This document shows positions 1 to 64,000 of a DNA stretch of 64,000 bases, piece by piece. Position numbers and translations under genes: made by a program. The DNA is from a virus. Taxonomy: Duplodnaviria > Caudoviricetes. The stretch is taken from the IMG/VR virus record IMGVR_UViG_3300035505_000178. The stretch is one strand, 5' to 3'. The notes under the pieces are model-generated. The model was not told the origin of the DNA. It searched no databases and was given only the letters and a program-made list of their open reading frames with translations. Position 1 is the stretch's first letter. Each line of letters begins with the position of its first letter.

Positions 1-1
1 G

Positions 2-238
2 TTAGCATTATGTCAATTACTAGTATGTAGAAATGCATACTGGAAAGGAGATTGTAATTGGAAGCCTGATTGGACAAGTAAAGATGATAAATTTATTATA
101 ACTGCTTGTAATAATAATATTGTAAGAGAGCCATGGAGTTGTTATAATTATATTTTAGCATTTAGAACTGCAGAAATAAGAGATGAATTTTATAACAATT
201 TTAAAGACTTAATTGAACAAGCTAAAGAGTTACTCTGA
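2..238 (+). CDS. Partial hypothetical protein (5' end outside window), paralog of 637..1107
   Basis: Frame 2 reads LALCQLLVCRNAYWK...ILAFRTAEIRDEFYNNFKDLIEQAKELL*, matching the C-terminus of 637..1107; TGATG coupling to the next gene. Confidence 0.8.
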   Translation, partial: LALCQLLVCRNAYWKGDCNWKPDWTSKDDKFIITACNNNIVREPWSCYNYILAFRTAEIRDEFYNNFKDLIEQAKELL

Positions 239-588
239 TGAAAAAATATCTGGTAATTATTGAAGGAGTTTTTGGAAGCGGAGATTGTGTTGAGAAAACA
301 TTTCTTTTAAATAAAGAAGAATTTGAAATCCTTAAAAAGGAATACAAAGCTTTCTTAAAACGTAGAGAATTGTATCAGACACAAGAAGACCCTATGTGTT
401 TCGATAATGATATTTTTGATATACATACATATCTTTATGGACTTACTGATGAAGAAGATAGACTATCATTAGATTTCTGGATGAGAACGCCTTATATCAA
501 AAATATAGGATGGGAAGCATGCGGAAGAGGAGATTTTAAAAGTATTAAATTTATTACAACAGAAGATGAACAATTTACTGAATTATAA
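238..588 (+). CDS. Hypothetical protein (YLVIIE family; cf. 4628, 40410)
   Basis: ORF track, translational coupling, N-terminal similarity to paralogs. Confidence 0.7.
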   Translation: MKKYLVIIEGVFGSGDCVEKTFLLNKEEFEILKKEYKAFLKRRELYQTQEDPMCFDNDIFDIHTYLYGLTDEEDRLSLDFWMRTPYIKNIGWEACGRGDFKSIKFITTEDEQFTEL

Positions 589-636
589 TGAAAATACTGT
601 TTCTATTAGTTGTAACAATTTGGTTATGGAGAGTTT

Positions 637-1107
637 ATGATAAAGGATGATTTTTCGAAAAAACTAAAAATACCAGATGGTTATCAATTCTGGAAAGTAG
701 AAGGTACAACGATTTTTCTTGAACCTATTAATTACTCTACAGATTATACAGCTTGTGCATGTAAAGTAGAAGATTTAAGTACTATCATAGGAGGACGTAC
801 TGAAAAGGTTAAACTTGGACAGAACATTCTTCCTTATACTATTCCTACTTATTTATCTTCTGCGATGGAAGCTTTGTGTCAATTGTTAATTTATAGAGAT
901 GCTTGGTGGAAAATTGATGGTGATTGGAAACCTGAATTTAAATTAAATGGTATTATAAAATATTCAATTACTACAAAAGAAAATGAAATCTATAAAGTAG
1001 CTTCTGTACTTGACAATTGTATTCTTACATTCAGAACTGAATATATAAGAGATGAATTTCTTAAAAGTTTCAAGGATTTAATTGAAGAAGCAAAAGTATT
1101 ACTGTAA
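637..1107 (+). CDS. Hypothetical phage protein
   Basis: ORF track; paralog of 2..238. Confidence 0.75.
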   Translation: MIKDDFSKKLKIPDGYQFWKVEGTTIFLEPINYSTDYTACACKVEDLSTIIGGRTEKVKLGQNILPYTIPTYLSSAMEALCQLLIYRDAWWKIDGDWKPEFKLNGIIKYSITTKENEIYKVASVLDNCILTFRTEYIRDEFLKSFKDLIEEAKVLL

Positions 1108-1586
1108 TGAAAGATTGGAAAGATATAACAACTTATGAGGATGCTTTAGAAGCTACTAAATCAATGAGCGATGACCTTTTATGTGATCATCTTGGAGCTA
1201 TCTGTAAAATTAATGTTATCAGAAGAGCTTTAAATAAGGATTATAATCCTTCATTTGTTACAGATAATGTCTATTATCCTTTTATTAGATTCTACAAGAA
1301 TTATAATGATGCTAAGAATGCAGCAATAAGCAATAGCTGGAAACTCTGTGGTAAGGTTGAGATTGAAGGCATTTCTTATTATCTAGTTGGGGGTGCTTTT
1401 TATGACAGCAACCACGGTCTCAGTAATTTTGGTTTAGGTATTGGAAGTGTTTGTGCTTGTATAGGATTATTCTGTTGTAAATCAGAAGAAATAGCACAAC
1501 ATATGAGTAAGTACTTTGCTAAAGAAATTTTTGATGCTTGTTATAGTCACTTAGGTAATTATAAATGGATAGATGAGAGAAATTAA
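1107..1586 (+). CDS. Hypothetical phage protein
   Basis: ORF track, TAATG coupling. Confidence 0.75.
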   Translation: MKDWKDITTYEDALEATKSMSDDLLCDHLGAICKINVIRRALNKDYNPSFVTDNVYYPFIRFYKNYNDAKNAAISNSWKLCGKVEIEGISYYLVGGAFYDSNHGLSNFGLGIGSVCACIGLFCCKSEEIAQHMSKYFAKEIFDACYSHLGNYKWIDERN

Positions 1587-1953
1587 ATTTAGAGGTAAAA
1601 CGAAGTTTGACAAAAAATGGGTTTATGGAGTTCCTGTCAGATTAGGAACTGATACTTTAATCGTTGATAATCCTACATACTTTCTTAGTGCTCCTTACAA
1701 AGTTAGAGATGACTTAGCCTCTGTTAATGCTTACATTGTTGACGCTGATACCGTTGGACAATATACAGGGTATAATGACCCTGACATCTATGAAGGTGAC
1801 ATACTACTTTGTGCTATGGAGACAGATTGTGTTGTACGTTTTAAAAACGGTTCTTTTATAACAGAAGGTCGTGATGGATCTGAATATTTACTTTCAGATA
1901 CTATCGAGATATGTTTAGGAGTTATTGGAAATATATTTGATAACAAATGGTAG
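1573..1953 (+). CDS. YopX-family protein
   Basis: MREIKFRGK...W-VYG...TVGQYTG...IYEGDIL...VIGNIFDN signature. Confidence 0.9.
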   Translation: MREIKFRGKTKFDKKWVYGVPVRLGTDTLIVDNPTYFLSAPYKVRDDLASVNAYIVDADTVGQYTGYNDPDIYEGDILLCAMETDCVVRFKNGSFITEGRDGSEYLLSDTIEICLGVIGNIFDNKW

Positions 1954-2315
1954 AACTATATTGGCTTACAAGACTTGATAACATAAATATATTATTATGT
2001 TTTACTCTTGCTATCTGTTTAGGATTAACACTAATATTCTTTATTAGATATTGTGCTGCTAATACAGATGGTGATCCAGAAGATTTTCAAAAATCACTTC
2101 TCAAGAATGCAAAACGCTTTGGAATTATTGCAATATTTGCTGCTGTTATAGATGTTTTTGTTCCAACTACTAAAGAAGCATATTTAATATATGGAGTAGG
2201 AGGAACAATAGACTATGTAAAGAATAACAAAACTGCAAGACAAATTCCAGATAAAGTGATTGATGCTATAGACAAGTATATTGATACGTTTACTGAAAAA
2301 TCTAAGAAAGAATGA
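1947..2315 (+). CDS. Membrane protein (YWLTRLD...FVPTT family)
   Basis: Two hydrophobic segments; paralog of 2782..3021. Confidence 0.75.
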   Translation: MVELYWLTRLDNINILLCFTLAICLGLTLIFFIRYCAANTDGDPEDFQKSLLKNAKRFGIIAIFAAVIDVFVPTTKEAYLIYGVGGTIDYVKNNKTARQIPDKVIDAIDKYIDTFTEKSKKE

Positions 2316-2785
2316 TAATATTAGTATTAATTTTATTGTTAATTATTGCTTTTCTATCTTATGAATTAAGAGATGCTTATAAGTTAAATAAAGTTAATTC
2401 TGAAACAATTGATTCCTTAAGATATTCTGTAGAAAACAAAGAAAAGACTATACGTCAATCTAGTCTATTCTATGAGGAAACAATTGCTTCTCTTAGACAA
2501 AATATTGCAAGTGCTAATCAACAATATGCTAGTCATATTGCTAAGAAAGATGAACTTCTTGAGTATAATAATGATAAAATTATGCAATTAGAAGTAAAAC
2601 TTGCAAATATTAAAATGGAACGTACTAAACTTAGCAATGAACTTAATGCTAAGATTAAACAGTATGAAACAAGAGATAAGATGCTAACTGATCTTATTGT
2701 CAAAAAAGAAAAGCAAATTGATGATTTACTTGTTCGCATTGATGAACTTAAAAATGATTTGAATGAATTTGTTATTAAAAGATGA
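2312..2785 (+). CDS. N-terminal TM coiled-coil protein
   Basis: Hydrophobic N-terminus followed by a heptad-rich region. Confidence 0.7.
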   Translation: MIILVLILLLIIAFLSYELRDAYKLNKVNSETIDSLRYSVENKEKTIRQSSLFYEETIASLRQNIASANQQYASHIAKKDELLEYNNDKIMQLEVKLANIKMERTKLSNELNAKIKQYETRDKMLTDLIVKKEKQIDDLLVRIDELKNDLNEFVIKR

Positions 2786-3021
2786 ATTATTATTGGATTA
2801 CTAGATTAGATGCCATTAATGGAATTTTATTGGTTTCTATAATTATATTAGCTGCAAGTTTACTATTTGTAATTATTGAAATATGGGATAATAGTTATAA
2901 ACTTGACTGGGAAATTACACATAAAATATTTTGGGCTAATCTATTTCTTCTTATACTATTCATTCTAATTTATTTATTTGTACCAACAACTGAGCAAGCT
3001 CATATAATTTGGGGAATATGA
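2782..3021 (+). CDS. Membrane protein (YWITRLD...FVPTT family)
   Basis: Paralog of 1947..2315. Confidence 0.75.
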   Translation: MNYYWITRLDAINGILLVSIIILAASLLFVIIEIWDNSYKLDWEITHKIFWANLFLLILFILIYLFVPTTEQAHIIWGI

Positions 3022-3356
3022 CATTAGACGAAGCAATAGAACATTGTAAAGAGAAAGCAACTTGTTACAATGAATGTGGTAAAGAGCATTGGTTATTGAG
3101 AAGATGGTTACTAGAATTAAAAGAATTTCGTAAAAGAAAAAAGATTAGTAGTCTTATAAAGGTTATTAATATTTGGAGATACGATAAAAATAAGTTCTAT
3201 GATATAGCTATTCTTAAACATAAAGATAGTGGCAAGTATTCTTTTGTAAATCTTACTAAAGGTCATATTTGTCCATGTCTTTTTGATACTTATGAAGATG
3301 CTTATAAAGAACTTCTTGATAAACAAAGTAAAGGAGAATTACATATAGAACCATGA
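3018..3356 (+). CDS. Hypothetical protein (MTLDEAIEHC...)
   Basis: ATG at 3018 overlaps the upstream stop (ATGA). Confidence 0.7.
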   Translation: MTLDEAIEHCKEKATCYNECGKEHWLLRRWLLELKEFRKRKKISSLIKVINIWRYDKNKFYDIAILKHKDSGKYSFVNLTKGHICPCLFDTYEDAYKELLDKQSKGELHIEP

Positions 3357-3553
3357 AAGAAACAGAATATTGGGCAGTTATGGATAGAGATGGAAATACT
3401 TATTTGTTTGATGATGCACCTATTTGTAAAGGAGGTTTGTGGTATCCACAAGATTTAACAAAGAAGTATTACTATGTTGCACCACGATTACTTCCAAAAC
3501 TTACGTTAGATAACAGTCCACAAAAAGTTAAAATAACATTGTTATATGACTAA
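3353..3553 (+). CDS. Hypothetical protein, 'W-x-x-RD...SPQKV' family
   Basis: Shared motifs with 3546, 4311, 5659. Confidence 0.75.
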   Translation: MKETEYWAVMDRDGNTYLFDDAPICKGGLWYPQDLTKKYYYVAPRLLPKLTLDNSPQKVKITLLYD

Positions 3554-3764
3554 AGAGCTTTGGATTAGTAGAGATTCTAAAAAATATGGAAATTATCTTT
3601 ATCTTTATACTTGTGAACCTGAAAAAGGTTGTGTTGATGAGGATGGAGAAGGATATTTTCTTAGTTCAGAAGATTTTGAAAGTACTCAATTAATTCTTCC
3701 AGAGGATTGGTTTCCTGAAGTAACTTGGGAAAATTCACCACAAAAAATTAAGATAAGTTTATGA
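3546..3764 (+). CDS. Hypothetical protein, 'ELWISRD...FPEVTWENSPQK' family
   Basis: Shared motifs with paralogs. Confidence 0.75.
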   Translation: MTKELWISRDSKKYGNYLYLYTCEPEKGCVDEDGEGYFLSSEDFESTQLILPEDWFPEVTWENSPQKIKISL

Positions 3765-4108
3765 GTAATATTGGTAAATACGTTTGGGGAGAATCAGAAG
3801 ATCATTACGATAGTAAGATTCGTGATTCAATCGAAGAATGTAAAAGAGACATCAAGGATAATTATGATCAAAGTTTTCCTTGGAATGATGTTCCGCCTGA
3901 TAAAGTTTACATAGGTCAGATTACAAAAGAATTTGATTTTATGGAACTAGCACAAGACATTGTTGTAATGGCTGCAGAAAGAGCTCGTGAATTTGATAAC
4001 GATGCTTGTATTGATCCAGAAATAACAGAGCCTATTGAGAGTTTAATAAAAGATGCTCTTGATATGCGATGTTTGAAAGTAAGAACGCTTGAAATTTTTA
4101 AACCATGA
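3761..4108 (+). CDS. Hypothetical protein
   Basis: ORF track, ATGA overlaps. Confidence 0.7.
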   Translation: MSNIGKYVWGESEDHYDSKIRDSIEECKRDIKDNYDQSFPWNDVPPDKVYIGQITKEFDFMELAQDIVVMAAERAREFDNDACIDPEITEPIESLIKDALDMRCLKVRTLEIFKP

Positions 4109-4314
4109 ATGTAGAAGACGAAGCCAGAAAGATGTATGAAATGGCACTTCTTTTTGAAGGAGATACAGTAGAAGAAAGTCTAGATGTTATAGCAAGCTAT
4201 ATAGGTAGAATGCTATACGTTGCTGGACATGATACGAAAACTGCAACTGAGATTTGTGCAAATGTTGCTTTAGGAAGTATGACTATGTTTACTAATTTAT
4301 CGCTTAGAAAATGA
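4105..4314 (+). CDS. Hypothetical protein
   Basis: ORF track, ATGA overlaps. Confidence 0.65.
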   Translation: MNVEDEARKMYEMALLFEGDTVEESLDVIASYIGRMLYVAGHDTKTATEICANVALGSMTMFTNLSLRK

Positions 4315-4631
4315 AAGAACTTGAAGTAAAATCAATGTTATCCGACCCGAATATTCCCGACAACTATAAGTTAGGTGGTCGGATTGATGAGAGATTCTTG
4401 GCTGGGGTTGAGTATGTCGAAGCATTGATAGAAGAAGCTCCTGAACTTTGGATAGCGAGAGATAGAGATGACGATAGAATATATCTGTATGAGGATAATC
4501 CAGCATGTGACGAGGAATGTGGAATGTTCTATGAAAGTGATAATGACTTTATAATAGAACTTCCTAAAGAATCGTTTCCTGAAGTAACTTTTGAAAACAG
4601 TCCACAAAAAGTTAATATCGTTATTAAATGA
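4311..4631 (+). CDS. Hypothetical protein, 'ELWIARD...FPEVTFENSPQKV' family
   Basis: Shared motifs with paralogs. Confidence 0.75.
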   Translation: MKELEVKSMLSDPNIPDNYKLGGRIDERFLAGVEYVEALIEEAPELWIARDRDDDRIYLYEDNPACDEECGMFYESDNDFIIELPKESFPEVTFENSPQKVNIVIK

Positions 4632-5035
4632 ATTATTTAGTTGTAATTGAAGTAGACTTCAACAATGCAGATTATAGTAGAAGTACTTTAATCTTAAATG
4701 AAAAAGATTTTGAGTCATTTAAAAAATGTCTTGAATTGTTCTTAAAAGGATTTGACTTTTATTCAAGTTATATCTATGTCTATCGTGGATCTTGGGATGA
4801 AGCAACTCATTGGGATTTCGGAAATTATTTACAAGAAGAAGATTTCTCAAGGTTGTTGGATGAATTTACTAAAGAAGAAATAGACCAAATGGTTAAGATG
4901 TGGGATTTAGTTCCATATTTTGACAATGAAGGTCCTGGAGGTGAAGGATTCCCTAACACGATTACCCAAGTATATTATGTTAATACACCTGACGAGAACT
5001 ATACTAATTTATGGAAACATGAACAACCTTATTGA
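4628..5035 (+). CDS. Hypothetical protein (YLVVIEVDFNNADY family)
   Basis: Similar to 40410..40793 (YLVIVTGDFNDADY...PYY/F...P.TI..V). Confidence 0.75.
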   Translation: MNYLVVIEVDFNNADYSRSTLILNEKDFESFKKCLELFLKGFDFYSSYIYVYRGSWDEATHWDFGNYLQEEDFSRLLDEFTKEEIDQMVKMWDLVPYFDNEGPGGEGFPNTITQVYYVNTPDENYTNLWKHEQPY

Positions 5036-5186
5036 TCAAATTTTAAAATTTGATACTGGAACTAAACTAATAATGGTTGCAGGAATAGTATCATTTATAA
5101 TTTTGGTTATTGTGTACATATCTATATTTATAGATTATCTTATTAATTTATTAAAAAAAAATAAAATTTTATGGAATTATCAATAA
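5019..5186 (+). CDS. Small membrane protein
   Basis: Internal ATG of the 4920 ORF; single TM segment. Confidence 0.55.
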   Translation: MNNLIDQILKFDTGTKLIMVAGIVSFIILVIVYISIFIDYLINLLKKNKILWNYQ

Positions 5187-5291
5187 AAGAAATAATTGAT
5201 TACTTAGAGAATGATAAGTACTTGGAAAATGATGAAGTTAATTATATGATTCTTGATAGATTTCGTTATGATATTATAAGTTTTCTAGAAA

Positions 5292-5675
5292 ATGAAAAGG
5301 GAGATAAGATTCAGAGGGAAAGATGTTCTAACAAATGATTGGCGTTATGGCAGTTTACTGAAATTTAGCGAAGATGAATGTTATATTCTTCAAGAAGAAA
5401 AAGACAGTGAATTTGTTGAATATAGAGTTAAACCCTATACGATAGGACAATATACAGGTATTAAAGATATAGATGGAAATCCCATCTATGAGAATGATAT
5501 TGTATCTGATCTTAAGCATAACAATACTGTTGTATATTTTCTTGACAGTTCTTTCTGGCAAGGGAATTGTGTACTTACAGAAAATAGTATCAGAGTCTTT
5601 AATTTTAGAGTTATAGGTAATCAATTTGATAGTCCTGAAATAATAATTTATAGAGCTGATGAAACATATTTTTAG
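5292..5675 (+). CDS. YopX-family protein
   Basis: REIRFRGK...WRYG...TIGQYTG.KD.DG..IYENDIV...VIGN. Confidence 0.9.
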   Translation: MKREIRFRGKDVLTNDWRYGSLLKFSEDECYILQEEKDSEFVEYRVKPYTIGQYTGIKDIDGNPIYENDIVSDLKHNNTVVYFLDSSFWQGNCVLTENSIRVFNFRVIGNQFDSPEIIIYRADETYF

Positions 5676-6015
5676 TAATGCGCGACTTAATCATATAAGT
5701 GAAGTTGCAGAAAAACGTGCTCCAAATTTCTCAAGTATGCTTTGGTTTATAAGAGGTGCCATTTGGGCTGACCAAACTTCTACTGACGATTCAACAATTG
5801 AAGCATGGGTAGCAAGAGATAATATTTCTCAAGCTCATGACCTATATTTGTTCCCTTCAAAACCTAGAAAAGTAATGGTAACGGACACGGAAGAATATTA
5901 TTTTGAATCAGACGAAGATAGGTTACAACATCATCTACTTCTTGACAAAGGTGATTTTCCAGAAGTTACTCCAGATATGAGTCCTCGAAGAGTTAAGATT
6001 ACATTATGCGAGTAA
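5659..6015 (+). CDS. Hypothetical protein, 'AWVARD...FPEVT...SPRRV' family
   Basis: Shared motifs with paralogs. Confidence 0.75.
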   Translation: MKHIFSNARLNHISEVAEKRAPNFSSMLWFIRGAIWADQTSTDDSTIEAWVARDNISQAHDLYLFPSKPRKVMVTDTEEYYFESDEDRLQHHLLLDKGDFPEVTPDMSPRRVKITLCE

Positions 6016-6284
6016 AAGGTAATTTTGAGATGTTTGAACTTTATAAAAATTTTTATAAAACTCCTTCTTTAGTAGGTTCATTAAGAAAATATTTTGAAGA
6101 AACTCCTAAAGAGAAACTTAATAAAGATTTGGAGGAAGTTAAAGAATTAAATTCTATAGGACCTGATGTTTTCGAGTATGAAAAATTCTACAAAGAAATG
6201 CAAAAACTTAGGAATTTGGTATCAGATAGACAAGAAAACTCTAAAATATAAAATAGAGTATTTACTTCAAATTCTTAAAATGAA

Positions 6285-6470
6285 ATGAAAATTTTTTGTT
6301 TATTTATAATCATGCTTATTTTGTTTTTACAAACATGTACTTCTGTTGTTATTAGAAAGAGCGACTGGAAAACTTTAAATTATAAAGTTGATTCTTTGGA
6401 ACACAGAGTTTATGTTCTTCAAAAACAAAATGATAGTTTAAAAATAGAATTAAAATGCAGGGAAAACTAG
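6285..6470 (+). CDS. Small secreted/lipoprotein-like protein
   Basis: Hydrophobic N-terminus with Cys, coiled-coil tail. Confidence 0.55.
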   Translation: MKIFCLFIIMLILFLQTCTSVVIRKSDWKTLNYKVDSLEHRVYVLQKQNDSLKIELKCREN

Positions 6471-7063
6471 CAATCGCAAGAGGAGAAATAACACGATATT
6501 TAAATTCTCAGAACGATGTTCCATATGAAGCTGAATGTTGTAGAGATGCTTTAAATGCGTTTAGTATATTATCAGGAAGATATAATTATGTTAAAGGTCA
6601 CACCTTTGATATTCTTACTCGTTTAGTTGATGGACTTCCTCTTACTCCTATAACGGAAGATGATTTTGAGAGTTATAATTATCAATCTGATCATCCTGAT
6701 ATTAAATATACTAATCATTGTATTCGAATGGATCTTGATAGAGAAATTCGTCGTGATGGAAGTATAACATACCATGATTATAACCGATCTTATTGTATTG
6801 ATGAAAATGGTAATGAACTTAGAATATTAAAACTCGAACGAGTTATTGATGAGATATATCCAATACAACTTCCTTATTATCCAGATTCTGGAAAATATGT
6901 GTTGTATGTAGAGGATTTTAATGTTAAAGATAATTACTATTGTAGAGTTTATAAAATAAAAGTTCCAGAAGGACACACTTGTGCTGTACATGGAATATTT
7001 TATAAAAATAGTACAAAGATTGGAGAAGATGAATTTATTAACGCCAGAAAATTAAGAAAATGA
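6455..7063 (+). CDS. Conserved phage hypothetical protein
   Basis: ORF track; 'PLTPIT.DDF' and 'PI.LPYYP' motifs. Confidence 0.7.
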   Translation: MQGKLAIARGEITRYLNSQNDVPYEAECCRDALNAFSILSGRYNYVKGHTFDILTRLVDGLPLTPITEDDFESYNYQSDHPDIKYTNHCIRMDLDREIRRDGSITYHDYNRSYCIDENGNELRILKLERVIDEIYPIQLPYYPDSGKYVLYVEDFNVKDNYYCRVYKIKVPEGHTCAVHGIFYKNSTKIGEDEFINARKLRK

Positions 7064-7410
7064 AAACAGGAATTAAAGAAGTTAAAAAAGAGTTTATTAC
7101 AAATGATAAGAATATTGTTTGTATTGTTTATATAAAACAAAAAAATTATAATATTAAGGTAGTAGCTAAAGGTATTTCTCGTTGTAGTGACGAGGATGAG
7201 TTTGATCCAGAATTTGGAAGAAGACTTGCCGAAGCAAAAGCTCTCAAGAAGGGTTATTGTAAAATAGCTAAGATTATGCTTAATAAAATTCAAAAGTTAG
7301 AGGAACTTTCTGATAATTTATATGATTTTATGATAAATGTCATTACTGCAGAAGGTTCAGAGGCAGATAGATTGGAATATTTAATTAACAATAAATTCGG
7401 TAAGCAATGA
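7060..7410 (+). CDS. Phage hypothetical protein ('C..EDEFDPEFGRRLA' family)
   Basis: Motif related to 16564..17106 (CSPGDEYDEEVGKQIA). Confidence 0.7.
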   Translation: MKTGIKEVKKEFITNDKNIVCIVYIKQKNYNIKVVAKGISRCSDEDEFDPEFGRRLAEAKALKKGYCKIAKIMLNKIQKLEELSDNLYDFMINVITAEGSEADRLEYLINNKFGKQ

Positions 7411-7745
7411 TAGTTGTAGTATCTCTTATTTTGTTAGCTGTAATAATTTATACTTACAAAAAACTTTTGAAAGTAATTAAATTACAGTCATCTGATATTG
7501 TTAGAATTAAATGTGCTTACTGTGACTTATATGAAGATATAGTTAAAAGTGTTCCAATTATCGAAGATCTAAAGCTTAGAGATTTTTACAAAGTTCAAGA
7601 AAATGCTAATGTTATAAATGTATATGGATTTTGTAAAAATACTCCTGTGTTAGTTAAAAGTTTCGTTAGTTCTGAATCAGATGATACAGAATATCTTCTT
7701 GGACTAGCTGACGAGTTACTTGATAAACTTAACCAAAAACCATGA
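7407..7745 (+). CDS. Membrane-anchored hypothetical protein
   Basis: N-terminal TM segment. Confidence 0.65.
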   Translation: MIVVVSLILLAVIIYTYKKLLKVIKLQSSDIVRIKCAYCDLYEDIVKSVPIIEDLKLRDFYKVQENANVINVYGFCKNTPVLVKSFVSSESDDTEYLLGLADELLDKLNQKP

Positions 7746-8353
7746 AACGTAGAATAAAAAGTAAATTACGTAATCTCGAAGCAAAGAAAATTGAAAAATA
7801 CTTTAAAGATTTAGGTTTTACTGTAAAAATTAAATCTTGTGGTGGATACTTTTTATTTGATTTTCGGGATGGATATTATAATTTCTACATCTACTTGAAA
7901 GAAATTCCCCACTTAGTCCTTGGCTGGTGGGGAAACCTACATATTAAAACAGCTCTATTTGCAGAATTAGATTGTTTTGTATGTAAATTTAAACCTACTC
8001 AAGTAGAGATAGTATGGGATAATGAAAAGTCTATGATAAAAGACTTAAATAAATGGAAAGATCTAAACTCTTTCAATGAAGATATGTGTAAGATTTATAA
8101 TCGTACACAAGAAGAAATTGATTCTGAGAGAGAGTTCTATAAAGAAATGATAAGTACTAATTCTTTAGGATATAAAACATGGGTGAAATGTCAAAAGTTA
8201 GTTGAAAAACATAAAAAATATGTTTTAAGATTAAAAGAAACTTTCTTCTTTAGACATTATCACGATGTAGTATTAAAAGATAATACTCCTATAGAAGTAA
8301 TTGATGAACTTGAACAAACCGATTTTATTCACGTATGTTGGCAGTCTCGGTAA
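7742..8353 (+). CDS. Hypothetical protein
   Basis: ORF track. Confidence 0.7.
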   Translation: MKRRIKSKLRNLEAKKIEKYFKDLGFTVKIKSCGGYFLFDFRDGYYNFYIYLKEIPHLVLGWWGNLHIKTALFAELDCFVCKFKPTQVEIVWDNEKSMIKDLNKWKDLNSFNEDMCKIYNRTQEEIDSEREFYKEMISTNSLGYKTWVKCQKLVEKHKKYVLRLKETFFFRHYHDVVLKDNTPIEVIDELEQTDFIHVCWQSR

Positions 8354-8622
8354 TTTTAATAGCAATTGTTATATATCTTTGCTGTTGTATTGAAGTTGTG
8401 TATTTTCACTGGAGTAAAGATATATTTAGATCAGATCTGTTAGAAGTACAAGATGTTATATTAATATTTATTATAGGAATTATTCCAGTAGTGAATATTA
8501 TAGGTTTTGGTGTGTTTGTTTATTATTTTACATATAAATTGTCAGAACAACCAGATCAAGAGTATTATCAGAAATGGTGTGTTAAAAATAACACTTTGTT
8601 GTATAAATTATTACACTTATGA
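8335..8622 (+). CDS. Membrane protein
   Basis: Two TM segments, 'IPVVN' motif. Confidence 0.65.
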   Translation: MLAVSVILIAIVIYLCCCIEVVYFHWSKDIFRSDLLEVQDVILIFIIGIIPVVNIIGFGVFVYYFTYKLSEQPDQEYYQKWCVKNNTLLYKLLHL

Positions 8623-8885
8623 AAGAATTAGAATTTTATGCTAGAATGTCACTTGATGAAATATTCAATACACTTCATAATTATATTCTCTGTTGTAGAG
8701 AAAAAGAGCAAAACGATTTTGTTAATCGTATAATTGATCTTGGAAATGATGGAGATTATTCATTAGAAATGAAATATTTAAAAGCTTTAAGAGAACAATT
8801 AAAAATTGACTTCTCACCTAAAGTTGTTGAGTGTTGTGACAAGCTTATTCAAGCAATGAAAGATGATAATTGGGAAGACATTTAA
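8619..8885 (+). CDS. Hypothetical protein
   Basis: ORF track. Confidence 0.65.
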   Translation: MKELEFYARMSLDEIFNTLHNYILCCREKEQNDFVNRIIDLGNDGDYSLEMKYLKALREQLKIDFSPKVVECCDKLIQAMKDDNWEDI

Positions 8886-8926
8886 ATTGTTTGTAAAATA
8901 GTATTAATCTTAATAATATCGTTGAA

Positions 8927-9175
8927 ATGCAGAATTTTAAAAGAGTTGAGAAATTCAACCACAATGGAAACTATTTCAAACTGTTTATTGATAAAAATGA
9001 CAGTATTTTTGATGTAAAAAGATTAGAAGTAACTTCTTGGAAACAGGTCAAAGGAAAAAGAGTTCCTGAAAATGTTTCAGAAGAACGTGATACTACTCTA
9101 TTTAACGTTCTAAAAGGAATCCCTTCCACTTTGGCTAAATCTAAGATACATGCTTACATTGACTTAGATGAATAA
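8927..9175 (+). CDS. Hypothetical protein
   Basis: ORF track. Confidence 0.65.
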   Translation: MQNFKRVEKFNHNGNYFKLFIDKNDSIFDVKRLEVTSWKQVKGKRVPENVSEERDTTLFNVLKGIPSTLAKSKIHAYIDLDE

Positions 9176-9198
9176 TTTAATTTTAATTTTGTAATTTT

Positions 9199-9309
9199 AT
9201 GAAAGAAGTAATTAAGAAAGCGGTTAAATGGTATTTTGAAATGGCATCTAAAACTTATGCTTGGACACCAACTGGTATGTATCCAAACAACAGAGGATTA
9301 ATGGATTAA
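9199..9309 (+). CDS. 36-aa small protein MKEVIKKAVKWYFEMASKTYAWTPTGMYPNNRGLMD
   Basis: Below the track cutoff; fills an intergenic gap, AT-rich leader, followed by a hairpin at ~9328-9351. Confidence 0.65.
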   Translation: MKEVIKKAVKWYFEMASKTYAWTPTGMYPNNRGLMD

Positions 9310-9371
9310 AATATCATCTAGAAGCTGTAAGTACCAATTCGGGTACTTACATTAATTACGTGAGATAAATC

Positions 9372-9869
9372 ATGAAAAAGAGAGTTTACATAACAACTTT
9401 AATTATAGCAATAATTTGTAGTTTTATATCTGGAATCACTACACATTATTTCGTTCCAACGACAAACAAAACAAATGATTCGGTAATATTATTACCAGAA
9501 CACCCTTTCTATCTTTTAGAAGATGTGAATGACTCTATTTTGTATTTAACCTTGAAACACTATGAATTTCCAGAACCTGCAATTATTGTAGCTCAAGCTA
9601 AATTAGAATCTGGAAATTATAATTCAAGATTATGTTTAAATAATAACAATTTATTCGGATTATATAATTCAACTAAAGGTAATTACTTTAAATTTGATAG
9701 TTGGATAGGATGTGTATTTGCGTATAGAGATTATATTTTAACTAAACGTAAAAAGAATGAAGACTATTATCAATTTTTAAAGAGAATTAACTACGCAGAA
9801 GATCCGAATTATATCAAAAAATTGAAGAAAACGGAAAAAATTATTCGTGACAAATATGAGAAATTTTAA
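9372..9869 (+). CDS. GH73/glucosaminidase-domain peptidoglycan hydrolase with N-terminal TM segment
   Basis: AQAKLESG, NNLFGL and YAEDPNY motifs. Confidence 0.85.
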   Translation: MKKRVYITTLIIAIICSFISGITTHYFVPTTNKTNDSVILLPEHPFYLLEDVNDSILYLTLKHYEFPEPAIIVAQAKLESGNYNSRLCLNNNNLFGLYNSTKGNYFKFDSWIGCVFAYRDYILTKRKKNEDYYQFLKRINYAEDPNYIKKLKKTEKIIRDKYEKF

Positions 9870-9921
9870 CAAATTTTAACATTTTTTAACTTGTAAAACT
9901 CTGTTTGTCATAGTACTATTG
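9861..9921 (+). promoter_or_regulatory. Putative phage promoter: 10-bp-period TTTTAAC repeats + TAGTACTATTG
   Basis: Same architecture at 27731-27810; lies directly upstream of the RNA cluster. Confidence 0.55.
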
Positions 9922-9931
9922 TTAGAAAGAT

Positions 9932-9995
9932 GTTCCAATAGTTTAGATATTAGAACGCAACAGTTGAAACTCAGGAGAATAACCTGATTGGAACA
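9932..9995 (+). ncRNA. tRNA-like RNA with truncated anticodon arm
   Basis: GTTCCAA/TTGGAAC acceptor, GTTT/GAAC D stem, TCAGG/CCTGA T stem; anticodon arm is only CAACAGTTG. Confidence 0.6.
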
Positions 9996-9999
9996 AAAT

Positions 10000-10072
10000 T
10001 GGGATATGGTGTAATGGTTAGTCACTACAGTTTTTGGAGCTGTCAGTACAAGTTCGACTCTTGTTATCCCAA
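10000..10072 (+). tRNA. tRNA-Gln(TTG)
   Basis: TGGGATA/TATCCCA acceptor; loop TTTTGGA; T loop TTCGACT. Confidence 0.92.
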
Positions 10073-10081
10073 CAATTAAAT

Positions 10082-10166
10082 GCTCGAATGGTGTAATTGG
10101 TAGCCACGTCAGATTTAAGCTCTGATGGTCATTGCGACTGTGTGGGTTCGAGTCCCACTTCGAGTA
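10082..10166 (+). tRNA. tRNA-Leu(TAA)
   Basis: GCTCGAA/TTCGAGT acceptor; loop TTTAAGC; long variable arm. Confidence 0.92.
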
Positions 10167-10418
10167 CAAAGTGATTTATTAACACAGTAAGACTATAAAG
10201 GAATTATTTCTGAGGACGTAATATATTTTGTAGCAATGTAAATAAATCCGCTCGTGATTTAGAAGTAGGTACGTAACTATCTAAATTAAACTCAAGAGTC
10301 ATTTGAGGTAGAGTTTTTAGGGAGGGGTTATGACGTGCAGCCAAAACATAATTACAGGATGCATACTGTATATTATCATTTAATCGTTTTACTGATTGTC
10401 TGGTTTGGATTAAAGTTT

Positions 10419-10491
10419 CCCGTATTCGTATATGGAGTACGCTCCGACTCTAAATCGGTGAGGTCTGCAGTTCGATACTGCTTATACGGGC
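10419..10491 (+). tRNA. Amber suppressor tRNA (anticodon CTA), probably Gln-inserting
   Basis: CCCGTAT/ATACGGG acceptor; CCGA-CTCTAAA-TCGG anticodon arm; T loop TTCGATA; late genes carry in-frame TAG. Confidence 0.88.
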
Positions 10492-10494
10492 TAT

Positions 10495-10567
10495 GCTCCC
10501 ATCGACAAGTTGGTTAAGTCGTCAGATTTTCATTCTGGAGTCAGGGGTTCGAATCCCCTTGGGAGTA
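10495..10567 (+). tRNA. tRNA-Glu(TTC)
   Basis: GCTCCCA/TGGGAGT acceptor; loop TTTTCAT. Confidence 0.92.
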
Positions 10568-10605
10568 CAATATCGGTAGATTAATTTTTTTAATTTTTAA
10601 ATTTT

Positions 10606-10779
10606 ATGTTTATGCGTAAAGTAATTCTTTTCTCTGCCTTTATTTTGGGCATGATGTGTTCTTGTGGCAATAAGCCAGCAAATGTTTCTACTTCTGCAGA
10701 TTCAACAGCAGTTGATTCAATTGAAGTTGTAGATACTTTGTCAGTAGATACATTAACTCTTGATACTTTGTCAGAGTAA
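10606..10779 (+). CDS. 57-aa lipoprotein with repeated D-(S/T)-x motifs
   Basis: MFMRKVILFSAFILGMMCSCGNKPANVSTSADSTAVDSIEVVDTLSVDTLTLDTLSE; SPII-type signal with S-C-G-N lipobox (alternative start 10612). Confidence 0.8.
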   Translation: MFMRKVILFSAFILGMMCSCGNKPANVSTSADSTAVDSIEVVDTLSVDTLTLDTLSE

Positions 10780-10821
10780 TTAATTAGATTAAAGTGTTAT
10801 AGCTCACTTTAAAAGCTATAT

Positions 10822-10896
10822 TGGAGGTATAGCTCAACAGGTTAGAGCAATTGACTGTTAATCAATAGGTTATAGGTTCGAGTCCTATTATTCCAG
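10822..10896 (+). tRNA. tRNA-Asn(GTT), bulged acceptor stem
   Basis: ATTGA-CTGTTAA-TCAAT; canonical D and T arms. Confidence 0.85.
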
Positions 10897-11020
10897 CTAA
10901 AGAGATAATTAAGTTTAAAGGACACATTCTTAATTATCATGCACTTCTTTTAGAATATAAACAATAAATAATTAGTGCGTTATTTGTAGTTTATTTAAAA
11001 AATGTAGGTCCGTTTTTGTT

Positions 11021-11097
11021 TGATACTTAGTCCAACCGGCAGGACGCTCATCAAAGTACTGAAATGAGAGGTAGTGGTTCGAATCTGCTAGTATCAA
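11021..11097 (+). ncRNA. tRNA-like RNA with 12-nt anticodon loop
   Basis: TGATACT/AGTATCA, GTCC/GGAC, CTCAT-CAAAGTACTGAA-ATGAG, T loop TTCGAAT. Confidence 0.75.
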
Positions 11098-11135
11098 CAA
11101 TTAACCATATGTGATTTAATTTTAAAAATTGCTTT

Positions 11136-11163
11136 AATAGACGGTCTGTGAAGATAGTCTATT
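11136..11163 (+). repeat. Conserved GYGA hairpin, copy 1
   Basis: aatagac-GGTCT-GTGA-AGATA-gtctatt. Confidence 0.7.
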
Positions 11164-11295
11164 TTAAATGATGTATATGGTCAACATCAACGCAGTTCTA
11201 TTTCGCGAGAGAATGTGCAGAGAGTAAGGTGCAAGACAGTAATGGAGAGGGCAGAAGTTCTTGAAAGTACACGATGGAAGTATATATCATTAAAA

Positions 11296-11369
11296 GGATC
11301 CGTAGCTCAGTTGGTTAGAGCAATAGACTCATAATCTGGAGGTCATAGGTTCAAGCCCTATCGGATCCA
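11296..11369 (+). tRNA. tRNA-Met or Ile2 (CAT)
   Basis: GGATCCG/CGGATCC acceptor; loop CTCATAA. Confidence 0.9.
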
Positions 11370-11370
11370 C

Positions 11371-11464
11371 AAACCAGAGAAATCCAGGTTAAAATCCTGT
11401 TTGGAAATAGACTACACATCATTGTTTGCCTATTTAGCATATAGTAGAATAATGCGCTGGTTTT
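11371..11464 (+). ncRNA. Candidate circularly permuted tRNA-like RNA
   Basis: 3' half (ACCAG, T arm, AATAGAC) precedes 5' half (GCCTATT-TA-GCAT...ATGC-G-CTGGT). Confidence 0.5.
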
Positions 11465-11466
11465 AT

Positions 11467-11541
11467 AGACCGTTAGTTCAGTTGGTTAAGAATGTTTGTC
11501 TTACACACAAAAGGTCGTAGGTTCGAGTCCTACACGGTCTA
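11467..11541 (+). tRNA. tRNA-Val(TAC)
   Basis: AGACCGT/ACGGTCT acceptor; loop CTTACAC. Confidence 0.92.
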
Positions 11542-11561
11542 CTAAAGGTTAAACATGTGTG

Positions 11562-11589
11562 AACTTCTGGTTCGTGAGAATAGGAAGTT
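11562..11589 (+). repeat. Conserved GYGA hairpin, copy 2
   Basis: aacttct-GGTTC-GTGA-GAATA-ggaagtt. Confidence 0.7.
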
Positions 11590-11593
11590 TTAT

Positions 11594-11664
11594 CTCCGAT
11601 TGACCGAGTGGTTAGGTGAAGATCTGCAAAATCTTAAACATTGGTTCGAATCCAATATTGGAGT
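11594..11664 (+). tRNA. tRNA-Cys(GCA)
   Basis: CTCCGAT/ATTGGAG acceptor; AAGAT-CTGCAAA-ATCTT; U discriminator. Confidence 0.9.
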
Positions 11665-11666
11665 CT

Positions 11667-12107
11667 ATGATAAAACACAAAAGTAAAGACGCAAAAGAAG
11701 ACCTAGAAACATTTCGTAAATTCTCTTCTGAACATTTAAAAAGTAGAAGAGAATATTATGGACATCTTTGGGAAGATGCTCCAGAAGAGTTCAAGTCTGA
11801 TATAATAAATCAGATTAATAAGGAAATGGAATGGATGTTTGATTTACATCCATATTATGTAGGTAAGAGATGGTTACAATGTAATGCTAGTAGATACCCT
11901 CGTTACTGTAGAGTTAGTAACATTGAATGGGAATTTCCAGATATTACTAATAGTGATAAATTATATCCTGTTGTAAAAAGTATGAAGATTGATGACCACG
12001 ACGTAAATGGAAAAATTACCTACAGTATGACCTATGAATATCCAGAAGAAGATTGGTTCTTAGATGGATGGGTCAATCGTAAGTCAAATGATATAGATGA
12101 TGATTAA
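11667..12107 (+). CDS. Hypothetical protein within tRNA cluster
   Basis: Start moved to ATG 11667 because the track start overlaps tRNA-Cys. Confidence 0.7.
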   Translation: MIKHKSKDAKEDLETFRKFSSEHLKSRREYYGHLWEDAPEEFKSDIINQINKEMEWMFDLHPYYVGKRWLQCNASRYPRYCRVSNIEWEFPDITNSDKLYPVVKSMKIDDHDVNGKITYSMTYEYPEEDWFLDGWVNRKSNDIDDD

Positions 12108-12158
12108 TTTTATAGTTTAAGTTAGTGTATAAATAATTTGTTTGTGAAAATAGATTAA

Positions 12159-12242
12159 TGGAGTGCTGCAGAGTTGGCGAACTGCGATAGACTGTAAATC
12201 TATTGACTTTGGTCTGAGGGGGTTCGAGTCCCTCCACTCCAA
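12159..12242 (+). tRNA. tRNA-Tyr(GTA)
   Basis: TGGAGTG/CACTCCA acceptor; ATAGA-CTGTAAA-TCTAT; long variable arm. Confidence 0.9.
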
Positions 12243-12269
12243 CGTATTGTGTTTTAGATAATCTGATCA

Positions 12270-12295
12270 ATGACTGGTCTGCGAAGATAGGTCAT
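12270..12295 (+). repeat. Conserved GYGA hairpin, copy 3
   Basis: atgact-GGTCT-GCGA-AGATA-ggtcat. Confidence 0.7.
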
Positions 12296-12296
12296 A

Positions 12297-12361
12297 GCAA
12301 TGTAGTGTAAGGAGCACGCTCAAAAGCTATGAGAAGTTTAGGTTCGATACCTGACATTGCA
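12297..12361 (+). ncRNA. tRNA-like RNA with 6-bp acceptor and non-canonical anticodon arm
   Basis: GCAATG/CATTGC, GTGT/GCAC, CTCA-AAAGCTA-TGAG, TTAGG-TTCGATA-CCTGA. Confidence 0.7.
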
Positions 12362-12427
12362 ACTCGTGTTTTCATGGTACGCTTATTAATTTAAGCATAT
12401 TAATTTTTTGATTGTTATTAATTTATT

Positions 12428-12459
12428 TAGGTAATTGGTTCGTGAGAATAGATTATTTA
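12428..12459 (+). repeat. Conserved GYGA hairpin, copy 4
   Basis: taggtaatt-GGTTC-GTGA-GAATA-gattattta. Confidence 0.7.
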
Positions 12460-12464
12460 AAAAC

Positions 12465-12554
12465 TGGGATGCTTGGTACAGAGTTGGAGAACTGTAACAG
12501 ACGATGAATCTGTTGGCATTTTTGCCTGAGTAGGTTCGAATCCTACCATCCCAA
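12465..12554 (+). ncRNA. tRNA-Tyr-like paralog with aberrant anticodon loop (CGATGAA)
   Basis: TGGGATG/CATCCCA acceptor; D arm nearly identical to tRNA-Tyr; G33; 6-nt acceptor-D linker. Confidence 0.75.
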
Positions 12555-12664
12555 CTAATTATGGTGATCGTACAATATCAAATTGGAATTGGTTTTGATT
12601 TTCAACCAATAGTTGTAAATCATTATATTGAAGAGATTAAATTATTTAATAAGATAAGATTAAA

Positions 12665-13528
12665 ATGAAAGATTTTTTTAGTAAGTCTGGTATTACCAGC
12701 ACAGATGCAAATTTTTATGCGAATCTTGCACAAGAAAAGATTCAGAATAAGTTGAAGCAAATAGAATCAATGTCTTTTGTGAATACTTACGTTCAAGTCG
12801 TTGGAACAAACGGAAAACTTTTGATGTCTAAAGGAGTACATAAGTATAATATAGATGAAGTAATTAAAAATATTACAGAAGCTAATTCATTATGTGCTTG
12901 GTTAAGAGAAGCTATCAAGTATAAGGATCAGCTTTTAAAAGAAGCAGAACAAGAACTTAATAAAACTTATGAAGTTCCTTGTCCAGAACCTCCTGTACGT
13001 CCTACTCCTCTTACAGAAGATGACATCATCGCTCAGATGGATTCTAATGAGTATTATAAATACTTAGCATTGGAATCTGCAGCAGCTACTTATGGAAAAA
13101 TTATCCATCCTAAGAGACCGTTTAGCATTGCTAGACAGGATCTTTTGGATAAAGTTAATAACCCAATTTCTAAAGAAGGAACTGGAACAGATACAACTTT
13201 GTATTATTACGAAGAAACTGTTAATCCTGATGAAATTGAGGACTATTTTGAGAAATTGCAGAATGATTATAGAGCTTTTGAGAAAGAGCTTAATAACATG
13301 AAAGCAATAATTAAGGATCGTCTGGCTAAAGCTAATATAGACCTCGAAGAGGAATATAAGAAAGCTTATGCTAAATATCACCAAGAATATGTCGATTGGA
13401 CCAAAGCTGGTTCAGACTTCTATTGTAATCAGAAAGAGAAAGTTATTAATGAGAAAGATAGAATATCTAAGCTCAAAATTAAAATTCCTACTGATTTACA
13501 AGACATATTCAATAAAATCTCTAAATAA
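12665..13528 (+). CDS. Coiled-coil hypothetical protein (287 aa) with downstream structured RNA
   Basis: ORF track; helical, with a Pro-rich hinge PCPEPPVRPTP. Confidence 0.85.
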   Translation: MKDFFSKSGITSTDANFYANLAQEKIQNKLKQIESMSFVNTYVQVVGTNGKLLMSKGVHKYNIDEVIKNITEANSLCAWLREAIKYKDQLLKEAEQELNKTYEVPCPEPPVRPTPLTEDDIIAQMDSNEYYKYLALESAAATYGKIIHPKRPFSIARQDLLDKVNNPISKEGTGTDTTLYYYEETVNPDEIEDYFEKLQNDYRAFEKELNNMKAIIKDRLAKANIDLEEEYKKAYAKYHQEYVDWTKAGSDFYCNQKEKVINEKDRISKLKIKIPTDLQDIFNKISK

Positions 13529-13535
13529 TTAGAGT

Positions 13536-13704
13536 TATTATAGAGAGAACGAGAAATCATAATGGACATTATATAAGTTTTAAATTTAACTTCTTCTTGG
13601 CAGGGATTACACAATTTTACAAATTGTCTTTGTCTTCGTTTGTAATTCCTGGTCTTTGTCTTAGTTTTTAACTTAGTCTACGCTTCTCGTTTCTCTCTAT
13701 AATA
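13536..13704 (+). ncRNA. Candidate structured RNA with hexamer repeats
   Basis: 20-bp closing stem 13536-55/13684-704; inner stem CAGGGATTACA/TGTAATTCCTG; GTCTTT-type hexamers. Confidence 0.6.
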
Positions 13705-13804
13705 TTTTGTGTATCAGTTGCAAGTTATCTTTAAACTTGATGACTGTTGTCTCTAACTTCTCAACAAGATGAATTGGAGGGGTGCTTATCCTTAAAGCAA
13801 ACCT

Positions 13805-13852
13805 AAAAGTGGATACGTATTCAGATACACAAATACGTAATCCACTTTTTTT
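13805..13852 (+). terminator. Intrinsic terminator
   Basis: AAAAGTGGAT-ACGTATT...AATACGT-A-ATCCACTTTT plus T run. Confidence 0.7.
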
Positions 13853-13871
13853 ATTCTAATAACATTACTTT

Positions 13872-14204
13872 ATGCTAGAAAGAGTTAACAAAAAAGTACA
13901 AGTAGATTATGAATCCAAAATTAAAGAGATTCTAGACGGATTTGACTTTGAAACTACTAGTTGTGTAATGAATGAATGTCTACTTCCAGTATGGGATGAT
14001 GATTGTGAAAGAATTATTGATCGTACTTCTTGGACGATTGGTGATAATACGGCAACTCCTTCTTTACTAAAAAGAATGGCTTCTGATTTGTTACATAGAG
14101 TCGTAGATGAAAGATTAAGTTCGATTGCATCTGGTCCATTCAAAGTGACTAGAGTTGGAGATTACCTATCATTGGCTTTTGTTTATTGTGACTATGATGC
14201 TTGA
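13872..14204 (+). CDS. Hypothetical protein
   Basis: ORF track. Confidence 0.7.
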   Translation: MLERVNKKVQVDYESKIKEILDGFDFETTSCVMNECLLPVWDDDCERIIDRTSWTIGDNTATPSLLKRMASDLLHRVVDERLSSIASGPFKVTRVGDYLSLAFVYCDYDA

Positions 14205-14607
14205 AATATATACCGATGGGGCATATAGTTCAGCACGAGAAGCAGGAGGAATAGGAATTGTATTTGTAAAAGATGGAAAGAAATGTTTAGAATATAATAA
14301 ACGATTTAAAAATACAACTAATAATAAATGTGAATTGTTAGCTGTAATATATTCTTTATCATTGATTAAACAACTTTATAATTCAATTGTTATTTATTCT
14401 GATTCCCAGTATGTTATCGGTTGTGCAACTAAAGGTTGGCAACGTAAAAAGAACGTATCATTATGGAACAAATATGATTCTGAATTTAAAAGAGTTTCAG
14501 AATTAGGAAACAAAATCGAATTTGTTTGGGTTAAAGGACATAAAGATAATTTGTTTAATAACATCGCCGATGAATTGGCAGTACAAGCATCACAATGGAT
14601 AGACTAA
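14194..14607 (+). CDS. rnhA: Ribonuclease HI
   Basis: IYTDGA, TTNNKCEL, SDSQY, WVKGH, N..ADELA motifs. Confidence 0.95.
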   Translation: MMLEIYTDGAYSSAREAGGIGIVFVKDGKKCLEYNKRFKNTTNNKCELLAVIYSLSLIKQLYNSIVIYSDSQYVIGCATKGWQRKKNVSLWNKYDSEFKRVSELGNKIEFVWVKGHKDNLFNNIADELAVQASQWID

Positions 14608-14843
14608 AATATGCATCTACTAATGAAGCTGGATATTCTTGGTATTTTGATTTAGTACTTACTAAATACGCTCAAGAAAAATTATCTAAAGAGTATTATG
14701 TATGTGTCTTAAAGAAAGATCCAGAGCCTGGCGAAACATTTTTAGTTAAAGATGCTAAAATAATTATGGAGCTTGACAGTGACATAGAAAAAGCGGCATG
14801 TAAAATTGACATCTACGTTTTTGCCAATGAAAAGCAAGAATAA
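14595..14843 (+). CDS. Hypothetical protein
   Basis: ORF track. Confidence 0.65.
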   Translation: MDRLKYASTNEAGYSWYFDLVLTKYAQEKLSKEYYVCVLKKDPEPGETFLVKDAKIIMELDSDIEKAACKIDIYVFANEKQE

Positions 14844-15210
14844 AAGTTTGTGTAAAGTTGCATCCATTTTTCAACCATTTGATTATGGATATATCTTAGA
14901 ATATGAGTTAAAAGCATTAACTAAAATGGCAGAGTTTTTTAATTCTGACAAAACATATTCTGTAGATGCTAAGCTTTACGCAAAACAAATTGAATTAGCA
15001 ATCAAATTGCTGAGAATCGCTATTGGTAGAGATTCTAATTATAAAGATGGATTTTATTATGGTTATACAAATGATAGAAATTGTCGTAGATTTTTAAAGG
15101 TAAATCCACCTATTAATGATGGAATACTTTTAAATGGTCTAAGAGAACAAAAAGCTTGGTATTTGTATAATAAGATGAGAGCTTATAAAATGCAATTATG
15201 GTGGGATTAA
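14827..15210 (+). CDS. Hypothetical protein (C-terminal WWD)
   Basis: ORF track, ATG 14827. Confidence 0.7.
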   Translation: MKSKNKSLCKVASIFQPFDYGYILEYELKALTKMAEFFNSDKTYSVDAKLYAKQIELAIKLLRIAIGRDSNYKDGFYYGYTNDRNCRRFLKVNPPINDGILLNGLREQKAWYLYNKMRAYKMQLWWD

Positions 15211-15212
15211 TT

Positions 15213-15326
15213 ATGAAGTACAAGAACAAAAAGAAAAAATTGGCAGACAGACAAGCATGGTGGGATAAACAATCAGAGTTATATAAGAAAGCAACAACTA
15301 GACCAGGTTCAATTAAAGTAAAATGA
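15213..15326 (+). CDS. Small basic protein MKYKNKKKKLADRQAWWDKQSELYKKATTRPGSIKVK
   Basis: Fills the gap; ATGA overlap with the next gene. Confidence 0.6.
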   Translation: MKYKNKKKKLADRQAWWDKQSELYKKATTRPGSIKVK

Positions 15327-15700
15327 TAGAAAATCTAGATGCAGCTATAAAACTTGTAAAAGATTACAGAGCTGTAAAAAAAGAAGACATTGAAAATGTA
15401 CTTGGTGAAGATGAATGGGATGATCCAGAAGAAATTCTAAGAGATGTTACAGGATTTGGACATAAATATAGTTGTCCGTTATGTCGAGGATGTAATGGAA
15501 AATGTACTTTATGTATTCATTCTTTAGATACAGAGTATTTTAAACTTCCTAAAAAAGATCGTGAATATCCAGCTCCTTGTATATTTCATCCTACTTACGA
15601 TGCAATTTGCAACGCAGAATCAGTACAACAATTATTAGATGCACTTTCAGCTAGAGCAGATTACCTTGAAACTTTAATTGACAAATATGACAACGATTGA
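15323..15700 (+). CDS. Cys-rich (Zn-binding?) hypothetical protein
   Basis: CPLC..C...C..C, PC motifs. Confidence 0.7.
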   Translation: MIENLDAAIKLVKDYRAVKKEDIENVLGEDEWDDPEEILRDVTGFGHKYSCPLCRGCNGKCTLCIHSLDTEYFKLPKKDREYPAPCIFHPTYDAICNAESVQQLLDALSARADYLETLIDKYDND

Positions 15701-15965
15701 AGGTAGTTTTTATAAACTTACTCCTGTTAATGAAGCTTCGAATCGTTTTGATTTGGAATTACTTTATGACGTAGGAGGAAAAAATCCACGACAAGAATTT
15801 AAAATTGAAGGATATGGTTATCCTCTAGAAGTAGCAATGGAAAGAATTATTCATTATGCTATAAGAAAAAAACATCCTGATACAATTACCTTAAAAGAAT
15901 ATTTAAATGAATTTATTAGAGAGAAAGAAGCACTCGGAATTACGAATCTTAGTAAGGAGATTTAA
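15687..15965 (+). CDS. Hypothetical protein
   Basis: ORF track. Confidence 0.7.
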   Translation: MTTIEGSFYKLTPVNEASNRFDLELLYDVGGKNPRQEFKIEGYGYPLEVAMERIIHYAIRKKHPDTITLKEYLNEFIREKEALGITNLSKEI

Positions 15966-16350
15966 TAAATTGTGTGAACTTCTTGATGATGAATATAAGA
16001 TAAATAGAGGAGGATGTTGTATAGTAGCATACTATATAGCTAAATTGTTAAAGATGTTTGGGTATTCTTATACCGTTGTAATTTATGGAGATGATGATCT
16101 ACCTTTAAGGTTTGAAGATATTGACTTAAGCCAATACCATTATTGTATTAAAACAGAAGGTTTATATATAAATTCAGGAAATATTGGAGTTGATATAGCA
16201 GGTGAGTATGAGAATGTTCCTCTTACTTCTCTGAAACGTCATTATTACACTATGGATTGGAATGAAACATATGAACCTAAAAATAACACGAAAGTCTATA
16301 ACAGATTGAAAAACATTATGTATGACTTTGTACGAGAAAGAAACCAATAA
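15907..16350 (+). CDS. Hypothetical protein (INRGGC...H, possible Cys-His papain/transglutaminase-like fold)
   Basis: GGCC plus downstream HY; the fold is inference. Confidence 0.55.
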   Translation: MNLLERKKHSELRILVRRFNKLCELLDDEYKINRGGCCIVAYYIAKLLKMFGYSYTVVIYGDDDLPLRFEDIDLSQYHYCIKTEGLYINSGNIGVDIAGEYENVPLTSLKRHYYTMDWNETYEPKNNTKVYNRLKNIMYDFVRERNQ

Positions 16351-16567
16351 AGTTAAAGTTAGCAATAAATTTATTTATTGTGTTTCAGTTTACAAAATTT
16401 GGAAAGAAGGAGCAAATCTAGTTGATGAATCTTATTATTCTAGTGATAAACCTCTTAAATTTAAAAATAATAAACTTAAGAAAAAAGATCATATTATGAT
16501 GAGATATATTGATTTAGAATATGCTCCAGAAGAATTTTTAATTAATAACGGATATAAAAAGTTATGA
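16322..16567 (+). CDS. Hypothetical protein
   Basis: ORF track. Confidence 0.65.
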   Translation: MTLYEKETNKVKVSNKFIYCVSVYKIWKEGANLVDESYYSSDKPLKFKNNKLKKKDHIMMRYIDLEYAPEEFLINNGYKKL

Positions 16568-17106
16568 AGAAGGATATTGTAGAATATTGCGTAGGAATAT
16601 TTACGGACTTCAAAAATCAGCAACACGTAATTACTGCTTGTGCTGTTAGTAAAACACCTGAATCTTCTGACCTTATGGTTGGTTGGGTAAACGATGATAA
16701 CAGATTAGATGAAGATGAAGACATCTTTAACTCTGTTGTACGAACAGTATCAATTGGTTTCAGTATTTGTAGTCCTGGAGATGAGTATGATGAAGAGGTA
16801 GGAAAACAAATTGCTTTTAATAGAGCAAATAAAGCTATCCCTGTATTGTATTCTACTCAGAAAGGAATTATAAGTTCTGATTTAGTACAGACACTGATGG
16901 ACAAAGAGATTGAATATTTAAAATCTCATCCCGAGAAAATATTCCCAGGATATGCTAAATCCTACAAACGTTATGCAATGAAGGTTGCTGCCAAAGAGTT
17001 GTATGACGAGGCTACACAAGATGAACAGCAAATCATAACATTAGCTCTAAGTGGAGCTGATATTGAGAAATGCTTAAAGATTTTTAAGTGTATGAATGAA
17101 AACTAA
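16564..17106 (+). CDS. Hypothetical protein
   Basis: ORF track; motif shared with 7060. Confidence 0.75.
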   Translation: MKKDIVEYCVGIFTDFKNQQHVITACAVSKTPESSDLMVGWVNDDNRLDEDEDIFNSVVRTVSIGFSICSPGDEYDEEVGKQIAFNRANKAIPVLYSTQKGIISSDLVQTLMDKEIEYLKSHPEKIFPGYAKSYKRYAMKVAAKELYDEATQDEQQIITLALSGADIEKCLKIFKCMNEN

Positions 17107-17374
17107 AGTTTTAATCGGAATTTTGTTATGTCTGATTATATGTTTTATTGTTGATAAATGCGATAATAAAGAAACTAAAACTACTATTATTACAGTAACA
17201 AAAGATTCTTTAATTAGAGACAGTATTTATATAATAAATGATTCTATCACGACTAAAATAAAATATATTGAAAAAGAACATGCTGAAAAAATTCCTATTA
17301 TTATGTCTAATTCTGTCAGTGACGACAAAGAGTTTTTCTCAAGATACATTAACAGTTACAATAACAGAGAATGA
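17096..17374 (+). CDS. N-terminal TM protein, possible inner spanin
   Basis: Type II membrane topology; overlaps the next secreted-protein gene. Confidence 0.5.
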   Translation: MKTKVLIGILLCLIICFIVDKCDNKETKTTIITVTKDSLIRDSIYIINDSITTKIKYIEKEHAEKIPIIMSNSVSDDKEFFSRYINSYNNRE

Positions 17375-17633
17375 GCTTAAAACAGCAAATTTGATTTTTC
17401 TAGAACACGAAGAGTTATCTAAAAAGGTACCTCTATTAAATCAAGAAATTAGTAATCTGCAACTGATTAATAAAACTTGGGAACACACTGACTCGATTAG
17501 AGTTTCACAGATAAATACGCAAAATGAGTCAATAAACAAACTCAAAAAATCACTAGATAAACAGAAACGCATCATTAAATATGGTGCGATAGGTACCTGT
17601 ATTTTATTTGTAACATGCCTATTGGTAAAGTAA
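17280..17633 (+). CDS. Signal peptide + coiled coil + C-terminal TM, possible spanin partner
   Basis: MLKKFLLLCLILSV...SFSQ signal; ~95 bp overlap with the upstream gene. Confidence 0.5.
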   Translation: MLKKFLLLCLILSVTTKSFSQDTLTVTITENELKTANLIFLEHEELSKKVPLLNQEISNLQLINKTWEHTDSIRVSQINTQNESINKLKKSLDKQKRIIKYGAIGTCILFVTCLLVK

Positions 17634-17800
17634 TATTTAAAGATAAAAACGGAGTACATTATAAATTTCCTGAACGTAGTTGTAAAAGATGTTTAAAATA
17701 TCCATGTCTGGAAAAAATGGATTTGTTAAAATCAAATTTTGCAGCTTACGGATGTAAAATGTTTGAAAATTCTAACGTATTTGAAATTTGCAAGAAGTAA
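17615..17800 (+). CDS. Small Cys-rich protein
   Basis: C..C..YPC...GC. Confidence 0.65.
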   Translation: MPIGKVIFKDKNGVHYKFPERSCKRCLKYPCLEKMDLLKSNFAAYGCKMFENSNVFEICKK

Positions 17801-18105
17801 CATATCACGTAAAATTTGTAGCAGAATATACAGATGGAATGGGATATACTACTTATGTATTTGAACGTTATGAATATCCTACAGAAGACGAAAGATTTGT
17901 AATGTGTGTAAGATTTCCTAATTGGGATCAACCAATGTTCTCTTTAGGAGATGAAGGTTATCTTAATGTTAGATTTGTAGAAGCAGGTATAGATAAATGG
18001 TTTGATGGAAAAGATTTCAATACTTATAAATATACTAATGTAATATTCATGAAATTCATAAGGAAAAAGGAATCTTTTGTAACGGATCAGATTATAATAG
18101 ATTAA
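17788..18105 (+). CDS. Hypothetical protein
   Basis: ORF track (TTG start). Confidence 0.7.
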   Translation: MQEVTYHVKFVAEYTDGMGYTTYVFERYEYPTEDERFVMCVRFPNWDQPMFSLGDEGYLNVRFVEAGIDKWFDGKDFNTYKYTNVIFMKFIRKKESFVTDQIIID

Positions 18106-18130
18106 AATTTAATTATTTTATATTATAAAT

Positions 18131-18994
18131 ATGACTACAGCATTTGGAGATAAACTGAAGGAGGCACTGGAAAACAAAGCAAACGACATTAATTCGTATG
18201 TTTGGAAATATCCAAAAATTAAAGGAGTTCAGAAAGAACTTAAACTTGTTGATGCAACATACGAGCAATTAAGAAAGTTTTATGAGCATTGTAACGAGAT
18301 GCTTTACAATAAAGATTCTAAGAATCCTGGTAGACTTACTCTTCTTGAGATAGTTAATGACCAGATTCTAAGATGTCGTGCGGAACTACTTATTAGATGG
18401 CTTAGAGCTGAGAGACAGTACACTAACACTAAATGTTTGGAGAGTATCAAAGTTATTATAAATAATAATAAAGATACTTTGACAAACGAGACTATTAAGA
18501 CTTATCCTATTGAAACTATTATGAGTGGACTTCCACTTGAGTTTAATGAGATTCCTATTAGTTTAGTGATGGATGCATGTCTTGATTCTCTTGGAGTATT
18601 TGATTCCTCCCACATATCTCTGAACTTTATTACAAAGATGGGTTTTTGGTTTACCCAGCAAGAAATGCAAAAAGAGTTATATGAAAAAGATCCGGAAACA
18701 GGTAAGGCTGTTAACAGATTAGATTTGGTTAGACGTGAGTTTAAGATCGATCCAGAGATCTTTCTTTTCATTAATGATAAAGGATTGAGCTACAAAGAGT
18801 TTAAATCTATGTTTATGCTCAAGAAGGATAAATATTCTAACCTAACATCTGATCAATTAAGACTTCTTTCTACTAAGATCCTCTATCGTTTCCAGAATAG
18901 ATGTGAAGATCAAGCAAAACAATGGAGCGATAAGATTAAGGAGATTAAAGAAATTGCTGAATTGAAAGGATGGGATGTGACTAGAGCAATATGA
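18131..18994 (+). CDS. Conserved crAss-like hypothetical protein
   Basis: 287-aa ORF preceding the SF2 helicase. Confidence 0.8.
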   Translation: MTTAFGDKLKEALENKANDINSYVWKYPKIKGVQKELKLVDATYEQLRKFYEHCNEMLYNKDSKNPGRLTLLEIVNDQILRCRAELLIRWLRAERQYTNTKCLESIKVIINNNKDTLTNETIKTYPIETIMSGLPLEFNEIPISLVMDACLDSLGVFDSSHISLNFITKMGFWFTQQEMQKELYEKDPETGKAVNRLDLVRREFKIDPEIFLFINDKGLSYKEFKSMFMLKKDKYSNLTSDQLRLLSTKILYRFQNRCEDQAKQWSDKIKEIKEIAELKGWDVTRAI

Positions 18995-20262
18995 TAGACT
19001 TGTTCACTCCTATAACTCGTGATGAGCGTCAGAAAGAGTCTGTTAATAAATGGCTTAAAAGTAAAGGCAAAGGAACTATCGTAGCTTGCACTGGATACGG
19101 AAAAACCAGAGTAGCTACTAACATTATACAGATATTACTTAAGAAATATCCTACAATGTCTATAATAGTAGTTGTTCCTACTGATACTTTACGAAAACAA
19201 TGGATTTCAATTCTAGATAATCTCGGATTAGGATTTAATACACAAGTAATTATTATTAATACTGCAAGTAAACATAATTTTAATTGTGATTTATTAATAA
19301 TTGATGAGATTCATCGTTGTCCAGCTGATTCGTTCAGTCATTTATTTGAAACTATTAAGTATAAATTAATTTTAGGTTTAACTGCAACAATAGAACGTCT
19401 TGATGGTAAGCACTCTTTAATAGAAAAGAAATGTCCAGAAGTGGATAATATTTCTATAGAAGTAGCTAAACTTAATAAATGGGTTTCTGATTATGTAGAA
19501 TATCAAGTAATATTATCAGTAGATGATATTAATGAATACAAACAAATGAATAAAGAATTTACTGCTCACTTTGAATATTTTGGATTCAACTGGTCATTAG
19601 TTATGTCTATGCTTGGTAAAGACGGTTATGTTAATCGTGCTAAGTATAGAGATGAAATATGTAAGGATGATGAAAAAAGAAAAGAAGTGTTTAAGGAAAT
19701 TACTTATCATGCGACTGCATTTATGAGAGTTCTTCAGAAAAGAAAGAAATTTATTAATAATCACAAGAGAAAAATCGAATTAGCAAGAGAAATTATTAAA
19801 TATCGTTCAGATAAGAAAATAATTACTTTTTCAGCTAATGTTGATATGGCTAATGCAATTAAAGTTGGATACATTTATACTGGTAGACAAAGTAAAGCTA
19901 AAAATCGTATGACGATTGAAGAATTTTCTACTTTAGACTCTGGTGTTCTTAATACAGTTAAAATGGCTAATGAAGGTCTAGATTGTAAAGGATTATCTGT
20001 GGGTATAGTATTGGGATTAGATTCTAGTGCTACTCAAGGAATCCAAAGAACAGGACGAGTTATAAGGAAAGAAGAATCTTCTAAATTTGCAGAAATGTTT
20101 ACCTTTGTTCTAGAGGATACTGTAGAACAAGAATGGTTTAAAAAATCACATCCGAACGGTAATTATATTACTATCGACGAGGAAAACCTTTTAAAAGTAC
20201 TAAAAGGAGAACCTTATGAGACTTATAAAAAGAAATTAACTAATTTCGTTTATCGTTTTTAA
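18991..20262 (+). CDS. SF2 (DExH) helicase
   Basis: TGYGKT, DEIH, LGLTAT, QRTGRVIR motifs. Confidence 0.93.
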   Translation: MIDLFTPITRDERQKESVNKWLKSKGKGTIVACTGYGKTRVATNIIQILLKKYPTMSIIVVVPTDTLRKQWISILDNLGLGFNTQVIIINTASKHNFNCDLLIIDEIHRCPADSFSHLFETIKYKLILGLTATIERLDGKHSLIEKKCPEVDNISIEVAKLNKWVSDYVEYQVILSVDDINEYKQMNKEFTAHFEYFGFNWSLVMSMLGKDGYVNRAKYRDEICKDDEKRKEVFKEITYHATAFMRVLQKRKKFINNHKRKIELAREIIKYRSDKKIITFSANVDMANAIKVGYIYTGRQSKAKNRMTIEEFSTLDSGVLNTVKMANEGLDCKGLSVGIVLGLDSSATQGIQRTGRVIRKEESSKFAEMFTFVLEDTVEQEWFKKSHPNGNYITIDEENLLKVLKGEPYETYKKKLTNFVYRF

Positions 20263-20264
20263 TT

Positions 20265-20402
20265 ATGACAGAAAAAGAAATTAAGCTTTTGACTAAGAAG
20301 CTTGAAGCAACAGAGAAGAAACTTGCTAAAGCTAAAGAGGAAATTAAGCAGCTTAAAGCTGATTATGCAACTCTTCTAGAAGTAGCAACAGAGCGTAACT
20401 AA
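20265..20402 (+). CDS. Small coiled-coil protein (45 aa)
   Basis: MTEKEIKLLTKKLEATEKKLAKAKEEIKQLKADYATLLEVATERN; below the track cutoff. Confidence 0.7.
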   Translation: MTEKEIKLLTKKLEATEKKLAKAKEEIKQLKADYATLLEVATERN

Positions 20403-20476
20403 ATCCATTCAGTTCTAACGAACATTTAACGATTTGGTGTATAGATTAATCTGAAAATGATTTAATTTATACGCAC

Positions 20477-21064
20477 GTGCTTAGACAACAAATAATATTT
20501 TGTGAGAAATATAATATTAACGCAAATGAATTAATGTTGTTGGAAATATTATTAATTGCTCAAAATGGAGATGATCCAGAAACAGTAAAGACATACTTTA
20601 CTTCTCGTTTTAAAGGAAGTATTCGTGATCTTTTGGTAAATCTTCAAGAAGCTGGAGTTATACTTAAATCGTATAAAATTCCAGAAAAAGGGCAATCATT
20701 TAATCCTATTGATATTCCATTGAATAAAAATCTTGTAAAAGACTTTTATAAGAGTTCTTTCGAAATGGGACAAGAGTTATTTGAAGCATATCCTATATCT
20801 ACAATAGTGAATGGTTCTGAGTATAAACTAAGAAGAGTAAGTAAAAAATTCGATTCTTTAGAGGATGCTTTTAGAGCCTACGGAAAAGCTATTAGAAATA
20901 AACCAGAAATGCATAAAAAGATACTTAGTCTTATTGAAGAAGGTAAAAACAGTGGATATAACTTTACAAATCTTGGAGATTTTATTGTTGACAATGATTG
21001 GCTTAATATGGAATTGATTGCAAAAGATGGCATTTTAACTAATTCTAGTTTAAAATTGTTATGA
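20477..21064 (+). CDS. Putative replication initiation/helicase-associated protein
   Basis: Directly upstream of the DnaB-like gene; wHTH-like N-terminus; function inferred. Confidence 0.55.
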   Translation: MLRQQIIFCEKYNINANELMLLEILLIAQNGDDPETVKTYFTSRFKGSIRDLLVNLQEAGVILKSYKIPEKGQSFNPIDIPLNKNLVKDFYKSSFEMGQELFEAYPISTIVNGSEYKLRRVSKKFDSLEDAFRAYGKAIRNKPEMHKKILSLIEEGKNSGYNFTNLGDFIVDNDWLNMELIAKDGILTNSSLKLL

Positions 21065-22143
21065 TTGTTGATAGAATATTAGCTGAGATTGACAAAGGTC
21101 GAAAAGGTTTAAATCATGGAATTTCTTTTGGACTTCCAAAATTAGAGAGTATTATTGATGGAGTCACCCAAGAAACTTATACTTTAATTCTTTCAAATTC
21201 AGGAGCTGGAAAAACTACTTTCGCATTATATGCCTATGTTTATAAACCATTAATGGAGAACTTAGACAATGATGATTTTAAAGTACTTTATTTCAGTTTG
21301 GAGATGAATGAAGTTTCTTTGTATATTAAGTTACTAGCCATATATATATTTGAAACATATGGAATAGAGCTATCTTATAAAGAGATATTATCAAGAAAGA
21401 AAGAGTATATCTTGTCTGACGAACATTATGACTTAGTACAAGAATGTGTTCCATGGCTGAGAAAGATTAGTGAAAAATTGGAAATATATGATAAAGCAGT
21501 TAATGCTAACAAAGTATATGCCATTTTAAGAACAAGATTAGAAGAAATAGGAAAGTTTGAGGAAACAGAAACTCGACTTAAATATTATCCTGATAATCCA
21601 AATCTTATATATAATGTTATACTTGATCATATAGGTCTAGTTCGACCACAACCTGGTCATAGTCTTAAACAAGAAATGGATTTACTTTCTAGTTACTTAG
21701 TTACTCTAAGAGAGAAATGTAAAATAAGTCCTATAGTTATACAGCAAGCTAATCGAGAGCAAGGAAATATCGAGAGATTCAAAGCAGGTAAATCAGCATT
21801 TACTATAAATGATGCAAAGGATAGTGGTAATACTGTTCAAGATTGTAATGTAATGATAGCTCTTTATAATCCTAATCGAGATAATCTCAAAACTTATAAG
21901 AAATATAATATTGAGGTTTTGGATCAGTATTTTAGAAGTATTATGGTTCTGAAAAACCGATTCGGAGATTGTGATGTAGAAATAGGAACTAATTTCTTTG
22001 GAAGTATTGGTATCTTTAAAGAGTTACCAAAACCTGATGAGATTTATGATTATGAGACTTATACAAGTCCCAATTATTTATTAGATGATAATAATATTAA
22101 AGAAGATGAAGAAGTAGTTAACAATAACATGTTTACTTTATAA
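21061..22143 (+). CDS. dnaB: DnaB-like SF4 replicative helicase
   Basis: SGAGKT, FSLEM, DHIGL, QANRE, KNRFG motifs. Confidence 0.92.
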   Translation: MIVDRILAEIDKGRKGLNHGISFGLPKLESIIDGVTQETYTLILSNSGAGKTTFALYAYVYKPLMENLDNDDFKVLYFSLEMNEVSLYIKLLAIYIFETYGIELSYKEILSRKKEYILSDEHYDLVQECVPWLRKISEKLEIYDKAVNANKVYAILRTRLEEIGKFEETETRLKYYPDNPNLIYNVILDHIGLVRPQPGHSLKQEMDLLSSYLVTLREKCKISPIVIQQANREQGNIERFKAGKSAFTINDAKDSGNTVQDCNVMIALYNPNRDNLKTYKKYNIEVLDQYFRSIMVLKNRFGDCDVEIGTNFFGSIGIFKELPKPDEIYDYETYTSPNYLLDDNNIKEDEEVVNNNMFTL

Positions 22144-22838
22144 TGGCACAAATTATAGGATTAGGTGGTTTTTCTGGTACTGGTAAAAGTTCTTCGTTGG
22201 CATATTTAGATCCAGCTGAGACTTTCATTATTAGCTGCACTCCAAAGCAGTTATCAATTCCACAGTTCAGAAAAAACTATAAGAAGTTAACGATAAACGC
22301 TGATAAAACTGTATCTGGAAATTGGTTTTTCAGTAATAAGTATGATCAGATTTATAAGATTCTTAATATTGTAGATAAGAGCCTTCCTAACATTAAAGTT
22401 CTTGTAATTGACGATTCTAACTATCTGTTGTCAGAAGAGTTAATGAATAGAGCTTTGGAGAAAGGATACGATAAACATACTGAGTTAGCAAAGCATTATT
22501 ATGATTTGTTGATTAAAGCAATGACTCTTCGTGATGATCTTGTATTGGTATTTATATCTCACATTGTTAATGATGGAACAGATGTAGATCCAAATTATAA
22601 GCTTTTCACAACTGGTAAATTGCTTGATAGAAGTGTGAATATTGATGGTTTGTTCAATTATCTCCTTTATGCAGAGAAAATTATTGAGTCTGATGATAGT
22701 GTAGATTATAAGTTCCGAACTAAGTCACTTGGTAAAGATACTTGTAGAAGCACTAAAGGATGTTTTGAGGAAACTTACATTGAGCCTAACATGAAAATGG
22801 TTATAGATACAATCAAAAAATTTGAATTTGGAGAATAA
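22143..22838 (+). CDS. AAA-family P-loop ATPase (AAA_24/Sak4-like)
   Basis: GFSGTGKS, VIDD, FISH motifs. Confidence 0.85.
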   Translation: MAQIIGLGGFSGTGKSSSLAYLDPAETFIISCTPKQLSIPQFRKNYKKLTINADKTVSGNWFFSNKYDQIYKILNIVDKSLPNIKVLVIDDSNYLLSEELMNRALEKGYDKHTELAKHYYDLLIKAMTLRDDLVLVFISHIVNDGTDVDPNYKLFTTGKLLDRSVNIDGLFNYLLYAEKIIESDDSVDYKFRTKSLGKDTCRSTKGCFEETYIEPNMKMVIDTIKKFEFGE

Positions 22839-23383
22839 TGAAATTAGACGTATTGTTTCACTATGACGTGAATGAATCTACTGGTGAGATTAAGTATATT
22901 GGTAAAGAGGAAATTACAGTTGATACCAAAAAGACCTCTTCCAGTACTAAGAAGAAAGCTGATACCAATCCTAATCCAGTAGTAACACTTGATTCCAACA
23001 AATTGATTCTCACACAAGGAGCAGTTGATTTGTTGAAAGTTTGCCCTGACTGTCGAGTTGACATCAAGTATAAGAAGAAAGATAAGAAGACAATTCCTGT
23101 AATTGGAACTGATCAGGCTTTCGGAACAAAGGGCGGTAATAAACTAACACAAAGTAACACGGTAAGTTACAGAGGCTCTGCAAATGATAAGCTTGCAGCC
23201 TTTGGCACTATATTCGAACTTAAACCTACTGAAGATGAAGGTATCTTCTTCCTTATTGGAAATAAAGAGGAGATTGAACCAGAAGCTACAGAAGTAGATG
23301 ATGAGTTTGATATAGATTCATTAGATGATTTAGATATAGAAGATGACGACACAGATTTGGATAAAATTGATTTTAAATTTTAA
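22838..23383 (+). CDS. Hypothetical protein with acidic C-terminus
   Basis: ORF track. Confidence 0.8.
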   Translation: MKLDVLFHYDVNESTGEIKYIGKEEITVDTKKTSSSTKKKADTNPNPVVTLDSNKLILTQGAVDLLKVCPDCRVDIKYKKKDKKTIPVIGTDQAFGTKGGNKLTQSNTVSYRGSANDKLAAFGTIFELKPTEDEGIFFLIGNKEEIEPEATEVDDEFDIDSLDDLDIEDDDTDLDKIDFKF

Positions 23384-23388
23384 GAGTT

Positions 23389-24096
23389 ATGAGTTTTAAT
23401 TTTGGAGTAAACGCAAACGAGTCAGCAGTAAGAAGTACACGCAAACCTTTGAAGCCTTGGGATATTTATGATGTAATCTTTAAGGGTTGTGAGGTTAAAG
23501 AGTTCGATGGTAAGAAAGATCCTAGTCAGCATTATACTACAGTTCGTGCAAGTTTTGAGACAGAAGATGGTGATTATTTTACTGTTAATAAGTTCTTGCC
23601 AAAGGATGCAAACGATACTGTAAGAAGAAAAGTTGATAACAAGAACGGCGGTACTAGAGAACTGGCTTCTAATTTTGAGGAGTTTTGGGCTTTCATTAAG
23701 CAGACTGTATATGTATTGAATCCAGATGGATTTAAGAAGTTGCAAGCTGCTGCTAGTAAATTTAAGACTCCACTTGACGCTGCTAATGCACTCGTTACTC
23801 TTACCAAACCTGCGATAAACAAAACAACTAAGCTTAAACTTGTCGGCATAAGTCGTGACGGTAAAGTTGAGGCAAGTATTCCTAGATTAGTAGGAATTAA
23901 CAATGAAGGAGTAGAATTTGTTGCTGATAATTATATTGGTGATAAATTGTTCTTTAGCGATTATGAAGAGGGAAAGAGAAAAGAATATCTTTCTGCTACT
24001 CCAACTGTTGTGAAAACAGATGTAATTGAAAATACTCCCTCTGCTGCTGTAGAGTCAGAAGATACTTTTGATTTGGATGATTTGTTAGCAGAGTAA
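23389..24096 (+). CDS. Putative single-stranded DNA-binding protein
   Basis: Replication-module position, acidic tail DTFDLDDLL. Confidence 0.65.
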   Translation: MSFNFGVNANESAVRSTRKPLKPWDIYDVIFKGCEVKEFDGKKDPSQHYTTVRASFETEDGDYFTVNKFLPKDANDTVRRKVDNKNGGTRELASNFEEFWAFIKQTVYVLNPDGFKKLQAAASKFKTPLDAANALVTLTKPAINKTTKLKLVGISRDGKVEASIPRLVGINNEGVEFVADNYIGDKLFFSDYEEGKRKEYLSATPTVVKTDVIENTPSAAVESEDTFDLDDLLAE

Positions 24097-24117
24097 TAAA
24101 TAAAAATATAATTCCTT

Positions 24118-25128
24118 ATGTTTGATTTTTCATTTGAGTCCAAAATCACTAAGGAATTATTGCTATCTGCTCATAATGAAGAAACGTATATGTCTTATTA
24201 CTTAGGTATTCCTGTCAAGAAAGGCTTATTTCGTTCTCCATTACGAGCAGATGCTCATAATACATGTAGCTATTTTAGAGGTAAATCAGGTATTTTATAC
24301 TTTAAAGATTTTGCTACAGGACAATGTTTAGACTTTGTAAATGTAGTAATGACTAAATATGCTTGTAATTATTATAAAGCATTAGACATAATCGCTGGTG
24401 ATTTTGGTTTAACTAAAAAGTCAGACAAAAAACCTATCGTAATAAAGGCTCAACCAAAATTTGAAGAGGAGAAGCAAACATTTATACAATGTGAAACTAA
24501 ACCTTTTTCAGAAGGAGAATTAAAATGGTGGGGAAGTTATGGAATTAGTCAAAAAATCTTAAGTAAATTTCATGTTTTTAGTTGCAAGACTGTATTTTTA
24601 AATGGAGTTGTATTTGCTCAATCTTCTGCAAATTTTCCTATTTTCGGATATTATTTTGGAAAGAAAGAAAATGTAGAACAATGGCGAATATATATGCCTA
24701 AAAGTAAGAATACTAGGTTCTTAGGAAATGTATCTCATAAAACAATTCAAGGATATAAACAAGTAGTTGATAAAGGTAAATTATTAGTAATTACTAAATC
24801 AATGAAAGATGTAATGTGTTTATATTCTATAGGCATTCCTGCAATTGCTCCTAATTCCGAGACGCAATTCGTAGAACCTAAAATGTTAGAAGAACTTAAA
24901 ACAAGGTTTACTAATATTGCACTATTATTTGATACCGATTTAACTGGAGTAAGGTTTATGAATAAGATTCGTAAACAATATCCAGAATTAATAATCACGT
25001 TAATTCCTAGAAAATATAAAGCTAAAGATATTAGTGATTTTTATAAATTGTATGGGAAAGATAAGACAGTTAAATTAATTAAAAATACAATTATTAAATG
25101 GCAAAAAAGTAGACAAATACTAGTGTAA
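24118..25128 (+). CDS. DNA primase (TOPRIM)
   Basis: SPLR.D...CS, FKDF, ITKSMKD, FDTDLTG, KDISD motifs. Confidence 0.9.
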   Translation: MFDFSFESKITKELLLSAHNEETYMSYYLGIPVKKGLFRSPLRADAHNTCSYFRGKSGILYFKDFATGQCLDFVNVVMTKYACNYYKALDIIAGDFGLTKKSDKKPIVIKAQPKFEEEKQTFIQCETKPFSEGELKWWGSYGISQKILSKFHVFSCKTVFLNGVVFAQSSANFPIFGYYFGKKENVEQWRIYMPKSKNTRFLGNVSHKTIQGYKQVVDKGKLLVITKSMKDVMCLYSIGIPAIAPNSETQFVEPKMLEELKTRFTNIALLFDTDLTGVRFMNKIRKQYPELIITLIPRKYKAKDISDFYKLYGKDKTVKLIKNTIIKWQKSRQILV

Positions 25129-25655
25129 TTGCAACATATACTAAGACTGGTGAAATCATGACCTTTGACTCAATAGAAGCAGCTTCTGAGATGACAGGAC
25201 TTGAAGTTAATTCTATTAAAGCTAGAGCTAACAAGCCTGGTTCAGGAGCTAAATCTAAAGATGGTATAACTTTTACTTGGGCTGATGAGAAAGTCAGACG
25301 CTCAAAACAAGCAAGTCGATCTAAAAAGAAAGGTAGTGCTTATGAGTTGGAAGTTATTCATAAATTGAGAGAAATAGGTTATAAAGGATGTGTATCTTCA
25401 AGAAGTCAGAATAAAGCGTTGGATGCAGATAAAGTAGATATATATGATATGGATGGAGAACTTCCAGTAAATATTCAATGTAAATTTACTCAGAATCTTC
25501 CAAACTATTTTGATATTAAAGATGCTTGTTCAGATAAAGATAAACCATTCTGTTTATGTTGGAAGAAAGCAGGTAAAAACGGCGAACAAACTATAGGTCA
25601 AGTTGCTATTATACCTATAGATTATTTTTATTACTTATTGGGTAAATTATGTTAA
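25098..25655 (+). CDS. Holliday junction resolvase with N-terminal NUMOD1-like HTH; in-frame TAG at codon 5
   Basis: KKKGSAYE, VDI, IQCK PD-(D/E)xK motifs; ATG GCA AAA AAG TAG ACA is in frame with the 25158 ORF. Confidence 0.75.
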
Positions 25656-25888
25656 TAGTAAAAGGAAAAGTTCCAAAATCAATTCCTAATTGTATAATTA
25701 ACACATTTTCAGATGAATACGAAATTTATTTAAGTAAAGCTAAGAAACCTTGGCGAACACCTGAAGGATTTTCATTACAATTTGATACTACATTATCAGA
25801 TTTGAAATTGTGTTATTTTATTCATTGTGGAAATGATGAAATTGAAAATTTGCTCAAGAAAAAGTTGAATGTAATTGAACAAGGATAA
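25649..25888 (+). CDS. Hypothetical protein
   Basis: ORF track. Confidence 0.6.
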   Translation: MLIVKGKVPKSIPNCIINTFSDEYEIYLSKAKKPWRTPEGFSLQFDTTLSDLKLCYFIHCGNDEIENLLKKKLNVIEQG

Positions 25889-26390
25889 TTTAAGAGTTTC
25901 GTTTGACATCGACGATACTCTTGCGGGATTTTGGGAAGCTTACATTAAAATGTTTCCAGGAGATAAAAACCTTATAGATTCAGTTATTACTAAAAATGTA
26001 AATACTTTAAGACACAATAAGGAATTTTGGGAAAGTTTATCTGTTATTGATAGACCTAATTTTGAGCCTTATAATTATTGCACTAAACGTGTAAATTGTA
26101 AGTCTTATACTAGAAATTGGCTAGCTAATAATGGATTTCCAATTAAACCTATTTATCAAGTATATTATCAAAAAAGTAACAAAGCTGATTATATTAAAGG
26201 TAGATGTGATGTGTTGATTGATGATAGTATTAGCAATGTACAAAATGCTATTAAATCAGGTTTACCTGCATTATTAATTGACAGACCACATAATCAAAAT
26301 GGTGACCCTGTATTTAGAATTTATAGTCTAGATATAGAGGAAATAGTTTGGGCATATAACCTAGAACTAGAAACATTACAATGGATTTAA
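25875..26390 (+). CDS. HAD-family 5'(3')-nucleotidase
   Basis: FDIDDTL, LIDDS, RPHN motifs. Confidence 0.85.
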   Translation: MNKDNLRVSFDIDDTLAGFWEAYIKMFPGDKNLIDSVITKNVNTLRHNKEFWESLSVIDRPNFEPYNYCTKRVNCKSYTRNWLANNGFPIKPIYQVYYQKSNKADYIKGRCDVLIDDSISNVQNAIKSGLPALLIDRPHNQNGDPVFRIYSLDIEEIVWAYNLELETLQWI

Positions 26391-27391
26391 GCAATATCAA
26401 AATCACTCCATTACTTGATACACTAAGATTACAAAAGATTAGTGATGAAGTATATTTTTCTGAAAAGTATAGAGGATATGTTAGCAATTCTAGACTTGGA
26501 TTAATTAATCCAGATCAAGGAGGAAGTGCTGAAAAGTTTTTTAACGGATTTCAGTTTAGCTTTTCAACTTCATTCCAATTAGGATCTGCCGTACATGAAC
26601 TTGTACTACAACCAGAAAGCTTTGAGTTAGCTGAAGATGTTGGTAAACCTACTGCGAAGTTAGGTGCAATGGCTGACGAATTATATCCTGTATGGCTTCA
26701 ACATCCACTTGAAAAAGAAGATATTATAAAAGCTTCTGATAAAGTTGGATATTATAAAGGTAAAATTACTGATGAACTTGTTAATAAAGTTCTGATTTCG
26801 TGTTATCCTTATTGGAATAAACGAAAAGCTTTACCTGAGTCAGATAAAGAATTAATATTCTTAGATAGTAAATCTTTAGAGATTACTAAAAGCTGTGTTG
26901 AAGCATTGCGGAATAATAAGAGTGTACAGAATCTTCTGCATCCAGAAGGTTTGATTGATACACCTATTTCAGAAAACGAACAAGCTATTTTATTAGATGT
27001 TGAAGTAAATTGTCCAGATGTAGAACCTTTTATTATAAGGTTAAAATCTAAGCTGGATAATTATACTATTGATCTAGACACTATTACTGTTAATGATGTT
27101 AAAACTCTTGGAAAGATGTTGAATGAGATGGATACCAACATTGTTAACTATCATTACAGTAGAGAATTTGGAATGTACGTTTATTTATTAAAACTGTGTG
27201 CTGAAAAATTCTATAACATTAAAGATCCAAGAATCAAGGCTAATTATTTAATTGTTTCAACTATACCTAATTTTTATACAAAAGTTAGACCTGTTACAAC
27301 TAAAGAAATAGCCCAGGGTTTTAATGAGTTTAAATCGCTGTTAAAACTTGTAGCATATTATATTGCATATAAAGGTTATACACTAGAATGA
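26381..27391 (+). CDS. PD-(D/E)xK exonuclease (RecE/DUF3799-like)
   Basis: SNSRL, LGSAVH, KSKLD, NDVKT motifs. Confidence 0.85.
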   Translation: MDLSNIKITPLLDTLRLQKISDEVYFSEKYRGYVSNSRLGLINPDQGGSAEKFFNGFQFSFSTSFQLGSAVHELVLQPESFELAEDVGKPTAKLGAMADELYPVWLQHPLEKEDIIKASDKVGYYKGKITDELVNKVLISCYPYWNKRKALPESDKELIFLDSKSLEITKSCVEALRNNKSVQNLLHPEGLIDTPISENEQAILLDVEVNCPDVEPFIIRLKSKLDNYTIDLDTITVNDVKTLGKMLNEMDTNIVNYHYSREFGMYVYLLKLCAEKFYNIKDPRIKANYLIVSTIPNFYTKVRPVTTKEIAQGFNEFKSLLKLVAYYIAYKGYTLE

Positions 27392-27738
27392 ACGAACTAG
27401 AAAAGTTAAGTTTTGAAAAAGTGAGTAAACTTTATGTTAAATACTTTAGTTTAGGTTTTCTAAATACAAGTTTAGAAAATAAAATGGCGTGTATTTGTCT
27501 TACTTGTTATATTACAAATACATTAAAAGCTAAAGGTAAAAATATAACGTGTTATGATGTATTGTTAAAAATTAAATCCGATAGTACCCAAATTGAGAAG
27601 GATACCTTTCTCAAGTCATTAGGGGCGATCTGTGAAGATTTAATGTATGGGTGTAATACTTTCCCTGATTTTGGAATAAAACCTCAGGAAATGCCAAAAA
27701 CACTCAAAAAACTTTTGGACACTTATGTTCCATTTTAA
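27388..27738 (+). CDS. Hypothetical protein
   Basis: ORF track. Confidence 0.7.
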   Translation: MNELEKLSFEKVSKLYVKYFSLGFLNTSLENKMACICLTCYITNTLKAKGKNITCYDVLLKIKSDSTQIEKDTFLKSLGAICEDLMYGCNTFPDFGIKPQEMPKTLKKLLDTYVPF

Positions 27739-27810
27739 CATATTTTAACACTTTTTGACAAATTTTAACACTGAAATAGTTGGGAAATTTTCTCAACCGT
27801 AGTACTATTG
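27731..27810 (+). promoter_or_regulatory. Putative phage promoter: four TTTT(A/G)ACA repeats + TAGTACTATTG
   Basis: Matches 9861-9921. Confidence 0.55.
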
Positions 27811-27881
27811 TGTACAATTGATTTAGATAACACATAATCGACAAGATGAAAATGTTTTAATGTTTTAAATGATTAATTATT

Positions 27882-28448
27882 ATGAGTACAACAGTTTTGA
27901 ATTTCAAGAGAGTAGAGGTAGTAGCAGAGAGCAAAGAGGCAGCATTGGCACAGGTATCAGAGCTTTTCACAACACAGCAGAAGGATGCAACAACTGCATT
28001 TAAGAACTGGAAAAATAAGAAAGGTGGTATTATTAGTGAGCGTGATATTAAGGAGTTTATGTTGGATTACCTTAATCGCAACACTAAGAATTGTCCAGGT
28101 GCTTGCTGTTTGATTACTCTTGAGGCTGCCGTTAAGGATACTCGTGAGCGTCCTTACAAGCAGGTTAATGTAAAGAGCGAGGGTCGTCGTAAGTATAAGA
28201 AGTTCTTCAATATTCTCGACGAGGCAACAAATGAGTTGATTCTCCGAGTTGGTCCAGATAAGACTAAGGCTGAGGCTGCTAATGTTGTTAAGGATCTTTA
28301 CAAGACTGGTGATTTGAAGAAGGATGTAACACTCAGCTTGAGCCATGAGGTAGTAGAGGGTACTTCTGTCGTAATGAAGTTTAAATACACACCTTCTAAG
28401 AACTCTAAGCCAGGTCGTTATGTATTCTTTGGAATTGTAAACGATTAA
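27882..28448 (+). CDS. Conserved hypothetical protein, likely highly expressed
   Basis: Distinct codon bias (AAG/GAG/CGT); own promoter and terminator. Confidence 0.85.
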   Translation: MSTTVLNFKRVEVVAESKEAALAQVSELFTTQQKDATTAFKNWKNKKGGIISERDIKEFMLDYLNRNTKNCPGACCLITLEAAVKDTRERPYKQVNVKSEGRRKYKKFFNILDEATNELILRVGPDKTKAEAANVVKDLYKTGDLKKDVTLSLSHEVVEGTSVVMKFKYTPSKNSKPGRYVFFGIVND

Positions 28449-28485
28449 TTTTATCATATAAATATCCACTCCTTTTAGGAGATAC

Positions 28486-28520
28486 AAGGTCACTGCTCGT
28501 GAGGGTAGTGACCTTTTATT
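28486..28520 (+). terminator. GTGA-loop hairpin + T tract (also a GYGA-family copy)
   Basis: AAGGTCACTGCTC-GTGA-GGGTAGTGACCTT-TTATT. Confidence 0.75.
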
Positions 28521-28573
28521 GTCTAGATACCAGCCTAACGGCTTAACTTAACAATTGAATAAAACAATTAAAA

Positions 28574-30103
28574 ATGAAAATTTCAACTATTAAAAAGTAT
28601 ATCGACATCATCACACTTGCTAAAAACAGTAACAAATCTCTTAAATCTTATTGCGATGAGAATAACATTTGCTATAATAATGTAGTAAATAATATTCATA
28701 ATCTTAATAAGAAACCAGAACTTACAGAATTGGAAAAGACTCTTGTTGATCTTTATAATTCTGTCAAAGTTTGTAATAAAAAGAAAGAGAATGTTGAGAC
28801 TGATGATAGAGCCAAGACATGGTATTTAAGAGGTGATGATACTAAGATTACTTATTATTGTTATGAAATTTATAAAAAGAATAAAAATCCATTAACAGGT
28901 AAGTTTTCTCGTGAAGAGATGGCTACCATTTATAGATTGTATTCATATTATGGAGATTCACTTACACAAAAATCTGTAGCACGACATTTTCCAGATTTGT
29001 CTCTTGTAGACTTTAAAAGAGTTCTTAGAGCATTTAATATTTATAAAGCTAATAGTCCATTCCCACAACATATGTTGGAGGAATATGACGAAGATACTTT
29101 AAGAGAGATTCAGCTTAGAGAGAAAGAGAATAGTTTTCTTAGAAAAGCTGAAGAAGATGCTATTAAGAATAATGAGAAACTTCTCAAGAAGTATGCACAA
29201 GAGAATATTGACTTAAAGAAACGTCTTGAGGATAAGAAAGATTTTAAGGTTAATCTTCCAAAAGTAAATCCAGTTTATATTACTAAGGAGGAACATTCTT
29301 CTAAGAGTTTAAATGTTTATCTTGCTGACATTCATTTAGGTAGTTATACTGTAACTGGAAGTTTATTTGACGAGAATAGATCTTATGGATTTGAAGAAGC
29401 TAAAAGACGTTTAACTGAAGTTATTTATAAAATTGGAGAACTTGGACATATTGAACATCTTAATATTGTCATGCTTGGCGATAACATTGATTGTTGTGGT
29501 TTTACGGGATACACCGCACGACAAGATCATGTAATGCCTAATAATATGGATGCTAAAGAGCAAGGTAATAAATTTATCGAATTGATTGATTGGTTTGTTA
29601 GCACTCTTGTAATCAATAATATGGCTAACTTTATTAAGATTTATTCTGTTCCAGAAGGAAATCACACTGGAGTATTTGAATATATGTGTGTAAAAGCACT
29701 GTTTGGATATTTAAATGTTAAATTTCCAGATATTGAAACTACTCTGTGGGAGAAATTCTATGGACGATTTGAGCAAAATGGACACGTATTCTATTGCTTA
29801 CATGGTAAGGATGCAGCATTTATGAAACGTCCAATGCCATTAGTAATAGATGACAAAACTAAGGTAATGCTTTATGAGTGGCTTATGAATCAAGGTGAGA
29901 AAGGAAATAATATTCACTTTATTAAAGGTGATTTGCATTCCAATGCACTTAGTTCTTGTAAGAAACTTGATTATAGAAATGTATTGAGTTTATTCGGATC
30001 TTCTGACTATAGTAATTATAACTATTCACAAAACGCATATGGAGTTTCATATGATTTGATGTTAGGAAATAATCTTGTCAGAGGAACTTTTGAGAATATG
30101 TAG
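28574..30103 (+). CDS. Metallophosphoesterase (calcineurin-like) with N-terminal helical region
   Basis: DIHLG, LGDNID, GNH, HG, GDLH motifs. Confidence 0.88.
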   Translation: MKISTIKKYIDIITLAKNSNKSLKSYCDENNICYNNVVNNIHNLNKKPELTELEKTLVDLYNSVKVCNKKKENVETDDRAKTWYLRGDDTKITYYCYEIYKKNKNPLTGKFSREEMATIYRLYSYYGDSLTQKSVARHFPDLSLVDFKRVLRAFNIYKANSPFPQHMLEEYDEDTLREIQLREKENSFLRKAEEDAIKNNEKLLKKYAQENIDLKKRLEDKKDFKVNLPKVNPVYITKEEHSSKSLNVYLADIHLGSYTVTGSLFDENRSYGFEEAKRRLTEVIYKIGELGHIEHLNIVMLGDNIDCCGFTGYTARQDHVMPNNMDAKEQGNKFIELIDWFVSTLVINNMANFIKIYSVPEGNHTGVFEYMCVKALFGYLNVKFPDIETTLWEKFYGRFEQNGHVFYCLHGKDAAFMKRPMPLVIDDKTKVMLYEWLMNQGEKGNNIHFIKGDLHSNALSSCKKLDYRNVLSLFGSSDYSNYNYSQNAYGVSYDLMLGNNLVRGTFENM

Positions 30104-30122
30104 AAATTAAAAACATCTAAAA

Positions 30123-30500
30123 ATGAATAAATTATTAAATTTAGCAATTAGTAGAAAAGGAAAGTATGCTGACAAACATGTTGTTGATATGTATGATAAG
30201 TATCTTCCACTTTTTGAAAAAGTTTGCAAGAATAATCTCGATTCTATAGTTTGGGTAAACGGATATGATGAATTTTATGAACCAGATGAAGTTGAGAGTT
30301 TTCTCCTTGATACTTTAATGGAGACTGCAGTAAATCTCGGTTATTTTCCACATTGTGATGATTCGTTCTTCATTGAAGGAGATGAAGTAGATTATCATTA
30401 TTGTGAAGATGAAGAAGAAGAGCCTATTGAACTAGTTAAAGAAGATCTACAGAAATTTAAAGAGTTGACAGGTATAAATATTGAAGTCGTTGTAATATGA
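30123..30500 (+). CDS. Acidic hypothetical protein, tandem paralog 1
   Basis: MNKLL...HC...KFKELTGI. Confidence 0.75.
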   Translation: MNKLLNLAISRKGKYADKHVVDMYDKYLPLFEKVCKNNLDSIVWVNGYDEFYEPDEVESFLLDTLMETAVNLGYFPHCDDSFFIEGDEVDYHYCEDEEEEPIELVKEDLQKFKELTGINIEVVVI

Positions 30501-30856
30501 ATAAATTATTTGAAATTCTTTTTAAGAAAGCTTTTGAATACGAAAAGCTTGAAAAGCTTTTTGAAGAATATCTTCCAATTTTTGAAAGTCTTTGTCCTAT
30601 TGACTGTATAGAATGGGATTATATTGATTCTGATGATTTTGATGATATAGACGCACTTAAACAGACTCTTTTAAGTAATCTAATGAGTAATGCATTAAAA
30701 TTAAATTATCTTCCTCATTGTGAAGATCGTTTTGTTATTGCATATGAAGGAGTAGTAGAGTATGAGCCTGACTATTCTGTAGATGATATTGCATCAATTA
30801 GAAAAGATCTTGATAAATTTGAGAATTTAACAGGTATAAGAGTTGAAATTTTATGA
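30497..30856 (+). CDS. Acidic hypothetical protein, tandem paralog 2
   Basis: MNKLF...LPHC...KFENLTGI. Confidence 0.75.
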   Translation: MNKLFEILFKKAFEYEKLEKLFEEYLPIFESLCPIDCIEWDYIDSDDFDDIDALKQTLLSNLMSNALKLNYLPHCEDRFVIAYEGVVEYEPDYSVDDIASIRKDLDKFENLTGIRVEIL

Positions 30857-31218
30857 ATAATTTATTAGAAGCTGTTGTTAAAAATTACGACGGAATTGAT
30901 GATATTGAAGTTCTTTGTTCAGAGTATGAATCTAAATTTGAACATATAGGAGTATCTGATTTTAAAGGACTGTTACTTAGATCTATAGTGCTTCCAGAAG
31001 ATCTTGATAATTTTGAGGATTATCTGATTGAAAATTTAGTTGAGACTGCAATAGAGAATGGTTATCTTAAACATTGTATTCTTGATGATTTTGATTTTAT
31101 AGAAATGCAATATTATTGTTATGAAGATGACGATGAAGAGGAAATTGAATATCGTAGAAATCAAATAGAACAATTTAAGAAATTAACAGGAGTAGAATTT
31201 GAATTTATTGTAGAATGA
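30853..31218 (+). CDS. Acidic hypothetical protein, tandem paralog 3
   Basis: MNNLL...LKHC...QFKKLTGV. Confidence 0.75.
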   Translation: MNNLLEAVVKNYDGIDDIEVLCSEYESKFEHIGVSDFKGLLLRSIVLPEDLDNFEDYLIENLVETAIENGYLKHCILDDFDFIEMQYYCYEDDDEEEIEYRRNQIEQFKKLTGVEFEFIVE

Positions 31219-31631
31219 GATTCTTTGAATATTTAACTGAAAACTGGGGATTTAAGTCTAACGTATTAGATTTACTTACTGACTTTGATTCAGATATATT
31301 AGATAGAGTCTTAGATAATTATGCCAGTCTTGAGTTCTTTAATGCTGAATATCAAACTGATTTTGTGTATGATGTTGTATTTGAATATATAAGTGAACAA
31401 TATAGCATTTATGAATTAGTTTACGGAGAAACAAATGATGATATTGATAATGAAGGACTTGACGGAAATTACATTATTCAAGATATTGATGAGTCTTTAT
31501 GTATGGTTATTTTGTGTAAAGAATCTTTCCGAACAATTGATCCAGAACAAGAAGCATCAGAAGAACAATTACAAGAAGCACTGGATACATTAAATAATTC
31601 GCTTCCGATTAAATTTAAATTTGATGAGTAA
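31215..31631 (+). CDS. Acidic hypothetical protein
   Basis: ORF track. Confidence 0.7.
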   Translation: MRFFEYLTENWGFKSNVLDLLTDFDSDILDRVLDNYASLEFFNAEYQTDFVYDVVFEYISEQYSIYELVYGETNDDIDNEGLDGNYIIQDIDESLCMVILCKESFRTIDPEQEASEEQLQEALDTLNNSLPIKFKFDE

Positions 31632-31962
31632 AATTCTAAAAGAAATAGTTGATAGTAGCATCACTGTTGATGTTGCTTCTATTCTTTCTGCTTATGAACA
31701 CGCATTTAATATTATAAATGTAAATATTGAAGATTATGATTGGTCTCTTGTTACATTTAAATATCTAGATTCAGAACGAGTAATGAGAAATATCTGTGCT
31801 GAGAATTTAGTTGAAGCCTTAATAGAAAGGTGTCTTCTTCCAGAAGGCACTACATTTCTAGAATCTAATGAGAAAGGATTTATTGTAGAAATGAAAGAGA
31901 AAGATGAACCACTTTTAGATTACCTATCAGATTTAATTAAAATTGAAATAAAATGCAAATAA
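31624..31962 (+). CDS. Acidic hypothetical protein (divergent paralog)
   Basis: ENLVEALIE resembles ENLVETAIE of 30853. Confidence 0.7.
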   Translation: MSKILKEIVDSSITVDVASILSAYEHAFNIINVNIEDYDWSLVTFKYLDSERVMRNICAENLVEALIERCLLPEGTTFLESNEKGFIVEMKEKDEPLLDYLSDLIKIEIKCK

Positions 31963-32726
31963 CAATCGAACAATTATTACAAGGAAAAGCCACTAGAATT
32001 AAGGATAGAGAATATTTTAGTTCTGAAGCTTATATTACTCCTTTTATTGATAGAATGACTAAGTTTACAAATGACTTTATTATTAATGTTAAACCTGCAG
32101 ATCAAATATCTCTTACACCAAATGGAGATGTTAATTTTGAGGATATTATTTATAATAGAGTGAATGTTGAGGCTGTACTTCCTGATGAATATGCTTATGA
32201 AGGTCATAAGCAAGTAGTAGGTTTTGTGTATGCTCTTGATACTCGTAAACCAGTTGTTAAACAATATGTAGGAGCTGTACGTTCTGCTTGTTTGAATCTT
32301 TGTGTATTCAATCCAGAAGCATTATCTGTACAAGAGCTTGAGCCTGAGACTGCAATTAATTATTCTTTCTTAGGACATTGTTTATCATTAACTGATAATA
32401 TCAATGAAAAGCTTACTAAACTCAGTAACTTAGTCTTCACAAAAGAAGAAACTTTTGAACAACTCGGCATTTGGATTGATAACTGTATTAATCATAAATT
32501 CAGCAGTCTTGCAGGAAATGTAAAACTTTCTGAATCTACCCCTGTCGAAGCGTACAAAAATATTTGGTATAATAAGAAATCTGCTTATTATTCCGAAGTA
32601 GATGAAGTCTCAGGATTTGATATTTATAATAGCTTCACAGATATTATTTGTAATGGTAAATCTGCGGATCTTGTAAATAGATTTGAAAAGACATACCTCG
32701 TAAGTGAAATTATGGGATTAGATTGA
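31953..32726 (+). CDS. DUF932-like protein
   Basis: R.AC.NL motif and C-terminal 'YNSFT'. Confidence 0.65.
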   Translation: MQITIEQLLQGKATRIKDREYFSSEAYITPFIDRMTKFTNDFIINVKPADQISLTPNGDVNFEDIIYNRVNVEAVLPDEYAYEGHKQVVGFVYALDTRKPVVKQYVGAVRSACLNLCVFNPEALSVQELEPETAINYSFLGHCLSLTDNINEKLTKLSNLVFTKEETFEQLGIWIDNCINHKFSSLAGNVKLSESTPVEAYKNIWYNKKSAYYSEVDEVSGFDIYNSFTDIICNGKSADLVNRFEKTYLVSEIMGLD

Positions 32727-32755
32727 AAATTTGTGGACTACTTAAATAAATTAAA

Positions 32756-34936
32756 ATGAAAGTAATTAAGCGCGACGGAACCTCTCAAGAATTTGACATT
32801 ACTAAAATTACCCATGCTTTAGTAAAAGCATTTAAAGCTTGTGGTTATGATTTTTCAGATGAACATATAGTAGATTTGATTAAAGGTGTTGATTTTTGGG
32901 ATGGTATCACTATTGAAGAGATTCAGGATATTATCGAGGAAACTCTGATTGATTATGATTATATTGATGTAATGAGAGCATACACTACTTACAGAAATAA
33001 AAGAAAAGAGATTAGAGATTCCGTCACGAAGAAGAAACAATTCATTGAAAATTATAAGAAGTCATCAAATACAGCAGATGCTACTGTCGACGATAATTCT
33101 AACGTAGCAAATAAAAATGTTGGTATTCTTAATGTAGAAATACATAAAGAAGATAACATTGAAACTAATAGAGGAATGGTCGTTGATAAACTCAAAGAGC
33201 TTTATCCAGACTTTGATGCTAAGCAATATATAAAAGATTTGAATAATCATATTATTTATAAGCATGATGAATCATCTTTTGCAGGAGCAATTGCTCCATA
33301 TTGTGTTAGTAGTAGCATGTATCCATTCTTAACAGGAGGTATTAAAGGAATTGGCGGACTTAGTGCAAGTCCTAAGAATCTTGATAGTTTCTGTGGAATG
33401 TATATAAACCTTATCTTTGCTACATCAGCTATGTTTGCTGGAGCTGTAGCAACATCAGAATTTCTTTTATATTTTGATTATTTTGCAAAGAAGGAATGGG
33501 GTGATGTATATTATACTAAACCTGATTGTGAGATTACAAGCATCCATTCCAACAGAAGAAAAACAATTCGTAGTCAAATACATCAACATTTCCAACAAGT
33601 AGTTTATAGTATAAATCAGCCTGCTGCTGCAAGAGGTATGCAAGCTGCATTTGTTAATTTTAGCTACTTTGATAAGAGTTTCTTTTATGGAATGTTCGGA
33701 GATTTCTATTTTCCAGATGGAACTCAACCGACATTTGAATCATTAGAGTGGTTGCAGAAAGAATTTATGCAATGGTTTAATGAGGAAAGACTTAAGACTG
33801 TGATTACATTCCCAGTAGAGTCAGTAGCTCTTGTTTACAAGGATGGTAAATTTGAAGACGAAAATATGGCTAGATTTGTAGCTGAAGAATATGCTAGAGG
33901 ACATAGTTTCTTTACTTATATTTCTGATACAGTAGATAGTCTTTCTTCTTGTTGTCGTTTAAAGAACATGATTCAAACTAAAGAGTTTAATTTTACTAAT
34001 GGTAATATGGGAGTACAGACAGGTAGTAAATCTGTAATTACTCTTAACCTTAATAGAATTATTCAAGATTGGTATGCAGATCGTGTATTTAACGATTATG
34101 CTTGTTATGTGAATGGTAAAGCTGATACTATATCATTTACTGATATTACTTGGCAAGATCATTTGAAAAAGTATATCATTAATATTCTTGAGAGAGTTTA
34201 TATGTATCATAATGCATATAATGAACTTCTTTGGGATATGTATGATGCTAAATTACTTCCAGTTTATTCTGCTGGATTTATTGATCTTAACAAGCAATAT
34301 CTTACTATTGGTTTAAATGGATTAAATCAAGCAGCAGAGTTCCTTGGATATAAATGTAATGATAATCCATATTATAAACAATTCTGTCAATTCATTTTTG
34401 GATTAATAAAAGAGCAAAATACCCTACATAAGACTAAAAAGCTTACTTTTAACACGGAACAAGTGCCCGCAGAGAGCCTGGCAATCAAAAATTATAATTG
34501 GGATAAGAATGACAACTACTGGGTTCCAGAAGATACAAATTTGTATGCTTCTTACATCTTTAAACCTAATGATTCTACAATCTCTGTACCAGAGAAGATG
34601 ATTCTTCATGGAAGAGATTATATAGGAGATTATTTGGATGGTGGAAGTGCTTGTCATATTAATCTTGATCATCATTTGAGTGCAGAACAGTATTATAAAT
34701 TACTTTGTTTTGCAGGAGAAGTTGGTTGTCAGTATTTCACATTTAATATTCCTAATACTGAATGCGATGAATGTGGATTTATAACTAAAGTTCCTGTAAC
34801 TTCTTGTCCTAAATGTCATAGTAAGAAAGTGTCATGGTGGGATAGAGTAATTGGTTATATGACTAAAATTAGTAATTGGTCTGAAGGTAGACGTATTGAG
34901 CAGAAAACTAGAATTTATGAAAATTATAACGGATGA
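32756..34936 (+). CDS. nrdD: Anaerobic ribonucleoside-triphosphate reductase
   Basis: ATP cone (VIKRDG), YKHD, PYC, PAES, CxxC-CxxC, RVIGY glycyl-radical motif. Confidence 0.96.
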   Translation: MKVIKRDGTSQEFDITKITHALVKAFKACGYDFSDEHIVDLIKGVDFWDGITIEEIQDIIEETLIDYDYIDVMRAYTTYRNKRKEIRDSVTKKKQFIENYKKSSNTADATVDDNSNVANKNVGILNVEIHKEDNIETNRGMVVDKLKELYPDFDAKQYIKDLNNHIIYKHDESSFAGAIAPYCVSSSMYPFLTGGIKGIGGLSASPKNLDSFCGMYINLIFATSAMFAGAVATSEFLLYFDYFAKKEWGDVYYTKPDCEITSIHSNRRKTIRSQIHQHFQQVVYSINQPAAARGMQAAFVNFSYFDKSFFYGMFGDFYFPDGTQPTFESLEWLQKEFMQWFNEERLKTVITFPVESVALVYKDGKFEDENMARFVAEEYARGHSFFTYISDTVDSLSSCCRLKNMIQTKEFNFTNGNMGVQTGSKSVITLNLNRIIQDWYADRVFNDYACYVNGKADTISFTDITWQDHLKKYIINILERVYMYHNAYNELLWDMYDAKLLPVYSAGFIDLNKQYLTIGLNGLNQAAEFLGYKCNDNPYYKQFCQFIFGLIKEQNTLHKTKKLTFNTEQVPAESLAIKNYNWDKNDNYWVPEDTNLYASYIFKPNDSTISVPEKMILHGRDYIGDYLDGGSACHINLDHHLSAEQYYKLLCFAGEVGCQYFTFNIPNTECDECGFITKVPVTSCPKCHSKKVSWWDRVIGYMTKISNWSEGRRIEQKTRIYENYNG

Positions 34937-35159
34937 TTATGAAGAGAATTGTGTCACTTTAGAAAATCTACAAGCTGAATACACTCAAGATGCCGATTGT
35001 TGTGAAGACAGCGGTACACAATCATTAAGTATATCTACCAGAAATGGTGGAGGTGGAAGTTTCTATCATATTAAAACCGAAGGATGGAGTTTTGATAAAA
35101 TAGATGATCTAATTGATGTTTTAAATGACTTTAAAAAGAGGTTTATAGATGCTCGATGA
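34917..35159 (+). CDS. Hypothetical protein
   Basis: ORF track. Confidence 0.65.
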   Translation: MKIITDDYEENCVTLENLQAEYTQDADCCEDSGTQSLSISTRNGGGGSFYHIKTEGWSFDKIDDLIDVLNDFKKRFIDAR

Positions 35160-36486
35160 AGAACAACAAGTCGCATTAACGCGAATGATTGAGTTCACTA
35201 AGGATAATGAACCTGTATTAGTTCTTCAAGGACATGCTGGAACTGGTAAGACTTTCTTATTAAAAGAATTTATCAAATATTTGGATAAGGAGTACATAGG
35301 ATACGTTCTATGTGCTCCTACCCATAAAGCTAAATTGGTAATTGAGGAAGCAACTGGTTGTGGAGATGTCAATACAGTACATAGTTTATTAGCCTTATCT
35401 CCTAATCTTAATATCTTTGCTTTGGATTTCGGTTCGCTTGAATTTAAATGTAAAGGAAAGCAGAATGGTATTCCAAGAAATGGAATTGTTATTATAGATG
35501 AAGCATCTATGATTAACGATGAAATTTATAAGTTGTTGTTAGAGAAATGCTCTTCAGTAAATGCTAAATTGTATTTTAGTGGAGATATTGCTCAATTACA
35601 ACCTGTCGGAGATAAGAAGGTTAGTGAGGTATTTAAGTGTAACAACATTATTAATTTAACTAAAATTCATAGACAATCTGGAGACAATGAACTGTTGCCT
35701 CTATTGGATAAACTAAGAATTAGTCCAAATAAATCATTTACTACTATTGAAGATACTCTTTATATATATGATAATGTAGAAAAGTTTGTTAAAGATAGTG
35801 TAGATGCTTTTAGGATTGCGATCGAAAAACAAGACGTTAATTACACTAAAGTATTAGCATATACTAACGCTAGAATTAAATCTTATAATAGAGTAATTGC
35901 TAAATTCTTATTTGATAATGATAATGAGTATAACAAAGGTGAATTTTTAACTGGATATGAGAACTTTAATTTTAAAGGTTTTCAATTCTATAATTCTATG
36001 GATTATATAATTACAGAAGAACCAGTACCAATTCAACATGTTATTCCTTATTATACTACTCTTCTTCCAGCATATAATTTATATCTCTATGATTCTGTTA
36101 ATAAAGAAAATATGAGGTGTATAATTTTATCTAATACAATTGATGATGCAACATTTGAAGATCTTGCTAAAACAATTGAGAATATTAGATTAAAGGCTTT
36201 ATATGCTCCTGATAGAAAGAAAGCATCTTATTTCTGGAAGATGTATTATCAAATAGTTGAGAGCTTTGCTACACCTAAAGATTTAATTTATGATAATCGA
36301 ATAATCAAAAAGAAAACTTTTGATTTCGGTTATGCTTGCACAGTTCACAAATCACAAGGTTCTAGTTATAATAACGTATTTGTTGATATGAATAATATTC
36401 TTAAATGTAAGAGTGTTGATGAATTGAGGCAAATGGAATATGTTTCATTATCTAGAACCAAAACTAATGTAAAAATGTTTGTATGA
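35149..36486 (+). CDS. Dda/RecD-like SF1 helicase
   Basis: GHAGTGKT, APTHKA, DEASM, GDIAQL, TVHKSQGS, YVSLSR motifs. Confidence 0.93.
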   Translation: MLDEEQQVALTRMIEFTKDNEPVLVLQGHAGTGKTFLLKEFIKYLDKEYIGYVLCAPTHKAKLVIEEATGCGDVNTVHSLLALSPNLNIFALDFGSLEFKCKGKQNGIPRNGIVIIDEASMINDEIYKLLLEKCSSVNAKLYFSGDIAQLQPVGDKKVSEVFKCNNIINLTKIHRQSGDNELLPLLDKLRISPNKSFTTIEDTLYIYDNVEKFVKDSVDAFRIAIEKQDVNYTKVLAYTNARIKSYNRVIAKFLFDNDNEYNKGEFLTGYENFNFKGFQFYNSMDYIITEEPVPIQHVIPYYTTLLPAYNLYLYDSVNKENMRCIILSNTIDDATFEDLAKTIENIRLKALYAPDRKKASYFWKMYYQIVESFATPKDLIYDNRIIKKKTFDFGYACTVHKSQGSSYNNVFVDMNNILKCKSVDELRQMEYVSLSRTKTNVKMFV

Positions 36487-37124
36487 TAGTAGTACCAGAT
36501 GTTCATGGAAGAAGTTTCTGGAAAGAGATTCCAGATGATGAGGAAGTAGTATTTCTTGGAGATTATCTTGATCCATATCCACAAGAATCTATATCAAAAG
36601 AAGAGGCTCTTAAAGGATTCAAAGAAATAATTGAATTAAAGAAAGAGAATCCCGATAGAATAACCTTGCTTTTAGGTAATCATGATTATCATTATCTTCG
36701 TGATTTAAAAACAGGGTCTAGAATAGATCGGGATCACTACAAAGATATTCAAGACTTATTCTTGTATAATAAGAACTTGTTTCAGTTTTATAAAATTGTA
36801 GACAATGTCTTATTTTCACATGCAGGAGTTAGTTCTGAATGGTTGCGTGATTTATCTTTAGAATATATAACTGTGGATAACTGTCTTTTTAATGACAAAC
36901 TTAATGCAATGATGTGTCAAGTTGGTCCAGAAAGATGGGGATATAATAGATATGGAAGTATTATTTGGAGAGATGTACGTGAAGAATCTACATTGTTACC
37001 TGAATATTTCCATGTATTCGGACATACTCAACTTGTCAAAGATCCAATTATAACAGATAAATATGCCTGCGTAGATTGCAGAGAAATAGCAGCATTGAAG
37101 AATCTAGATAAAATTAAAAAATAA
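36483..37124 (+). CDS. Metallophosphoesterase
   Basis: DVHG, LGDYLD, GNHD, HAG, GHT motifs. Confidence 0.92.
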   Translation: MIVVPDVHGRSFWKEIPDDEEVVFLGDYLDPYPQESISKEEALKGFKEIIELKKENPDRITLLLGNHDYHYLRDLKTGSRIDRDHYKDIQDLFLYNKNLFQFYKIVDNVLFSHAGVSSEWLRDLSLEYITVDNCLFNDKLNAMMCQVGPERWGYNRYGSIIWRDVREESTLLPEYFHVFGHTQLVKDPIITDKYACVDCREIAALKNLDKIKK

Positions 37125-37139
37125 TAATTTTAAACAACC

Positions 37140-37466
37140 ATGAATAAGTTTCAATCTCTAATTAGTACAGGAAATGAAGTTTTAGCAAGAAGAGCAGGTA
37201 ATCTCTCAACAACAGCAGAGATTGCTCAGCAAACTCTAGTTAATAATCTTAAAGTTGAGAAGGCACAGCTTGAAGCTAAGCTTATGAATCTTACAGATTT
37301 AGCTCCTAATAGTACAGTTTCGCTTCGTCCTGGTACTGAGAATTGGGATGCTACTAATTGGGCAGAGGAATTACAATCTGTAAAGGAACAACTTTATAGT
37401 GTTTCAATTAAACTTAATCTTGCAGAAGAAACTTATAAGGAATATTTTACTGAGTTGGAGAAATGA
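37140..37466 (+). CDS. Coiled-coil hypothetical protein
   Basis: ORF track. Confidence 0.75.
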   Translation: MNKFQSLISTGNEVLARRAGNLSTTAEIAQQTLVNNLKVEKAQLEAKLMNLTDLAPNSTVSLRPGTENWDATNWAEELQSVKEQLYSVSIKLNLAEETYKEYFTELEK

Positions 37467-37765
37467 TAGCAAGTATTAAACTTAGTGAAGTTAGTGGAGC
37501 TTTGTTTGACGAAAAGAAAGCTACTCTATATGTTTTCATGAAAAGTGGAGGATTTATCGCAATTGATGAGTCAGCTATGAGAAATACAATGAGAATATAT
37601 AAATGTGAAAGAATACAATCTTTTTTATATAGTTATCTAACTGATCCTGATTCAGAAAGTGATTCTACAATTGAATTTAGCAATTACGAGGAAAAATCTT
37701 CTAATCCTCCAACTAATGAGATAAAAAAGAAACCTGTTAAATCTGAAAAATTATTTGGATTATAA
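37463..37765 (+). CDS. Hypothetical protein
   Basis: ORF track. Confidence 0.65.
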   Translation: MIASIKLSEVSGALFDEKKATLYVFMKSGGFIAIDESAMRNTMRIYKCERIQSFLYSYLTDPDSESDSTIEFSNYEEKSSNPPTNEIKKKPVKSEKLFGL

Positions 37766-38052
37766 TGGAATCTATAAAAACTAAAGAATGGATATTTGTA
37801 CCATTCCCTTCAACTCAAGAACAATTTGATAATTTTAGGTCTTTGGGTAAAATTCAATGGCTTGATGGAAATGATATGTACAGATTTTTAGGTGAAGATA
37901 AATGGAATGAATCAATTGAACAATATGTTTATGTAGATTTTCTAACAATATATTTTGTGGAAAATGGAGACTATGTTTATTTCATGCCATTGGCTGATAC
38001 CGACGTAAAGAATTTCTTTTGTGGATTTTTAAATAAAGGTGCTTTAATATGA
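37765..38052 (+). CDS. Hypothetical protein
   Basis: ORF track. Confidence 0.65.
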   Translation: MESIKTKEWIFVPFPSTQEQFDNFRSLGKIQWLDGNDMYRFLGEDKWNESIEQYVYVDFLTIYFVENGDYVYFMPLADTDVKNFFCGFLNKGALI

Positions 38053-38255
38053 AAAGAATTAGTGGAGAACTAACTTTAAGTGGTTATCTAAAATGGGGTC
38101 ATATTGTAGCTTACATTGAAGACGATGAGGACTTTGAAAGTTTATCAGAAGATGAACAAAAAGAATGGCTCATGGATCATGGAACTATAATGGTTGATGA
38201 CTACGAAATAGAAGATTTTGGAGAAATTGATGATATCACAGTAGAGGATGATTAA
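38049..38255 (+). CDS. Acidic hypothetical protein
   Basis: ORF track. Confidence 0.65.
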   Translation: MKRISGELTLSGYLKWGHIVAYIEDDEDFESLSEDEQKEWLMDHGTIMVDDYEIEDFGEIDDITVEDD

Positions 38256-38703
38256 ATTTGTTGAAACTGCGGTTACTTTTAGTGAAGTGCCTGATGAGAT
38301 AACTCTTTGTATAAATATTAGTAACTGTCCTTATAAATGTAAAGGATGTCATTCTTCTTATTTAGCAGAAGACATTGGTACAGTTCTTACTAAAGATATA
38401 CTTTATGATTTAATTGATAAGAATAAAGGAATTTCTTGTGTAAGTTTTATGGGTGGTAACTATGAAGAAATCAAGAATTTTGCTTTAGACATTAGAACTA
38501 AATATAAAGATAATATTAAAATTGCTTGGTATACAGGTCAATCAGAATTACCTTCTCGATTGTATTTCTTCGATTATATTAAAATCGGACCTTATATGGA
38601 AGAGTTTGGACCTCTTGATAATCCTAATACCAATCAACGTTTTTATAAGATAGATAATGATAAAGCAATAGATATTACTAATAAATTTTGGAAAAAGATA
38701 TGA
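38248..38703 (+). CDS. nrdG: Anaerobic RNR activase (radical SAM)
   Basis: CPYKCKGC, FMGG, WYTG, KIGPY, TNQR motifs. Confidence 0.94.
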   Translation: MIKFVETAVTFSEVPDEITLCINISNCPYKCKGCHSSYLAEDIGTVLTKDILYDLIDKNKGISCVSFMGGNYEEIKNFALDIRTKYKDNIKIAWYTGQSELPSRLYFFDYIKIGPYMEEFGPLDNPNTNQRFYKIDNDKAIDITNKFWKKI

Positions 38704-38996
38704 TTAAAATTAATTTAAATTTCAATAAAATGAAGACACTCACTGGTTATCTTATGTTGTATGCTGTAATCTTTGTACTTAATATTTTTAAAGTAATTAG
38801 CATTAGTTGGTCTGTAATGGTTTGGGCACTTGCTGCACCATTCCTTCTTTTCGGAATCCTAACTTTTGCTACAATTATGATAGTTGTATTTTATAAAGAT
38901 AAGATTATGACAAATGATATTCTTCAAAGTATAATTACTTCTAAGAAGAATGAGATTGCTCAGCTGGAAGAGCAATTAAACAAATCTCAAGATTAA
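38700..38996 (+). CDS. Membrane protein
   Basis: Two TM segments. Confidence 0.6.
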   Translation: MIKINLNFNKMKTLTGYLMLYAVIFVLNIFKVISISWSVMVWALAAPFLLFGILTFATIMIVVFYKDKIMTNDILQSIITSKKNEIAQLEEQLNKSQD

Positions 38997-39015
38997 TCTA
39001 AAATAATGAAGATAT

Positions 39016-39090
39016 GTCGGAATATACTTTAAGTATCATAGTTAGTTAAAATAAAAATCTAAATATAACTATATTATTGTATATTCCGAC
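39016..39090. repeat. 12-bp perfect inverted repeat
   Basis: GTCGGAATATAC ... GTATATTCCGAC, with inner ATAGTTA/TAACTAT. Confidence 0.75.
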
Positions 39091-39119
39091 TGTGTATATT
39101 AAATTTTACGTAAAAATAA

Positions 39120-39407
39120 ATGCAATTAAAAATAGTTTATAGTAATAATTGTATAGATTTGTTTGAGAAAGTTCAGTTATTAGATGTTCAGCTAGAAGCA
39201 TATAATATTGATATTTACTCAGACCGTAAAAAAGCCTTTAAAATTAAAGGAGGTTATGGAGCAATCCAAAATCCTTTTGCTGTTTTGATTGATGAAAAGC
39301 CTATTAAAGCTTTTTACAATGAAGACAAAAGTTGTACCTTTGAAAACATAAAAAATTACTTAGATGAATATAGCAGAACAAAAATTGAAGATGATAAGGA
39401 ATCTTGA
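39120..39407 (+). CDS. Thioredoxin-fold-like hypothetical protein
   Basis: Size and 'GA.QNPF' pattern; lacks CxxC. Confidence 0.5.
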   Translation: MQLKIVYSNNCIDLFEKVQLLDVQLEAYNIDIYSDRKKAFKIKGGYGAIQNPFAVLIDEKPIKAFYNEDKSCTFENIKNYLDEYSRTKIEDDKES

Positions 39408-39630
39408 TGTTGATAATGATTTCTTACACTCTAAACACGGCAAAATTGAATTTAATGGTAAAGAGTATGTTGCTCTTTGCTTTCAGTCAGGGTTACCTTT
39501 AATCTTACTAGACCTACCTGTTACTATTATTATAGAGCAGATAGACTGGGAAAACAATTTATTCAAAGTAGATAATTCATGGATTAGATTTAAATTTACA
39601 CCTTTATCTTTAATGACATTATGCAAGTAA
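39364..39630 (+). CDS. Hypothetical protein
   Basis: ORF track. Confidence 0.6.
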   Translation: MNIAEQKLKMIRNLDVDNDFLHSKHGKIEFNGKEYVALCFQSGLPLILLDLPVTIIIEQIDWENNLFKVDNSWIRFKFTPLSLMTLCK

Positions 39631-40127
39631 TTAACAAAAGTAACAATCCTCTTCCTAAGTATGAATCAGAGTTTGCAGCAGGTATGGACTTGAGAGCTAG
39701 TTTTAAATATACTACTCCTGAGAATCCAATTAAGCTGTTTGGTGACGGAGAGATCATATTTGCAGGAGATAATCACGAGAAGACTCTTTTGAGACTCGAA
39801 CCAGGAAGTAGAGCAATTGTTCCAACAGATCTTTACATGGCAATTCCTGAAGGATTTTTTGGAGCTTTGTTTCCTAGAAGCGGTCTTTCAATTAAGAGAG
39901 GTCTTGGTCTTACAAATTCTGTAGGAGTAATTGATTCAGATTATAGAGGAAACGTTGGTATTCCTGTAATTAATCATGGTCTTGAAACTCTTTGGATTGA
40001 GGACGGTGAGAGAATTGCACAGTTAATTATTCTTCCTTATGGCAAAATTAATCAGATTGAGGAAGTCACAGAACTTCCTGAAACTGTAAGAGGAGAAGGC
40101 GGATTCAATTCAACTGGAACGAAATGA
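39621..40127 (+). CDS. dut: dUTPase (trimeric)
   Basis: AGMDL, PRSGL, GVIDSDYRG, RIAQL, RGEGGFNSTG motifs. Confidence 0.97.
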   Translation: MQVINKSNNPLPKYESEFAAGMDLRASFKYTTPENPIKLFGDGEIIFAGDNHEKTLLRLEPGSRAIVPTDLYMAIPEGFFGALFPRSGLSIKRGLGLTNSVGVIDSDYRGNVGIPVINHGLETLWIEDGERIAQLIILPYGKINQIEEVTELPETVRGEGGFNSTGTK

Positions 40128-40435
40128 TAAACAAAGACGAATTTCATAATCTAATCGGTCTTTATCAAGACATTGATAAGCAAATTGAAATTTGGAAAAC
40201 TGCAGGAGTGGACATCATAGAATGTCCACTCGTACAGAATTTCTGGAACATTTTTGATTTACTTCTTTATTCTAATTACAATCAAGAACAAGTTGATACT
40301 ATTTATTGGTGGTTGTTAGAAAAAAGCAATGATCCTGATATAAGAATGTGGGTAGATAAAAAAGAATATCCAATAGATACTGTGGATCAATTATTTAATT
40401 TTATAAACGATGTACCTAGTAATAGTAACGGGTGA
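40124..40435 (+). CDS. Hypothetical protein
   Basis: ORF track. Confidence 0.7.
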   Translation: MINKDEFHNLIGLYQDIDKQIEIWKTAGVDIIECPLVQNFWNIFDLLLYSNYNQEQVDTIYWWLLEKSNDPDIRMWVDKKEYPIDTVDQLFNFINDVPSNSNG

Positions 40436-40793
40436 TTTTAACGATGCTGACTATGTAGAATCTCATTATGTTTTAAATGATAAAGAATATGAGAGATTTC
40501 TAGATAGTCTTGATTTGTTTTTAAGAATCACAAAGTTTGCAGCTAGACAAAGTAAAAAATATCATCATCAATCCGATGTAGTAAATCTTCTATATAAAGA
40601 GTTAAGAAGAAATATTCAACAAGAATTACTTTCTAGTTTTACAACTAATGCTAAAGAATTAGCTCTTAATTTCTGGGAAAATTATACTCCTTATTATGAT
40701 GATGGAAAACCTCATACTATTGTAAAGGTAGAGGCTGTAGAATTTAATAATGAAATTAGTACTATATATACACATAAACGTATTGAAATATGA
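40410..40793 (+). CDS. Hypothetical protein (DFNDADY family)
   Basis: Paralog of 4628. Confidence 0.7.
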   Translation: MYLVIVTGDFNDADYVESHYVLNDKEYERFLDSLDLFLRITKFAARQSKKYHHQSDVVNLLYKELRRNIQQELLSSFTTNAKELALNFWENYTPYYDDGKPHTIVKVEAVEFNNEISTIYTHKRIEI

Positions 40794-41152
40794 AAGAATG
40801 GATATATTTGGAAAATGGTATAAATCTTGATGAAATATCATTAGATTATATCATATCTAATTTTAAAGATTATGGTATTGTAGAAGCAGAAGGATCTAAA
40901 CATAATAAAGATCTTGTTGATTATATATTGAAAGTTCTTAAAAATGCTCAGTTCATATTTTATAAGAGAGGTGAACAAGAAGTAGCTAAAGTAATATTTA
41001 GTAAAAAAGAGCATACTGCAGAGTCTGCTTTATATGCATATCTTTATACAAGAGAAAATCTTCTTAAAGAATATAAAAGAGTTGAACTACTTGAGTTCAA
41101 ATCAGATACTATAGATGGTGTTTATTATGGAATGTTTATTGTTGATTTATGA
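40790..41152 (+). CDS. Hypothetical protein
   Basis: ORF track. Confidence 0.65.
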   Translation: MKEWIYLENGINLDEISLDYIISNFKDYGIVEAEGSKHNKDLVDYILKVLKNAQFIFYKRGEQEVAKVIFSKKEHTAESALYAYLYTRENLLKEYKRVELLEFKSDTIDGVYYGMFIVDL

Positions 41153-42369
41153 TTAAATTTTTGTTGGGAAAAGCTTCTACAGGTAAATTCAGATATGCAG
41201 TAGTAGAGTGTGATGAGAAATGGAACGATGACGTTAAAGGATATATAATCCAAAGAAGTTACGGTCAAGTGAAAGGAAAGAATACTTTATCTCCTGCAAT
41301 TATTGTAGATAAAACCAAACAAAAAAGAAATTGGAAAGAACAATATACTCTTCAATTTAATTCTGAAGTTAAGAAATTTCTTGACAAGGGCTATGTTGAA
41401 GTTGAAAAACATCCAAATGAACTTACTCATGATGAAATGGACCATGCGTTTGGAGATGTCAAGACAAATCAATATGGAGTAATTAAACCTCAGTTAGCTA
41501 AACAAGCTGATAAAGTTACTAATCGAAAGATCTTTGAAACTACATGGATGATTAGTAGAAAACTTGATGGAGTTAAATCTCTATTTTATCTTGGAGAGGA
41601 TGGAGTAATCCATACAGCTTCAAGAGGAGGTGGTGATTACGATTGTTCAACTAATCACATTACTACATTCCAACCATTAGTAGATTTTTTCATGTCACAT
41701 CCTAAAGTAGTATTAGACGGCGAATTATTCAAACGTAACAAAAGTCTCCAGCAGATTTCTGGAGCAGCACGAATGGAGAAGAATGCTTATGATTGTGATT
41801 GGTTACAATATTGGATTTATGATTGTTATTTTCTAGATAATCCAGAATTGGATGCAGCTAGTAGACAGAATTTCCTTATAAAAGAACTTACTGTAGAGAG
41901 AACTATTCCTTATTATGTATCAACAGAAATGGACGAAGTTGATTCTCCTGTATTTCTTTTAATGCAAGGTATTGTCGAAGGCTGGGATGAAATGAAAAAA
42001 TTACACGATGTGTATGTTCAAGAAGGATTTGAAGGAGCAGTAATCAAAGATATGGATAAACCTTATAAACCAGGTTCTAGAGGTAATCAGCTTATAAAAA
42101 TTAAGCAATATAAGTCTTCTGAATTTAAAGTTATAGGTTATGAACTTGGACTTAGAGGTTCAGAAGATATGACATTTATTCTTGAAACTGAGAATGGAGA
42201 TACATTTAAAGCTATGCCAGTTGGTGATAGAGAAACTAAATCTGAATACGTTAGAAACTTTAAAGAGAAGTATAACGGACATATGGCAGAATGTACCTAC
42301 TTTAATCTCTCGGATGATGGAATACCTACACAACCAAAATTAAGAATATTCAGATTTGATTTAGAGTAA
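41149..42369 (+). CDS. ATP-dependent DNA ligase
   Basis: KLDGV, LDGEL, EGFEGAVIK, KIK motifs, C-terminal OB domain. Confidence 0.95.
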   Translation: MIKFLLGKASTGKFRYAVVECDEKWNDDVKGYIIQRSYGQVKGKNTLSPAIIVDKTKQKRNWKEQYTLQFNSEVKKFLDKGYVEVEKHPNELTHDEMDHAFGDVKTNQYGVIKPQLAKQADKVTNRKIFETTWMISRKLDGVKSLFYLGEDGVIHTASRGGGDYDCSTNHITTFQPLVDFFMSHPKVVLDGELFKRNKSLQQISGAARMEKNAYDCDWLQYWIYDCYFLDNPELDAASRQNFLIKELTVERTIPYYVSTEMDEVDSPVFLLMQGIVEGWDEMKKLHDVYVQEGFEGAVIKDMDKPYKPGSRGNQLIKIKQYKSSEFKVIGYELGLRGSEDMTFILETENGDTFKAMPVGDRETKSEYVRNFKEKYNGHMAECTYFNLSDDGIPTQPKLRIFRFDLE

Positions 42370-43118
42370 TGAATTTAAGTGATAGAATGAAAGATTACTA
42401 CGAAAACAGAGCTAAGACTAGTCTGCTTCGTAGAATGCCAGTCATTATAAGATTGGATGGAAAAGCATTTCATACATTTACTAAAGGATTTGTAAGACCT
42501 TTTGATAAAATTTTATCAGAAGCAATGCAATTAACAATGAAGTATTTATGTGAACAAATACAAGGATGTGTTCTGGGATATACACAATCTGATGAAATTA
42601 CATTAGTACTTGTTGATTATAAAACTTTAAAATCTGAAATGTGGTTTGATGGAGAAGTACAAAAAATCTGTAGTACTTCTGCTTCACTCGCGACAATGTA
42701 CTTTAATAAAATATTTAGAAAACTTGTTAACTCTAGTGATGCGAATGTTCATCAAAAATACATATATCAAGCAGCATTAGATAGAGGAGCGATGTTTGAT
42801 TCTAGATGTTTTAATATACCTAAAGAAGAAGTTACTAATTGCTTTTTGTGGCGACAAAGAGATGCAATTAGAAATAGTATTCAAATGGTAGGACAAACGT
42901 ATTTCCATCATTATCAATTAGAAGGTAAATCTTGTGAACAGATTGTTAATGATTTAATTGTTTATAATGATATTAAATGGGAAGATTTTCCTATTATGTA
43001 TCAAAGGGGATCGTGTTGTATTAAAGAAGATGATGGTTGGAAGATTGATAAAGAAATTCCAATATTTGTACAAGATGGACGACAATACATTGAAAAATTA
43101 ATAAACTATGAAGTTTAA
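42369..43118 (+). CDS. tRNA(His) guanylyltransferase Thg1-like protein
   Basis: IRLDGKAFH, QSDEI, FDSR, WRQ.DA.RNS motifs. Confidence 0.95.
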   Translation: MNLSDRMKDYYENRAKTSLLRRMPVIIRLDGKAFHTFTKGFVRPFDKILSEAMQLTMKYLCEQIQGCVLGYTQSDEITLVLVDYKTLKSEMWFDGEVQKICSTSASLATMYFNKIFRKLVNSSDANVHQKYIYQAALDRGAMFDSRCFNIPKEEVTNCFLWRQRDAIRNSIQMVGQTYFHHYQLEGKSCEQIVNDLIVYNDIKWEDFPIMYQRGSCCIKEDDGWKIDKEIPIFVQDGRQYIEKLINYEV

Positions 43119-43653
43119 AGGAACTATTGTAATTACTGACCCTTGTTATATTATTCCTGATGATAATAAAGAAGATTGGGATAAATGTGATTATGGAGAA
43201 AACATGGAAGCTCTAGGAATATATAATTACTTTGTTCAAAGTACTATATATGGAGACTGGGGATGTGCAACTTATAATTGTGGTGATAATAATCCTACGT
43301 TAATGGTAGATATCCTTGCCAATATTGTTAACTTCCTGTATGAAAAGTATAATGGATATTCAGAAGACGAAGAGAATAAGTGGAACGAACTTACAAAAGC
43401 TTTCGGAATTGATAAATTTGAGATTATTGGTAAGTTTGCAGCTGACTCTGGACAAGTAGGAGTATTTTTGCTTTCAGAAATATTGGAATATAATCCAGAT
43501 TTTAATAAATTCATAGAGGAAGTTCCTTGGTGTGTTACAGTAATTGAGAATTTTAATGGGGATGTAAATTATCATATAGATGATGATAATCACGCTCACA
43601 TTGTTGGAACAGGTAAGGATTATAACTTTTATACTCGACAGACTAATGGATGA
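43108..43653 (+). CDS. Hypothetical protein (TDPCY...YGDW...ADSG)
   Basis: ORF track; conserved-looking motifs. Confidence 0.75.
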   Translation: MKFKGTIVITDPCYIIPDDNKEDWDKCDYGENMEALGIYNYFVQSTIYGDWGCATYNCGDNNPTLMVDILANIVNFLYEKYNGYSEDEENKWNELTKAFGIDKFEIIGKFAADSGQVGVFLLSEILEYNPDFNKFIEEVPWCVTVIENFNGDVNYHIDDDNHAHIVGTGKDYNFYTRQTNG

Positions 43654-43766
43654 TTTTGAAAATTATATGGATAATTACGGTAATTACGTTGATTATTACG
43701 ATTATTGTATAGACCATAATTTGGATCCAGAAGATGAATTGTCTAAAATTGATTATATGGAATCTA

Positions 43767-43976
43767 ATGGATAAATACATTTGGTTGTTCAAACATCTTA
43801 TAAAGAATGGTCCACAACCAACTAAAAAAGTATATTGGATATATTTACCTAAAAAAGATGCTGATATGCTACGAGAAAAATTTGAAGTAGTAAGTCATAG
43901 AACTCTTCCTAAAGGAGCTAAAGTTGATGTAATATCAGCACTTGATAATTATTTTGTATTAAATGACTCGAATTAA
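43767..43976 (+). CDS. Hypothetical protein
   Basis: ATG 43767 within the track ORF. Confidence 0.55.
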   Translation: MDKYIWLFKHLIKNGPQPTKKVYWIYLPKKDADMLREKFEVVSHRTLPKGAKVDVISALDNYFVLNDSN

Positions 43977-44113
43977 TTTGAACATTAGTAATGTGATTAA
44001 TGGTCACGTAGATATAGACGAAATTGATTTCTTAGCTTTTGCTGATAAATCAAAGTCTTATGAACAAAATATAGTAGATTACATTTTAAAATTTTATCCT
44101 GATAAAATAATCA

Positions 44114-44401
44114 ATGACAATGCCTACTCGATTTAAACTCGGATTATTTACTATTACTGTTAGATTCGTTGAAAAGCTTGATGATAATAGTTTTGGAAGT
44201 TTTAGTGAAGCTGATAATGTTATAACAATTGCTAAAACAGTTGAATGCGAAGATAGAGTTATTACTCTTGCTCAAGATCAACTGGATAATACATTTTGGC
44301 ATGAAGTATTTCACGCATTTCAATTCTATTATAACAATGAATTTATAGAATCTCAGGCACAAGTGTATGCTAACTTTATGTGTCAATTAATGAATGAGTG
44401 A
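44114..44401 (+). CDS. Small zincin-like metallopeptidase
   Basis: TFWHEVFHA (HExxH) plus downstream E. Confidence 0.75.
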   Translation: MTMPTRFKLGLFTITVRFVEKLDDNSFGSFSEADNVITIAKTVECEDRVITLAQDQLDNTFWHEVFHAFQFYYNNEFIESQAQVYANFMCQLMNE

Positions 44402-44819
44402 TAATTTACTAGTAATGTGGTGGAAAAGTAGAAAATACTTTAAACCACCACATATACATATAAACATTTCCTGGCTTCCTCTAACTAAATTTTGTTGGTG
44501 TATATTCGATGGATGGAAATACAAATACGGATACTATCAATGGGTAGAGGATCCAGTAATATACTTAAAATTTTGTGATAAGTTTAAAATCAAGATTCGA
44601 TTTAATTGGATCAAAGATGATGATGACTATCAACAAATTTTAAGAAGTAGATCAACATGGGAAGCGATAATACAATATTATTCTGGAAAGCCTATTGAGA
44701 AAGTAGTATTAACTGGACAATGGGAAGGAGCAGAAGGTTTATATTGTACTCTATATGAAAATTTAACTAAGAAAGGAAAACAAATTTATGACGAAAGAAA
44801 TTCTAGACAGAATGGTTGA
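44394..44819 (+). CDS. Trp-rich hypothetical protein (related to 52382/52977)
   Basis: WWK.RKYFK.P, WK.KY, WE motifs. Confidence 0.7.
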   Translation: MSDNLLVMWWKSRKYFKPPHIHINISWLPLTKFCWCIFDGWKYKYGYYQWVEDPVIYLKFCDKFKIKIRFNWIKDDDDYQQILRSRSTWEAIIQYYSGKPIEKVVLTGQWEGAEGLYCTLYENLTKKGKQIYDERNSRQNG

Positions 44820-45003
44820 GGAGTTTACAAATCTTAAAGAGAAGATTGAGAAACTCCGTTCATTTTTGTTAGATGATGAAAAGACTAAAGATGTTGACAA
44901 TTTAAATAAAGATCTGTTAATTGGACAGTTGAAGGCTATGGAAGCATATCTTTCAATCTTGTCAATTCGAATTGGAATTAACTCTTCTAAAGTAAGTGAG
45001 TAA
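44788..45003 (+). CDS. crAss001_48-like small protein
   Basis: RM.EE...L...I.KL..F...LL..QL.AM..Y..IL..RI. Confidence 0.75.
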   Translation: MTKEILDRMVEEFTNLKEKIEKLRSFLLDDEKTKDVDNLNKDLLIGQLKAMEAYLSILSIRIGINSSKVSE

Positions 45004-45844
45004 ACAAATAATCTTTACAGATACTTCAGATTCTGTACTTGCTAAATATCTTAAAGATGTTTCTAAATATAAACTTATTAGTGCTGAAGAAACTAATAGT
45101 TTAATTAAGAAAGCTCAACAAGGAGATGAACAAGCAAAAAATAAAGTTGTAAATTCAAATCTTAGATTCTGTATTACTATAGCCAAGAAATATCAAAATA
45201 GAGGAATACCTCTAATGGATTTGATCTCTAGTGCAAACGAAGGATTAATAAAGGCTGTATATAAGTACGATGAAGAAAAAGGTTCGAGCTTTTTATCATA
45301 TTCTTTATGGTGGATTAAGCAATGTATTTATAACAATATTTATAGTTACGGAAAGAGTATAAGATTACCAGTATCTCAAAGATTATTAGTCATTAAAATT
45401 ACAGATGCTACATCTAAATTTGTAAGTGAACATCAAAGAAATCCTAGTCCTAAAGAGATCTCTGAAATAACAAATATTCCTGAAAAAGATATTGACTTCT
45501 TAGCTCAATATTCTAATAAGGAAGTATCAGTAGATGATTATATCGGAGGTGACGAAGAAAATAATCAAGTATGTGATGTTATTCCAGATAAAAGTGTTTC
45601 TCTTGAAGATGATTTAGATTCTCAATTTAAAACTAAAGGAATATTAGATATTCTGGATAAGTTAGATATTAGAGAAAGGGATGTACTTTGTATGACTTTT
45701 GGAATAGGAATGGATCCTGTTGATCCTAAATTAATATGTGAAATGTATGGTTTAGGAGGAGAAAGAATCAGACAAATTAAAGAGAAAGCATTGGGAAAAC
45801 TAAGGAAGCATTATGCTTCTAATATAAAATCTTTATTGTGTTAA
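44996..45844 (+). CDS. Sigma-70 family RNA polymerase sigma factor
   Basis: NLRF...AKKYQNRG, DLI...N.GL..AV.KYD, WWIKQ, IRLP, ERIRQI.EKAL.KL. Confidence 0.95.
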   Translation: MSKQIIFTDTSDSVLAKYLKDVSKYKLISAEETNSLIKKAQQGDEQAKNKVVNSNLRFCITIAKKYQNRGIPLMDLISSANEGLIKAVYKYDEEKGSSFLSYSLWWIKQCIYNNIYSYGKSIRLPVSQRLLVIKITDATSKFVSEHQRNPSPKEISEITNIPEKDIDFLAQYSNKEVSVDDYIGGDEENNQVCDVIPDKSVSLEDDLDSQFKTKGILDILDKLDIRERDVLCMTFGIGMDPVDPKLICEMYGLGGERIRQIKEKALGKLRKHYASNIKSLLC

Positions 45845-46170
45845 ATCAAGATTTATTTGAAGATCCTAAAGATGTAACGATTGCTAGATTAAAAACAGCA
45901 ATCAATGCGTTTAAAAAGTATGACGAAAAACGTAAGAAATATTATCAATCACTTGCTATAAAAGTAGGTGAGTTAGAGTCATACGTCGAAGAAATGTCAG
46001 ATACTCAAAAAATTCATAAACATTGTATGAATCAGAGAGTTCAACTCCATAATCTTCAAGAAAAGGTAGATAAATTAACTAATCAGCTTGATGAATTGAA
46101 TAAGAAATATCTTGCTGTTGTAGATGAAAATAAAAACCTTATAGCTAAAATCAATGAGCAGAACGTATAA
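45838..46170 (+). CDS. Coiled-coil hypothetical protein
   Basis: ORF track. Confidence 0.65.
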   Translation: MLNQDLFEDPKDVTIARLKTAINAFKKYDEKRKKYYQSLAIKVGELESYVEEMSDTQKIHKHCMNQRVQLHNLQEKVDKLTNQLDELNKKYLAVVDENKNLIAKINEQNV

Positions 46171-46378
46171 TGAACATCATCCTAGCTCTCATTCTAAAAA
46201 GAATAGAGTTCCTGTTCCATATCTTGAGGATGGAGTACCAAGAGGTAAACGTAAGATGAAACCTTATGGTGTAAAATCCAGTGACGAGAAATATTATAAG
46301 AAATGGGGAGAAATAAAAGGAGATGTCATAAATAAAAGTCTTGCCAGACGATGGGATGACGATGAAGATTATTATTAA
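46154..46378 (+). CDS. Basic hypothetical protein
   Basis: ORF track. Confidence 0.6.
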   Translation: MSRTYNEHHPSSHSKKNRVPVPYLEDGVPRGKRKMKPYGVKSSDEKYYKKWGEIKGDVINKSLARRWDDDEDYY

Positions 46379-46384
46379 CAATAT

Positions 46385-46412
46385 AAGTCCTCGTAGCAAT
46401 ACGGGGACTTTT
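46385..46412 (+). terminator. Intrinsic terminator
   Basis: AAGTCCTCGTA-GCAA-TACGGGGACTT-TT. Confidence 0.7.
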
Positions 46413-46426
46413 AATTATGAATTTTG

Positions 46427-46663
46427 ATGAAAGTAAAACTAGTAAAGGATGTAAAGGTTACTTGTTGGACAAGAGAGTGGGTAACAGTTGAGGCAAATAG
46501 TGTCGAAGAGGCTAAACAAAAAGCTCTTAAAGATGAAAACTGTGATTCTACAGATTTTGAAGTATTATATGATACTATAGAACCAACAGGTGATCCTATT
46601 GAAATTTATCATCAGAAAGAACAAATAAAATTCAATCAAGATGACGAAGACACTGACGATTAA
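46427..46663 (+). CDS. Hypothetical protein (VEANSVEEA motif)
   Basis: ORF track. Confidence 0.65.
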   Translation: MKVKLVKDVKVTCWTREWVTVEANSVEEAKQKALKDENCDSTDFEVLYDTIEPTGDPIEIYHQKEQIKFNQDDEDTDD

Positions 46664-46877
46664 AATTGAGGACGAAGATTATAAGGCTATAATCGAAGAC
46701 ATCATCTATAGTTTGTATGGAAATGACACTATAGAAGAACAAATAGATGTTGCTATTGAAGATTTATTTGATAACAATTATCATGGAGAAATAGATACTT
46801 CTATTATTAAACGAGATGTTGCTTTAAGAATAATTGATGATTTAACAAAAAAATGTCTCTTAAAAAATTCATTGTAA
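46641..46877 (+). CDS. Hypothetical protein
   Basis: ORF track. Confidence 0.6.
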   Translation: MTKTLTIKIEDEDYKAIIEDIIYSLYGNDTIEEQIDVAIEDLFDNNYHGEIDTSIIKRDVALRIIDDLTKKCLLKNSL

Positions 46878-47155
46878 CTACCGATACTGAGTATGCTGGA
46901 ACTAAATGTGAATATAAAGTAGAAGCAGAATCAGTAGATGATTTTTCTTGTGATGCTGAATCACAAGCATATGATAACTTCCTTGATTTCGGATGTGATA
47001 CAGATGTATTTGATGAATTAGGAGTAGATCAAGATGATTGTACTCAAGAAGAATATGAATCAGTTGAACAATCTTTTGTAGATTATTATAGCTGGTCATA
47101 TCATGAGTATAATCCAGATAAAGATGGTGATTGGGATGATTATGAAGATTTATAA
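46853..47155 (+). CDS. Acidic hypothetical protein
   Basis: ORF track. Confidence 0.65.
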   Translation: MSLKKFIVTTDTEYAGTKCEYKVEAESVDDFSCDAESQAYDNFLDFGCDTDVFDELGVDQDDCTQEEYESVEQSFVDYYSWSYHEYNPDKDGDWDDYEDL

Positions 47156-47158
47156 ATT

Positions 47159-47563
47159 ATGGGATGGTCTTTAAATATATACGGAATTGATAAAGAAACT
47201 GACAAGAATATTTTTATTGTTGATATAAATAGAAATTCTGAACTTTATAGTCAGTTTCAAGATAGAATAAGTTTGAAGTTTCCAAGTGATGATGGTACTG
47301 ATCTTAATCTTGTAGAATTAGATACAGATTTAATGAATATCATTATTGCAGATATTAATAATCAAATTTATAATTCAACAGCACGTTTAAATGAATATGA
47401 GAAACGAGCAGGGCTTGATATAGTTGAAGATATTATTAGTATGAAAGATTATATTGATGAACTTAAATTTGCAGAAGCTCAAGCGTATATGATCTTATAC
47501 ATGGTTCAAGCTATAGAATTTGGGTATTCAGGATTTAAAAGTATTAAATGTAATATATCATGA
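47159..47563 (+). CDS. Hypothetical protein
   Basis: ORF track. Confidence 0.7.
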   Translation: MGWSLNIYGIDKETDKNIFIVDINRNSELYSQFQDRISLKFPSDDGTDLNLVELDTDLMNIIIADINNQIYNSTARLNEYEKRAGLDIVEDIISMKDYIDELKFAEAQAYMILYMVQAIEFGYSGFKSIKCNIS

Positions 47564-49750
47564 CAGAGGTATATGACTTAGAATGTTTATCTAATGTATT
47601 TACATATACAGGTTTTAATTATAAAGACGATATATGGTCTCAGTTTGTAATATGTAAATGGAGAAACGATTATTGTAAGTTAGTAGAACATTTAGCTCCT
47701 CTTAATCTTCAAATTGGATTTAATAATAAAAAATATGATTACCCATTAGAACATCATTTAATAAATCACTATAACGAATATAAATATCTTGATGGCGAAG
47801 AAATCAGTAGAAGATTATACGAAAAGTCACAAGAGATTATTGATATGCAGTTTAGTGAAATAGCTGATAAAAATGAGTTTATTCTTCAAATAGACTTGTT
47901 TAAGATCTGGCATTACGGGAATAAGGCACGCCTCACTTCACTCAAGGACCTTGAGATCGCTATGCGTATGCCTAATGTTGAAGAAATGCCTATTCATCAT
48001 ACTAAATGGTGTGTTCCTGGTGATGAAATAGACATTCTAGAGTATAATAAGAATGATGTATATGCTACTTATTTATTTCTGAAAACTACTTTAGGTAAAA
48101 CTGATTATTCTCTTTATAAAGGAAAGAATAAAATTCAGTTAAGAAATAATCTAACTAAAAAATTTAAAGTTAATTGTTTGAACTTACCAGATGTTGGTAT
48201 TGGAGAACAGTTAATGTTAAATCTATATGCAAGAGCTGTTGGTCTCAATCCATTTAGTTTAAAGAAAAAAGGAGGTACACCTAGACCTGAAATACATTTA
48301 AAAGATTGTATTCCATATTGGTGTAACATTCAAAGTAAAGAATTTAATCAGTTCTTAGATTTGATAAAGAATACTACTATTCGTGGAGTCAAAGGAGAAT
48401 TTAGTAAAAGTATTATCTTTCACGGAATTGCTTTTGATTTTGGAACTGGTGGTGCTCATGGTTGTATAAAACCAGGTGTTTATGAATCTAACGATGATAT
48501 AATGATTCTTGATTTGGATGTATCATCACTATATCCTAGTGTAGCTCGTTCTTTAAATCTTTATCCAGAACATCTTGGTCCAGAATTTATGCAATTGTAT
48601 TCTCAATTTATTGATGCTCGTATTGCTGAAAAACATAAACCTAAAGCAGAACGAGATAATGTACTTATTGAAGGATATAAGTTGCTATTAAATGGAACTT
48701 ATGGAAAATCTGGAGAAGAATCATCATTTATGTATGATAGACTATATACTTATAAAACAACTATTGCAGGACAGTTATTTATATGTATGTGGGCTGAACG
48801 AATGGTGAAAGAAGTACCAGAATTAACGTTTATACAAATTAACACTAAGTAACCATTGGTGTTGTAAAACCCCGTTAAATGCAGGAAACTCTTTATAATT
48901 TAACTACCGCACATAATGGTAACATATATGGTAGCACATAGTGTAATGACTATGAGATGGTAAAAACGTTAAATTTTAGACAATCCGCAGCTGAGTATCC
49001 ATTTATAGTGGATAAGAGTTCACAGACTATTCCGAAAGGAAGTACAAGCTATTCGACGGCTTGGAAACACGGGGCAAATTAATAATAATTAATTTGAAGA
49101 GATAGTCGGTACATTTATTAAAATGTAAGGATGGTATTACGATTATGCTCCCAAAAAACAAATTAGAAACAATACGAGCTGTAAATAATCAGCTTACAAA
49201 AGAGACTACTCTAGTAATAGAAGAGTCGTTGTATTCTAAAATGGTGATAAGAGACGTAAATTCGTATCAAGCAGTATATTCTGATAGTACACGTGATGAT
49301 GAACATATTAAACTTAAAGGATGCTTTGAGGTAGATAAAGAATATCACAAAGATCCTTCTATGCGTATTGTTCCAATTGCACTAAAAGAGTATTTTGTAT
49401 ATGGAGTTCCTATTGAGAAAACTATTAAAGAACATAAAGATATATTTGACTTCTGTATGAGGTTAAAGACTAATTCTTCATGTATTCCTTATTATAATTT
49501 TCTTGAAGCTGGTAAACTTGATAAAATGAGATTAGATAGAACTACCAGATATTTTATTTCTAAAAATGGAGGAACTCTTGTTAAAGATTTTGGAGATAAT
49601 AGAGTGGTAGGTGTAAATGTAGGATATAGTGTTACTTTGTTTAATACTTTTTATGAATCTAATAATTACGGAATTAATTATCAGTTTTATATAGCTGAAG
49701 CAAATAAAATTAAGAACACTATAGACGATGGACAATTAAGTTTGTTTTAA
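47560..49750 (+). CDS. Family B DNA polymerase; exons 47560-48846 + 49130-49750 (635 aa spliced)
   Basis: YDLE exonuclease motif, DVSSLYPS, KLLLNGTYGK; splicing restores QINT-DGITI motif C in frame. Confidence 0.93.
48847..49129 (+). mobile_element. Group I intron, ORF-less, 283 nt
   Basis: 5' exon ends in U; P1 AACACT/GGTGTT; P10 AACCAT/ATGGT; P/Q/R/S-like AAATGCAGGAAA, AATCCGCAGC, GTTCACAGACTA, AAGAGATAGTC; terminal G. Confidence 0.93.
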
Positions 49751-50030
49751 CATGGAAAAATATATTTTGGTATGGTGGCCTGAAATTCAAGTATATATGG
49801 AACATCCTAGGTGGAAAGAGTGTATATATTGCACTCCTTCTCCAGGAGATTGCGCCTATGTTGTACCAGAGTCATTATATAACGAAATCAATAATGATAA
49901 ACGCGATTAAAAAATTACGTAAGCATATTGCTACCTTTATGTTCGAAGAGGAGTGTGGAGCATTAGAGCTTTTCACTAAAAAAGAGATTGAACAATTACG
50001 AGATGTTTTGGAGATGTTAAAACGATTTAA

Positions 50031-50264
50031 ATGAAAGAATCAGGTTACTACCCAGCTGGAGCACAATTTGATCCTAGAGCGCCTTATAATGAGCCACAAG
50101 ATAAAGATTTTGTAGTGAGTGTCACAGTAAGTTTCACTATACGTTCTTGTGATTCGGATTTTGCTAAAGACACTGCAGAAGAAATTGCTGACTCTATTGA
50201 TAGATTAGTTAGCTTAAATGCTAGTGATGTTGTGATTGATGACTTGCAAATATCAGAAGAATGA
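50031..50264 (+). CDS. Hypothetical protein (YYPAGA..DPRAPYN)
   Basis: ORF track. Confidence 0.7.
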   Translation: MKESGYYPAGAQFDPRAPYNEPQDKDFVVSVTVSFTIRSCDSDFAKDTAEEIADSIDRLVSLNASDVVIDDLQISEE

Positions 50265-50418
50265 ATAATGGAGAGTATTTTCAATGTTCGGTAACAATTG
50301 ATTTTGCTTTATATAATACGGAAGATCCTGAAGATGCAAAATATATAGTAGAACGAGCAAAGAATCTTATTAAAAGCTATTTTGCAGATGATGTTAAAAT
50401 TACTAATTTTACAATAAA

Positions 50419-50667
50419 ATGATTTTAAAATTTTACGCTGACTGGTGTGGACCTTGTAAAGTATTAGAAAAGACATTACAGTCTATTGGAGTTAAATATA
50501 AATCTATTGATGTAGACACCAAAGAAGGAGAAGATTTAGCTGCTATGTATAATGTAAGAAATGTTCCTACATTAATTAAAACAGATATTGAAGGTGTTTA
50601 TAAAGATAGGTTAACAGGTAATCAAAGTATTGATAAAATAAAGGAGTTTTTAAATGAAACTAATTAA
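50419..50667 (+). CDS. Thioredoxin
   Basis: FYADWCGPCK, VPT motifs. Confidence 0.93.
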   Translation: MILKFYADWCGPCKVLEKTLQSIGVKYKSIDVDTKEGEDLAAMYNVRNVPTLIKTDIEGVYKDRLTGNQSIDKIKEFLNETN

Positions 50668-51511
50668 TAGTGATGTAGAAATTTGGAAGCAAGGTTATAC
50701 TTTAGAAGAAATTTATAAACATATTGAAAAATGTGGTAGAGTGTGCTATAAATCTGAAGATAAGATAACAGATGATTCCTATATAAAGTTCTGTGATATG
50801 CTTAAAAGAAGTGGACATCTTTCTGTATTTGAACATGGCACTGTATACCTTAAAATAGATGTAGTAGCTTTTGTATACGAATTTATAGTAAATCAATTTA
50901 TTAAAAATAAATATTCTAAAGTTAATATGTCTCCTGATGGTAGAATTGCTTATATTACTACTAATATGAGGGTTATTCTAGAAAATGATTGGGAGCATTA
51001 TTTAGGTTATATGCATGAGCCTTCTCCTGAGCATAAGAGAAGAATTACTGCACATTTTAATTGTTCTATTGGAACTAGTAGAGAGTTTAATCGACATAGA
51101 GTAAATTCTATAAGTGAACAAAGCACTCGGTACTGCAATTATTCTAAAAATAAGTTTGGAAATCAGCTTACCTTTACTATTCCTACTTTCCTAGAGGATA
51201 GAATTGCACCAATAAATAGATATATTCATATTCCAGATGTTATTGAAGATACTATAATAGATGAATACTTATGTAATTTATCTAATGCAGAGAAGTCATA
51301 TTTTAATCTTATTGCTTTAGGATGTAAACCTCAAGAAGCTAGAGAAGCATTGCCTTTATCTACAGCTACAGAATTAGTTCATACAGCTTTTGAATCTGAT
51401 TGGAATCATTTTATTGAATTAAGAACTGCTAGTGGAGCACATCCAGATGCACAAAAATTAGCTAATAGTTTAAAAAATCTTATTTACAATGCTGACAGCA
51501 GAGGACGCTAG
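50654..51511 (+). CDS. thyX: Flavin-dependent thymidylate synthase
   Basis: GRVCYKS, H.SVFEH, RHR......QSTRY, EAR..LP motifs. Confidence 0.95.
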   Translation: MKLINSDVEIWKQGYTLEEIYKHIEKCGRVCYKSEDKITDDSYIKFCDMLKRSGHLSVFEHGTVYLKIDVVAFVYEFIVNQFIKNKYSKVNMSPDGRIAYITTNMRVILENDWEHYLGYMHEPSPEHKRRITAHFNCSIGTSREFNRHRVNSISEQSTRYCNYSKNKFGNQLTFTIPTFLEDRIAPINRYIHIPDVIEDTIIDEYLCNLSNAEKSYFNLIALGCKPQEAREALPLSTATELVHTAFESDWNHFIELRTASGAHPDAQKLANSLKNLIYNADSRGR

Positions 51512-51737
51512 AGAATTAATCAGATGTGAAAAGAATATACTAGAGAAGCCTGAAAAGGCTTTTCTAGCTTATATTATTGAACCAAAAATAAGAGAAGCTT
51601 GTAGAAAAGGATTTAATTATATTTATATTAAAGAAAATATTCCTGCAAAAGCTTTTGATAATTTAATTAACTCTGGGTATCAAATAGATGTTTATTATAA
51701 GTCAATTCACGAATGTTATTATACAATAATATGGTAA
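51489..51737 (+). CDS. Hypothetical protein
   Basis: ORF track. Confidence 0.65.
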   Translation: MLTAEDARELIRCEKNILEKPEKAFLAYIIEPKIREACRKGFNYIYIKENIPAKAFDNLINSGYQIDVYYKSIHECYYTIIW

Positions 51738-52027
51738 AAGAATTTAATGTAATCGTATATGATTATAACAAAAAGACATTTACAGAATATAATATAATGC
51801 CTGTTCTAAGAAGAGAACTTAAAGGCAAAGATCTTCATACTTTTGAAGAGTTTAAAGATTTTGTAAAGAAAACTAGTATGTATTATTGGGCATATAAGTG
51901 TGAATATGAGATTATTCTTACTGACTGGCCGAATCAAACAACTGGTTCTAAAATTGATGTAAACAGTCAAGTTCAAATGAATATAGATTTAATAACAAGA
52001 CTTTTAATGGAGGATAGCCATGTATAA
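51731..52027 (+). CDS. Hypothetical protein
   Basis: ATG 51731; 'YYW..CEYE...WP' motif. Confidence 0.7.
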   Translation: MVKEFNVIVYDYNKKTFTEYNIMPVLRRELKGKDLHTFEEFKDFVKKTSMYYWAYKCEYEIILTDWPNQTTGSKIDVNSQVQMNIDLITRLLMEDSHV

Positions 52028-52220
52028 TTATGGAGACAAAGTTAACTTTTCAATAGAAGATGGAAAAGTTTTACAAGGAGAAATATATATCATAGATAAA
52101 CATGGTACTTTTGAAAAGCCTGGTATTCCATCTTATGATATTATGACTGATGATTGTTTATATAAACATGTAACAGAAAATTTGATTTATGGAAAGGTCG
52201 GAGAGAAGATCAATAACTGA
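52020..52220 (+). CDS. Hypothetical protein (SH3-like?)
   Basis: ORF track. Confidence 0.6.
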   Translation: MYNYGDKVNFSIEDGKVLQGEIYIIDKHGTFEKPGIPSYDIMTDDCLYKHVTENLIYGKVGEKINN

Positions 52221-52440
52221 TAAAATATCGAGATATTGTTTTCATCATGATGATAAAGACTTTATTGAAATAACAGAATGGACCAATGGAGAAGGATGGG
52301 ATATTGTTATAGATAATAAATATATTCATCTTACTCGTGGAGAATTAGATGCTATATTGTTATTAACTAAACTCTTAGACTATGAATATTTGGAAGAAGT
52401 TAAAATTTCCATGGTACACAAGATGGGGAACAACTCTTGA
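52189..52440 (+). CDS. Hypothetical protein (IEITEW.NGEGWD)
   Basis: ORF track. Confidence 0.7.
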   Translation: MERSERRSITDKISRYCFHHDDKDFIEITEWTNGEGWDIVIDNKYIHLTRGELDAILLLTKLLDYEYLEEVKISMVHKMGNNS

Positions 52441-52993
52441 TGAGTATTGTGGAATTTGGATTGATAATCCATTAAAAACATGGTGGAAAGCAAGAGAATA
52501 TTTTAAAAGACCTAAAATGAGTTTTATGTTTTTTAATGATATTTATCGTTGTTGTCCATATGCTTCTATTAAAAATGTAGGTAAGATTATTGACATACAA
52601 ATTCATGATGTAGGTTGGAAAGACAAATGGGATAGTCCAAGACATGAAAGAAGTCCATATATTTGGATTTGCTTTTTCAAACGATTTGGAATATCTATTG
52701 GATTCCATATCTATTATCATAATGAATTTGGATTAATAGAAAATGGAGACATGGAATATTGGGAATATTTACTTAAATGGTTATACTATAAAGAGAAGAA
52801 AACTCTCAGATGTTATTCTCATTGGGAAATGGATTCAAAGGTTTATCGTAAATGTGTAAAATACGGAGAAGCAGAAGATGGATCTGAGGATGTTTTCGAA
52901 CCATATAAGGTAATTATTCCTACTGTTGCAATGTCTTTAACTAAAAAAGGAGCATTAGCTTTACAAAAAGAAATATATGCGGATAGGAAGTAA
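52382..52993 (+). CDS. Trp-rich hypothetical protein, tandem paralog A
   Basis: WKDKWDSPRHE..P.IW.CFF.RFG. Confidence 0.78.
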   Translation: MNIWKKLKFPWYTRWGTTLDEYCGIWIDNPLKTWWKAREYFKRPKMSFMFFNDIYRCCPYASIKNVGKIIDIQIHDVGWKDKWDSPRHERSPYIWICFFKRFGISIGFHIYYHNEFGLIENGDMEYWEYLLKWLYYKEKKTLRCYSHWEMDSKVYRKCVKYGEAEDGSEDVFEPYKVIIPTVAMSLTKKGALALQKEIYADRK

Positions 52994-53522
52994 ATTGGAT
53001 AAATGCATAGGGTTGTTTATATACAACCCTATGAAAACTTATAATCTAGTTAAACACTATTTTAAACGTCCTAAAATGAGTGTTTATTTCTTTACTAAGC
53101 CTGATCATTACACTTATTCCGAAATTGGAAAAATTATTGAAATAAGAAGTACTGATGTAGATTGGAAAGATAAATGGTATAGTCCTAGATTTGAAGATTG
53201 TCCACGTATATGGGTTTGTTTCTTTAGACGATTTGGATTCTGTATTGAATGGCACGCATATTATAAAGATGAGTTTGGAGACACTCTTAACGGAGATATT
53301 TATTATTGGGAATATGTTTTAAATATAGCATATTATAAGAAAAGATTAACATCTTATTCTACTTGGACTCGTGATTCGAAGTTATATAAATATATTTATA
53401 AAGGAGAGGATAAAGATGTTACTAAACCCTATATTAATGTAATTCCTTGTGTATCAATGTCTCTTAATAAGAATGGAATAAAAGAACTTAAAAAATTACT
53501 TGAGGATGGCAAATATTTGTGA
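52977..53522 (+). CDS. Trp-rich hypothetical protein, tandem paralog B
   Basis: WKDKWYSPRFE..P.IW.CFF.RFG. Confidence 0.78.
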   Translation: MRIGSKLDKCIGLFIYNPMKTYNLVKHYFKRPKMSVYFFTKPDHYTYSEIGKIIEIRSTDVDWKDKWYSPRFEDCPRIWVCFFRRFGFCIEWHAYYKDEFGDTLNGDIYYWEYVLNIAYYKKRLTSYSTWTRDSKLYKYIYKGEDKDVTKPYINVIPCVSMSLNKNGIKELKKLLEDGKYL

Positions 53523-53814
53523 TAATAGTTTTTATGCTCAGAGCTCTTCTGAAGCTAATTTAGACGCAATAGAAAAATTCTTTGACGCATGGGAAGGATT
53601 AGGATATGATGTTGATGAGAAATATAGAAGAGATGATGAGTTAGAATATTATTTTGAATCTAAATGGGTTTTTCCAGAATCAGATATGGATAAATTATTT
53701 AATTCTATTCCAGATAAAAATGATATTTTTATGAGATGTCTAAGTGTAGATTACGGTGAACGCTATCATGCACTTTGGTTTTGTGAAGACGAAAATGGGT
53801 GGTACGAAGAATGA
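53506..53814 (+). CDS. Hypothetical protein (MAN.C.N...FESKW..P)
   Basis: ORF track. Confidence 0.7.
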   Translation: MANICDNSFYAQSSSEANLDAIEKFFDAWEGLGYDVDEKYRRDDELEYYFESKWVFPESDMDKLFNSIPDKNDIFMRCLSVDYGERYHALWFCEDENGWYEE

Positions 53815-54476
53815 AAGTAGCAGCATTAAGTGATTTACATGGGTATCTTCCAGAAATAGAACCTTGTGAAGTAGTATTTATTTGTGGAGACTTTTCTCCA
53901 AGAGACATAGAAGAAGATATTGTAGCAATGGAGGAATGGATTCTTGAAGAGTTCTTGCCTTGGGCTAACAATATTGAATGTGAAAAAGTATTCTTTATTG
54001 CAGGTAATCATGATTTTATAGCACGTCAAGACTTCATGTACGAAGTCTTTAATGACAAAGTTATTTATCTCTGTAATGATTCTACTCAATATGTTTCTAA
54101 AGAAGGTAAAATATATTCTATATTTGGAACACCTTATTGCAAACAATATGGTGATTGGGCTTTTATGCAAGATCCAATTGGACTAAGATTCCATTACGGA
54201 GATATTCCATATAAAGTGGATATTCTTATGACTCATGATCAACCTTGGGGAATAGGAGATGTTACTTTACAAAATGTAAGCTGGAAAGGTGAGCATATAG
54301 GTAATATTATTCTTTCTGAAGCAATATTAGAGAAAGAACCTAGACTTTTATTCTGTGGACATTTACATTCTACAGATCACAATCCTTTAAAAATAGGAAA
54401 CACCATTCGATATAATGTTAGTATAGTTGATGAAAATTACATGAAAGTATATGATATTACATATGTAGAAATATAA
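53811..54476 (+). CDS. Metallophosphoesterase
   Basis: SDLHG, CGD, GNHD, THDQP, GHLH motifs. Confidence 0.92.
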   Translation: MKVAALSDLHGYLPEIEPCEVVFICGDFSPRDIEEDIVAMEEWILEEFLPWANNIECEKVFFIAGNHDFIARQDFMYEVFNDKVIYLCNDSTQYVSKEGKIYSIFGTPYCKQYGDWAFMQDPIGLRFHYGDIPYKVDILMTHDQPWGIGDVTLQNVSWKGEHIGNIILSEAILEKEPRLLFCGHLHSTDHNPLKIGNTIRYNVSIVDENYMKVYDITYVEI

Positions 54477-54480
54477 CAAT

Positions 54481-54577
54481 ATAGGGGAGAAGCAGATTTC
54501 GGTCTGTTTCTCCCCTATTTTTTTGAATTAAGGGGAATCTGAGAGCTTATTGCTTTTGGGTTCCCCTTATTTTTTTT
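54481..54577. terminator. Tandem terminators at the convergent early/late junction
   Basis: AGGGGAGAAGCAGA-TTTCGG-TCTGTTTCTCCCCT-A-T7 and AAGGGGAATC...GGTTCCCCTT-A-T8. Confidence 0.85.
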
Positions 54578-57500
54578 AGAACTATGTACCAGCGCCACCT
54601 CCGCCACCAGTTCCATTTTTAGTATCACGTTTATACATTCTATATGTATCTTGCAAAGATCTAGGTAAAGCCTAACTCTTTGTAATTAATTCTCCTGTAG
54701 TAGTATCTCCGAATATATATCCAGCTAAATCTTTATATGTTTTAAATCCCCATTTGACAGCAGCAGGACTTGTATTATTCATAACATAATCAAATATAGG
54801 TAATGGACCTTTAAACTCTTCAAAGCTACTTGTAAATCCTTTATATATAAGTTCTGTCATAGCATTTGCAACCACATTTTTTCCATCTCCTTCTTGTTTA
54901 TGTTTTTTATAAGCAGGTGCTAATACATTTGAGCAGAGTTCATATAATAACATTGCTACAAGAAAATCAGACAATAATCTTCTAAGATTAGCTCTATTTG
55001 TCTTACTTGATAAAATATTTTCTTTTATACCTTGAATACCTCTTCCTTCATATAGTTCTCCAAATACATCCTTTACCGTTCTCATTACACCTTGAACCAT
55101 TAAAGGAATGTCCTCTAAATAAGGAATCCCTGTATCCTCAGTTGTGATGTTTCCATTTTCATCAATCCACAGTTTGTTACCATTTTCATCTTCTTTCTAA
55201 ACTTTTTCAAATTCATAAGAAGATTCTCTACGACTACCAAAATAAACATCATATATACCATTTAACCAAGTAGAGAATACTCCAATCTAAGAACCTACAG
55301 CTAAATTCTCATACATTGCTTTAGTACTTTTATCATAAGATCCATATATAGTATCTCCAAGATGTTTTACACTTTCAATTTGATTCTAAGTATATCCATC
55401 TGGAAGGTCAGTATCTAGTTTCAAAGTTAAATTTAATTCAGGATTTTGTTTATTAAATTCTTGTAAAAGACTTAAATATAAAGATTTCTATTTATTATAT
55501 TCTTCTATGTTGGATTTATCATTTTTAGCTAATAAACTAAATCTTTTATCTTTTCTCCAATTATAATTTAATTTTCCATCCTTAATATCATACGCTTCGA
55601 AAGAACCATCGTGTTTTAATTTAGCTAAGAACAATGTCATTCTATTTAAATAATCAGGCTTACTTAAAGAAAGATACATCCAATTACTAACATTAGTTAT
55701 ACCTCCTTTGTTAGTTTTATAACCTTGTTGCTATTGTTCACGATTAATATTAGAAATAAGATATTTACTATTCATCTTATCTAATAAATCGATACTCATT
55801 GAAGAATGAACTCCATGAGTTAATAAATACTAATATGCCCATAATACATCTGTAGAATCTACATCAGTTCTAAATTTAGTTGCACTTCTTACAACATTTG
55901 ACATAAATCCTCCTATTGTATCACGTATTGCAGCAACAGGATTCATTGCAATATAAGCAGTACTTATAGCTTTTCTCAAAGGAGCAATTTTAGTAATTAT
56001 CTATTTACTAGATTCTTCCATTATACTTCTATTAAATACCGAAGTTTTTAAATAATCGTCTATATGTTTAATAGTTTTAGCAAACTTCTAAGGATTTCCT
56101 TCTTCTCTAATTCCAGTTAATTTTAAATATAATAATATACCTCTAGATCTTACCAATGCTTTATTAAATTCTTCTTCCTTAAGATCATGATAAAGATAAT
56201 CAATTACTAAATTTTGAATGTTAGTTTCAAACTAATTAACACCAAATTTAGATATAAGTCTAGCTCTACCTTTTTTAGTTTCAGAACTTTTAAATTTATT
56301 ATACATCTACATATTTTCAATGTATTTATTTACTTGTTCTTCTTCTTCCTAAGTCATAATACCTTCATATAATTCTTTAAACAATTCGGTAGGGTGTGTA
56401 GTATAATACTTTGTTTTTCTTCCTAAATCTTCAAAAAATGCGGAAGGATTACTCCATTTAGTAGATTCACTAGCCTATTCTAATGGAACCCATAATGCAT
56501 TCTCTTCTGTAGAAAGAATTGTTTTAAGATTATCTCTAGTTACATTTTGAATACGTTTAGAATTAATCAAATATAACACTTCTTTTAAAAATTCTCTTTC
56601 TTCTGTTTTTAAATTGTTTGTCATATCAAAAGGATTTTTAAAGAATAAATCATTATCTTTAAATTCTATTAAATTTTCAAAAACAGAACTTTGATTACCT
56701 ACTGCCCAATTCTAAAATTTAGAATATCCTTTTTTCTCGTAATATTTTAAACACTTTAAATTGAAGTCAGAAACTTCTCCGTCAAGTCTGGTAGATATAT
56801 TATGAATACCATCCTATAATAATTTACTAACAACTCTTACGTGAGAATTATCCATATTCTAAGGTCTTGCAAATAGACGTTCAAATTCTTCAACGTCTTT
56901 TTCTTCTATTCTTACAATTCCGCTAAGTCTATCTAATGCAATTGATGCATCAATTAATAATTTAGCAGCAGAAGAAATCATTGGATCTCTAGACTTAGAT
57001 TTTTCAATAAGTGTATCAGGAGAAAGTCTAATTGCTTTTTCATTAAGGATTTTTGACAATTTATCAATTAATTCTTCTAACCTTGATATTTGAATTTCTG
57101 TTGTTTCGGCAGAAGCTAATGAATCGGATAAAACTCCACTAATGTCATGTCTCATTCCGTCAGAGTCAGATCCAGATATTAATTCTTTCAACTAATTTAA
57201 ATCGGATTTAGATAAATCAGGATTATTTTGCATTATGCTATAATATTCATTTATAAGAACTGTAACTGGAGAAACATTTTCAATTTCTTTAAAATGATTT
57301 TCCATTTTTAATTGAGGTTCTTTTTTAGATATTATAGAATAAGCTTTTACGAAGTTAGGTACAACCATTTGAATAGGATAACTTTGACTAGTAACATCCG
57401 TACCAAGTCCTCCTACAACTTGTATCTCTCCTAACTTAACATCGTTTCCTAGTGAAGGAATTATTTCATTTAATACGAACATTGTTCTCATCATTTCAAT

Positions 57501-59174
57501 GTTACCGTAAGTAGCTTTCAATAATGCTCTACCTTGACTATCTTGAGCATTCATGTCTGTAAGATGAAATCCTAGGATATTCTTACGACCATTAAGCTAA
57601 GTAGTTTTTGAAAGGTTTAAACTAGAAAGAGATACAATATTAAGTTGTCCTGATTTATTTTTAAAAAGAAGTATATTACAATTGTTTAAAGTAGGATTAT
57701 CAACTATTTCCCATTCATAAATAAATTTTTCTTTACCTGTCTCATCATTCTTAATTACTTTTGACTTTTCAAAGTAAGGATAAAAAAATTCATTCAAATA
57801 ACTATTATTGAAACTAGGAAATCCATTACGACGAGCACTTTTAAGTTCAGTTATTATACCTTGTGCGCTTAATGATCCAATATCTGATTTAAGTAAATCG
57901 TCTTTCATAGATTCTACAAAATTATAAACATCTTTGTTTTTAGAACCTCTTGTTGAATCCTCCGTCTAAAATTTAATTCCATTAATTGTTAATGAATAAC
58001 CTGTATCTGGCTATTCTCCTACTTCCCAATACTTCCAATTTTTATCAATGTATTCTTCTATTGTTTGAGTTACACCATCAGCTAAAACATCTTTACCTGG
58101 AAACGCTGTTTTTAACTGTTTATTTATTTTGTCTATAGATTCATCATTTATTTTAATTTCATTAACGGAAGATCTTATAAATCTTTGAGCTTGTTTCATT
58201 TCTTCGTGCATAATGAAAGCTCCATTTTTATGACTATAACATTCAGAAGGATGTACTTTAATATCATCAATACCACTAAAATCAGAATTATAATCGAATA
58301 CTACAGGAACAACATTAAATCTTATATTCTTAGAACTAATTCCGTTATACTAAAGTATTTGACCTAATAATGCAAATTCATGTCTATATTTTTCTTTTTT
58401 AGCTCTATCCCAAAAACTAGGAGCTTCATGAGAAGTTTTAATATTATAAATTTCTAATGATCCATCAGGTTTAATAACTAAATAATCAATGTGTCCTACA
58501 ATTGTTTCATTAGAATCTCCAAGTTTTGCAGTAACATTTAAATTTTTAATTACGTAAGGGGAAGAACTATCTCCAATTTCATGAGATTCCTTTCCATTTT
58601 TTATATATACCTACTTTAAAACGTCATCAGAAATTTCTCTCTAAATCTTTTCAGCTAATGGTTCGAAAGTTGTTCCCTTTGTTAGTTTTTCGGTTTGTGA
58701 ATATGTTCTATTATCTCCTAGAATTATTCTATGAAATTCTTTACCATCGTTACCTATTTGTTTCCAACTTTTCTATATATTGTAAATTCTTTGATTTATT
58801 TCTTCCTAAGATAAACCCTGCTCTGCATATTTAGATTTCATTTTATCTAAAAACTATTCATCATTTAAAACAGGCATAATAGGATTACCTTGAGTATCAT
58901 TATATTTATTAGAATCAATAAACGATTGAAGAGTATAATCAGCCCCTCCTTTTTCAATTTCACTACCATCATCGGTTATATGAGTAACTTTTCTTCCTTC
59001 ATACTCTTCCTTTCCTTTCTTTTTTATCTCTGATAATTTGTCGTATATCTTCTACTATGTATCATCATCTCTAGAATAAAGAATATCATGTAACTTGGAA
59101 GCATCTTCTTTTAATTCTTCTGATAATTCCTAATATGAATATTCCTTGTTATTAAATACATATTTACATTCCAT
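54576..59174 (-). CDS. Giant late/virion (RNAP-module cargo) protein, ~1532 aa, TAG read as sense; PD-(D/E)xK-like segment
   Basis: All six - strand track fragments share one frame; the breaks I inspected are TAG; ATG 59174 is coupled to the upstream TAA; ends TAA 54576; GHIDYLV...IYNIKT motif. Confidence 0.82.
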
Positions 59175-61903
59175 TATTCACAATTTTCTATTATACTTTT
59201 ATTCTTTATTCCTTCAGAAATAGCATTAGTAATTTTTCTTTGTATTTGAGTGCTGTTAAGATTATCATTATTCCATAAACTATCAATTACCGTAGAAAAA
59301 GTTACTTTACTATCTAATTGCTCAGATTTATTTAATCCTTTATTGAAAGAATTAAGAAATCTACTAAAAGTACTTTTAGGTAAAGTAAGAGTATCATTAA
59401 GTTTAGTAATTAATTCATCTGTAAACTTATCTATTTCTTCTTGAGAATTAGTTCTAAAAGCTTCTCCAAAAACTTTACTACTCTACACTTTATTACCTAA
59501 ATGTCTTACTAATTTTTCTTCTAACTTATCGTAATAACTTAGATTCTTATATGTTTCCTAATCAACAACAGAGTCTAGATAACTTAATCTATTCTTACTG
59601 TTATATTTTGAATAAAGTCCTTTTAATAATTTAGTATAAGCTTCGAAATTACGACCTCTTATTATTCCAAACATTACATGTAAAGCTTCATGAATTAAAT
59701 CAGAATCTTTAGCTGTTGTTTGATTTATATAAATTGTATTATTATAAACGAAAGATTTTATTTTTGAAGTATCTTCGTCTTTATCAAATAAAAGTTTGTC
59801 ACTTCCTGCTTCTTTTAATTCTTTCAGCTATTCATCATCAACTATTTCTATTTTCAATCCTTTAAAACGACTCTCAAACGAATCTTTTAAATTCCACAAA
59901 GAGTCTGTAAGACTTTTTACAGGCTTCTTAATATCCTTTCCACTATAATTTATATTTTCTTCTTTATAATGTCTAATGTATGCTTTATATTCCTTATTTG
60001 CAGATTTATACATTTTATCGACTACAAAGAATTTTTTACCAGCATTATTAATATCCTATATTATAGTATTTATTTTAGACATTGTATCCTAAGAAAGGTT
60101 TTCATTATCTTTTAATTCCTACTCTAATTTAGAAATAGATAAATCATTTTGTACCATTGCGTACATAAATGTTCCAACTTGTTCAGGAGTAGTAAAAGAA
60201 GATATGTTTATACCGTATTTTTCATTATAAAATTCTATAATATGATCATATCTATTTTCAATTAAAGCTGAATCAGCAGAAGGAAGAGTAACTTTTTCTT
60301 CTATTTTATAGTTTATACAAGATAACACCTATCCTACTCCTAATGGATAAGATAATGTAATAGTTCTAGTAGCAACTTCGCGCTTGAGATTAACTAACGC
60401 AGCATCATTTACATTCTTATATCTATTAAACGCGTCTATTTGATTCTTACATTTTTCTATAGAATTGAATCTAGGAGCGTCATAAAGATTTGGAGATATA
60501 GGACTAGATGTAATTACATATGTATCTTCGTTTTCAGGAATTTTATAAATATAATATCCGTTATAAGGAGTAGGTTCTTCAACAGTTTTAATTATTGAAT
60601 CCCATCCTAATCCGAATTGAGTTTCTACAGTTTGTCTATTTCTTGACAAATATATTGTACCTTCATCTGTAATATCTCTATATGCAATTGTTCGATTTCC
60701 GTTATTATCTTTTACTACATAAATGTCTCTTTCTTTTCCTCCTATTTTTATAGTATGACCTTTAAAAAATTCTTGTGCTTGTTCTTCTGATAAACTATTA
60801 ATATCAAATTTTTCAGCATCAAGTTGAGTAGAATTTTTTAATTGTTCATTCTTTTCTTTAATTATTTTCTTTATAGTTGCTTTTAATCTTTCAGAAGGAA
60901 CTGGTTTATAACCTTCTTTAATTGCAGTAACACTTTTGATTTCGTATTCACGTAATACAAAATCATTATCAAAATACTATTTTAATTCCTCTGATAATTC
61001 TTCTTGCGACAATTTAAAAAAATTATCTTTAGATTCATATTTCTTTTTAAATTCTTCAAAATTTTCAGATAGTATTTCATAGATTTTACCTTTCTTTATT
61101 TCTTCTAACTTCCAATCTCTAGAATTTTTTCTAAATTCATGAGCTAAGGGAGTATCGTTTTCCATAACTATCTAATCATTTAATTCTCTAAAGAAATTAT
61201 CAATTGTTTGGTTTATGTGTATTTGTTCTCCGTTAATTTCAAGGATTCCTTTATATTCCTAATCTTTTGGAACTTTATATAATGACTTATTATTTAGATA
61301 GTTATTTATAAAGTCTTTAGTTTTATCAAATCCAAAATGTTTAGCTATTGCATTAATTTTAGACTCATATACTTTTTTTAAATGATCATCTTTTATTTCA
61401 TTATTATCAGTTAAAATAGCTTCTGCTTTTTTTCTAGTTCTTTCAGTTTTAGCAAATGCTTTTACGTCATTCTCATTTCTAAATATATATAGTACTGTAT
61501 CTTTTAATCCTTCAACTGGAGTTTCTCCTTTTTTAGTTGAAGGTTTTATTACTATTCGTCCATATAATTTTTCACCATTATACGTTAAACGATCTCGTAA
61601 CAGATAATGATAAGGTTGATCTATACTGTCTATATCAGAAAATACATCTGGATATAATGATTTTAAATCGTCGAAAGAAGCATTAGGAAATATTCCAAAT
61701 TTAAGAAAGTTACTTTTATCTGTAATGCTAATTGTCTTTCTAGATGATTGTAAATCATTTATTATTTGTCTTAATTCTCCTCTTTTATTTTCATTCAGAA
61801 ACTTAATAATATCATCAAGAGACTCCAGCTCAACTTGGCTAGAGTCTCTTGTTATATTTATAACATTACCGTTTCCGACTTCTAAGATAATGTCACATTT
61901 CAT
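59174..61903 (-). CDS. Late/virion protein ~909 aa with zincin HExxH, TAG read as sense
   Basis: Five track fragments in one frame; LIHEALHV near 59670-59700; ends ...IIENCE-TAA. Confidence 0.82.
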
Positions 61904-61907
61904 TAAA

Positions 61908-64000
61908 TTAACAATTTTTATAAATTAATAGTCTTCCTTGACGTATAAATCTAATTAAAGTATTTACTTGTCCTCTTAAATCGTAGTCTCCACTTTCAGT
62001 AAACAAATTTCTATTAGTAATTTTATTATGTAAATTCTAGAAAGAATATAACGATTCATCAAGATAACGTTTGAGTCTTTGTAATCTCTCACCTTCTGTT
62101 AATCCAGATCCTTCCAAATTAAGAGGGTATCCATTAAATACATAAGTAAATCCGTTCTTTCCGTCTTTAATTCTTTTAAATATTCTAATTCCGTTTGTTT
62201 GATCTGATACTTTAACATAAGGTTCAGTTCTATAAATAAGAGATCTTTCAGAATAAACAGTAGGAGCTATATAAACTAAGAAATCAGTTGTAGAATCCTT
62301 ATCATTCTCATCAGTAATCATGTCAATGATAGAATCACTCAATTCTTTAGAATCTTGTTTTCCAAGATACTAATAATATTTATATAATTCAGTTCCAGGT
62401 GTAACAGATTCTGAGAATAAAGCTGTTAAAAACTTACCACCTAATTTGTTATTATTAACAGCTAAATTATATAGCATTAATATATCAGCAATTGAATAGT
62501 CTCCATTAAATAATTCAGGATGATCTTTAGTTGATTCCTTTAATTCATTTAATGCAACTAAGTATTTATCCATTGTTTTACGATTCGAAAAGCTATCATC
62601 TATAGTAGATAAATCCAATTTAGTTTTTAATATAGTAATTCCTTTATAAGAAGTAAGAACTAAATCTTTAACTAAATCGTTGTCTCCATATTTACTTCTT
62701 AAATAATCCAATAACTTTGTTTCAACAAAGTTCTTTAATGAATCTATTCCGTTTAAAGTATTTAAAAATATTTCGGATGCTGGCTATTCATCATATTCTG
62801 GTGTAAATTTAAATGTATCATCAAATCCTTTTAGACTAAGAGGTTTGTCTTTAGATAAGAAATATGATAGAACTATTACTTTGTCAGCATAATCGTTTAT
62901 TTTTTTAAATAAAGCGTCATCATTTTTCATATAAGTTAGCGTAGGATTCTCAAGAACTCTATCAATAATTTTAGCTTTTACAGAAAACTATCTACGTTGC
63001 TATAATGTATAATTAAGTAAATCTAAAATCTTGCTATAATGAGGAATCCTAGTTACTATATCTAAAACATTCCAATTGGATTTTATAAGATTAAAATATT
63101 TACTAGCTAATTCTCTATATGAAACTTGGTCACTATCAGAAGCTCTACTTGAATAATAAGTATTCGTTTCAGGAAGATATACTTTATCATTATTCAAAAA
63201 TTTATATAAATCAAAATTACCAAGCAATTTAGTTCTAGCTGCATCAATTAAGATTTCTCTTATTTCGTCATAAGTTAATTCTGGATTATTAGCAACAATA
63301 TTATTAATTACATTCTAATATTTTGTAACTAACTTACTATCATCTCCAGATACATTTCCTTGATCATCCATAGATTGAAGAATTTTAATGATTTGTTCAT
63401 AATTCTCTTCACTCTCTGAATATATACCCATTGCATTCTCTCTTCCTGAAACTGTTCCGTTCATCTTTTTTATTAACTTAGTTAATAAAATATCTGTTTG
63501 AGGAATACCTTGATTAAGTTTTAACCAAGTAGATGCTAAGTCAGAAGTTTCATTCGCTTGTTTAGTTACACTTTCAAATTCTGTTAAGTCTTCCGAAAAA
63601 TTAGTTCCGTCATAGTTACCAACTCTATCATTTTCAGATTGAATAGCACTATTAATTTCAGATACTAAATTATTAATCATAGAGAAAGCATAATTAACAG
63701 ACATATTGTTTGTATCAGTTGGTAACTAAGTTCCTTCTAACTTCTCCATTTCATCTGACTAAGATCTTCCTGTATTAGCTAAAATGTATGCTTGTAAAAA
63801 TTCTCCAAATGTATTAGCTTTATATTTACTTCGTAAATCTGGAATGTATTGAAATACCCATTTTAATTTATCATTAACTGTTCTATCAATTTCTCCAGAT
63901 TCTAACAAAGCTATCTAACGTTCTGTTTCATATTCTTCAAGAAGTATTCTTTCTTCATAACTCATTCTAGGTGAAATTAAAATTCCAGTTAAATCGATGT
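61908..64000 (-). CDS. C-terminal part of a giant late protein (possibly the virion RNA polymerase), TAG read as sense
   Basis: Four track fragments in one frame; ends ...LIYKNC-TAA; no catalytic motif in the window, so identity is inferred from position. Confidence 0.7.

Follow-up and report, generated by a model that had tools for sequence, protein, structure and literature searches.

Why does a phage tRNA array contain tRNA look-alikes with intact stems and broken anticodon loops, and has their shape been selected? The window analysed here, the whole stretch of 64,000 nt, derives from a gut phage with a genome of ~167 kb and 30% GC, in whose late genes TAG is a sense codon. Its tRNA array spans 2.6 kb and comprises nine canonical tRNAs and one atypical suppressor tRNA with a CTA anticodon, whereas most of the relatives examined with complete genomes have 25-28. 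In relatives there is no array at this position, and other genes stand there instead. The array was unmatched in the nearest record, an 18 kb fragment (G001), and among GenBank phages no relative of it was found beyond generic tRNA similarity, while the flanking protein gave two weak matches only. A query of IMG/VR with a single protein found nothing, a search with Thg1 found none closer than 60%, and a scan for sigma-70 promoters and terminators returned counts equal to those of shuffles. A sequence-only reading had singled out five elements of the array, here el1 to el5, as tRNA-like RNAs with spared stems and broken anticodon arms, and had taken them to be selected for shape. They are listed with the leader hairpins and the tRNA gene that bear on them.

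9932-9996, plus strand: el1, structured 5' leader ahead of tRNA-Gln
11021-11098, plus strand: el2, body of tRNA-His type, anticodon loop of 12 nt, without G-1, C73 and GUG
11136-11163, plus strand: leader hairpin with a GNRA loop and core GGTCTGTGAAGATAG
11371-11466, plus strand: el3, Met-Val spacer, not tRNA-like
11564-11587, plus strand: leader hairpin immediately 5' of tRNA-Cys
12134-12157, plus strand: leader hairpin immediately 5' of tRNA-Tyr
12159-12243, plus strand: canonical tRNA-Tyr(GTA), RF00005 45.2 bits, paralog of el5 and target of a mobile cassette in strain L129
12270-12295, plus strand: leader hairpin abutting el4
12296-12363, plus strand: el4, compact tRNA-like element
12432-12455, plus strand: leader hairpin 9 nt 5' of el5, family D10, 88% identical to the tRNA-Tyr leader
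12465-12554, plus strand: el5, tRNA-Tyr paralog with extra bases in the acceptor/D-stem linker

Identity of the five elements

For two of the five, el1 and el3, a tRNA-like nature is not borne out. The el1 RNA folds into a closing helix of 7-8 bp and a hairpin of 4-5 bp (z = -2.35), but its supposed T loop reads AGAATAA, its D loop has no GG, C74 is absent at its 3' side, and no tRNA-clan match was found at E<=10, even when the search was narrowed to 85 nt. Four skeletons as good as that of el1, a skeleton being seven Watson-Crick acceptor pairs, five Watson-Crick T pairs and a D stem, are present at other sites of the window. The case for el1 as a tRNA mimic is weak; it is a structured leader with a chance-level skeleton, starting 10 nt past the promoter-like TACTATTGT (9914-9922). 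In el3 the fold is unremarkable (z = -1.32), no tRNA-clan match was found, and strain L128 has deleted 81 of the 96 bases (11376-11456). It is an ordinary, dispensable spacer, and the same three observations led us to reject a permuted tRNA, in which the 3' half would precede the 5' half, at this site.

The other three are tRNA-like in all their stems, save for an A1.A72 mismatch in el4. In el2 the acceptor stem has 7 Watson-Crick pairs, and the D, anticodon and T stems have 4, 5 and 5 bp, with TTCGAAT as the T loop. The anticodon loop is 12 nt long, CAAAGTACTGAA, and its reverse complement has no target elsewhere in the window. Against the canonical tRNA model RF00005 (gathering threshold 29 bits), Infernal gave 43.3 bits with an 11-nt loop insert, a match dropped by the filter in larger scans and recovered only from a short slice. 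The nearest sequences to el2 are the tRNA-His genes of relatives (69-75, versus a mean of 41.6 and sd of 6.1 for non-His tRNAs). Position -1 is an encoded G and position 73 a C in those genes; in el2 the corresponding bases are T and A, and GUG is absent. With G-1:C73 and the anticodon missing, el2 was rejected as a working tRNA-His.

Every stem of el5 is paired, long variable arm included, and its T loop is again TTCGAAT. In relatives, canonical tRNA-Tyr is present in two copies per genome, and el5 can be aligned with 14 such genes, from the window and 13 relatives. Against the loop CTGTAAA, invariant in these 14 genes, the loop CGATGAA of el5 has the changes U33G, G34A and A36G, and 3-4 additional bases lie between its acceptor and D stems. 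The RF00005 threshold is not reached, and the best Rfam match is to tRNA-Sec at 25.1 bits, where the threshold is 47. We rejected el5 as tRNA-Sec on this score and for want of a UCA anticodon, and as a working tRNA-Tyr because, although the long variable arm is present, the GUA loop CUGUAAA is lost. Nor are el2 and el5 intron-bearing tRNAs, as removing the 4-5 nt 'introns' proposed by ARAGORN leaves non-decoding loops.

With 35.7 bits, el4 passes the RF00005 threshold. Its anticodon loop, AAAGCTA, has A33 and U37, and the mismatch noted above, a D loop of 5 nt, the absence of nucleotide 26 and a variable loop of 3 nt mean that its lesions extend beyond the anticodon arm. It has no clear isoacceptor family, and was rejected as a paralog of the CTA suppressor, to which it ranks 44th of 190 in global similarity and with which it shares only a short D loop and a similar T loop.

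The earlier claim of broken anticodon loops is thus borne out for these three, which lack U33 throughout and cannot decode: where a canonical loop has 7 nt, U33 and a purine at 37, the loop is 12 nt long in el2, has A33 and U37 in el4 and G33 in el5. Infernal scoring supports el2 and el4, leaves el5 below threshold and matches neither el1 nor el3. Relatives do have canonical counterparts of el2 and el5, as tRNA-His and tRNA-Tyr. As far as sequence comparison goes, el2 and el5 combine His-type and Tyr-type homology with the loss of decoding and identity features, as expected of tRNA relics.

All three share the leader and trailer context of live tRNAs. A C after the discriminator (C74) is found in all live tRNAs of the array and in el2, el4 and el5, and the leader hairpins ahead of el4 and el5 have counterparts in relatives ahead of tRNA-Gln, Leu and Gly, with covarying outer stems. 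The final unit ahead of a 287-aa gene (12665) is el5. A family-wide need for 5' editing by a Thg1-like enzyme was considered and rejected, mismatches at acceptor pairs 1-3 being almost all of the initiator-type C.A.

Insertion, allele exchange and decay among relatives

In strain L129 the counterpart of the tRNA-Tyr at 12159 has an insert of ~507 nt within its anticodon loop, carrying a PD-(D/E)XK_5 ORF and a tRNA-Tyr of its own. The same cassette splits another tRNA-Tyr, at positions 39/39, in the distant relative G004, and an intact version of that gene is present in G005. The first site is filled in L129 and vacant in the window, the second filled in G004 and vacant in G005. The cassette ORF is 80% identical between L129 and G004, compared with ~40% for the 287-aa protein and 62-67% for Thg1 in the backbone. 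With its predicted nuclease, this cassette has the properties expected of a free-standing homing endonuclease of the SegB kind.

The tRNA-Tyr of strain L128 is a 5'/3' recombinant across the anticodon loop. Among strains 96-98% identical to one another, 26 positions of tRNA-Leu are changed, every stem being compensated, and tRNA-Cys and tRNA-Tyr show two anticodon-stem pair swaps each; compensated swaps of this kind between near-identical strains also occur in the suppressor tRNA. Whole tRNA alleles are shown by this to be exchanged between strains. Within the phage family, cassettes of nuclease and tRNA land in the anticodon loop and allele exchange breaks there, which offers a concrete route to broken-loop, stem-intact tRNA look-alikes without shape selection.

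The argument that random decay would not spare stems five times is not supported by these data. Two of the five elements are not tRNA-like, and a cloverleaf search notices only those relics with stems intact. Relics in the relatives are in fact broken in the acceptor, D and T arms: a tRNA-Lys relic has lost its 5' acceptor strand and a T-stem strand with its anticodon loop intact, a Met-like relic is missing its D arm, and one variant of a tRNA-like gene, here gene X, has a 7-nt deletion in the T stem. The anticodon loop, furthermore, is a targeted site, with the cassette lying exactly there in two genomes. Gene X otherwise has an invariant body, a covarying anticodon stem and a hypervariable loop of 13-19 nt (22 contigs, 8 variants), which is the pattern that shape selection would be expected to leave; it is missing from 8 of 20 relatives.

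Origin and constraint of the three elements

We give an even chance to the proposal that el2, el4 and el5 are leftovers of a tRNA cluster cut and rewritten by mobile nuclease genes, and not purpose-built decoys. All three would be former decoding tRNA genes, of His type in el2 and of Tyr type in el5. A free-standing nuclease gene with a replacement tRNA would insert into the anticodon loop, recombination would next exchange whole tRNA alleles among strains, and redundant or superseded tRNA copies would persist for a while as relics. The three elements would have arisen through such insertion or swap events, and the damage would lie in the anticodon loop because it is there that the tRNA genes of this phage family are struck. 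Situated within the transcription units of live tRNAs, and with the acceptor/T-arm body intact, they may be transcribed and cut out as stable tRNA-shaped RNAs. This proposal requires no selected function to account for them. No scar sequence ties el2 or el5 to a known cassette.

Homing endonucleases are known to cluster with phage tRNA regions and to reshape them (PMC2330249; PMC13096335). The SegB tRNA clusters of T4 and T6 described there resemble the present case in having a nuclease ORF among tRNA genes, presence/absence polymorphism, gene conversion and tRNA-Tyr duplication. They differ in that SegB is a GIY-YIG enzyme, while the nuclease here is of the PD-(D/E)XK_5 type, carries its own tRNA-Tyr and lands inside the tRNA-Tyr anticodon loop, and in that el2, el4 and el5 bear small loop lesions from which the insert itself is absent.

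Conservation among seven closely related strains bears on the relic proposal unevenly. No column of the 78 in el2 is variable, compared with 28 of 320 in its flanks, where 5.7% and 10.7% of columns vary and the changes are clustered (P ~0.001 by columns, ~0.03 by events). As the only element more conserved than its own flanks, el2 provides thin evidence for constraint. By contrast, el4 and el5 have 0-1 variable columns (0/68 in el4; C12502T, at loop position 32, as the single difference in el5), but the 314 nt of surrounding spacer have none, and no specific constraint beyond the spacers is seen. Together these counts do not demonstrate selection for shape. In el2 and el5 every one of the 21-22 stem pairs is kept, although 7-9 have both bases changed relative to the canonical homologs (9 of 21 in el2, with none unpaired), a compensation possibly older than the anticodon loss.

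The invariance of el2 amid variable flanks and the full pairing of these rewritten stems count against the relic proposal, as do the retention of C74 after all three elements and of the leader hairpin at el4 and el5, and the constrained body and hypervariable loop of gene X. Useless DNA is usually lost fast from phage genomes. It is conceivable, if doubtful, that the phage family keeps el2, el5 and gene X as free-loop, tRNA-bodied RNAs, either as decoys or sponges or as tRNA-scaffolded small RNAs in which the loop is the working part.

Alternative roles and known tRNA-like RNAs

Selection of non-decoding RNAs for shape, as decoys or sponges that soak up defence proteins binding the tRNA body and so spare the decoding tRNAs, seems to us improbable. 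Candidate targets would be nucleases of tRNA-Tyr, such as PtuAB of retron-Eco7, and Septu, with its cut in the variable loop. The full tRNA-Tyr body of el5, with a different variable arm, would suit such a role, as would the conservation of el2 above its flanks and the constrained body and free loop of gene X, and the compensated anticodon-stem swaps in tRNA-Cys, tRNA-Tyr and the suppressor would be in keeping with an arms race against nucleases that recognise the arm. These swaps may equally be allele recombination, as in tRNA-Leu and the L128 recombinant; el4 and el5 are no more constrained than spacers, and gene X is absent from many relatives and broken in one lineage. An exact-pattern scan of IMG/VR gave no matches for the el2 and el5 loops and two chance matches, not tRNA-like, for that of el4. 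Phage tRNAs that evade anticodon nucleases through loop changes are known (PMC10264068), with T5 tRNA-Lys acting against PARIS (PMC11464382) and T5 tRNA-Tyr against retron-Eco7 (PMC11555353), and they too are phage-encoded, have altered anticodon loops and include tRNA-Tyr among their isoacceptors. Those known so far, however, retain their anticodon and are changed only at loop positions contacted by the nuclease (PMC10264068); their loop is of the canonical 7 nt and they act by decoding, whereas el2, el4 and el5 have lost the anticodon; rescue from retron-Eco7 by phage tRNA-Tyr is abolished when the anticodon is changed, which points to decoding and not titration (PMC11555353). If the decoy role were nonetheless true, these would be the first phage RNAs retained as tRNA-shaped decoys, an RNA-level counter-defence beside the known supply of replacement tRNAs.

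Non-decoding RNAs with tRNA-like parts have precedents. The YrlA and bacterial Y RNA modules likewise resemble tRNA in their acceptor, D and T parts and lack an anticodon arm able to decode, although no Rfam match to these families was found for the elements at E<=10. Species 1 and 2 of T4 (rnaC/rnaD) are non-decoding small RNAs with a tRNA-like acceptor end, co-transcribed with the tRNA cluster, for which we know of no function. In sequence they are unrelated to the elements described here; they are also longer and do not obviously derive from any one tRNA.

We also regard it as rather unlikely that these former tRNAs serve as processing punctuation, recognised through their acceptor/T-arm body by RNase P, RNase Z and the CCA-adding enzyme, such that cleavage would free neighbouring tRNAs and set the 5' end of the downstream mRNA from the gene at 12665. 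RNase P and RNase Z need that body for recognition, and an intact body with a free anticodon loop would suit these enzymes. The retained C74, leader hairpins at el4 and el5 that are the same as those of live tRNAs, and the position of el5 as the last element before the 287-aa gene are in keeping with this role. However, the flanking live tRNAs already provide cleavage sites, relatives have other genes here in place of the array, and el3, which is dispensable, and el1, which is not tRNA-like, had been put in the same class by the earlier reading.

It is highly improbable that the elements are unusual working decoders whose expanded or U33-less loops read special codons or cause frameshifting: the phage does recode TAG, encodes an atypical CTA suppressor alongside these elements and yields ARAGORN anticodons AAG for el2 and AGC for el4, but the 12-nt loop of el2, the missing U33 of all three and U37 of el4, the surplus linker bases in the core of el5, and the lack of identity elements in el2 (G-1, C73 and GUG) and el4 (G3:U70) all speak against it. 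To our knowledge, bacteria do not use A34 anticodons for these codon boxes. The ARAGORN labels of el2 and el4, 'tRNA-Leu(aag)' and 'tRNA-Ala(agc)', are calls by a standard tool that would skew tRNA inventories and arguments from codon usage for this phage.

The tRNA-like elements and their descent

A sequence-only reading had described five tRNA-like elements with preserved stems and broken anticodon arms, and this observation stands for three of the five, since el2, el4 and el5 fold as tRNAs, with a cloverleaf and an aberrant loop, while el1 and el3 fail to do so. The observation is thus real in part, and the strong interpretation placed on it, that the elements were selected for shape, is not established.

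tRNA-like elements considered (window coordinates)
9932-9996: el1, a closing helix and one hairpin
11021-11098: el2, a full cloverleaf with a 12-nt anticodon loop
11371-11466: el3, folding no better than shuffles
12296-12363: el4, a cloverleaf with loop AAAGCTA (A33, U37)
12465-12554: el5, all stems paired including a long variable arm, loop CGATGAA

In a short-slice search el2 scored 43.3 bits against RF00005 with an 11-nt loop insertion, having been dropped by filters in larger Rfam scans. In el4 (35.7 bits) A1 and A72 are mismatched, the D loop has 5 nt, the variable loop has 3 nt, and nucleotide 26 is missing. el5 carries 3-4 additional bases between the acceptor and D stems, and its best Rfam match, tRNA-Sec at 25.1 bits, is under threshold. 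The conserved D-loop and T-loop bases are absent from el1, which gave no tRNA-clan match even in an 85-nt search, and a scan of the window found four equally good instances of such a bare skeleton elsewhere; el3 likewise had no tRNA match.

The array around these elements holds 11 tRNA genes by ARAGORN, all on the + strand within 10000-12363, and nine tRNAs at the gathering threshold of the Rfam tRNA model. Among the complete relatives examined, most have 25-28 tRNA genes over approximately 25 kb; two of these are canonical tRNA-Tyr(GTA) genes and one is tRNA-His(GTG). el5 can be aligned end to end with the tRNA-Tyr genes of relatives, whose loop is CTGTAAA in every case, and el2 scores 69-75 against the tRNA-His genes of the family, compared with a mean of 41.6 (sd 6.1, maximum 59) against all other tRNAs. 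In the tRNA-His genes of relatives G-1 is encoded and faces C73; the corresponding bases of el2 are T-1 and A73. el2 and el5 thus descend from decoding tRNAs, with the anticodon lost in both and identity elements lost in el2. No clear tRNA family emerged for el4.

Five leader hairpins with GNRA caps and the core TGGTYYGYGARRATAG are present in the window, with covarying outer stems.

GNRA-capped leader hairpins (window coordinates)
11136-11163: leader hairpin
11564-11587: leader hairpin
12134-12157: leader hairpin
12270-12295: leader hairpin
12432-12455: leader hairpin

Four of the five end 0-9 nt upstream of a tRNA or tRNA-like gene, the type preceding tRNA-Cys, tRNA-Tyr, el4 and el5. The motif recurs in relatives upstream of tRNA-Gln, Leu and Gly, again with covarying outer stems, and probably serves as a pre-tRNA leader or processing signal particular to this family. 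A C after the discriminator, common to every live tRNA of the array, is kept by el2, el4 and el5 and not by el1. From this base, and from the leader hairpins shared by el4 and el5, we infer that el2, el4 and el5 are co-transcribed and processed like tRNAs.

Other parts of the array are unusual in their own right. A suppressor tRNA (10420-10491) is atypical: a linker of 1 nt joins its acceptor and D stems, the D loop has 5 nt and the anticodon stem 6 bp. It had no Rfam tRNA match when 3.5 kb were scanned. The anticodon reads CTA in the window and sister strains L127 and L131, and TCA in L125 and L130, where the closing pair has also changed in a compensated way (A10447T / T10455A). The window copy of tRNA-Asn (10822-10897) may be impaired; it has an extra A (10825) and G10827 at a place where the acceptor stem is a clean 7 bp in five sister strains. 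The first leader hairpin and tRNA-Met are separated by a purine-rich stretch of 130 nt (11164-11295) that contains no ORF and no tRNA and whose 5' part has been rewritten between strains by indels (11105-11127).

Anticodon-loop cassettes and turnover of the array

In sister strain L129, the tRNA-Tyr matching that at window 12159 is interrupted in its anticodon loop by a cassette of approximately 507 nt, and in the distant relative G004 the same cassette divides another tRNA-Tyr, likewise in the anticodon loop, with bases 1-39 and 39-85 on either side.

Mobile cassette: a PD-(D/E)XK_5 ORF (113 aa) with its own tRNA-Tyr(GTA)
L129:1283-1900: interrupted tRNA-Tyr, equivalent to window 12159-12243
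L129:1388-1729: PD-(D/E)XK ORF of this cassette
L072:1485-2074: interrupted tRNA-Tyr of G004

Both sites are also found unoccupied, the first in the window and the second in the distant relative G005, whose copy of this tRNA-Tyr is intact. The cassette ORFs of L129 and G004 are 80% identical, compared with approximately 40% for the 287-aa protein flanking the array and 62-67% for Thg1, the two backbone proteins compared. Paralogs of the cassette ORF lie upstream of tRNA-Ser genes, and in another relative a GIY-YIG gene adjoins a tRNA.

Live tRNAs were compared between the window and sister strains L125-L131. tRNA-Leu (10082-10167) has undergone whole-allele replacement, with 26 differences and all stems compensated, while tRNA-Cys (11594-11665) and tRNA-Tyr (12159-12243) each show two anticodon-stem pair swaps between strains that are 96-98% identical; the tRNA-Tyr of L128 is a 5'/3' recombinant across the loop, with G.U pairs. 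Loop-sited cassettes and allele exchange therefore mark the array as a turnover hot spot whose break point is the anticodon loop, and the loop-specific damage would have a mutational cause in cassette insertion and recombination there. We hold with about even confidence that the elements are non-decoding tRNA-gene relics, in an array rewritten at the anticodon loop by mobile nuclease cassettes and recombination, and that they are probably still processed to tRNA-shaped RNAs. tRNA relics within phage tRNA clusters that homing-type nucleases have shaped form a known class, exemplified by SegB of T4/T6 (PMC2330249, PMC13096335). The particular cassette described here and its landing site appear to be new.

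Possible selection on shape

The sequence-only reading had argued that random decay would not spare the stems five times. This argument is not supported. Relatives also contain relics in which arms other than the anticodon arm are damaged: a tRNA-Lys relic that has kept its anticodon loop intact and lost the 5' strand of the acceptor and one strand of the T stem, a Met-like relic from which the D arm is missing, and a variant of gene X, a tRNA-like gene of the relatives, with a 7-nt deletion in the T stem. A search for cloverleaves catches only stem-intact relics. In favour of selection on shape, besides the retained C after the discriminator and the leader hairpins, is the compensation of stem changes relative to the canonical homologs: both sides are changed in 7-9 of 22 stem pairs in el5 and 9 of 21 in el2, with none unpaired in either. 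Most of the divergence thus took place under structural constraint, which is silent on constraint after loss of the anticodon.

Clustering of proteins at 90% identity led to six sister-strain contigs, and in the colinear parts of the array their identity is 96-98%. Across the seven strains none of the 78 columns of el2 varies, against 7 of 123 in one flank and 21 of 197 in the other (P ~0.001 by columns, ~0.03 by mutational events). el4 (0 of 68) and el5 (1 of 90, at loop position 32) are similarly conserved, but the 314 nt of spacer around them is likewise invariant, and their conservation therefore carries no specific signal. In L128, 81 of the 96 bases of el3 are gone. Of the five elements, el2 is the one that varies less than the sequence around it.

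The predicted combination of a constrained body and a free loop is seen in gene X, which lies between tRNA-Gly(GCC) and tRNA-Cys and to which el2 is similar in design.

Gene X in relatives
L065:14404-14487
L069:11140-11220
L072:14526-14606
L067:15767-15849

It was found in 12 of the 20 relatives examined and on 22 IMG/VR contigs, and was missed by ARAGORN or called Leu(aag) or Tyr(ata). Its acceptor and T body are invariant, its anticodon stem covaries (CCCAC/GTGGG vs TCCGC/GCGGG), and its loop of 13-19 nt is hypervariable. This pattern keeps alive the joint alternative of retention for shape, as decoy or processing punctuation, but eight relatives lack gene X and one lineage has a broken copy, and we regard that alternative as less likely than the relic reading. 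Nucleases acting on tRNA-Tyr are countered by phage tRNA-Tyr (PMC11555353, PMC13096335); for retron-Eco7 rescue is abolished once the anticodon is changed (PMC11555353), and for Septu the host tRNA is partly protected by overexpressed phage tRNA-Tyr (PMC13096335). That el2, el4 and el5 are odd decoders is highly improbable.

Phage setting and late-gene code

The phage DNA has a GC content of approximately 30%. Dense small ORFs on the + strand of the window are followed by replication and nucleotide-metabolism genes, the strand encoding helicases, a primase-like Toprim protein, NrdD, dUTPase, ligase and a sigma factor. Late ORFs on the minus strand (54579-63998), of 1533, 916 and more than 696 aa, are open only with TAG as sense; the standard code gives 610 aa in total for the same region. 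TAG terminates 14 of 17 standard-code ORFs of at least 80 aa there, compared with 4 of 96 on the + strand. TAG is therefore recoded in the late genes of this phage.

DNA identical to the window is present on eight other public contigs, and the gene for the 287-aa flanking protein is carried on contigs of up to 167 kb. Among 5.8 billion proteins this protein had no relative between 99% and 44% identity, and the distant relatives that it does have come from one family of gut phages, 175-190 kb in size. The window also encodes a Thg1-like 3'-5' nucleotidyltransferase (42369-43118; Pfam PF04446, E = 3e-31), directly preceded by an ATP-dependent ligase (41149-42369), and Thg1-like proteins 62-67% identical to it occur in 14 of 16 relatives.

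Follow-up and report, generated by a model that had tools for sequence, protein, structure and literature searches.

A strand-specific RNA hairpin with a constrained tip recurs in phage tRNA arrays and in Bacteroides

The gaps of a phage tRNA array were found to contain a hairpin motif that is real, widespread and absent from Rfam 15. Its explanation is held tentatively, at a little short of an even chance: an end-marking, processing or terminator element whose tip would bind a putative Bacteroidales factor. The copies in the array, their fold and spread, and the readings that compete with this one are described below.

Hairpin copies in the window

The window (the whole 64-kb stretch of phage DNA that was analysed) carries a tRNA gene array on the + strand from 10000 to ~12555, in which 11 tRNAs, one with a CTA anticodon, were called by ARAGORN. 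Nine array tRNAs were recovered with Rfam at gathering score, and a tenth if the array was searched alone. Comparison of 10880-12600 with Rfam 15, at gathering thresholds and at E-values up to 5, returned tRNAs only, and seven related loci gave only tRNA matches to Rfam 15. The degenerate 15-mer GGTYYGYGARRATAG has four exact matches in the 64 kb, all within a 1.3-kb stretch (11143-12451), and a one-mismatch match at 12139 is a fifth copy with core TGTTTGTGAAAATAG. The first-pass annotation had listed four copies; these four stood, their cores being exactly as written and each folding into the hairpin described, but the count was incomplete, lacking the fifth copy and a diverged sixth at 28485-28516. 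With R1, a covariance model of the hairpin, the five strong window copies score 30-44 bits. The copies, in order of position, are:

Hairpin H1, 11136..11163, + strand: core GGTCTGTGAAGATAG at 11143; R1 42.6 bits; outer stem AATAGAC/GTCTATT, G-A mismatch, GTCT/AGAT, loop GTGA, then TTTA.
Hairpin H2, 11561..11590, + strand: core GGTTCGTGAGAATAG at 11569; R1 43.9 bits; outer stem GAACTTCT/GGAAGTTT, GTTC/GAAT, loop GTGA; ends 3 nt before tRNA-Cys.
Hairpin H5, 12134..12157, + strand: core TGTTTGTGAAAATAG at 12139; R1 29.8 bits; T-A in place of G-A, GTTT/AAAT, loop GTGA; lies after ORF 11667-12107 and ends 1 nt before tRNA-Tyr (12159).
Hairpin H3, 12270..12295, + strand: core GGTCTGCGAAGATAG at 12276; R1 33.7 bits; outer stem ATGACT/GGTCAT, GTCT/AGAT, loop GCGA; abuts the weak tRNA at 12296.
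Hairpin H4, 12426..12461, + strand: core GGTTCGTGAGAATAG at 12437; R1 39.2 bits; 11-bp outer stem, GTTC/GAAT, loop GTGA; 2-5 nt before the tRNA-like element.
Diverged sixth copy H6, about 28486..28515, + strand: R1 19.4 bits, E 9e-4; AAGGTCAC-T-GCTC-GTGA-GGGT-A-GTGACCTT, then ~TTTTAT; in terminator position, 37 nt past the stop of ORF 27882-28448.

The array elements and spacers next to the first five copies are:

tRNA-Leu(AAG), 11021..11098, + strand: upstream boundary of unit 1.
Spacer S1, 11099..11135, + strand: U-rich, one CAT; highly variable among close relatives.
Stem-closed structured element of 129 nt, 11167..11295, + strand: downstream of H1; fold z -2.2.
tRNA-Val(TAC), 11467..11542, + strand: upstream boundary of unit 2.
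Spacer S2, 11543..11560, + strand: one CAT, within ACATGT.
tRNA-Cys(GCA), 11594..11665, + strand: downstream of H2.
Spacer S5, 12108..12133, + strand: from the ORF stop to H5; no CAT.
tRNA-Tyr(GTA), 12159..12243, + strand: downstream of H5 and upstream boundary of unit 3.
Spacer S3, 12244..12269, + strand: no CAT.
Weak atypical tRNA, 12296..12363, + strand: 35.7 bits; loop AAAGCTA; downstream of H3.
Spacer S4, 12364..12425, + strand: opens with the box GTGTTTTCATGG, also seen behind tRNAs of other phages.
tRNA-like element, 12464..12555, + strand: long variable arm, loop CGATGAA; downstream of H4; not called by ARAGORN, and below threshold (25 bits) to the tRNA-Sec model.

Between the end of H2, H5, H3 or H4 and the 5' end of the tRNA or tRNA-like element that follows there are 0-5 nt. 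The positions claimed earlier for H2 (3 nt before tRNA-Cys), for H3 and H4 (at tRNA or tRNA-like 5' ends) and for H1 (before the 129-nt element) were all recovered. Spacer folds containing the hairpins range from -5.7 to -18.4 kcal/mol, and all six copies fold. Folds of the five strong copies bore out that like cores are enclosed by unrelated outer stems; the G-A apposition, given as fixed, is present in H1-H4 but is T-A in H5. The first description of the hairpins is thus accurate but incomplete. The stem is followed by a run of four U in H1, H2 and H6 and by none in H3 and H5. None of the window hairpins was called by a simple terminator scan, and the window copies are poor classical terminators because their U-runs are short or missing.

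Ten ORFs around the array (6.4-22 kb) were scanned. They include a glucosaminidase, an RNase H and helicases, and no RNA-processing enzyme was found among the ten. The phage collection searched with the array gave matches at the tRNA level only, a 287-aa neighbour protein used as a query for related loci gave no relatives, and the nearest record compared (G001) is without the array.

Fold, covariation and spread of the hairpin

Read from base to tip, the common fold has a variable outer stem of 5-11 bp, above which come a 1x1 mismatch, mostly G-A, and an invariant G-U; three pyrimidine-purine pairs then lead to a G(Y)GA tetraloop. When 75 distinct hairpins, pre-selected for at least five outer pairs and an exact core, were aligned, 95% of cells are paired compared with 63% in shuffles, and 354 cells are changed on both sides compared with 106 in shuffles; because of the pre-selection the inner-stem figures are not independent, and the real signal is the outer-stem covariation. 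Sliding the registers of this alignment lowered pairing to 34-47%. In a hairpin census made without fixed sequence, G-GTTC-GTGA-GAAT-A and G-GTCT-GTGA-AGAT-A occurred 44 times each. The less frequent forms retain the G-U wobble, a pyrimidine 5' strand and a loop of the GNGA type, and the combination of G-U, YYY/RRR and GNGA is dominant. Among 92 distinct examples, no information above background was found outside positions -1 to +14.

The copies are co-oriented with the tRNAs and ORFs, and the opposite strand would have A-C and C-U at the G-U and G-A positions. The hairpin forms in the + strand transcript and is a strand-specific RNA motif. Rfam 15 holds no entry for it, and a full-text literature search for the 15-mers yielded no paper.

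IMG/VR was scanned for each core followed by GGTTCRA 45-75 nt later. These scans gave at least 108 and at least 110 loci, compared with <1 expected by chance, and 314 exact cores were counted in the loci listed (at least 218), from 184 distinct contexts and with 89 different outer stems. Each of 49 whole phage records contains 1-8 copies, mostly clustered in 1-4 kb on one strand; the few singletons fall into two classes, lying either between co-directional ORFs with a U-run or 2-4 nt before a lone tRNA without one. In several phages, in DAC19 and at H6, the hairpin stands directly behind an ORF without any guide-like segment. Five or more T in the next 8 nt, often then an RBS and ATG, were found after 63% of the copies whose position was not forced by the scan pattern, and after only 25% of tRNA-adjacent copies. 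One hairpin, its outer stem included, precedes divergent tRNA-Gln genes.

Across the family, the gap from the stem end to the following tRNA is 2-9 nt. This linker is rich in A/U, contains almost no G, has U at position -1 in 62% and resembles an RNase P leader. The distance from loop to tRNA varies as much as that from stem end to tRNA, so there is no ruler, which argues against a promoter or a measuring nuclease; both the promoter and the ruler models were rejected on this ground. When the 3,251 ORFs near the arrays of the loci listed (at least 218) were clustered in a search for a partner protein, no family occurred in more than 4 of 23 lineages; the top neighbour families are NinG, SNF2 helicase, YopX, SPFH and HNH.

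Outside IMG/VR, 185,579 prokaryote genomes were scanned and yielded 15 matches, 11-12 of them in Bacteroidales. In the complete Bacteroides chromosomes among these matches, the hairpins lie before anticodon-less tRNA look-alikes in prophage-type arrays. In the phage crAss001 (MH675552), which infects Bacteroides intestinalis, a single strong copy occupies 1878-1909, in the spacer between tRNA-Arg and tRNA-Glu and 5 nt short of the latter. DAC19, a phage of B. thetaiotaomicron, has three copies, at 67217, 9654 and 48038, the two inspected both lying between co-directional CDSs. The 12-mer GTCTGTGAAGAT occurs 3-10 times per Bacteroides genome and not in a Leyella genome, with 0 matches for the reversed control. 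R1 also matches Bacteroides chromosomes, likewise at 3-10 per genome, and most chromosomal matches of R1 or the 12-mer close a ~165-nt multicopy conserved Bacteroides element, which has no match in Rfam. The 12-mer was also found in the published Northern probe for the small RNA MasB; in the supplement of the FopS/RbpB paper it occurs in the MasB probe only. The presence of the tip in phages, in Bacteroides chromosomes and in MasB makes it a Bacteroidales-wide RNA feature and not the quirk of one phage.

A possible role at RNA ends

As an end-marking element, the hairpin would mark the 3' boundary of an RNA segment. In RNA-gene arrays it would stand 2-9 nt ahead of a site cut by RNase P, with RNase Z presumably acting at the tRNA 3' ends; behind ORFs, hairpin and U-run together would act as a terminator or attenuator. 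After either cutting or termination, the upstream RNA, be it a tRNA trailer or an mRNA, would have the hairpin at its 3' terminus, where it may block 3' exonucleases, and it may also keep adjacent RNA modules from misfolding together. The tRNA-adjacent copies must be transcribed through, and the end of a transcription unit fits H6, the DAC19 copies and singletons. The sequence constraint on the tip implies docking of a trans factor, which would probably be a Bacteroidales RNA-binding protein or RNase. Several points weigh against this reading. The U-runs of the window copies are short or missing, and no conserved protein gene was found near the arrays. Cleavage by RNase P could be impeded, not aided, by a stable hairpin that sits only 1-3 nt from the site, and end protection alone does not explain 12-14 fixed nucleotides at the tip.

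Intercistronic hairpins are familiar from coliphages, where the T7 RNase III sites R0.3-R1.3 and the T4 C(UUCG)G hairpins stabilise upstream RNA at 3' ends. Like these, the present hairpins are short, conserved and placed between genes of one long phage transcript. They differ in their fixed G-U, YYY/RRR, G(Y)GA and 1x1 mismatch, in a stem too short for classical RNase III, and in being concentrated in tRNA/ncRNA arrays with Bacteroidales hosts. With Rho-independent terminators they have in common a stem-loop, which in H6, the DAC19 copies and singletons lies at the end of a unit and in many family members is followed by a U-run and the start of the next gene. Unlike such terminators, the tRNA-adjacent copies mostly have no U-run and must be read through, and the tip keeps its sequence in contexts that are otherwise unrelated, which is not so in ordinary terminators.

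Spacers and alternative readings

The first-pass annotation had described an anatomy of tRNA, U-rich spacer, conserved hairpin and tRNA, and this arrangement is real and turns up in hundreds of phage contigs. RNAs made of spacer plus hairpin would be set free by RNase P together with 3' processing. It had further proposed that the spacers are variable guides directed against start codons. The CAT triplets on which this was built are at the positions given, but the five spacers hold four CAT in 169 nt where 1.7-2.2 are expected, which is not significant, and two of the four sit in CATATG/ACATGT palindromes. When duplex energies were compared with shuffles at the 115 start regions of the window, S1, S2 and S3 paired no better than the shuffles; S4 and S5 reached z of about -2.5 to -2.9 against mononucleotide shuffles, values that come from A/T runs. 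In close relatives, which are assembled contigs of RNA libraries, S1 shows seven substitutions and a 6-nt insertion within 11105-11125; H1 shows no change, and the nearest one, at 11164, is 1 nt past the stem. With S3 and S5 lacking CAT altogether, the variable anti-start-codon guide is weakly supported.

What does recur in the spacers is only a short generic box. UUUCAU was found in the first 30 nt of 28/397 tRNA-trailer clusters compared with 7.0 +/- 2.7 in shuffles (~4-fold), trailers that carry it tend to have a hairpin further downstream (odds ratio 14, p 3e-11), and it is present in crAss001 and in window spacer S4. Enrichment of CAT upstream of the hairpin did not hold in the window; family-wide it did, with 58 compared with 42 expected. 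In both the UUUCAU and the CAT counts the loci were ascertained via the hairpin, and related lineages are among them; single-linkage grouping reduces the loci to ~23 lineages, so the counts are not independent across lineages.

These family-wide figures bear on a modified form of the guide model, in which the freed spacer-plus-hairpin RNAs would be trans-acting small RNAs whose U-rich 5' part pairs with A-rich AUGAAA start regions, in mRNAs of the host or the phage, and so prevents initiation, while the hairpin with its conserved tip would serve as a stabilising or protein-binding handle. The Bacteroides small RNAs GibS and FopS have such a layout, a single-stranded 5' seed that pairs at the start codon and a 3' hairpin, and they repress (PMC11697453), which makes the mechanism proposed earlier biologically reasonable for Bacteroides hosts. 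Judged here from folds, the phage units resemble GibS, FopS and MasB (PMC7366714, PMC11697453, PMC10994844) in having a single-stranded 5' part ahead of a 3' hairpin, and the GUCU-GUGA-AGAU apex is identical in MasB. These small RNAs have their own promoters and conserved seeds, whereas the phage units lie between tRNAs and, UUUCAU apart, show little conservation in their 5' parts. A 6-7-nt A/U seed would be too generic for specificity and many hairpins stand behind ORFs with no guide part; together with the window results for CAT, pairing and S1, this leaves the modified model unlikely. Somewhat less probable still is a variant in which the units are phage versions of Bacteroides-type small RNAs with neither promoter nor terminator of their own, cut out by tRNA enzymes. 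A putative Bacteroidales RNA-binding protein would take hold of them by the tip and of host small RNAs such as MasB as well, and the UUUCAU box, paired with AUGAAA starts, would damp translation of host or early phage genes.

Regulated read-through, of the nut/boxB or attenuator kind, would have a phage or host protein bound to the tip set the passage of the polymerase and so dose the array. The tip is fixed and the stem free, as in protein-bound hairpins, the GNRA-type loop is like that of boxB, several copies are followed by weak U-runs, and copies stand in series on one strand of untranslated arrays. Unlike at a lambda-type nut site, no boxA-like or other conserved linear element lies beside the hairpin in 92 distinct examples, and no conserved small protein gene was found nearby. 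Half of the window copies have no U-run. Lambda-type systems have one or two sites near promoters, unlike the arrangement of one hairpin per tRNA seen here, and regulated read-through is regarded as rather improbable. A DNA-level element, in which the imperfect inverted repeat would be either a single-strand hairpin site for exchange of tRNA-module cassettes or a hairpin from which a phage RNA polymerase starts, is very unlikely: arrays do gain and lose modules (an 83-nt element is absent from one relative) and an identical hairpin and outer stem precede the divergent tRNA-Gln genes, but G-U and G-A pair only in RNA of one strand, the distance to the tRNA start is not fixed, no integrase or Rep gene is linked, and the motif lies within MasB.

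Several known elements were compared and set aside. Theta ribozymes adjoin gut-phage tRNAs (Bacteroidota) and are proposed to act in tRNA end maturation (PMC10879173). They start at the tRNA 3' end and form a nested double pseudoknot with no P4 (PMC10879173), whereas the present element is a simple hairpin beside the 5' end of the next tRNA. By inspection of S2, S4 and one related locus (L010), no complement to the spacer 5' end was found that could form the 7-bp P1, and the hairpin is at the far end, whereas the ribozyme cleaves within 5 nt of the tRNA 3' end; a theta/HDV-like ribozyme was rejected. An HDV-type or other ribozyme was likewise rejected, 10880-12600 giving no Rfam match to one at E-values up to 5. 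A CRISPR repeat or an RNA anti-CRISPR mimic does not agree with 89 different outer stems among 184 contexts, as the stem is not conserved. For a Y RNA or Ro60 partner, no Rfam match to Y RNA or YrlA was found, and no TROVE domain among the 10 ORFs at 6.4-22 kb. A similar 5' strand is seen in SRP RNA domain IV, in the sarcin-ricin loop, at the 5' end of human Y RNA and in T-arm mimicry, but in each the 3' strand or loop size differs, and none of these candidates has an Rfam match. Pairing of a CAU box with loop GUG was rejected because copies with a GCGA loop keep the upstream CAT, so that the two do not covary.

Non-tRNA RNAs freed by tRNA-processing enzymes include E. coli 3'ETS-leuZ, the T4 stable RNAs C and D and the MHV68 tRNA-miRNA units. 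None of these is known to have the present hairpin, and the phage spacer RNA is predicted.

To return to the end-marking element, the most likely role of the hairpin is to define and shield the ends of RNAs, both in phage RNA arrays and after some genes, and its tip is probably read by a putative Bacteroidales factor. The gaps of tRNA arrays, which are usually annotated as bare lists of tRNAs, hold a conserved and sequence-constrained RNA signal. This signal is common to hundreds of uncultured gut phages, crAss001, DAC19, Bacteroides prophages and host small RNAs. Bacteroidota are not known to have Hfq, ProQ or CsrA, and little has been learnt of the factors that bind RNA in them. The 12-14-nt fixed hairpin tip may serve as bait for finding a Bacteroidales RNA-binding factor. 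The hairpin also offers a handle on tRNA processing and dosing in crAss-like phages, amber suppressors included, and the question can be tested in existing culturable phage-host pairs.

Elements and genes of the tRNA array

Structured elements and atypical tRNA-like RNAs were located between or beside the tRNA genes of the + strand array, together with a short ORF.

Features of the tRNA array (window coordinates)
10420-10491, tRNA with anticodon CTA (amber suppressor), member of the same array
10606-10779, 57-aa ORF with lipoprotein-type signal (…GMMCSCGNK), within the array
11167-11295, 129-nt element between hairpin copy H1 and tRNA-Met; 12-bp closing stem, fold z -2.2
11371-11466, 96-nt element closed by a stem, flanked by tRNA-Met and tRNA-Val
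12296-12363, atypical tRNA-like RNA, 35.7 bits; loop AAAGCUA, position 33 = A
12464-12555, atypical tRNA-like RNA; long variable arm, loop CGAUGAA

The 96-nt element behaves as a gain/loss cassette, since it is missing in a relative's contig (run X4), where 11373 joins 11457 with AC between them. The 129-nt element gave no match in Rfam, and no call was made by ARAGORN for the tRNA-like RNA at 12464-12555. The CTA-anticodon tRNA has no hairpin immediately upstream. Elsewhere in the window, a 202-aa ORF (6455-7063) matched Tad3, an inhibitor of type I Thoeris, below threshold: E was 8.8e-5 and the score 22.7 bits, where the cut-off is 27.

A UUUCAU box in tRNA trailers

Many phage tRNAs of the IMG/VR hairpin loci (L001-L218) carry a UUUCAU(G/A) box in the trailer, 5-15 nt past the tRNA 3' end. 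The box was ~4-fold commoner in these trailers than in shuffles, and in some it is doubled (UGUUUCAUGUUUUCAUAAUG).

UUUCAU(G/A) boxes in tRNA trailers
12369-12376, window
1857-1864, locus L270

RNAs beside hairpin copies and a multicopy chromosomal element

Arrays of Bacteroides prophages (L001, L242, L247, L249-L252) contain tRNA-shaped RNAs in which a 5-bp stem and GAUA tetraloop replace the anticodon loop, each with a hairpin copy upstream; other neighbours in these arrays were scored by Rfam as tRNAs of 98-134 nt. Locus L044 contains a hammerhead-like core (CUGAUGAG ... GACGAAAC, ~7020-7075), flanked by two hairpin copies and lying upstream of tRNA-Gln.

Bacteroides chromosomes (L254-L266) carry a conserved, multicopy non-coding element of ~165 nt, of which B. 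xylanisolvens XB1A has 7 or more copies. Four hairpins are predicted in it, the final one being UAUAUCAAC-U-GUCU-GUGA-AGAU-C-GUUGAUAUA. The element gave no match in Rfam. PMC11697453 mentions paralogous sRNA families, and this element may represent one of them.

What the first reader, a model, noticed from the sequence alone, without database searches (positions are those of the whole stretch)
12665..13704. Coiled-coil gene followed by a structured RNA with phased hexamer repeats: candidate protein-RNA module
Seen: 8 nt after the stop, a 20-bp stem (13536-55/13684-704) encloses an 11-bp inner stem. Largely unpaired 6-nt-period runs lie inside: GTCTTT GTCTTC GTTTGT (13626-43) and GTCTTT GTCTTA GTTTTT AACTTA GTCTAC (13652-81). 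There is no credible ORF here. A long hairpin also precedes the gene (12560-12625). Inference: periodic binding sites for an oligomeric or filamentous protein, probably the adjacent 287-aa product, forming an uncharacterised RNP or an antitoxin-like pair.
Basis: partly seen in the sequence, partly recalled or inferred. Interest (0 to 1): 0.75.

Follow-up and report, generated by a model that had tools for sequence, protein, structure and literature searches.

The report
Phage protein gene with hexamer-repeat RNA
A gut-phage gene of unknown function is always followed by the same kind of folded RNA, two nested stems carrying about eight phased six-base GNYUUU repeats. The pair recurs in hundreds of Bacteroidales phages and chromosomal islands and matches no catalogued RNA or protein family, so it is probably an undescribed protein-RNA module.

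Summary
Window 13532-13708 folds as a 20-bp outer stem (P1) around an 11-bp inner stem (P2), with GUCUUU-type hexamers at 13626-43 and 13652-81.

The same architecture sits directly after the stop codon in essentially every homologue of the 287-aa gene that I fetched, with the best sense-strand hexamer run downstream in 64 of 66 unique loci at 28-100% protein identity. These loci include phages from about 23 to 54% GC and Bacteroidales chromosomes.

The stem sequences differ in almost every lineage: 21 of 23 pairs carry compensatory changes, and G:U outnumbers A:C 41 to 8. The hexamers keep the pattern G-N-Y-U-U-U. A U-run or a tRNA gene follows P1, so the element is the 3' end of the gene's transcript. 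In the window's clade a second, pseudoknotted domain and an intrinsic terminator extend it to about 13852.

Nothing matches in Rfam, Pfam or the PDB. The best reading is phased binding sites for an oligomerising single-strand RNA binder, most likely the adjacent protein. A host cold-shock or OB-fold protein is the main rival, because the hexamer consensus equals the CspB optimum GTCTTTG. No binding was tested.

The claimed upstream hairpin is not significant. The scan's earlier notes cover this stretch only in this same genome.

The parts
12665..13528 (+). 287-aa protein gene. Helical, with a small four-strand sheet. No Pfam family; only a marginal PHROG match (E 0.0033) to a family of unknown function.
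   Evidence: ORF. Pfam gave nothing and PHROGs gave only a marginal hit. 203 near-length homologues. 1092 clusters at 50% identity with E <= 1e-3. AF2 model pLDDT 81 with no PDB fold match.
13532..13555 (+). P1 outer stem, 5' strand (core 13536-55)
   Evidence: Covaries across lineages (11 of 13 pairs carry compensatory changes).
13601..13611 (+). P2 inner stem, 5' strand (CAGGGAUUACA)
   Evidence: 10 of 10 modelled pairs carry compensatory changes.
13626..13643 (+). Hexamer run 1 (GUCUUU GUCUUC GUUUGU), on the 3' side of the P2 loop. Its last 3 nt enter P2.
   Evidence: The equivalent run is present in most lineages. 6-nt indels change the copy number in relatives.
13641..13651 (+). P2 inner stem, 3' strand (UGUAAUUCCUG)
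13652..13681 (+). Hexamer run 2 (GUCUUU GUCUUA GUUUUU AACUUA GUCUAC), between P2 and P1
   Evidence: Position frequencies over 22 lineages are G 0.85 / N / Y 0.97 / U 0.69 / U 0.84 / U 0.65. These are the most conserved columns of the 5' domain.
13684..13708 (+). P1 outer stem, 3' strand, followed by AUAUUUUG
   Evidence: In lineages without the 3' domain, P1 is followed by a U-run in 9 of 11.
13705..13808 (+). 3' domain, clade-specific. It has very high sequence conservation, a hairpin at 13714-13747, and UUUUGUGUAUC 13705-15, which can pair with the terminator loop 13824-34.
   Evidence: The pattern was found in 47 IMG/VR contigs, always after the homologous gene.
13809..13852 (+). Intrinsic terminator: hairpin 13809-45 plus U7 at 13846-52. 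This is the likely 3' end of the transcript.
   Evidence: Equivalent terminators occur in L009, L010, L012, L014 and L018.

Best explanation
The 287-aa gene and the RNA form one conserved two-part module.

Shown:
- The RNA is the structured 3' end of the gene's own transcript. Nothing lies between the stop codon and the element, and a U-run, terminator or tRNA gene follows it.
- Its conserved core is two nested helices (P1, P2) that hold two runs of six-base repeats, about 3 + 5 copies of G-N-Y-U-U-U, in a fixed geometry.

Inferred:
- The repeats are phased binding sites, one per subunit or domain, for a protein that coats single-stranded RNA in 6-nt register. This is the way TRAP and HutP read phased triplets.
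- The most likely binder is the protein encoded immediately upstream, because it is the only invariant neighbour.

More speculative: because P1 doubles as a terminator-like stem, occupancy of the repeats would set how well P1 closes. That would control termination or read-through into the downstream genes, or the stability of the 3'-terminal RNA. It would give the protein a feedback or timing switch, or yield a stable RNP.
For: Strict linkage:
- The motif lies just 3' of the stop codon in all 51 unique flanks of the first set. The best sense-strand hexamer run downstream beats four size-matched controls in 64 of 66 unique loci.
- A covariance model built from 9 relatives hits only that place, on that strand: 24 of 28 and 16 of 28 loci, window E 4.7e-9, no off-target hit at E <= 1.
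- There is one strong copy in each of four large (177-193 kb) related phage genomes, three of them 99-100% complete.
- Other neighbours vary: tRNAs, HNH, GIY-YIG, RNase H, FtsZ-like, HD, SMC-like, integrase, DprA, AcrB.

Structure under selection:
- 25 distinct P1 and 28 distinct P2 sequence pairs.
- RNAalifold recovers both helices.
- 97.7% of cells are paired against 69% in shuffles and 30-51% when slid. 21 of 23 pairs carry double changes.

One strand only: G:T 41 against A:C 8 inside helices under symmetric scoring.

Transcribed:
- A U-run follows P1 in 9 of 11 lineages that lack the 3' domain, against a background of 0.19. Canonical terminators follow the 3' domain.
- tRNA genes abut the element, and in L118 a tRNA sits inside it.

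Repeats under selection: G1, Y3 and U5 are kept from about 23 to 54% GC. Indels come in units of 6.

Analogy, from established knowledge: TRAP reads 11 (G/U)AG triplets spaced by 2-3 nt, and HutP reads two sets of three UAG spaced by 4 nt.
Against: - No binding, oligomerisation or expression data exist.
- The protein has no recognisable RNA-binding fold. It is mildly acidic to neutral (median pI 6.0).
- Predicted accessibility of the repeats is no higher than that of other loops.
- One natural variant (L059) keeps the RNA but only the last ~60 codons of the gene, so the RNA may persist without the protein.
- The consensus GUCUUUG equals the optimum of an unrelated host protein family, the cold-shock domain (PMC1904285).
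- Linkage alone would also follow if the RNA merely served the gene in cis.
Confidence: 0.45

Rival explanations
1. The RNA is a platform or sponge for a host OB-fold single-strand binder: a cold-shock protein such as the single Bacteroides CSP BT1884, or ribosomal protein S1, or the Rho N-domain. Eight tandem near-optimal sites would titrate or recruit that protein. This could block host RNA chaperoning or antitermination, or keep P1 open. The adjacent gene would be linked only because the RNA is its 3' UTR.
For: The position-frequency consensus of the hexamers is G-U-C-U-U-U-(G). That is identical to the B. subtilis CspB optimum 5'-GTCTTTG/T-3', with C preferred at position 3 and T at positions 2, 4 and 6 (PMC1904285). 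GUCUUUA was co-crystallised with CspB, and a CSD has six base subsites, which matches a 6-nt period (PMC7825780). B. thetaiotaomicron has one CSP, BT1884 (PMC13370968; CSD control). The five related phage genomes I searched encode no CSD of their own. CsrB- and RsmZ-type sponges show the principle (established knowledge).
Against: CSDs have low sequence specificity and bind as monomers, so neither the strict phase nor the conserved G is explained. The terminal G is not even seen in the CspB-RNA crystal. The hexamer sequence drifts between lineages (GUUCUU, GCCNUU, GAUAUU) although host CSPs are highly conserved. This reading also does not explain why the gene and RNA stay together in chromosomal islands as well as in phages.
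Confidence: 0.2
2. The pair is a type III-like toxin-antitoxin or abortive-infection module. The RNA neutralises or is processed by the protein, and the pair spreads as a selfish or defensive cassette between phages and Bacteroidales islands.
For: It is a self-contained two-part cassette. It is found both in phages and in chromosomal islands, next to integrase remnants, a tRNA-fragment att site and a TOTE conflict-system primase. The RNA carries repeats beside the protein gene, as in ToxIN (established knowledge).
Against: The repeat unit is 6 nt rather than about 36 nt. The RNA lies downstream with no terminator between gene and RNA. The protein shows no ToxN/AbiQ-like or any other nuclease fold. 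L059 has lost most of the protein gene and kept the RNA, which neither supports nor excludes a toxin.
Confidence: 0.1
3. The element is only an elaborate transcript end: a large intrinsic terminator or 3' stabiliser. The U-rich repeats would arise from slippage and pyrimidine bias, with no specific binder.
For: P1 is followed by a U-run in 9 of 11 lineages that lack the 3' domain. 6-nt indels show that slippage occurs. An earlier follow-up in this genome read the tRNA-array hairpins as end-protecting elements (e1-5748409, not tested here).
Against: A terminator needs no 170-250-nt interior. G1, Y3 and U5 are held across about 23-54% GC and 28% protein identity, in two runs at fixed places relative to P2. 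That is purifying selection on the repeats themselves. They are the most invariant columns of the 5' domain.
Confidence: 0.12
4. The element works as DNA. It would be a replication origin or primase-loading site, in which the adjacent protein is the initiator, the hexamers are iterons or priming sites (GTC/GTT), and the stems form in unwound single-stranded DNA.
For: The element sits at the head of the replication module, which includes helicases, a primase, a ligase, a polymerase and an RNase H two genes downstream. Two sets of short direct repeats beside an initiator gene resemble SaPI and plasmid origins. GTC and GTT/GCT are the T7 and T4 primase recognition triplets (both from established knowledge).
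Against: A terminator, U-run or tRNA gene is placed after the element rather than before it, and a tRNA gene sits inside it in L118. A 6-bp phase puts successive sites on opposite faces of duplex DNA. There is no GC-skew switch here. The element also occurs in chromosomal copies with no replication genes nearby. G:T wobble at about 6% of pairs is typical of RNA, although it does not exclude ssDNA.
Confidence: 0.08

Closest known systems
TRAP-trp leader and HutP-hut leader RNA-binding attenuation systems (Bacillus)
   Same: Short phased repeats in single-stranded RNA lie next to helices that decide terminator formation. HutP reads two sets of three repeats, much like the 3 + 5 layout here. An oligomer reads one repeat per subunit.
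   Different: The repeat here is G-N-Y-U-U-U with period 6, not (G/U)AG. It lies in a 3' UTR after the presumed regulator's own gene, not in a 5' leader. The protein is helical and unrelated to TRAP or HutP, and its oligomeric state is unknown.
Cold-shock-domain binding site (B. subtilis CspB optimum GTCTTTG/T; PDB 3pf4 GUCUUUA) and protein-sponge RNAs such as CsrB/RsmZ
   Same: The hexamer consensus is letter-for-letter the CspB optimum. Many copies of a short motif displayed on a structured ncRNA is the design of a sponge.
   Different: No known CSP sponge RNA exists. The motif drifts among lineages, and strict phasing is not needed for monomeric CSDs.
Type III toxin-antitoxin systems (ToxIN, CptIN, TenpIN)
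   Same: A protein gene is paired with an adjacent repetitive RNA. Both kinds of cassette are shared by phages and bacterial islands.
   Different: Those systems have 34-36-nt repeats upstream of the toxin, separated by a terminator. The toxin is an endoRNase that cuts the repeats. None of these features is seen here.
Phage T4 gene 32 translational operator
   Same: A folded nucleation element is followed by repeated short U/A-rich motifs that allow cooperative coating by the phage's own single-strand binder. It is autoregulatory and sits in a replication module.
   Different: The T4 operator is 5' of the gene and overlaps the ribosome-binding site. gp32 is an OB-fold protein.
Stable ncRNAs of phage tRNA clusters (T4 species 1 and 2 RNAs; GOLLD and ROOL)
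   Same: These are structured RNAs of unknown function encoded among phage tRNA genes.
   Different: There is no sequence or model match to any Rfam family, GOLLD and ROOL included. This RNA is much smaller, and none of those RNAs has a dedicated upstream protein gene or phased hexamers.

Membership tests
Any Rfam 15 RNA family | Covariance-model score at or above the curated gathering threshold | tested here: not met
   Whole window at gathering threshold: only tRNAs. Permissive E-value scans of window 12300-14000 and of loci L009, L010, L012 and L014 gave no family over the element. The only overlap was a chance mir-466 hit on the terminator hairpin, 23 bits against a threshold of 85.
Structured RNA (generic): conserved secondary structure | Compensatory base changes that keep the helices | tested here: met
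   21 of 23 pairs carry changes on both sides. 97.7% of cells are paired, against 69% shuffled and <= 51% slid (that alignment was fitted to the model). Independent support: RNAalifold on a MAFFT alignment, and 25 and 28 distinct helix sequences found by a model-free search.
TRAP/HutP-type attenuation RNA | Phased short repeats in single-stranded RNA, adjacent to a terminator or antiterminator helix | tested here: met
   Period-6 repeats conserved over 22 lineages. P1 is followed by a U-run in 9 of 11 lineages without the 3' domain.
TRAP/HutP-type attenuation RNA | Cognate ring-forming RNA-binding protein of the TRAP or HutP fold | tested here: inconclusive
   No Pfam or PDB sequence hit and no such fold among the structure matches. 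The absence of a listed fold match does not exclude an analogous oligomer.
Type III toxin-antitoxin | Tandem ~36-nt RNA repeats upstream of the toxin gene, with a terminator between them | tested here: not met
   The repeats are 6 nt and lie downstream of the gene, with no terminator between the stop codon and the RNA.
Type III toxin-antitoxin | ToxN/AbiQ-type endoribonuclease toxin | tested here: inconclusive
   No sequence or fold match. Toxicity was not testable.
Cold-shock-domain ligand | Pyrimidine-rich heptamer matching GTCTTTG/T (C at position 3; T at 2, 4, 6) | tested here: met
   The consensus from the position frequencies is G U C U U U (G), against PMC1904285. Actual binding is not testable with these tools.
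Iteron-type replication origin | Direct repeats bound as duplex DNA by the adjacent initiator, an AT-rich unwinding element, and no requirement for one strand | tested here: not met
   Strong strand asymmetry of wobble pairs (41 G:T against 8 A:C). Terminators and tRNA genes are placed after or inside the element. There is no GC-skew switch. Binding is not testable.
Intrinsic terminator | G+C-containing stem directly followed by a U-run | tested here: met
   Window hairpin 13809-45 plus U7. P1 plus a U-run in 9 of 11 distant lineages. The atypical feature is that the P1 'loop' is 130-250 nt.

The most novel reading that the evidence does not exclude
This is a previously unrecognised class of phage- and island-borne ribonucleoprotein. 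A helical protein of a new fold would polymerise in strict 6-nt register on a (GNYUUU)n RNA held by two nested helices. The assembly would act as a self-contained switch that gates a giant terminator hairpin, or captures a host OB-fold RNA chaperone, at the entry to the phage replication genes. It would be mobile enough to have spread through Bacteroidales phages and chromosomes.
Probability: 0.35. Interest if true: 0.85.

Novelty: new variant of a known kind. Interest (0 to 1): 0.74.

Why it matters
Bacteroidales and their phages lack Hfq, ProQ and CsrA, and very few RNA-protein regulatory systems are known for them. This finding offers a widespread module: more than 1000 protein clusters at 50% identity. 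It has clear structural covariation and an unusually explicit candidate binding code, G-N-Y-U-U-U in 3 + 5 copies. The module sits at the boundary between the tRNA array and the replication genes of large gut phages.

It gives a directly testable handle with EMSA, RIP-seq, cryo-EM and hexamer mutants. The questions it addresses are how these phages time gene expression or exploit host RNA chaperones. It also adds a new candidate RNA family and a new protein family for annotation of gut viromes.

Tried and rejected
- **Window's own assembly:** not held. The nearest record is an 18-kb fragment without the element.
- **Homotrimer prediction for the protein:** no verdict, score 0.10. I do not use it as evidence either way.
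- **Fold and profile searches** (PDB by Foldseek and VIA-align, BFVD, ESM Atlas, PDB sequences, Pfam, PHROGs): only unannotated relatives and generic helical-bundle rows with Z <= 6.6.
- **Cultured phages:** none in the INPHARED collection carries the gene. There were two uncultured hits.
- **Bacteroides RRM protein RbpB as binder:** its reported motifs (GUAGGAUA; AU-rich) do not resemble the hexamers.
- **Coding readings of the repeats:** stops in every frame in the window, and the frames differ between the two runs.
- **Antisense targets:** no AAAGAC arrays in the window.
- **boxA/NusB-NusE mimicry (GCUCUUUA) and anticodon-loop decoy ideas:** I considered both but could not test them, and the lineage drift of the hexamer argues against a fixed host site.
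- **Upstream hairpin 12552-12664:** not significant and not conserved.
- **Literature:** searches for a described crAss-like or gut-phage ncRNA of this kind, and for the 'TOTE' system, found nothing usable.

Full report
**What is in the window**

The window is AT-rich (about 30% GC) phage DNA with all genes on the + strand up to about 54 kb. A tRNA array at 10000-12363 is followed by the 287-aa ORF at 12665-13528. Then comes a 343-nt gene-free stretch, and then a replication module: RNase H, helicases, primase, exonucleases, NrdD, ligase and DNA polymerase.

P1 is 13536-55 with 13684-704, 20 bp with one bulge. P2 is 13601-11 with 13641-51, 11 bp. The hexamer runs are at 13626-43 and 13652-81. 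The fold is far better than shuffled sequence (z -4.9; z -5.6 for the full 13529-13852).

**The element is conserved with the gene**

The protein has no Pfam family and only a marginal PHROG match. It belongs to a large family, however: 203 near-length relatives and 1092 clusters at 50% identity. Most lie on 100-190-kb viral contigs.

I fetched the DNA around relatives in five ways:
- By exact protein look-up.
- By a DNA pattern from the 3' domain.
- By protein profile in IMG/VR.
- By protein profile in GTDB genomes.
- By covariance model in whole phage genomes.

Eight other metagenome contigs that encode the identical protein have an identical downstream region wherever the contig reaches (seven over all 343 nt, one over 88 nt). 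In relatives at 28-45% identity the downstream region has a different sequence but the same plan:
- A long outer helix.
- An inner helix that usually closes with CU...AG.
- About three hexamers on the 3' side of the inner loop.
- The junction G.
- About five more hexamers.
- The 3' strand of the outer helix.

A model-free score for a five-hexamer run is highest downstream on the sense strand, above four size-matched controls, in 64 of 66 unique loci.

**Covariation and strand**

The helices have 25 (P1) and 28 (P2) distinct sequence pairs. RNAalifold on a plain MAFFT alignment of nine relatives returns exactly P1 and P2.

A covariance model built from those nine behaves as follows:
- It finds the window's element at E 4.7e-9.
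- It finds the element in 24 of 28 and 16 of 28 further loci, including 20-kb chromosomal stretches.
- Every hit is directly after the gene on its strand, with no other hit at E <= 1.
- It finds one strong copy in each of four large (177-193 kb) related phage genomes; it missed the distant fifth, where the element is seen by eye.

On the model-fitted alignment, 97.7% of cells pair, against 69% after shuffling and 30-51% after sliding. 21 of 23 pairs show changes on both sides.

With a scoring that treats G:T and A:C alike, the helices hold 41 G:T and 8 A:C. The structure therefore forms on the + strand only.

**It is RNA, and it is the transcript's 3' end**

- In the window's clade a second, very conserved domain follows. 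It has a hairpin and a segment that pairs with the terminator loop and covaries: GUGUAUC/GAUACAC here, UGCUUC/GAAGCA or GUUUC/GAAAC elsewhere. It ends in a canonical terminator (13809-52).
- In 9 of 11 lineages that lack this domain, a U-run follows P1 directly, against a background of 0.19.
- In several lineages tRNA genes start within tens of bases after the element. In L118 a complete tRNA-Thr gene lies inside it, between P1 and P2.
- No promoter-like signal separates the gene from the RNA (I also saw no Bacteroidetes-type TAnnTTTG motif when reading the junction sequences, a check by eye only).

These points argue against a purely DNA-level role. I could not obtain RNA reads.

**The repeats**

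Over 22 lineages spanning about 23-54% GC the positions read G 0.85, N, Y 0.97, U 0.69, U 0.84, U 0.65. Positions 2-4 drift with base composition, while G1, Y3 and U5 are held. Copy number changes by 6-nt indels. In the window's clade these columns are the most invariant of the 5' domain.

Thermodynamic prediction does not make the repeats more accessible than other loops. Their single-strandedness is therefore an assumption.

**Who binds?**

The adjacent protein is the only constant neighbour. This holds both in phage tRNA and replication regions and in Bacteroidales chromosomes. Two chromosomal examples:
- In Phocaeicola barnesiae the pair sits beside a truncated integrase and a TOTE primase-helicase.
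- In a Prevotella chromosome it sits beside a tRNA-fragment att site and DprA.

That linkage is the main argument for a protein-RNA partnership. Against it, the AF2 model (pLDDT 81) is a helical bundle with a small sheet and matches no known fold. The family is also mildly acidic.

The consensus GUCUUU(G) is exactly the optimal heptamer of B. subtilis CspB (PMC1904285). A cold-shock domain has six base subsites (PMC7825780). Bacteroides has one CSP (PMC13370968), and the related phage genomes I searched encode none. A host OB-fold binder is therefore a serious rival. The lineage drift of the motif and the strict phase fit a co-evolving, oligomerising partner better.

**Mechanism**

I commit to phased binding of an oligomerising single-strand RNA binder to the two repeat runs, most likely by the upstream-encoded protein (0.45). 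The probable consequence is control of P1 closure, and so of termination or read-through, or of the stability of the 3'-terminal RNA. The design principle is that of TRAP and HutP.

| Step | Status |
|---|---|
| Conservation of the module | Shown |
| Structure of the RNA | Shown |
| Strand on which the structure forms | Shown |
| Position at the transcript end | Shown |
| Selection on the repeats | Shown |
| Binding by a protein | Inferred |
| Stoichiometry | Inferred |
| Regulatory outcome | Inferred |

**Novelty**

No Rfam family matches. No Pfam family matches. I found no paper describing it. The scan's earlier notes mention this stretch only in this same genome.

It fails the defining features of type III TA systems and of iteron origins. 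It shares the design, but not the parts, of attenuation RNAs and sponge RNAs.

Noticed in passing
window 13705-13852: A second RNA domain is more conserved in sequence than the neighbouring protein gene. It has a hairpin at 13714-47 and a 5' segment (13705-15) that pairs with the loop of the terminator hairpin (13824-34), making a pseudoknot. This pairing covaries in relatives. The domain is present only in the window's clade: 47 IMG/VR contigs by pattern.
   Followed up: partly
window 12467-12551: An unannotated 85-nt type-II tRNA-like gene with a good acceptor, T arm and long variable arm, but anticodon loop CGAUGAA (G33, anticodon AUG). ARAGORN misses it and Rfam gives only a weak tRNA-Sec hit (25 bits). 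Homologous loci have a normal tRNA-Leu of 85-88 nt in roughly the same upstream position.
   Followed up: partly
L059 3257-3560 (minus strand): In one 118-kb viral contig a tRNA gene is joined directly to the last ~60 codons of the protein gene, while the downstream RNA is intact (CM E 3.5e-28). This is either a natural deletion variant or a mis-assembly.
   Followed up: partly
L118 2404-2476: A complete tRNA-Thr(GGU) gene lies inside the RNA element, between the P1 5' strand and P2. RNase P/Z processing would split the RNA into two pieces held together by P1. L129 has a tRNA-like T arm at the same place.
   Followed up: no
L010 3660-3950 and L018 3665-3955: A ~270-nt insertion between the 5' and 3' RNA domains replaces a small hairpin. 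It contains a tRNA-like T arm (GUAGGUUUGAAUCCUAC) and has no Rfam match.
   Followed up: no
L012 911-965: A sub-threshold match to the F. prausnitzii HDV-like ribozyme (28.7 bits, gathering score 44) lies directly after a phage tRNA gene (825-910).
   Followed up: no
L166 (Phocaeicola barnesiae DSM 18169 scaffold, 160.4-180.4 kb): The chromosomal copy of the gene-RNA pair overlaps the 3' end of an integrase ORF that lacks its catalytic C-terminus. It is followed by an AAA_14/DUF4143 ATPase, a TOTE-type AEP primase-helicase and a PLD-like nuclease, which looks like a defence island.
   Followed up: partly
L117 658-1039: ARAGORN calls a phage-encoded tmRNA (tag GNTSYRVAA) in the tRNA array upstream of a homologous gene-RNA pair.
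   Followed up: no
window 10420-10491: A tRNA with anticodon CUA (amber suppressor, called tRNA-Pyl by ARAGORN) sits in the tRNA array. This suggests TAG read-through or recoding in part of this phage. The 287-aa gene and its relatives mostly end in TAA.
   Followed up: no
L012 3213-3386, L018 4149-4322, L010 ~4137-4325: Small lipoprotein-like ORFs of about 57 aa follow the RNA's terminator in several relatives. They have a signal peptide with Cys and several D-S/T-hydrophobic motifs. The window has a 110-aa ORF there instead.
   Followed up: no
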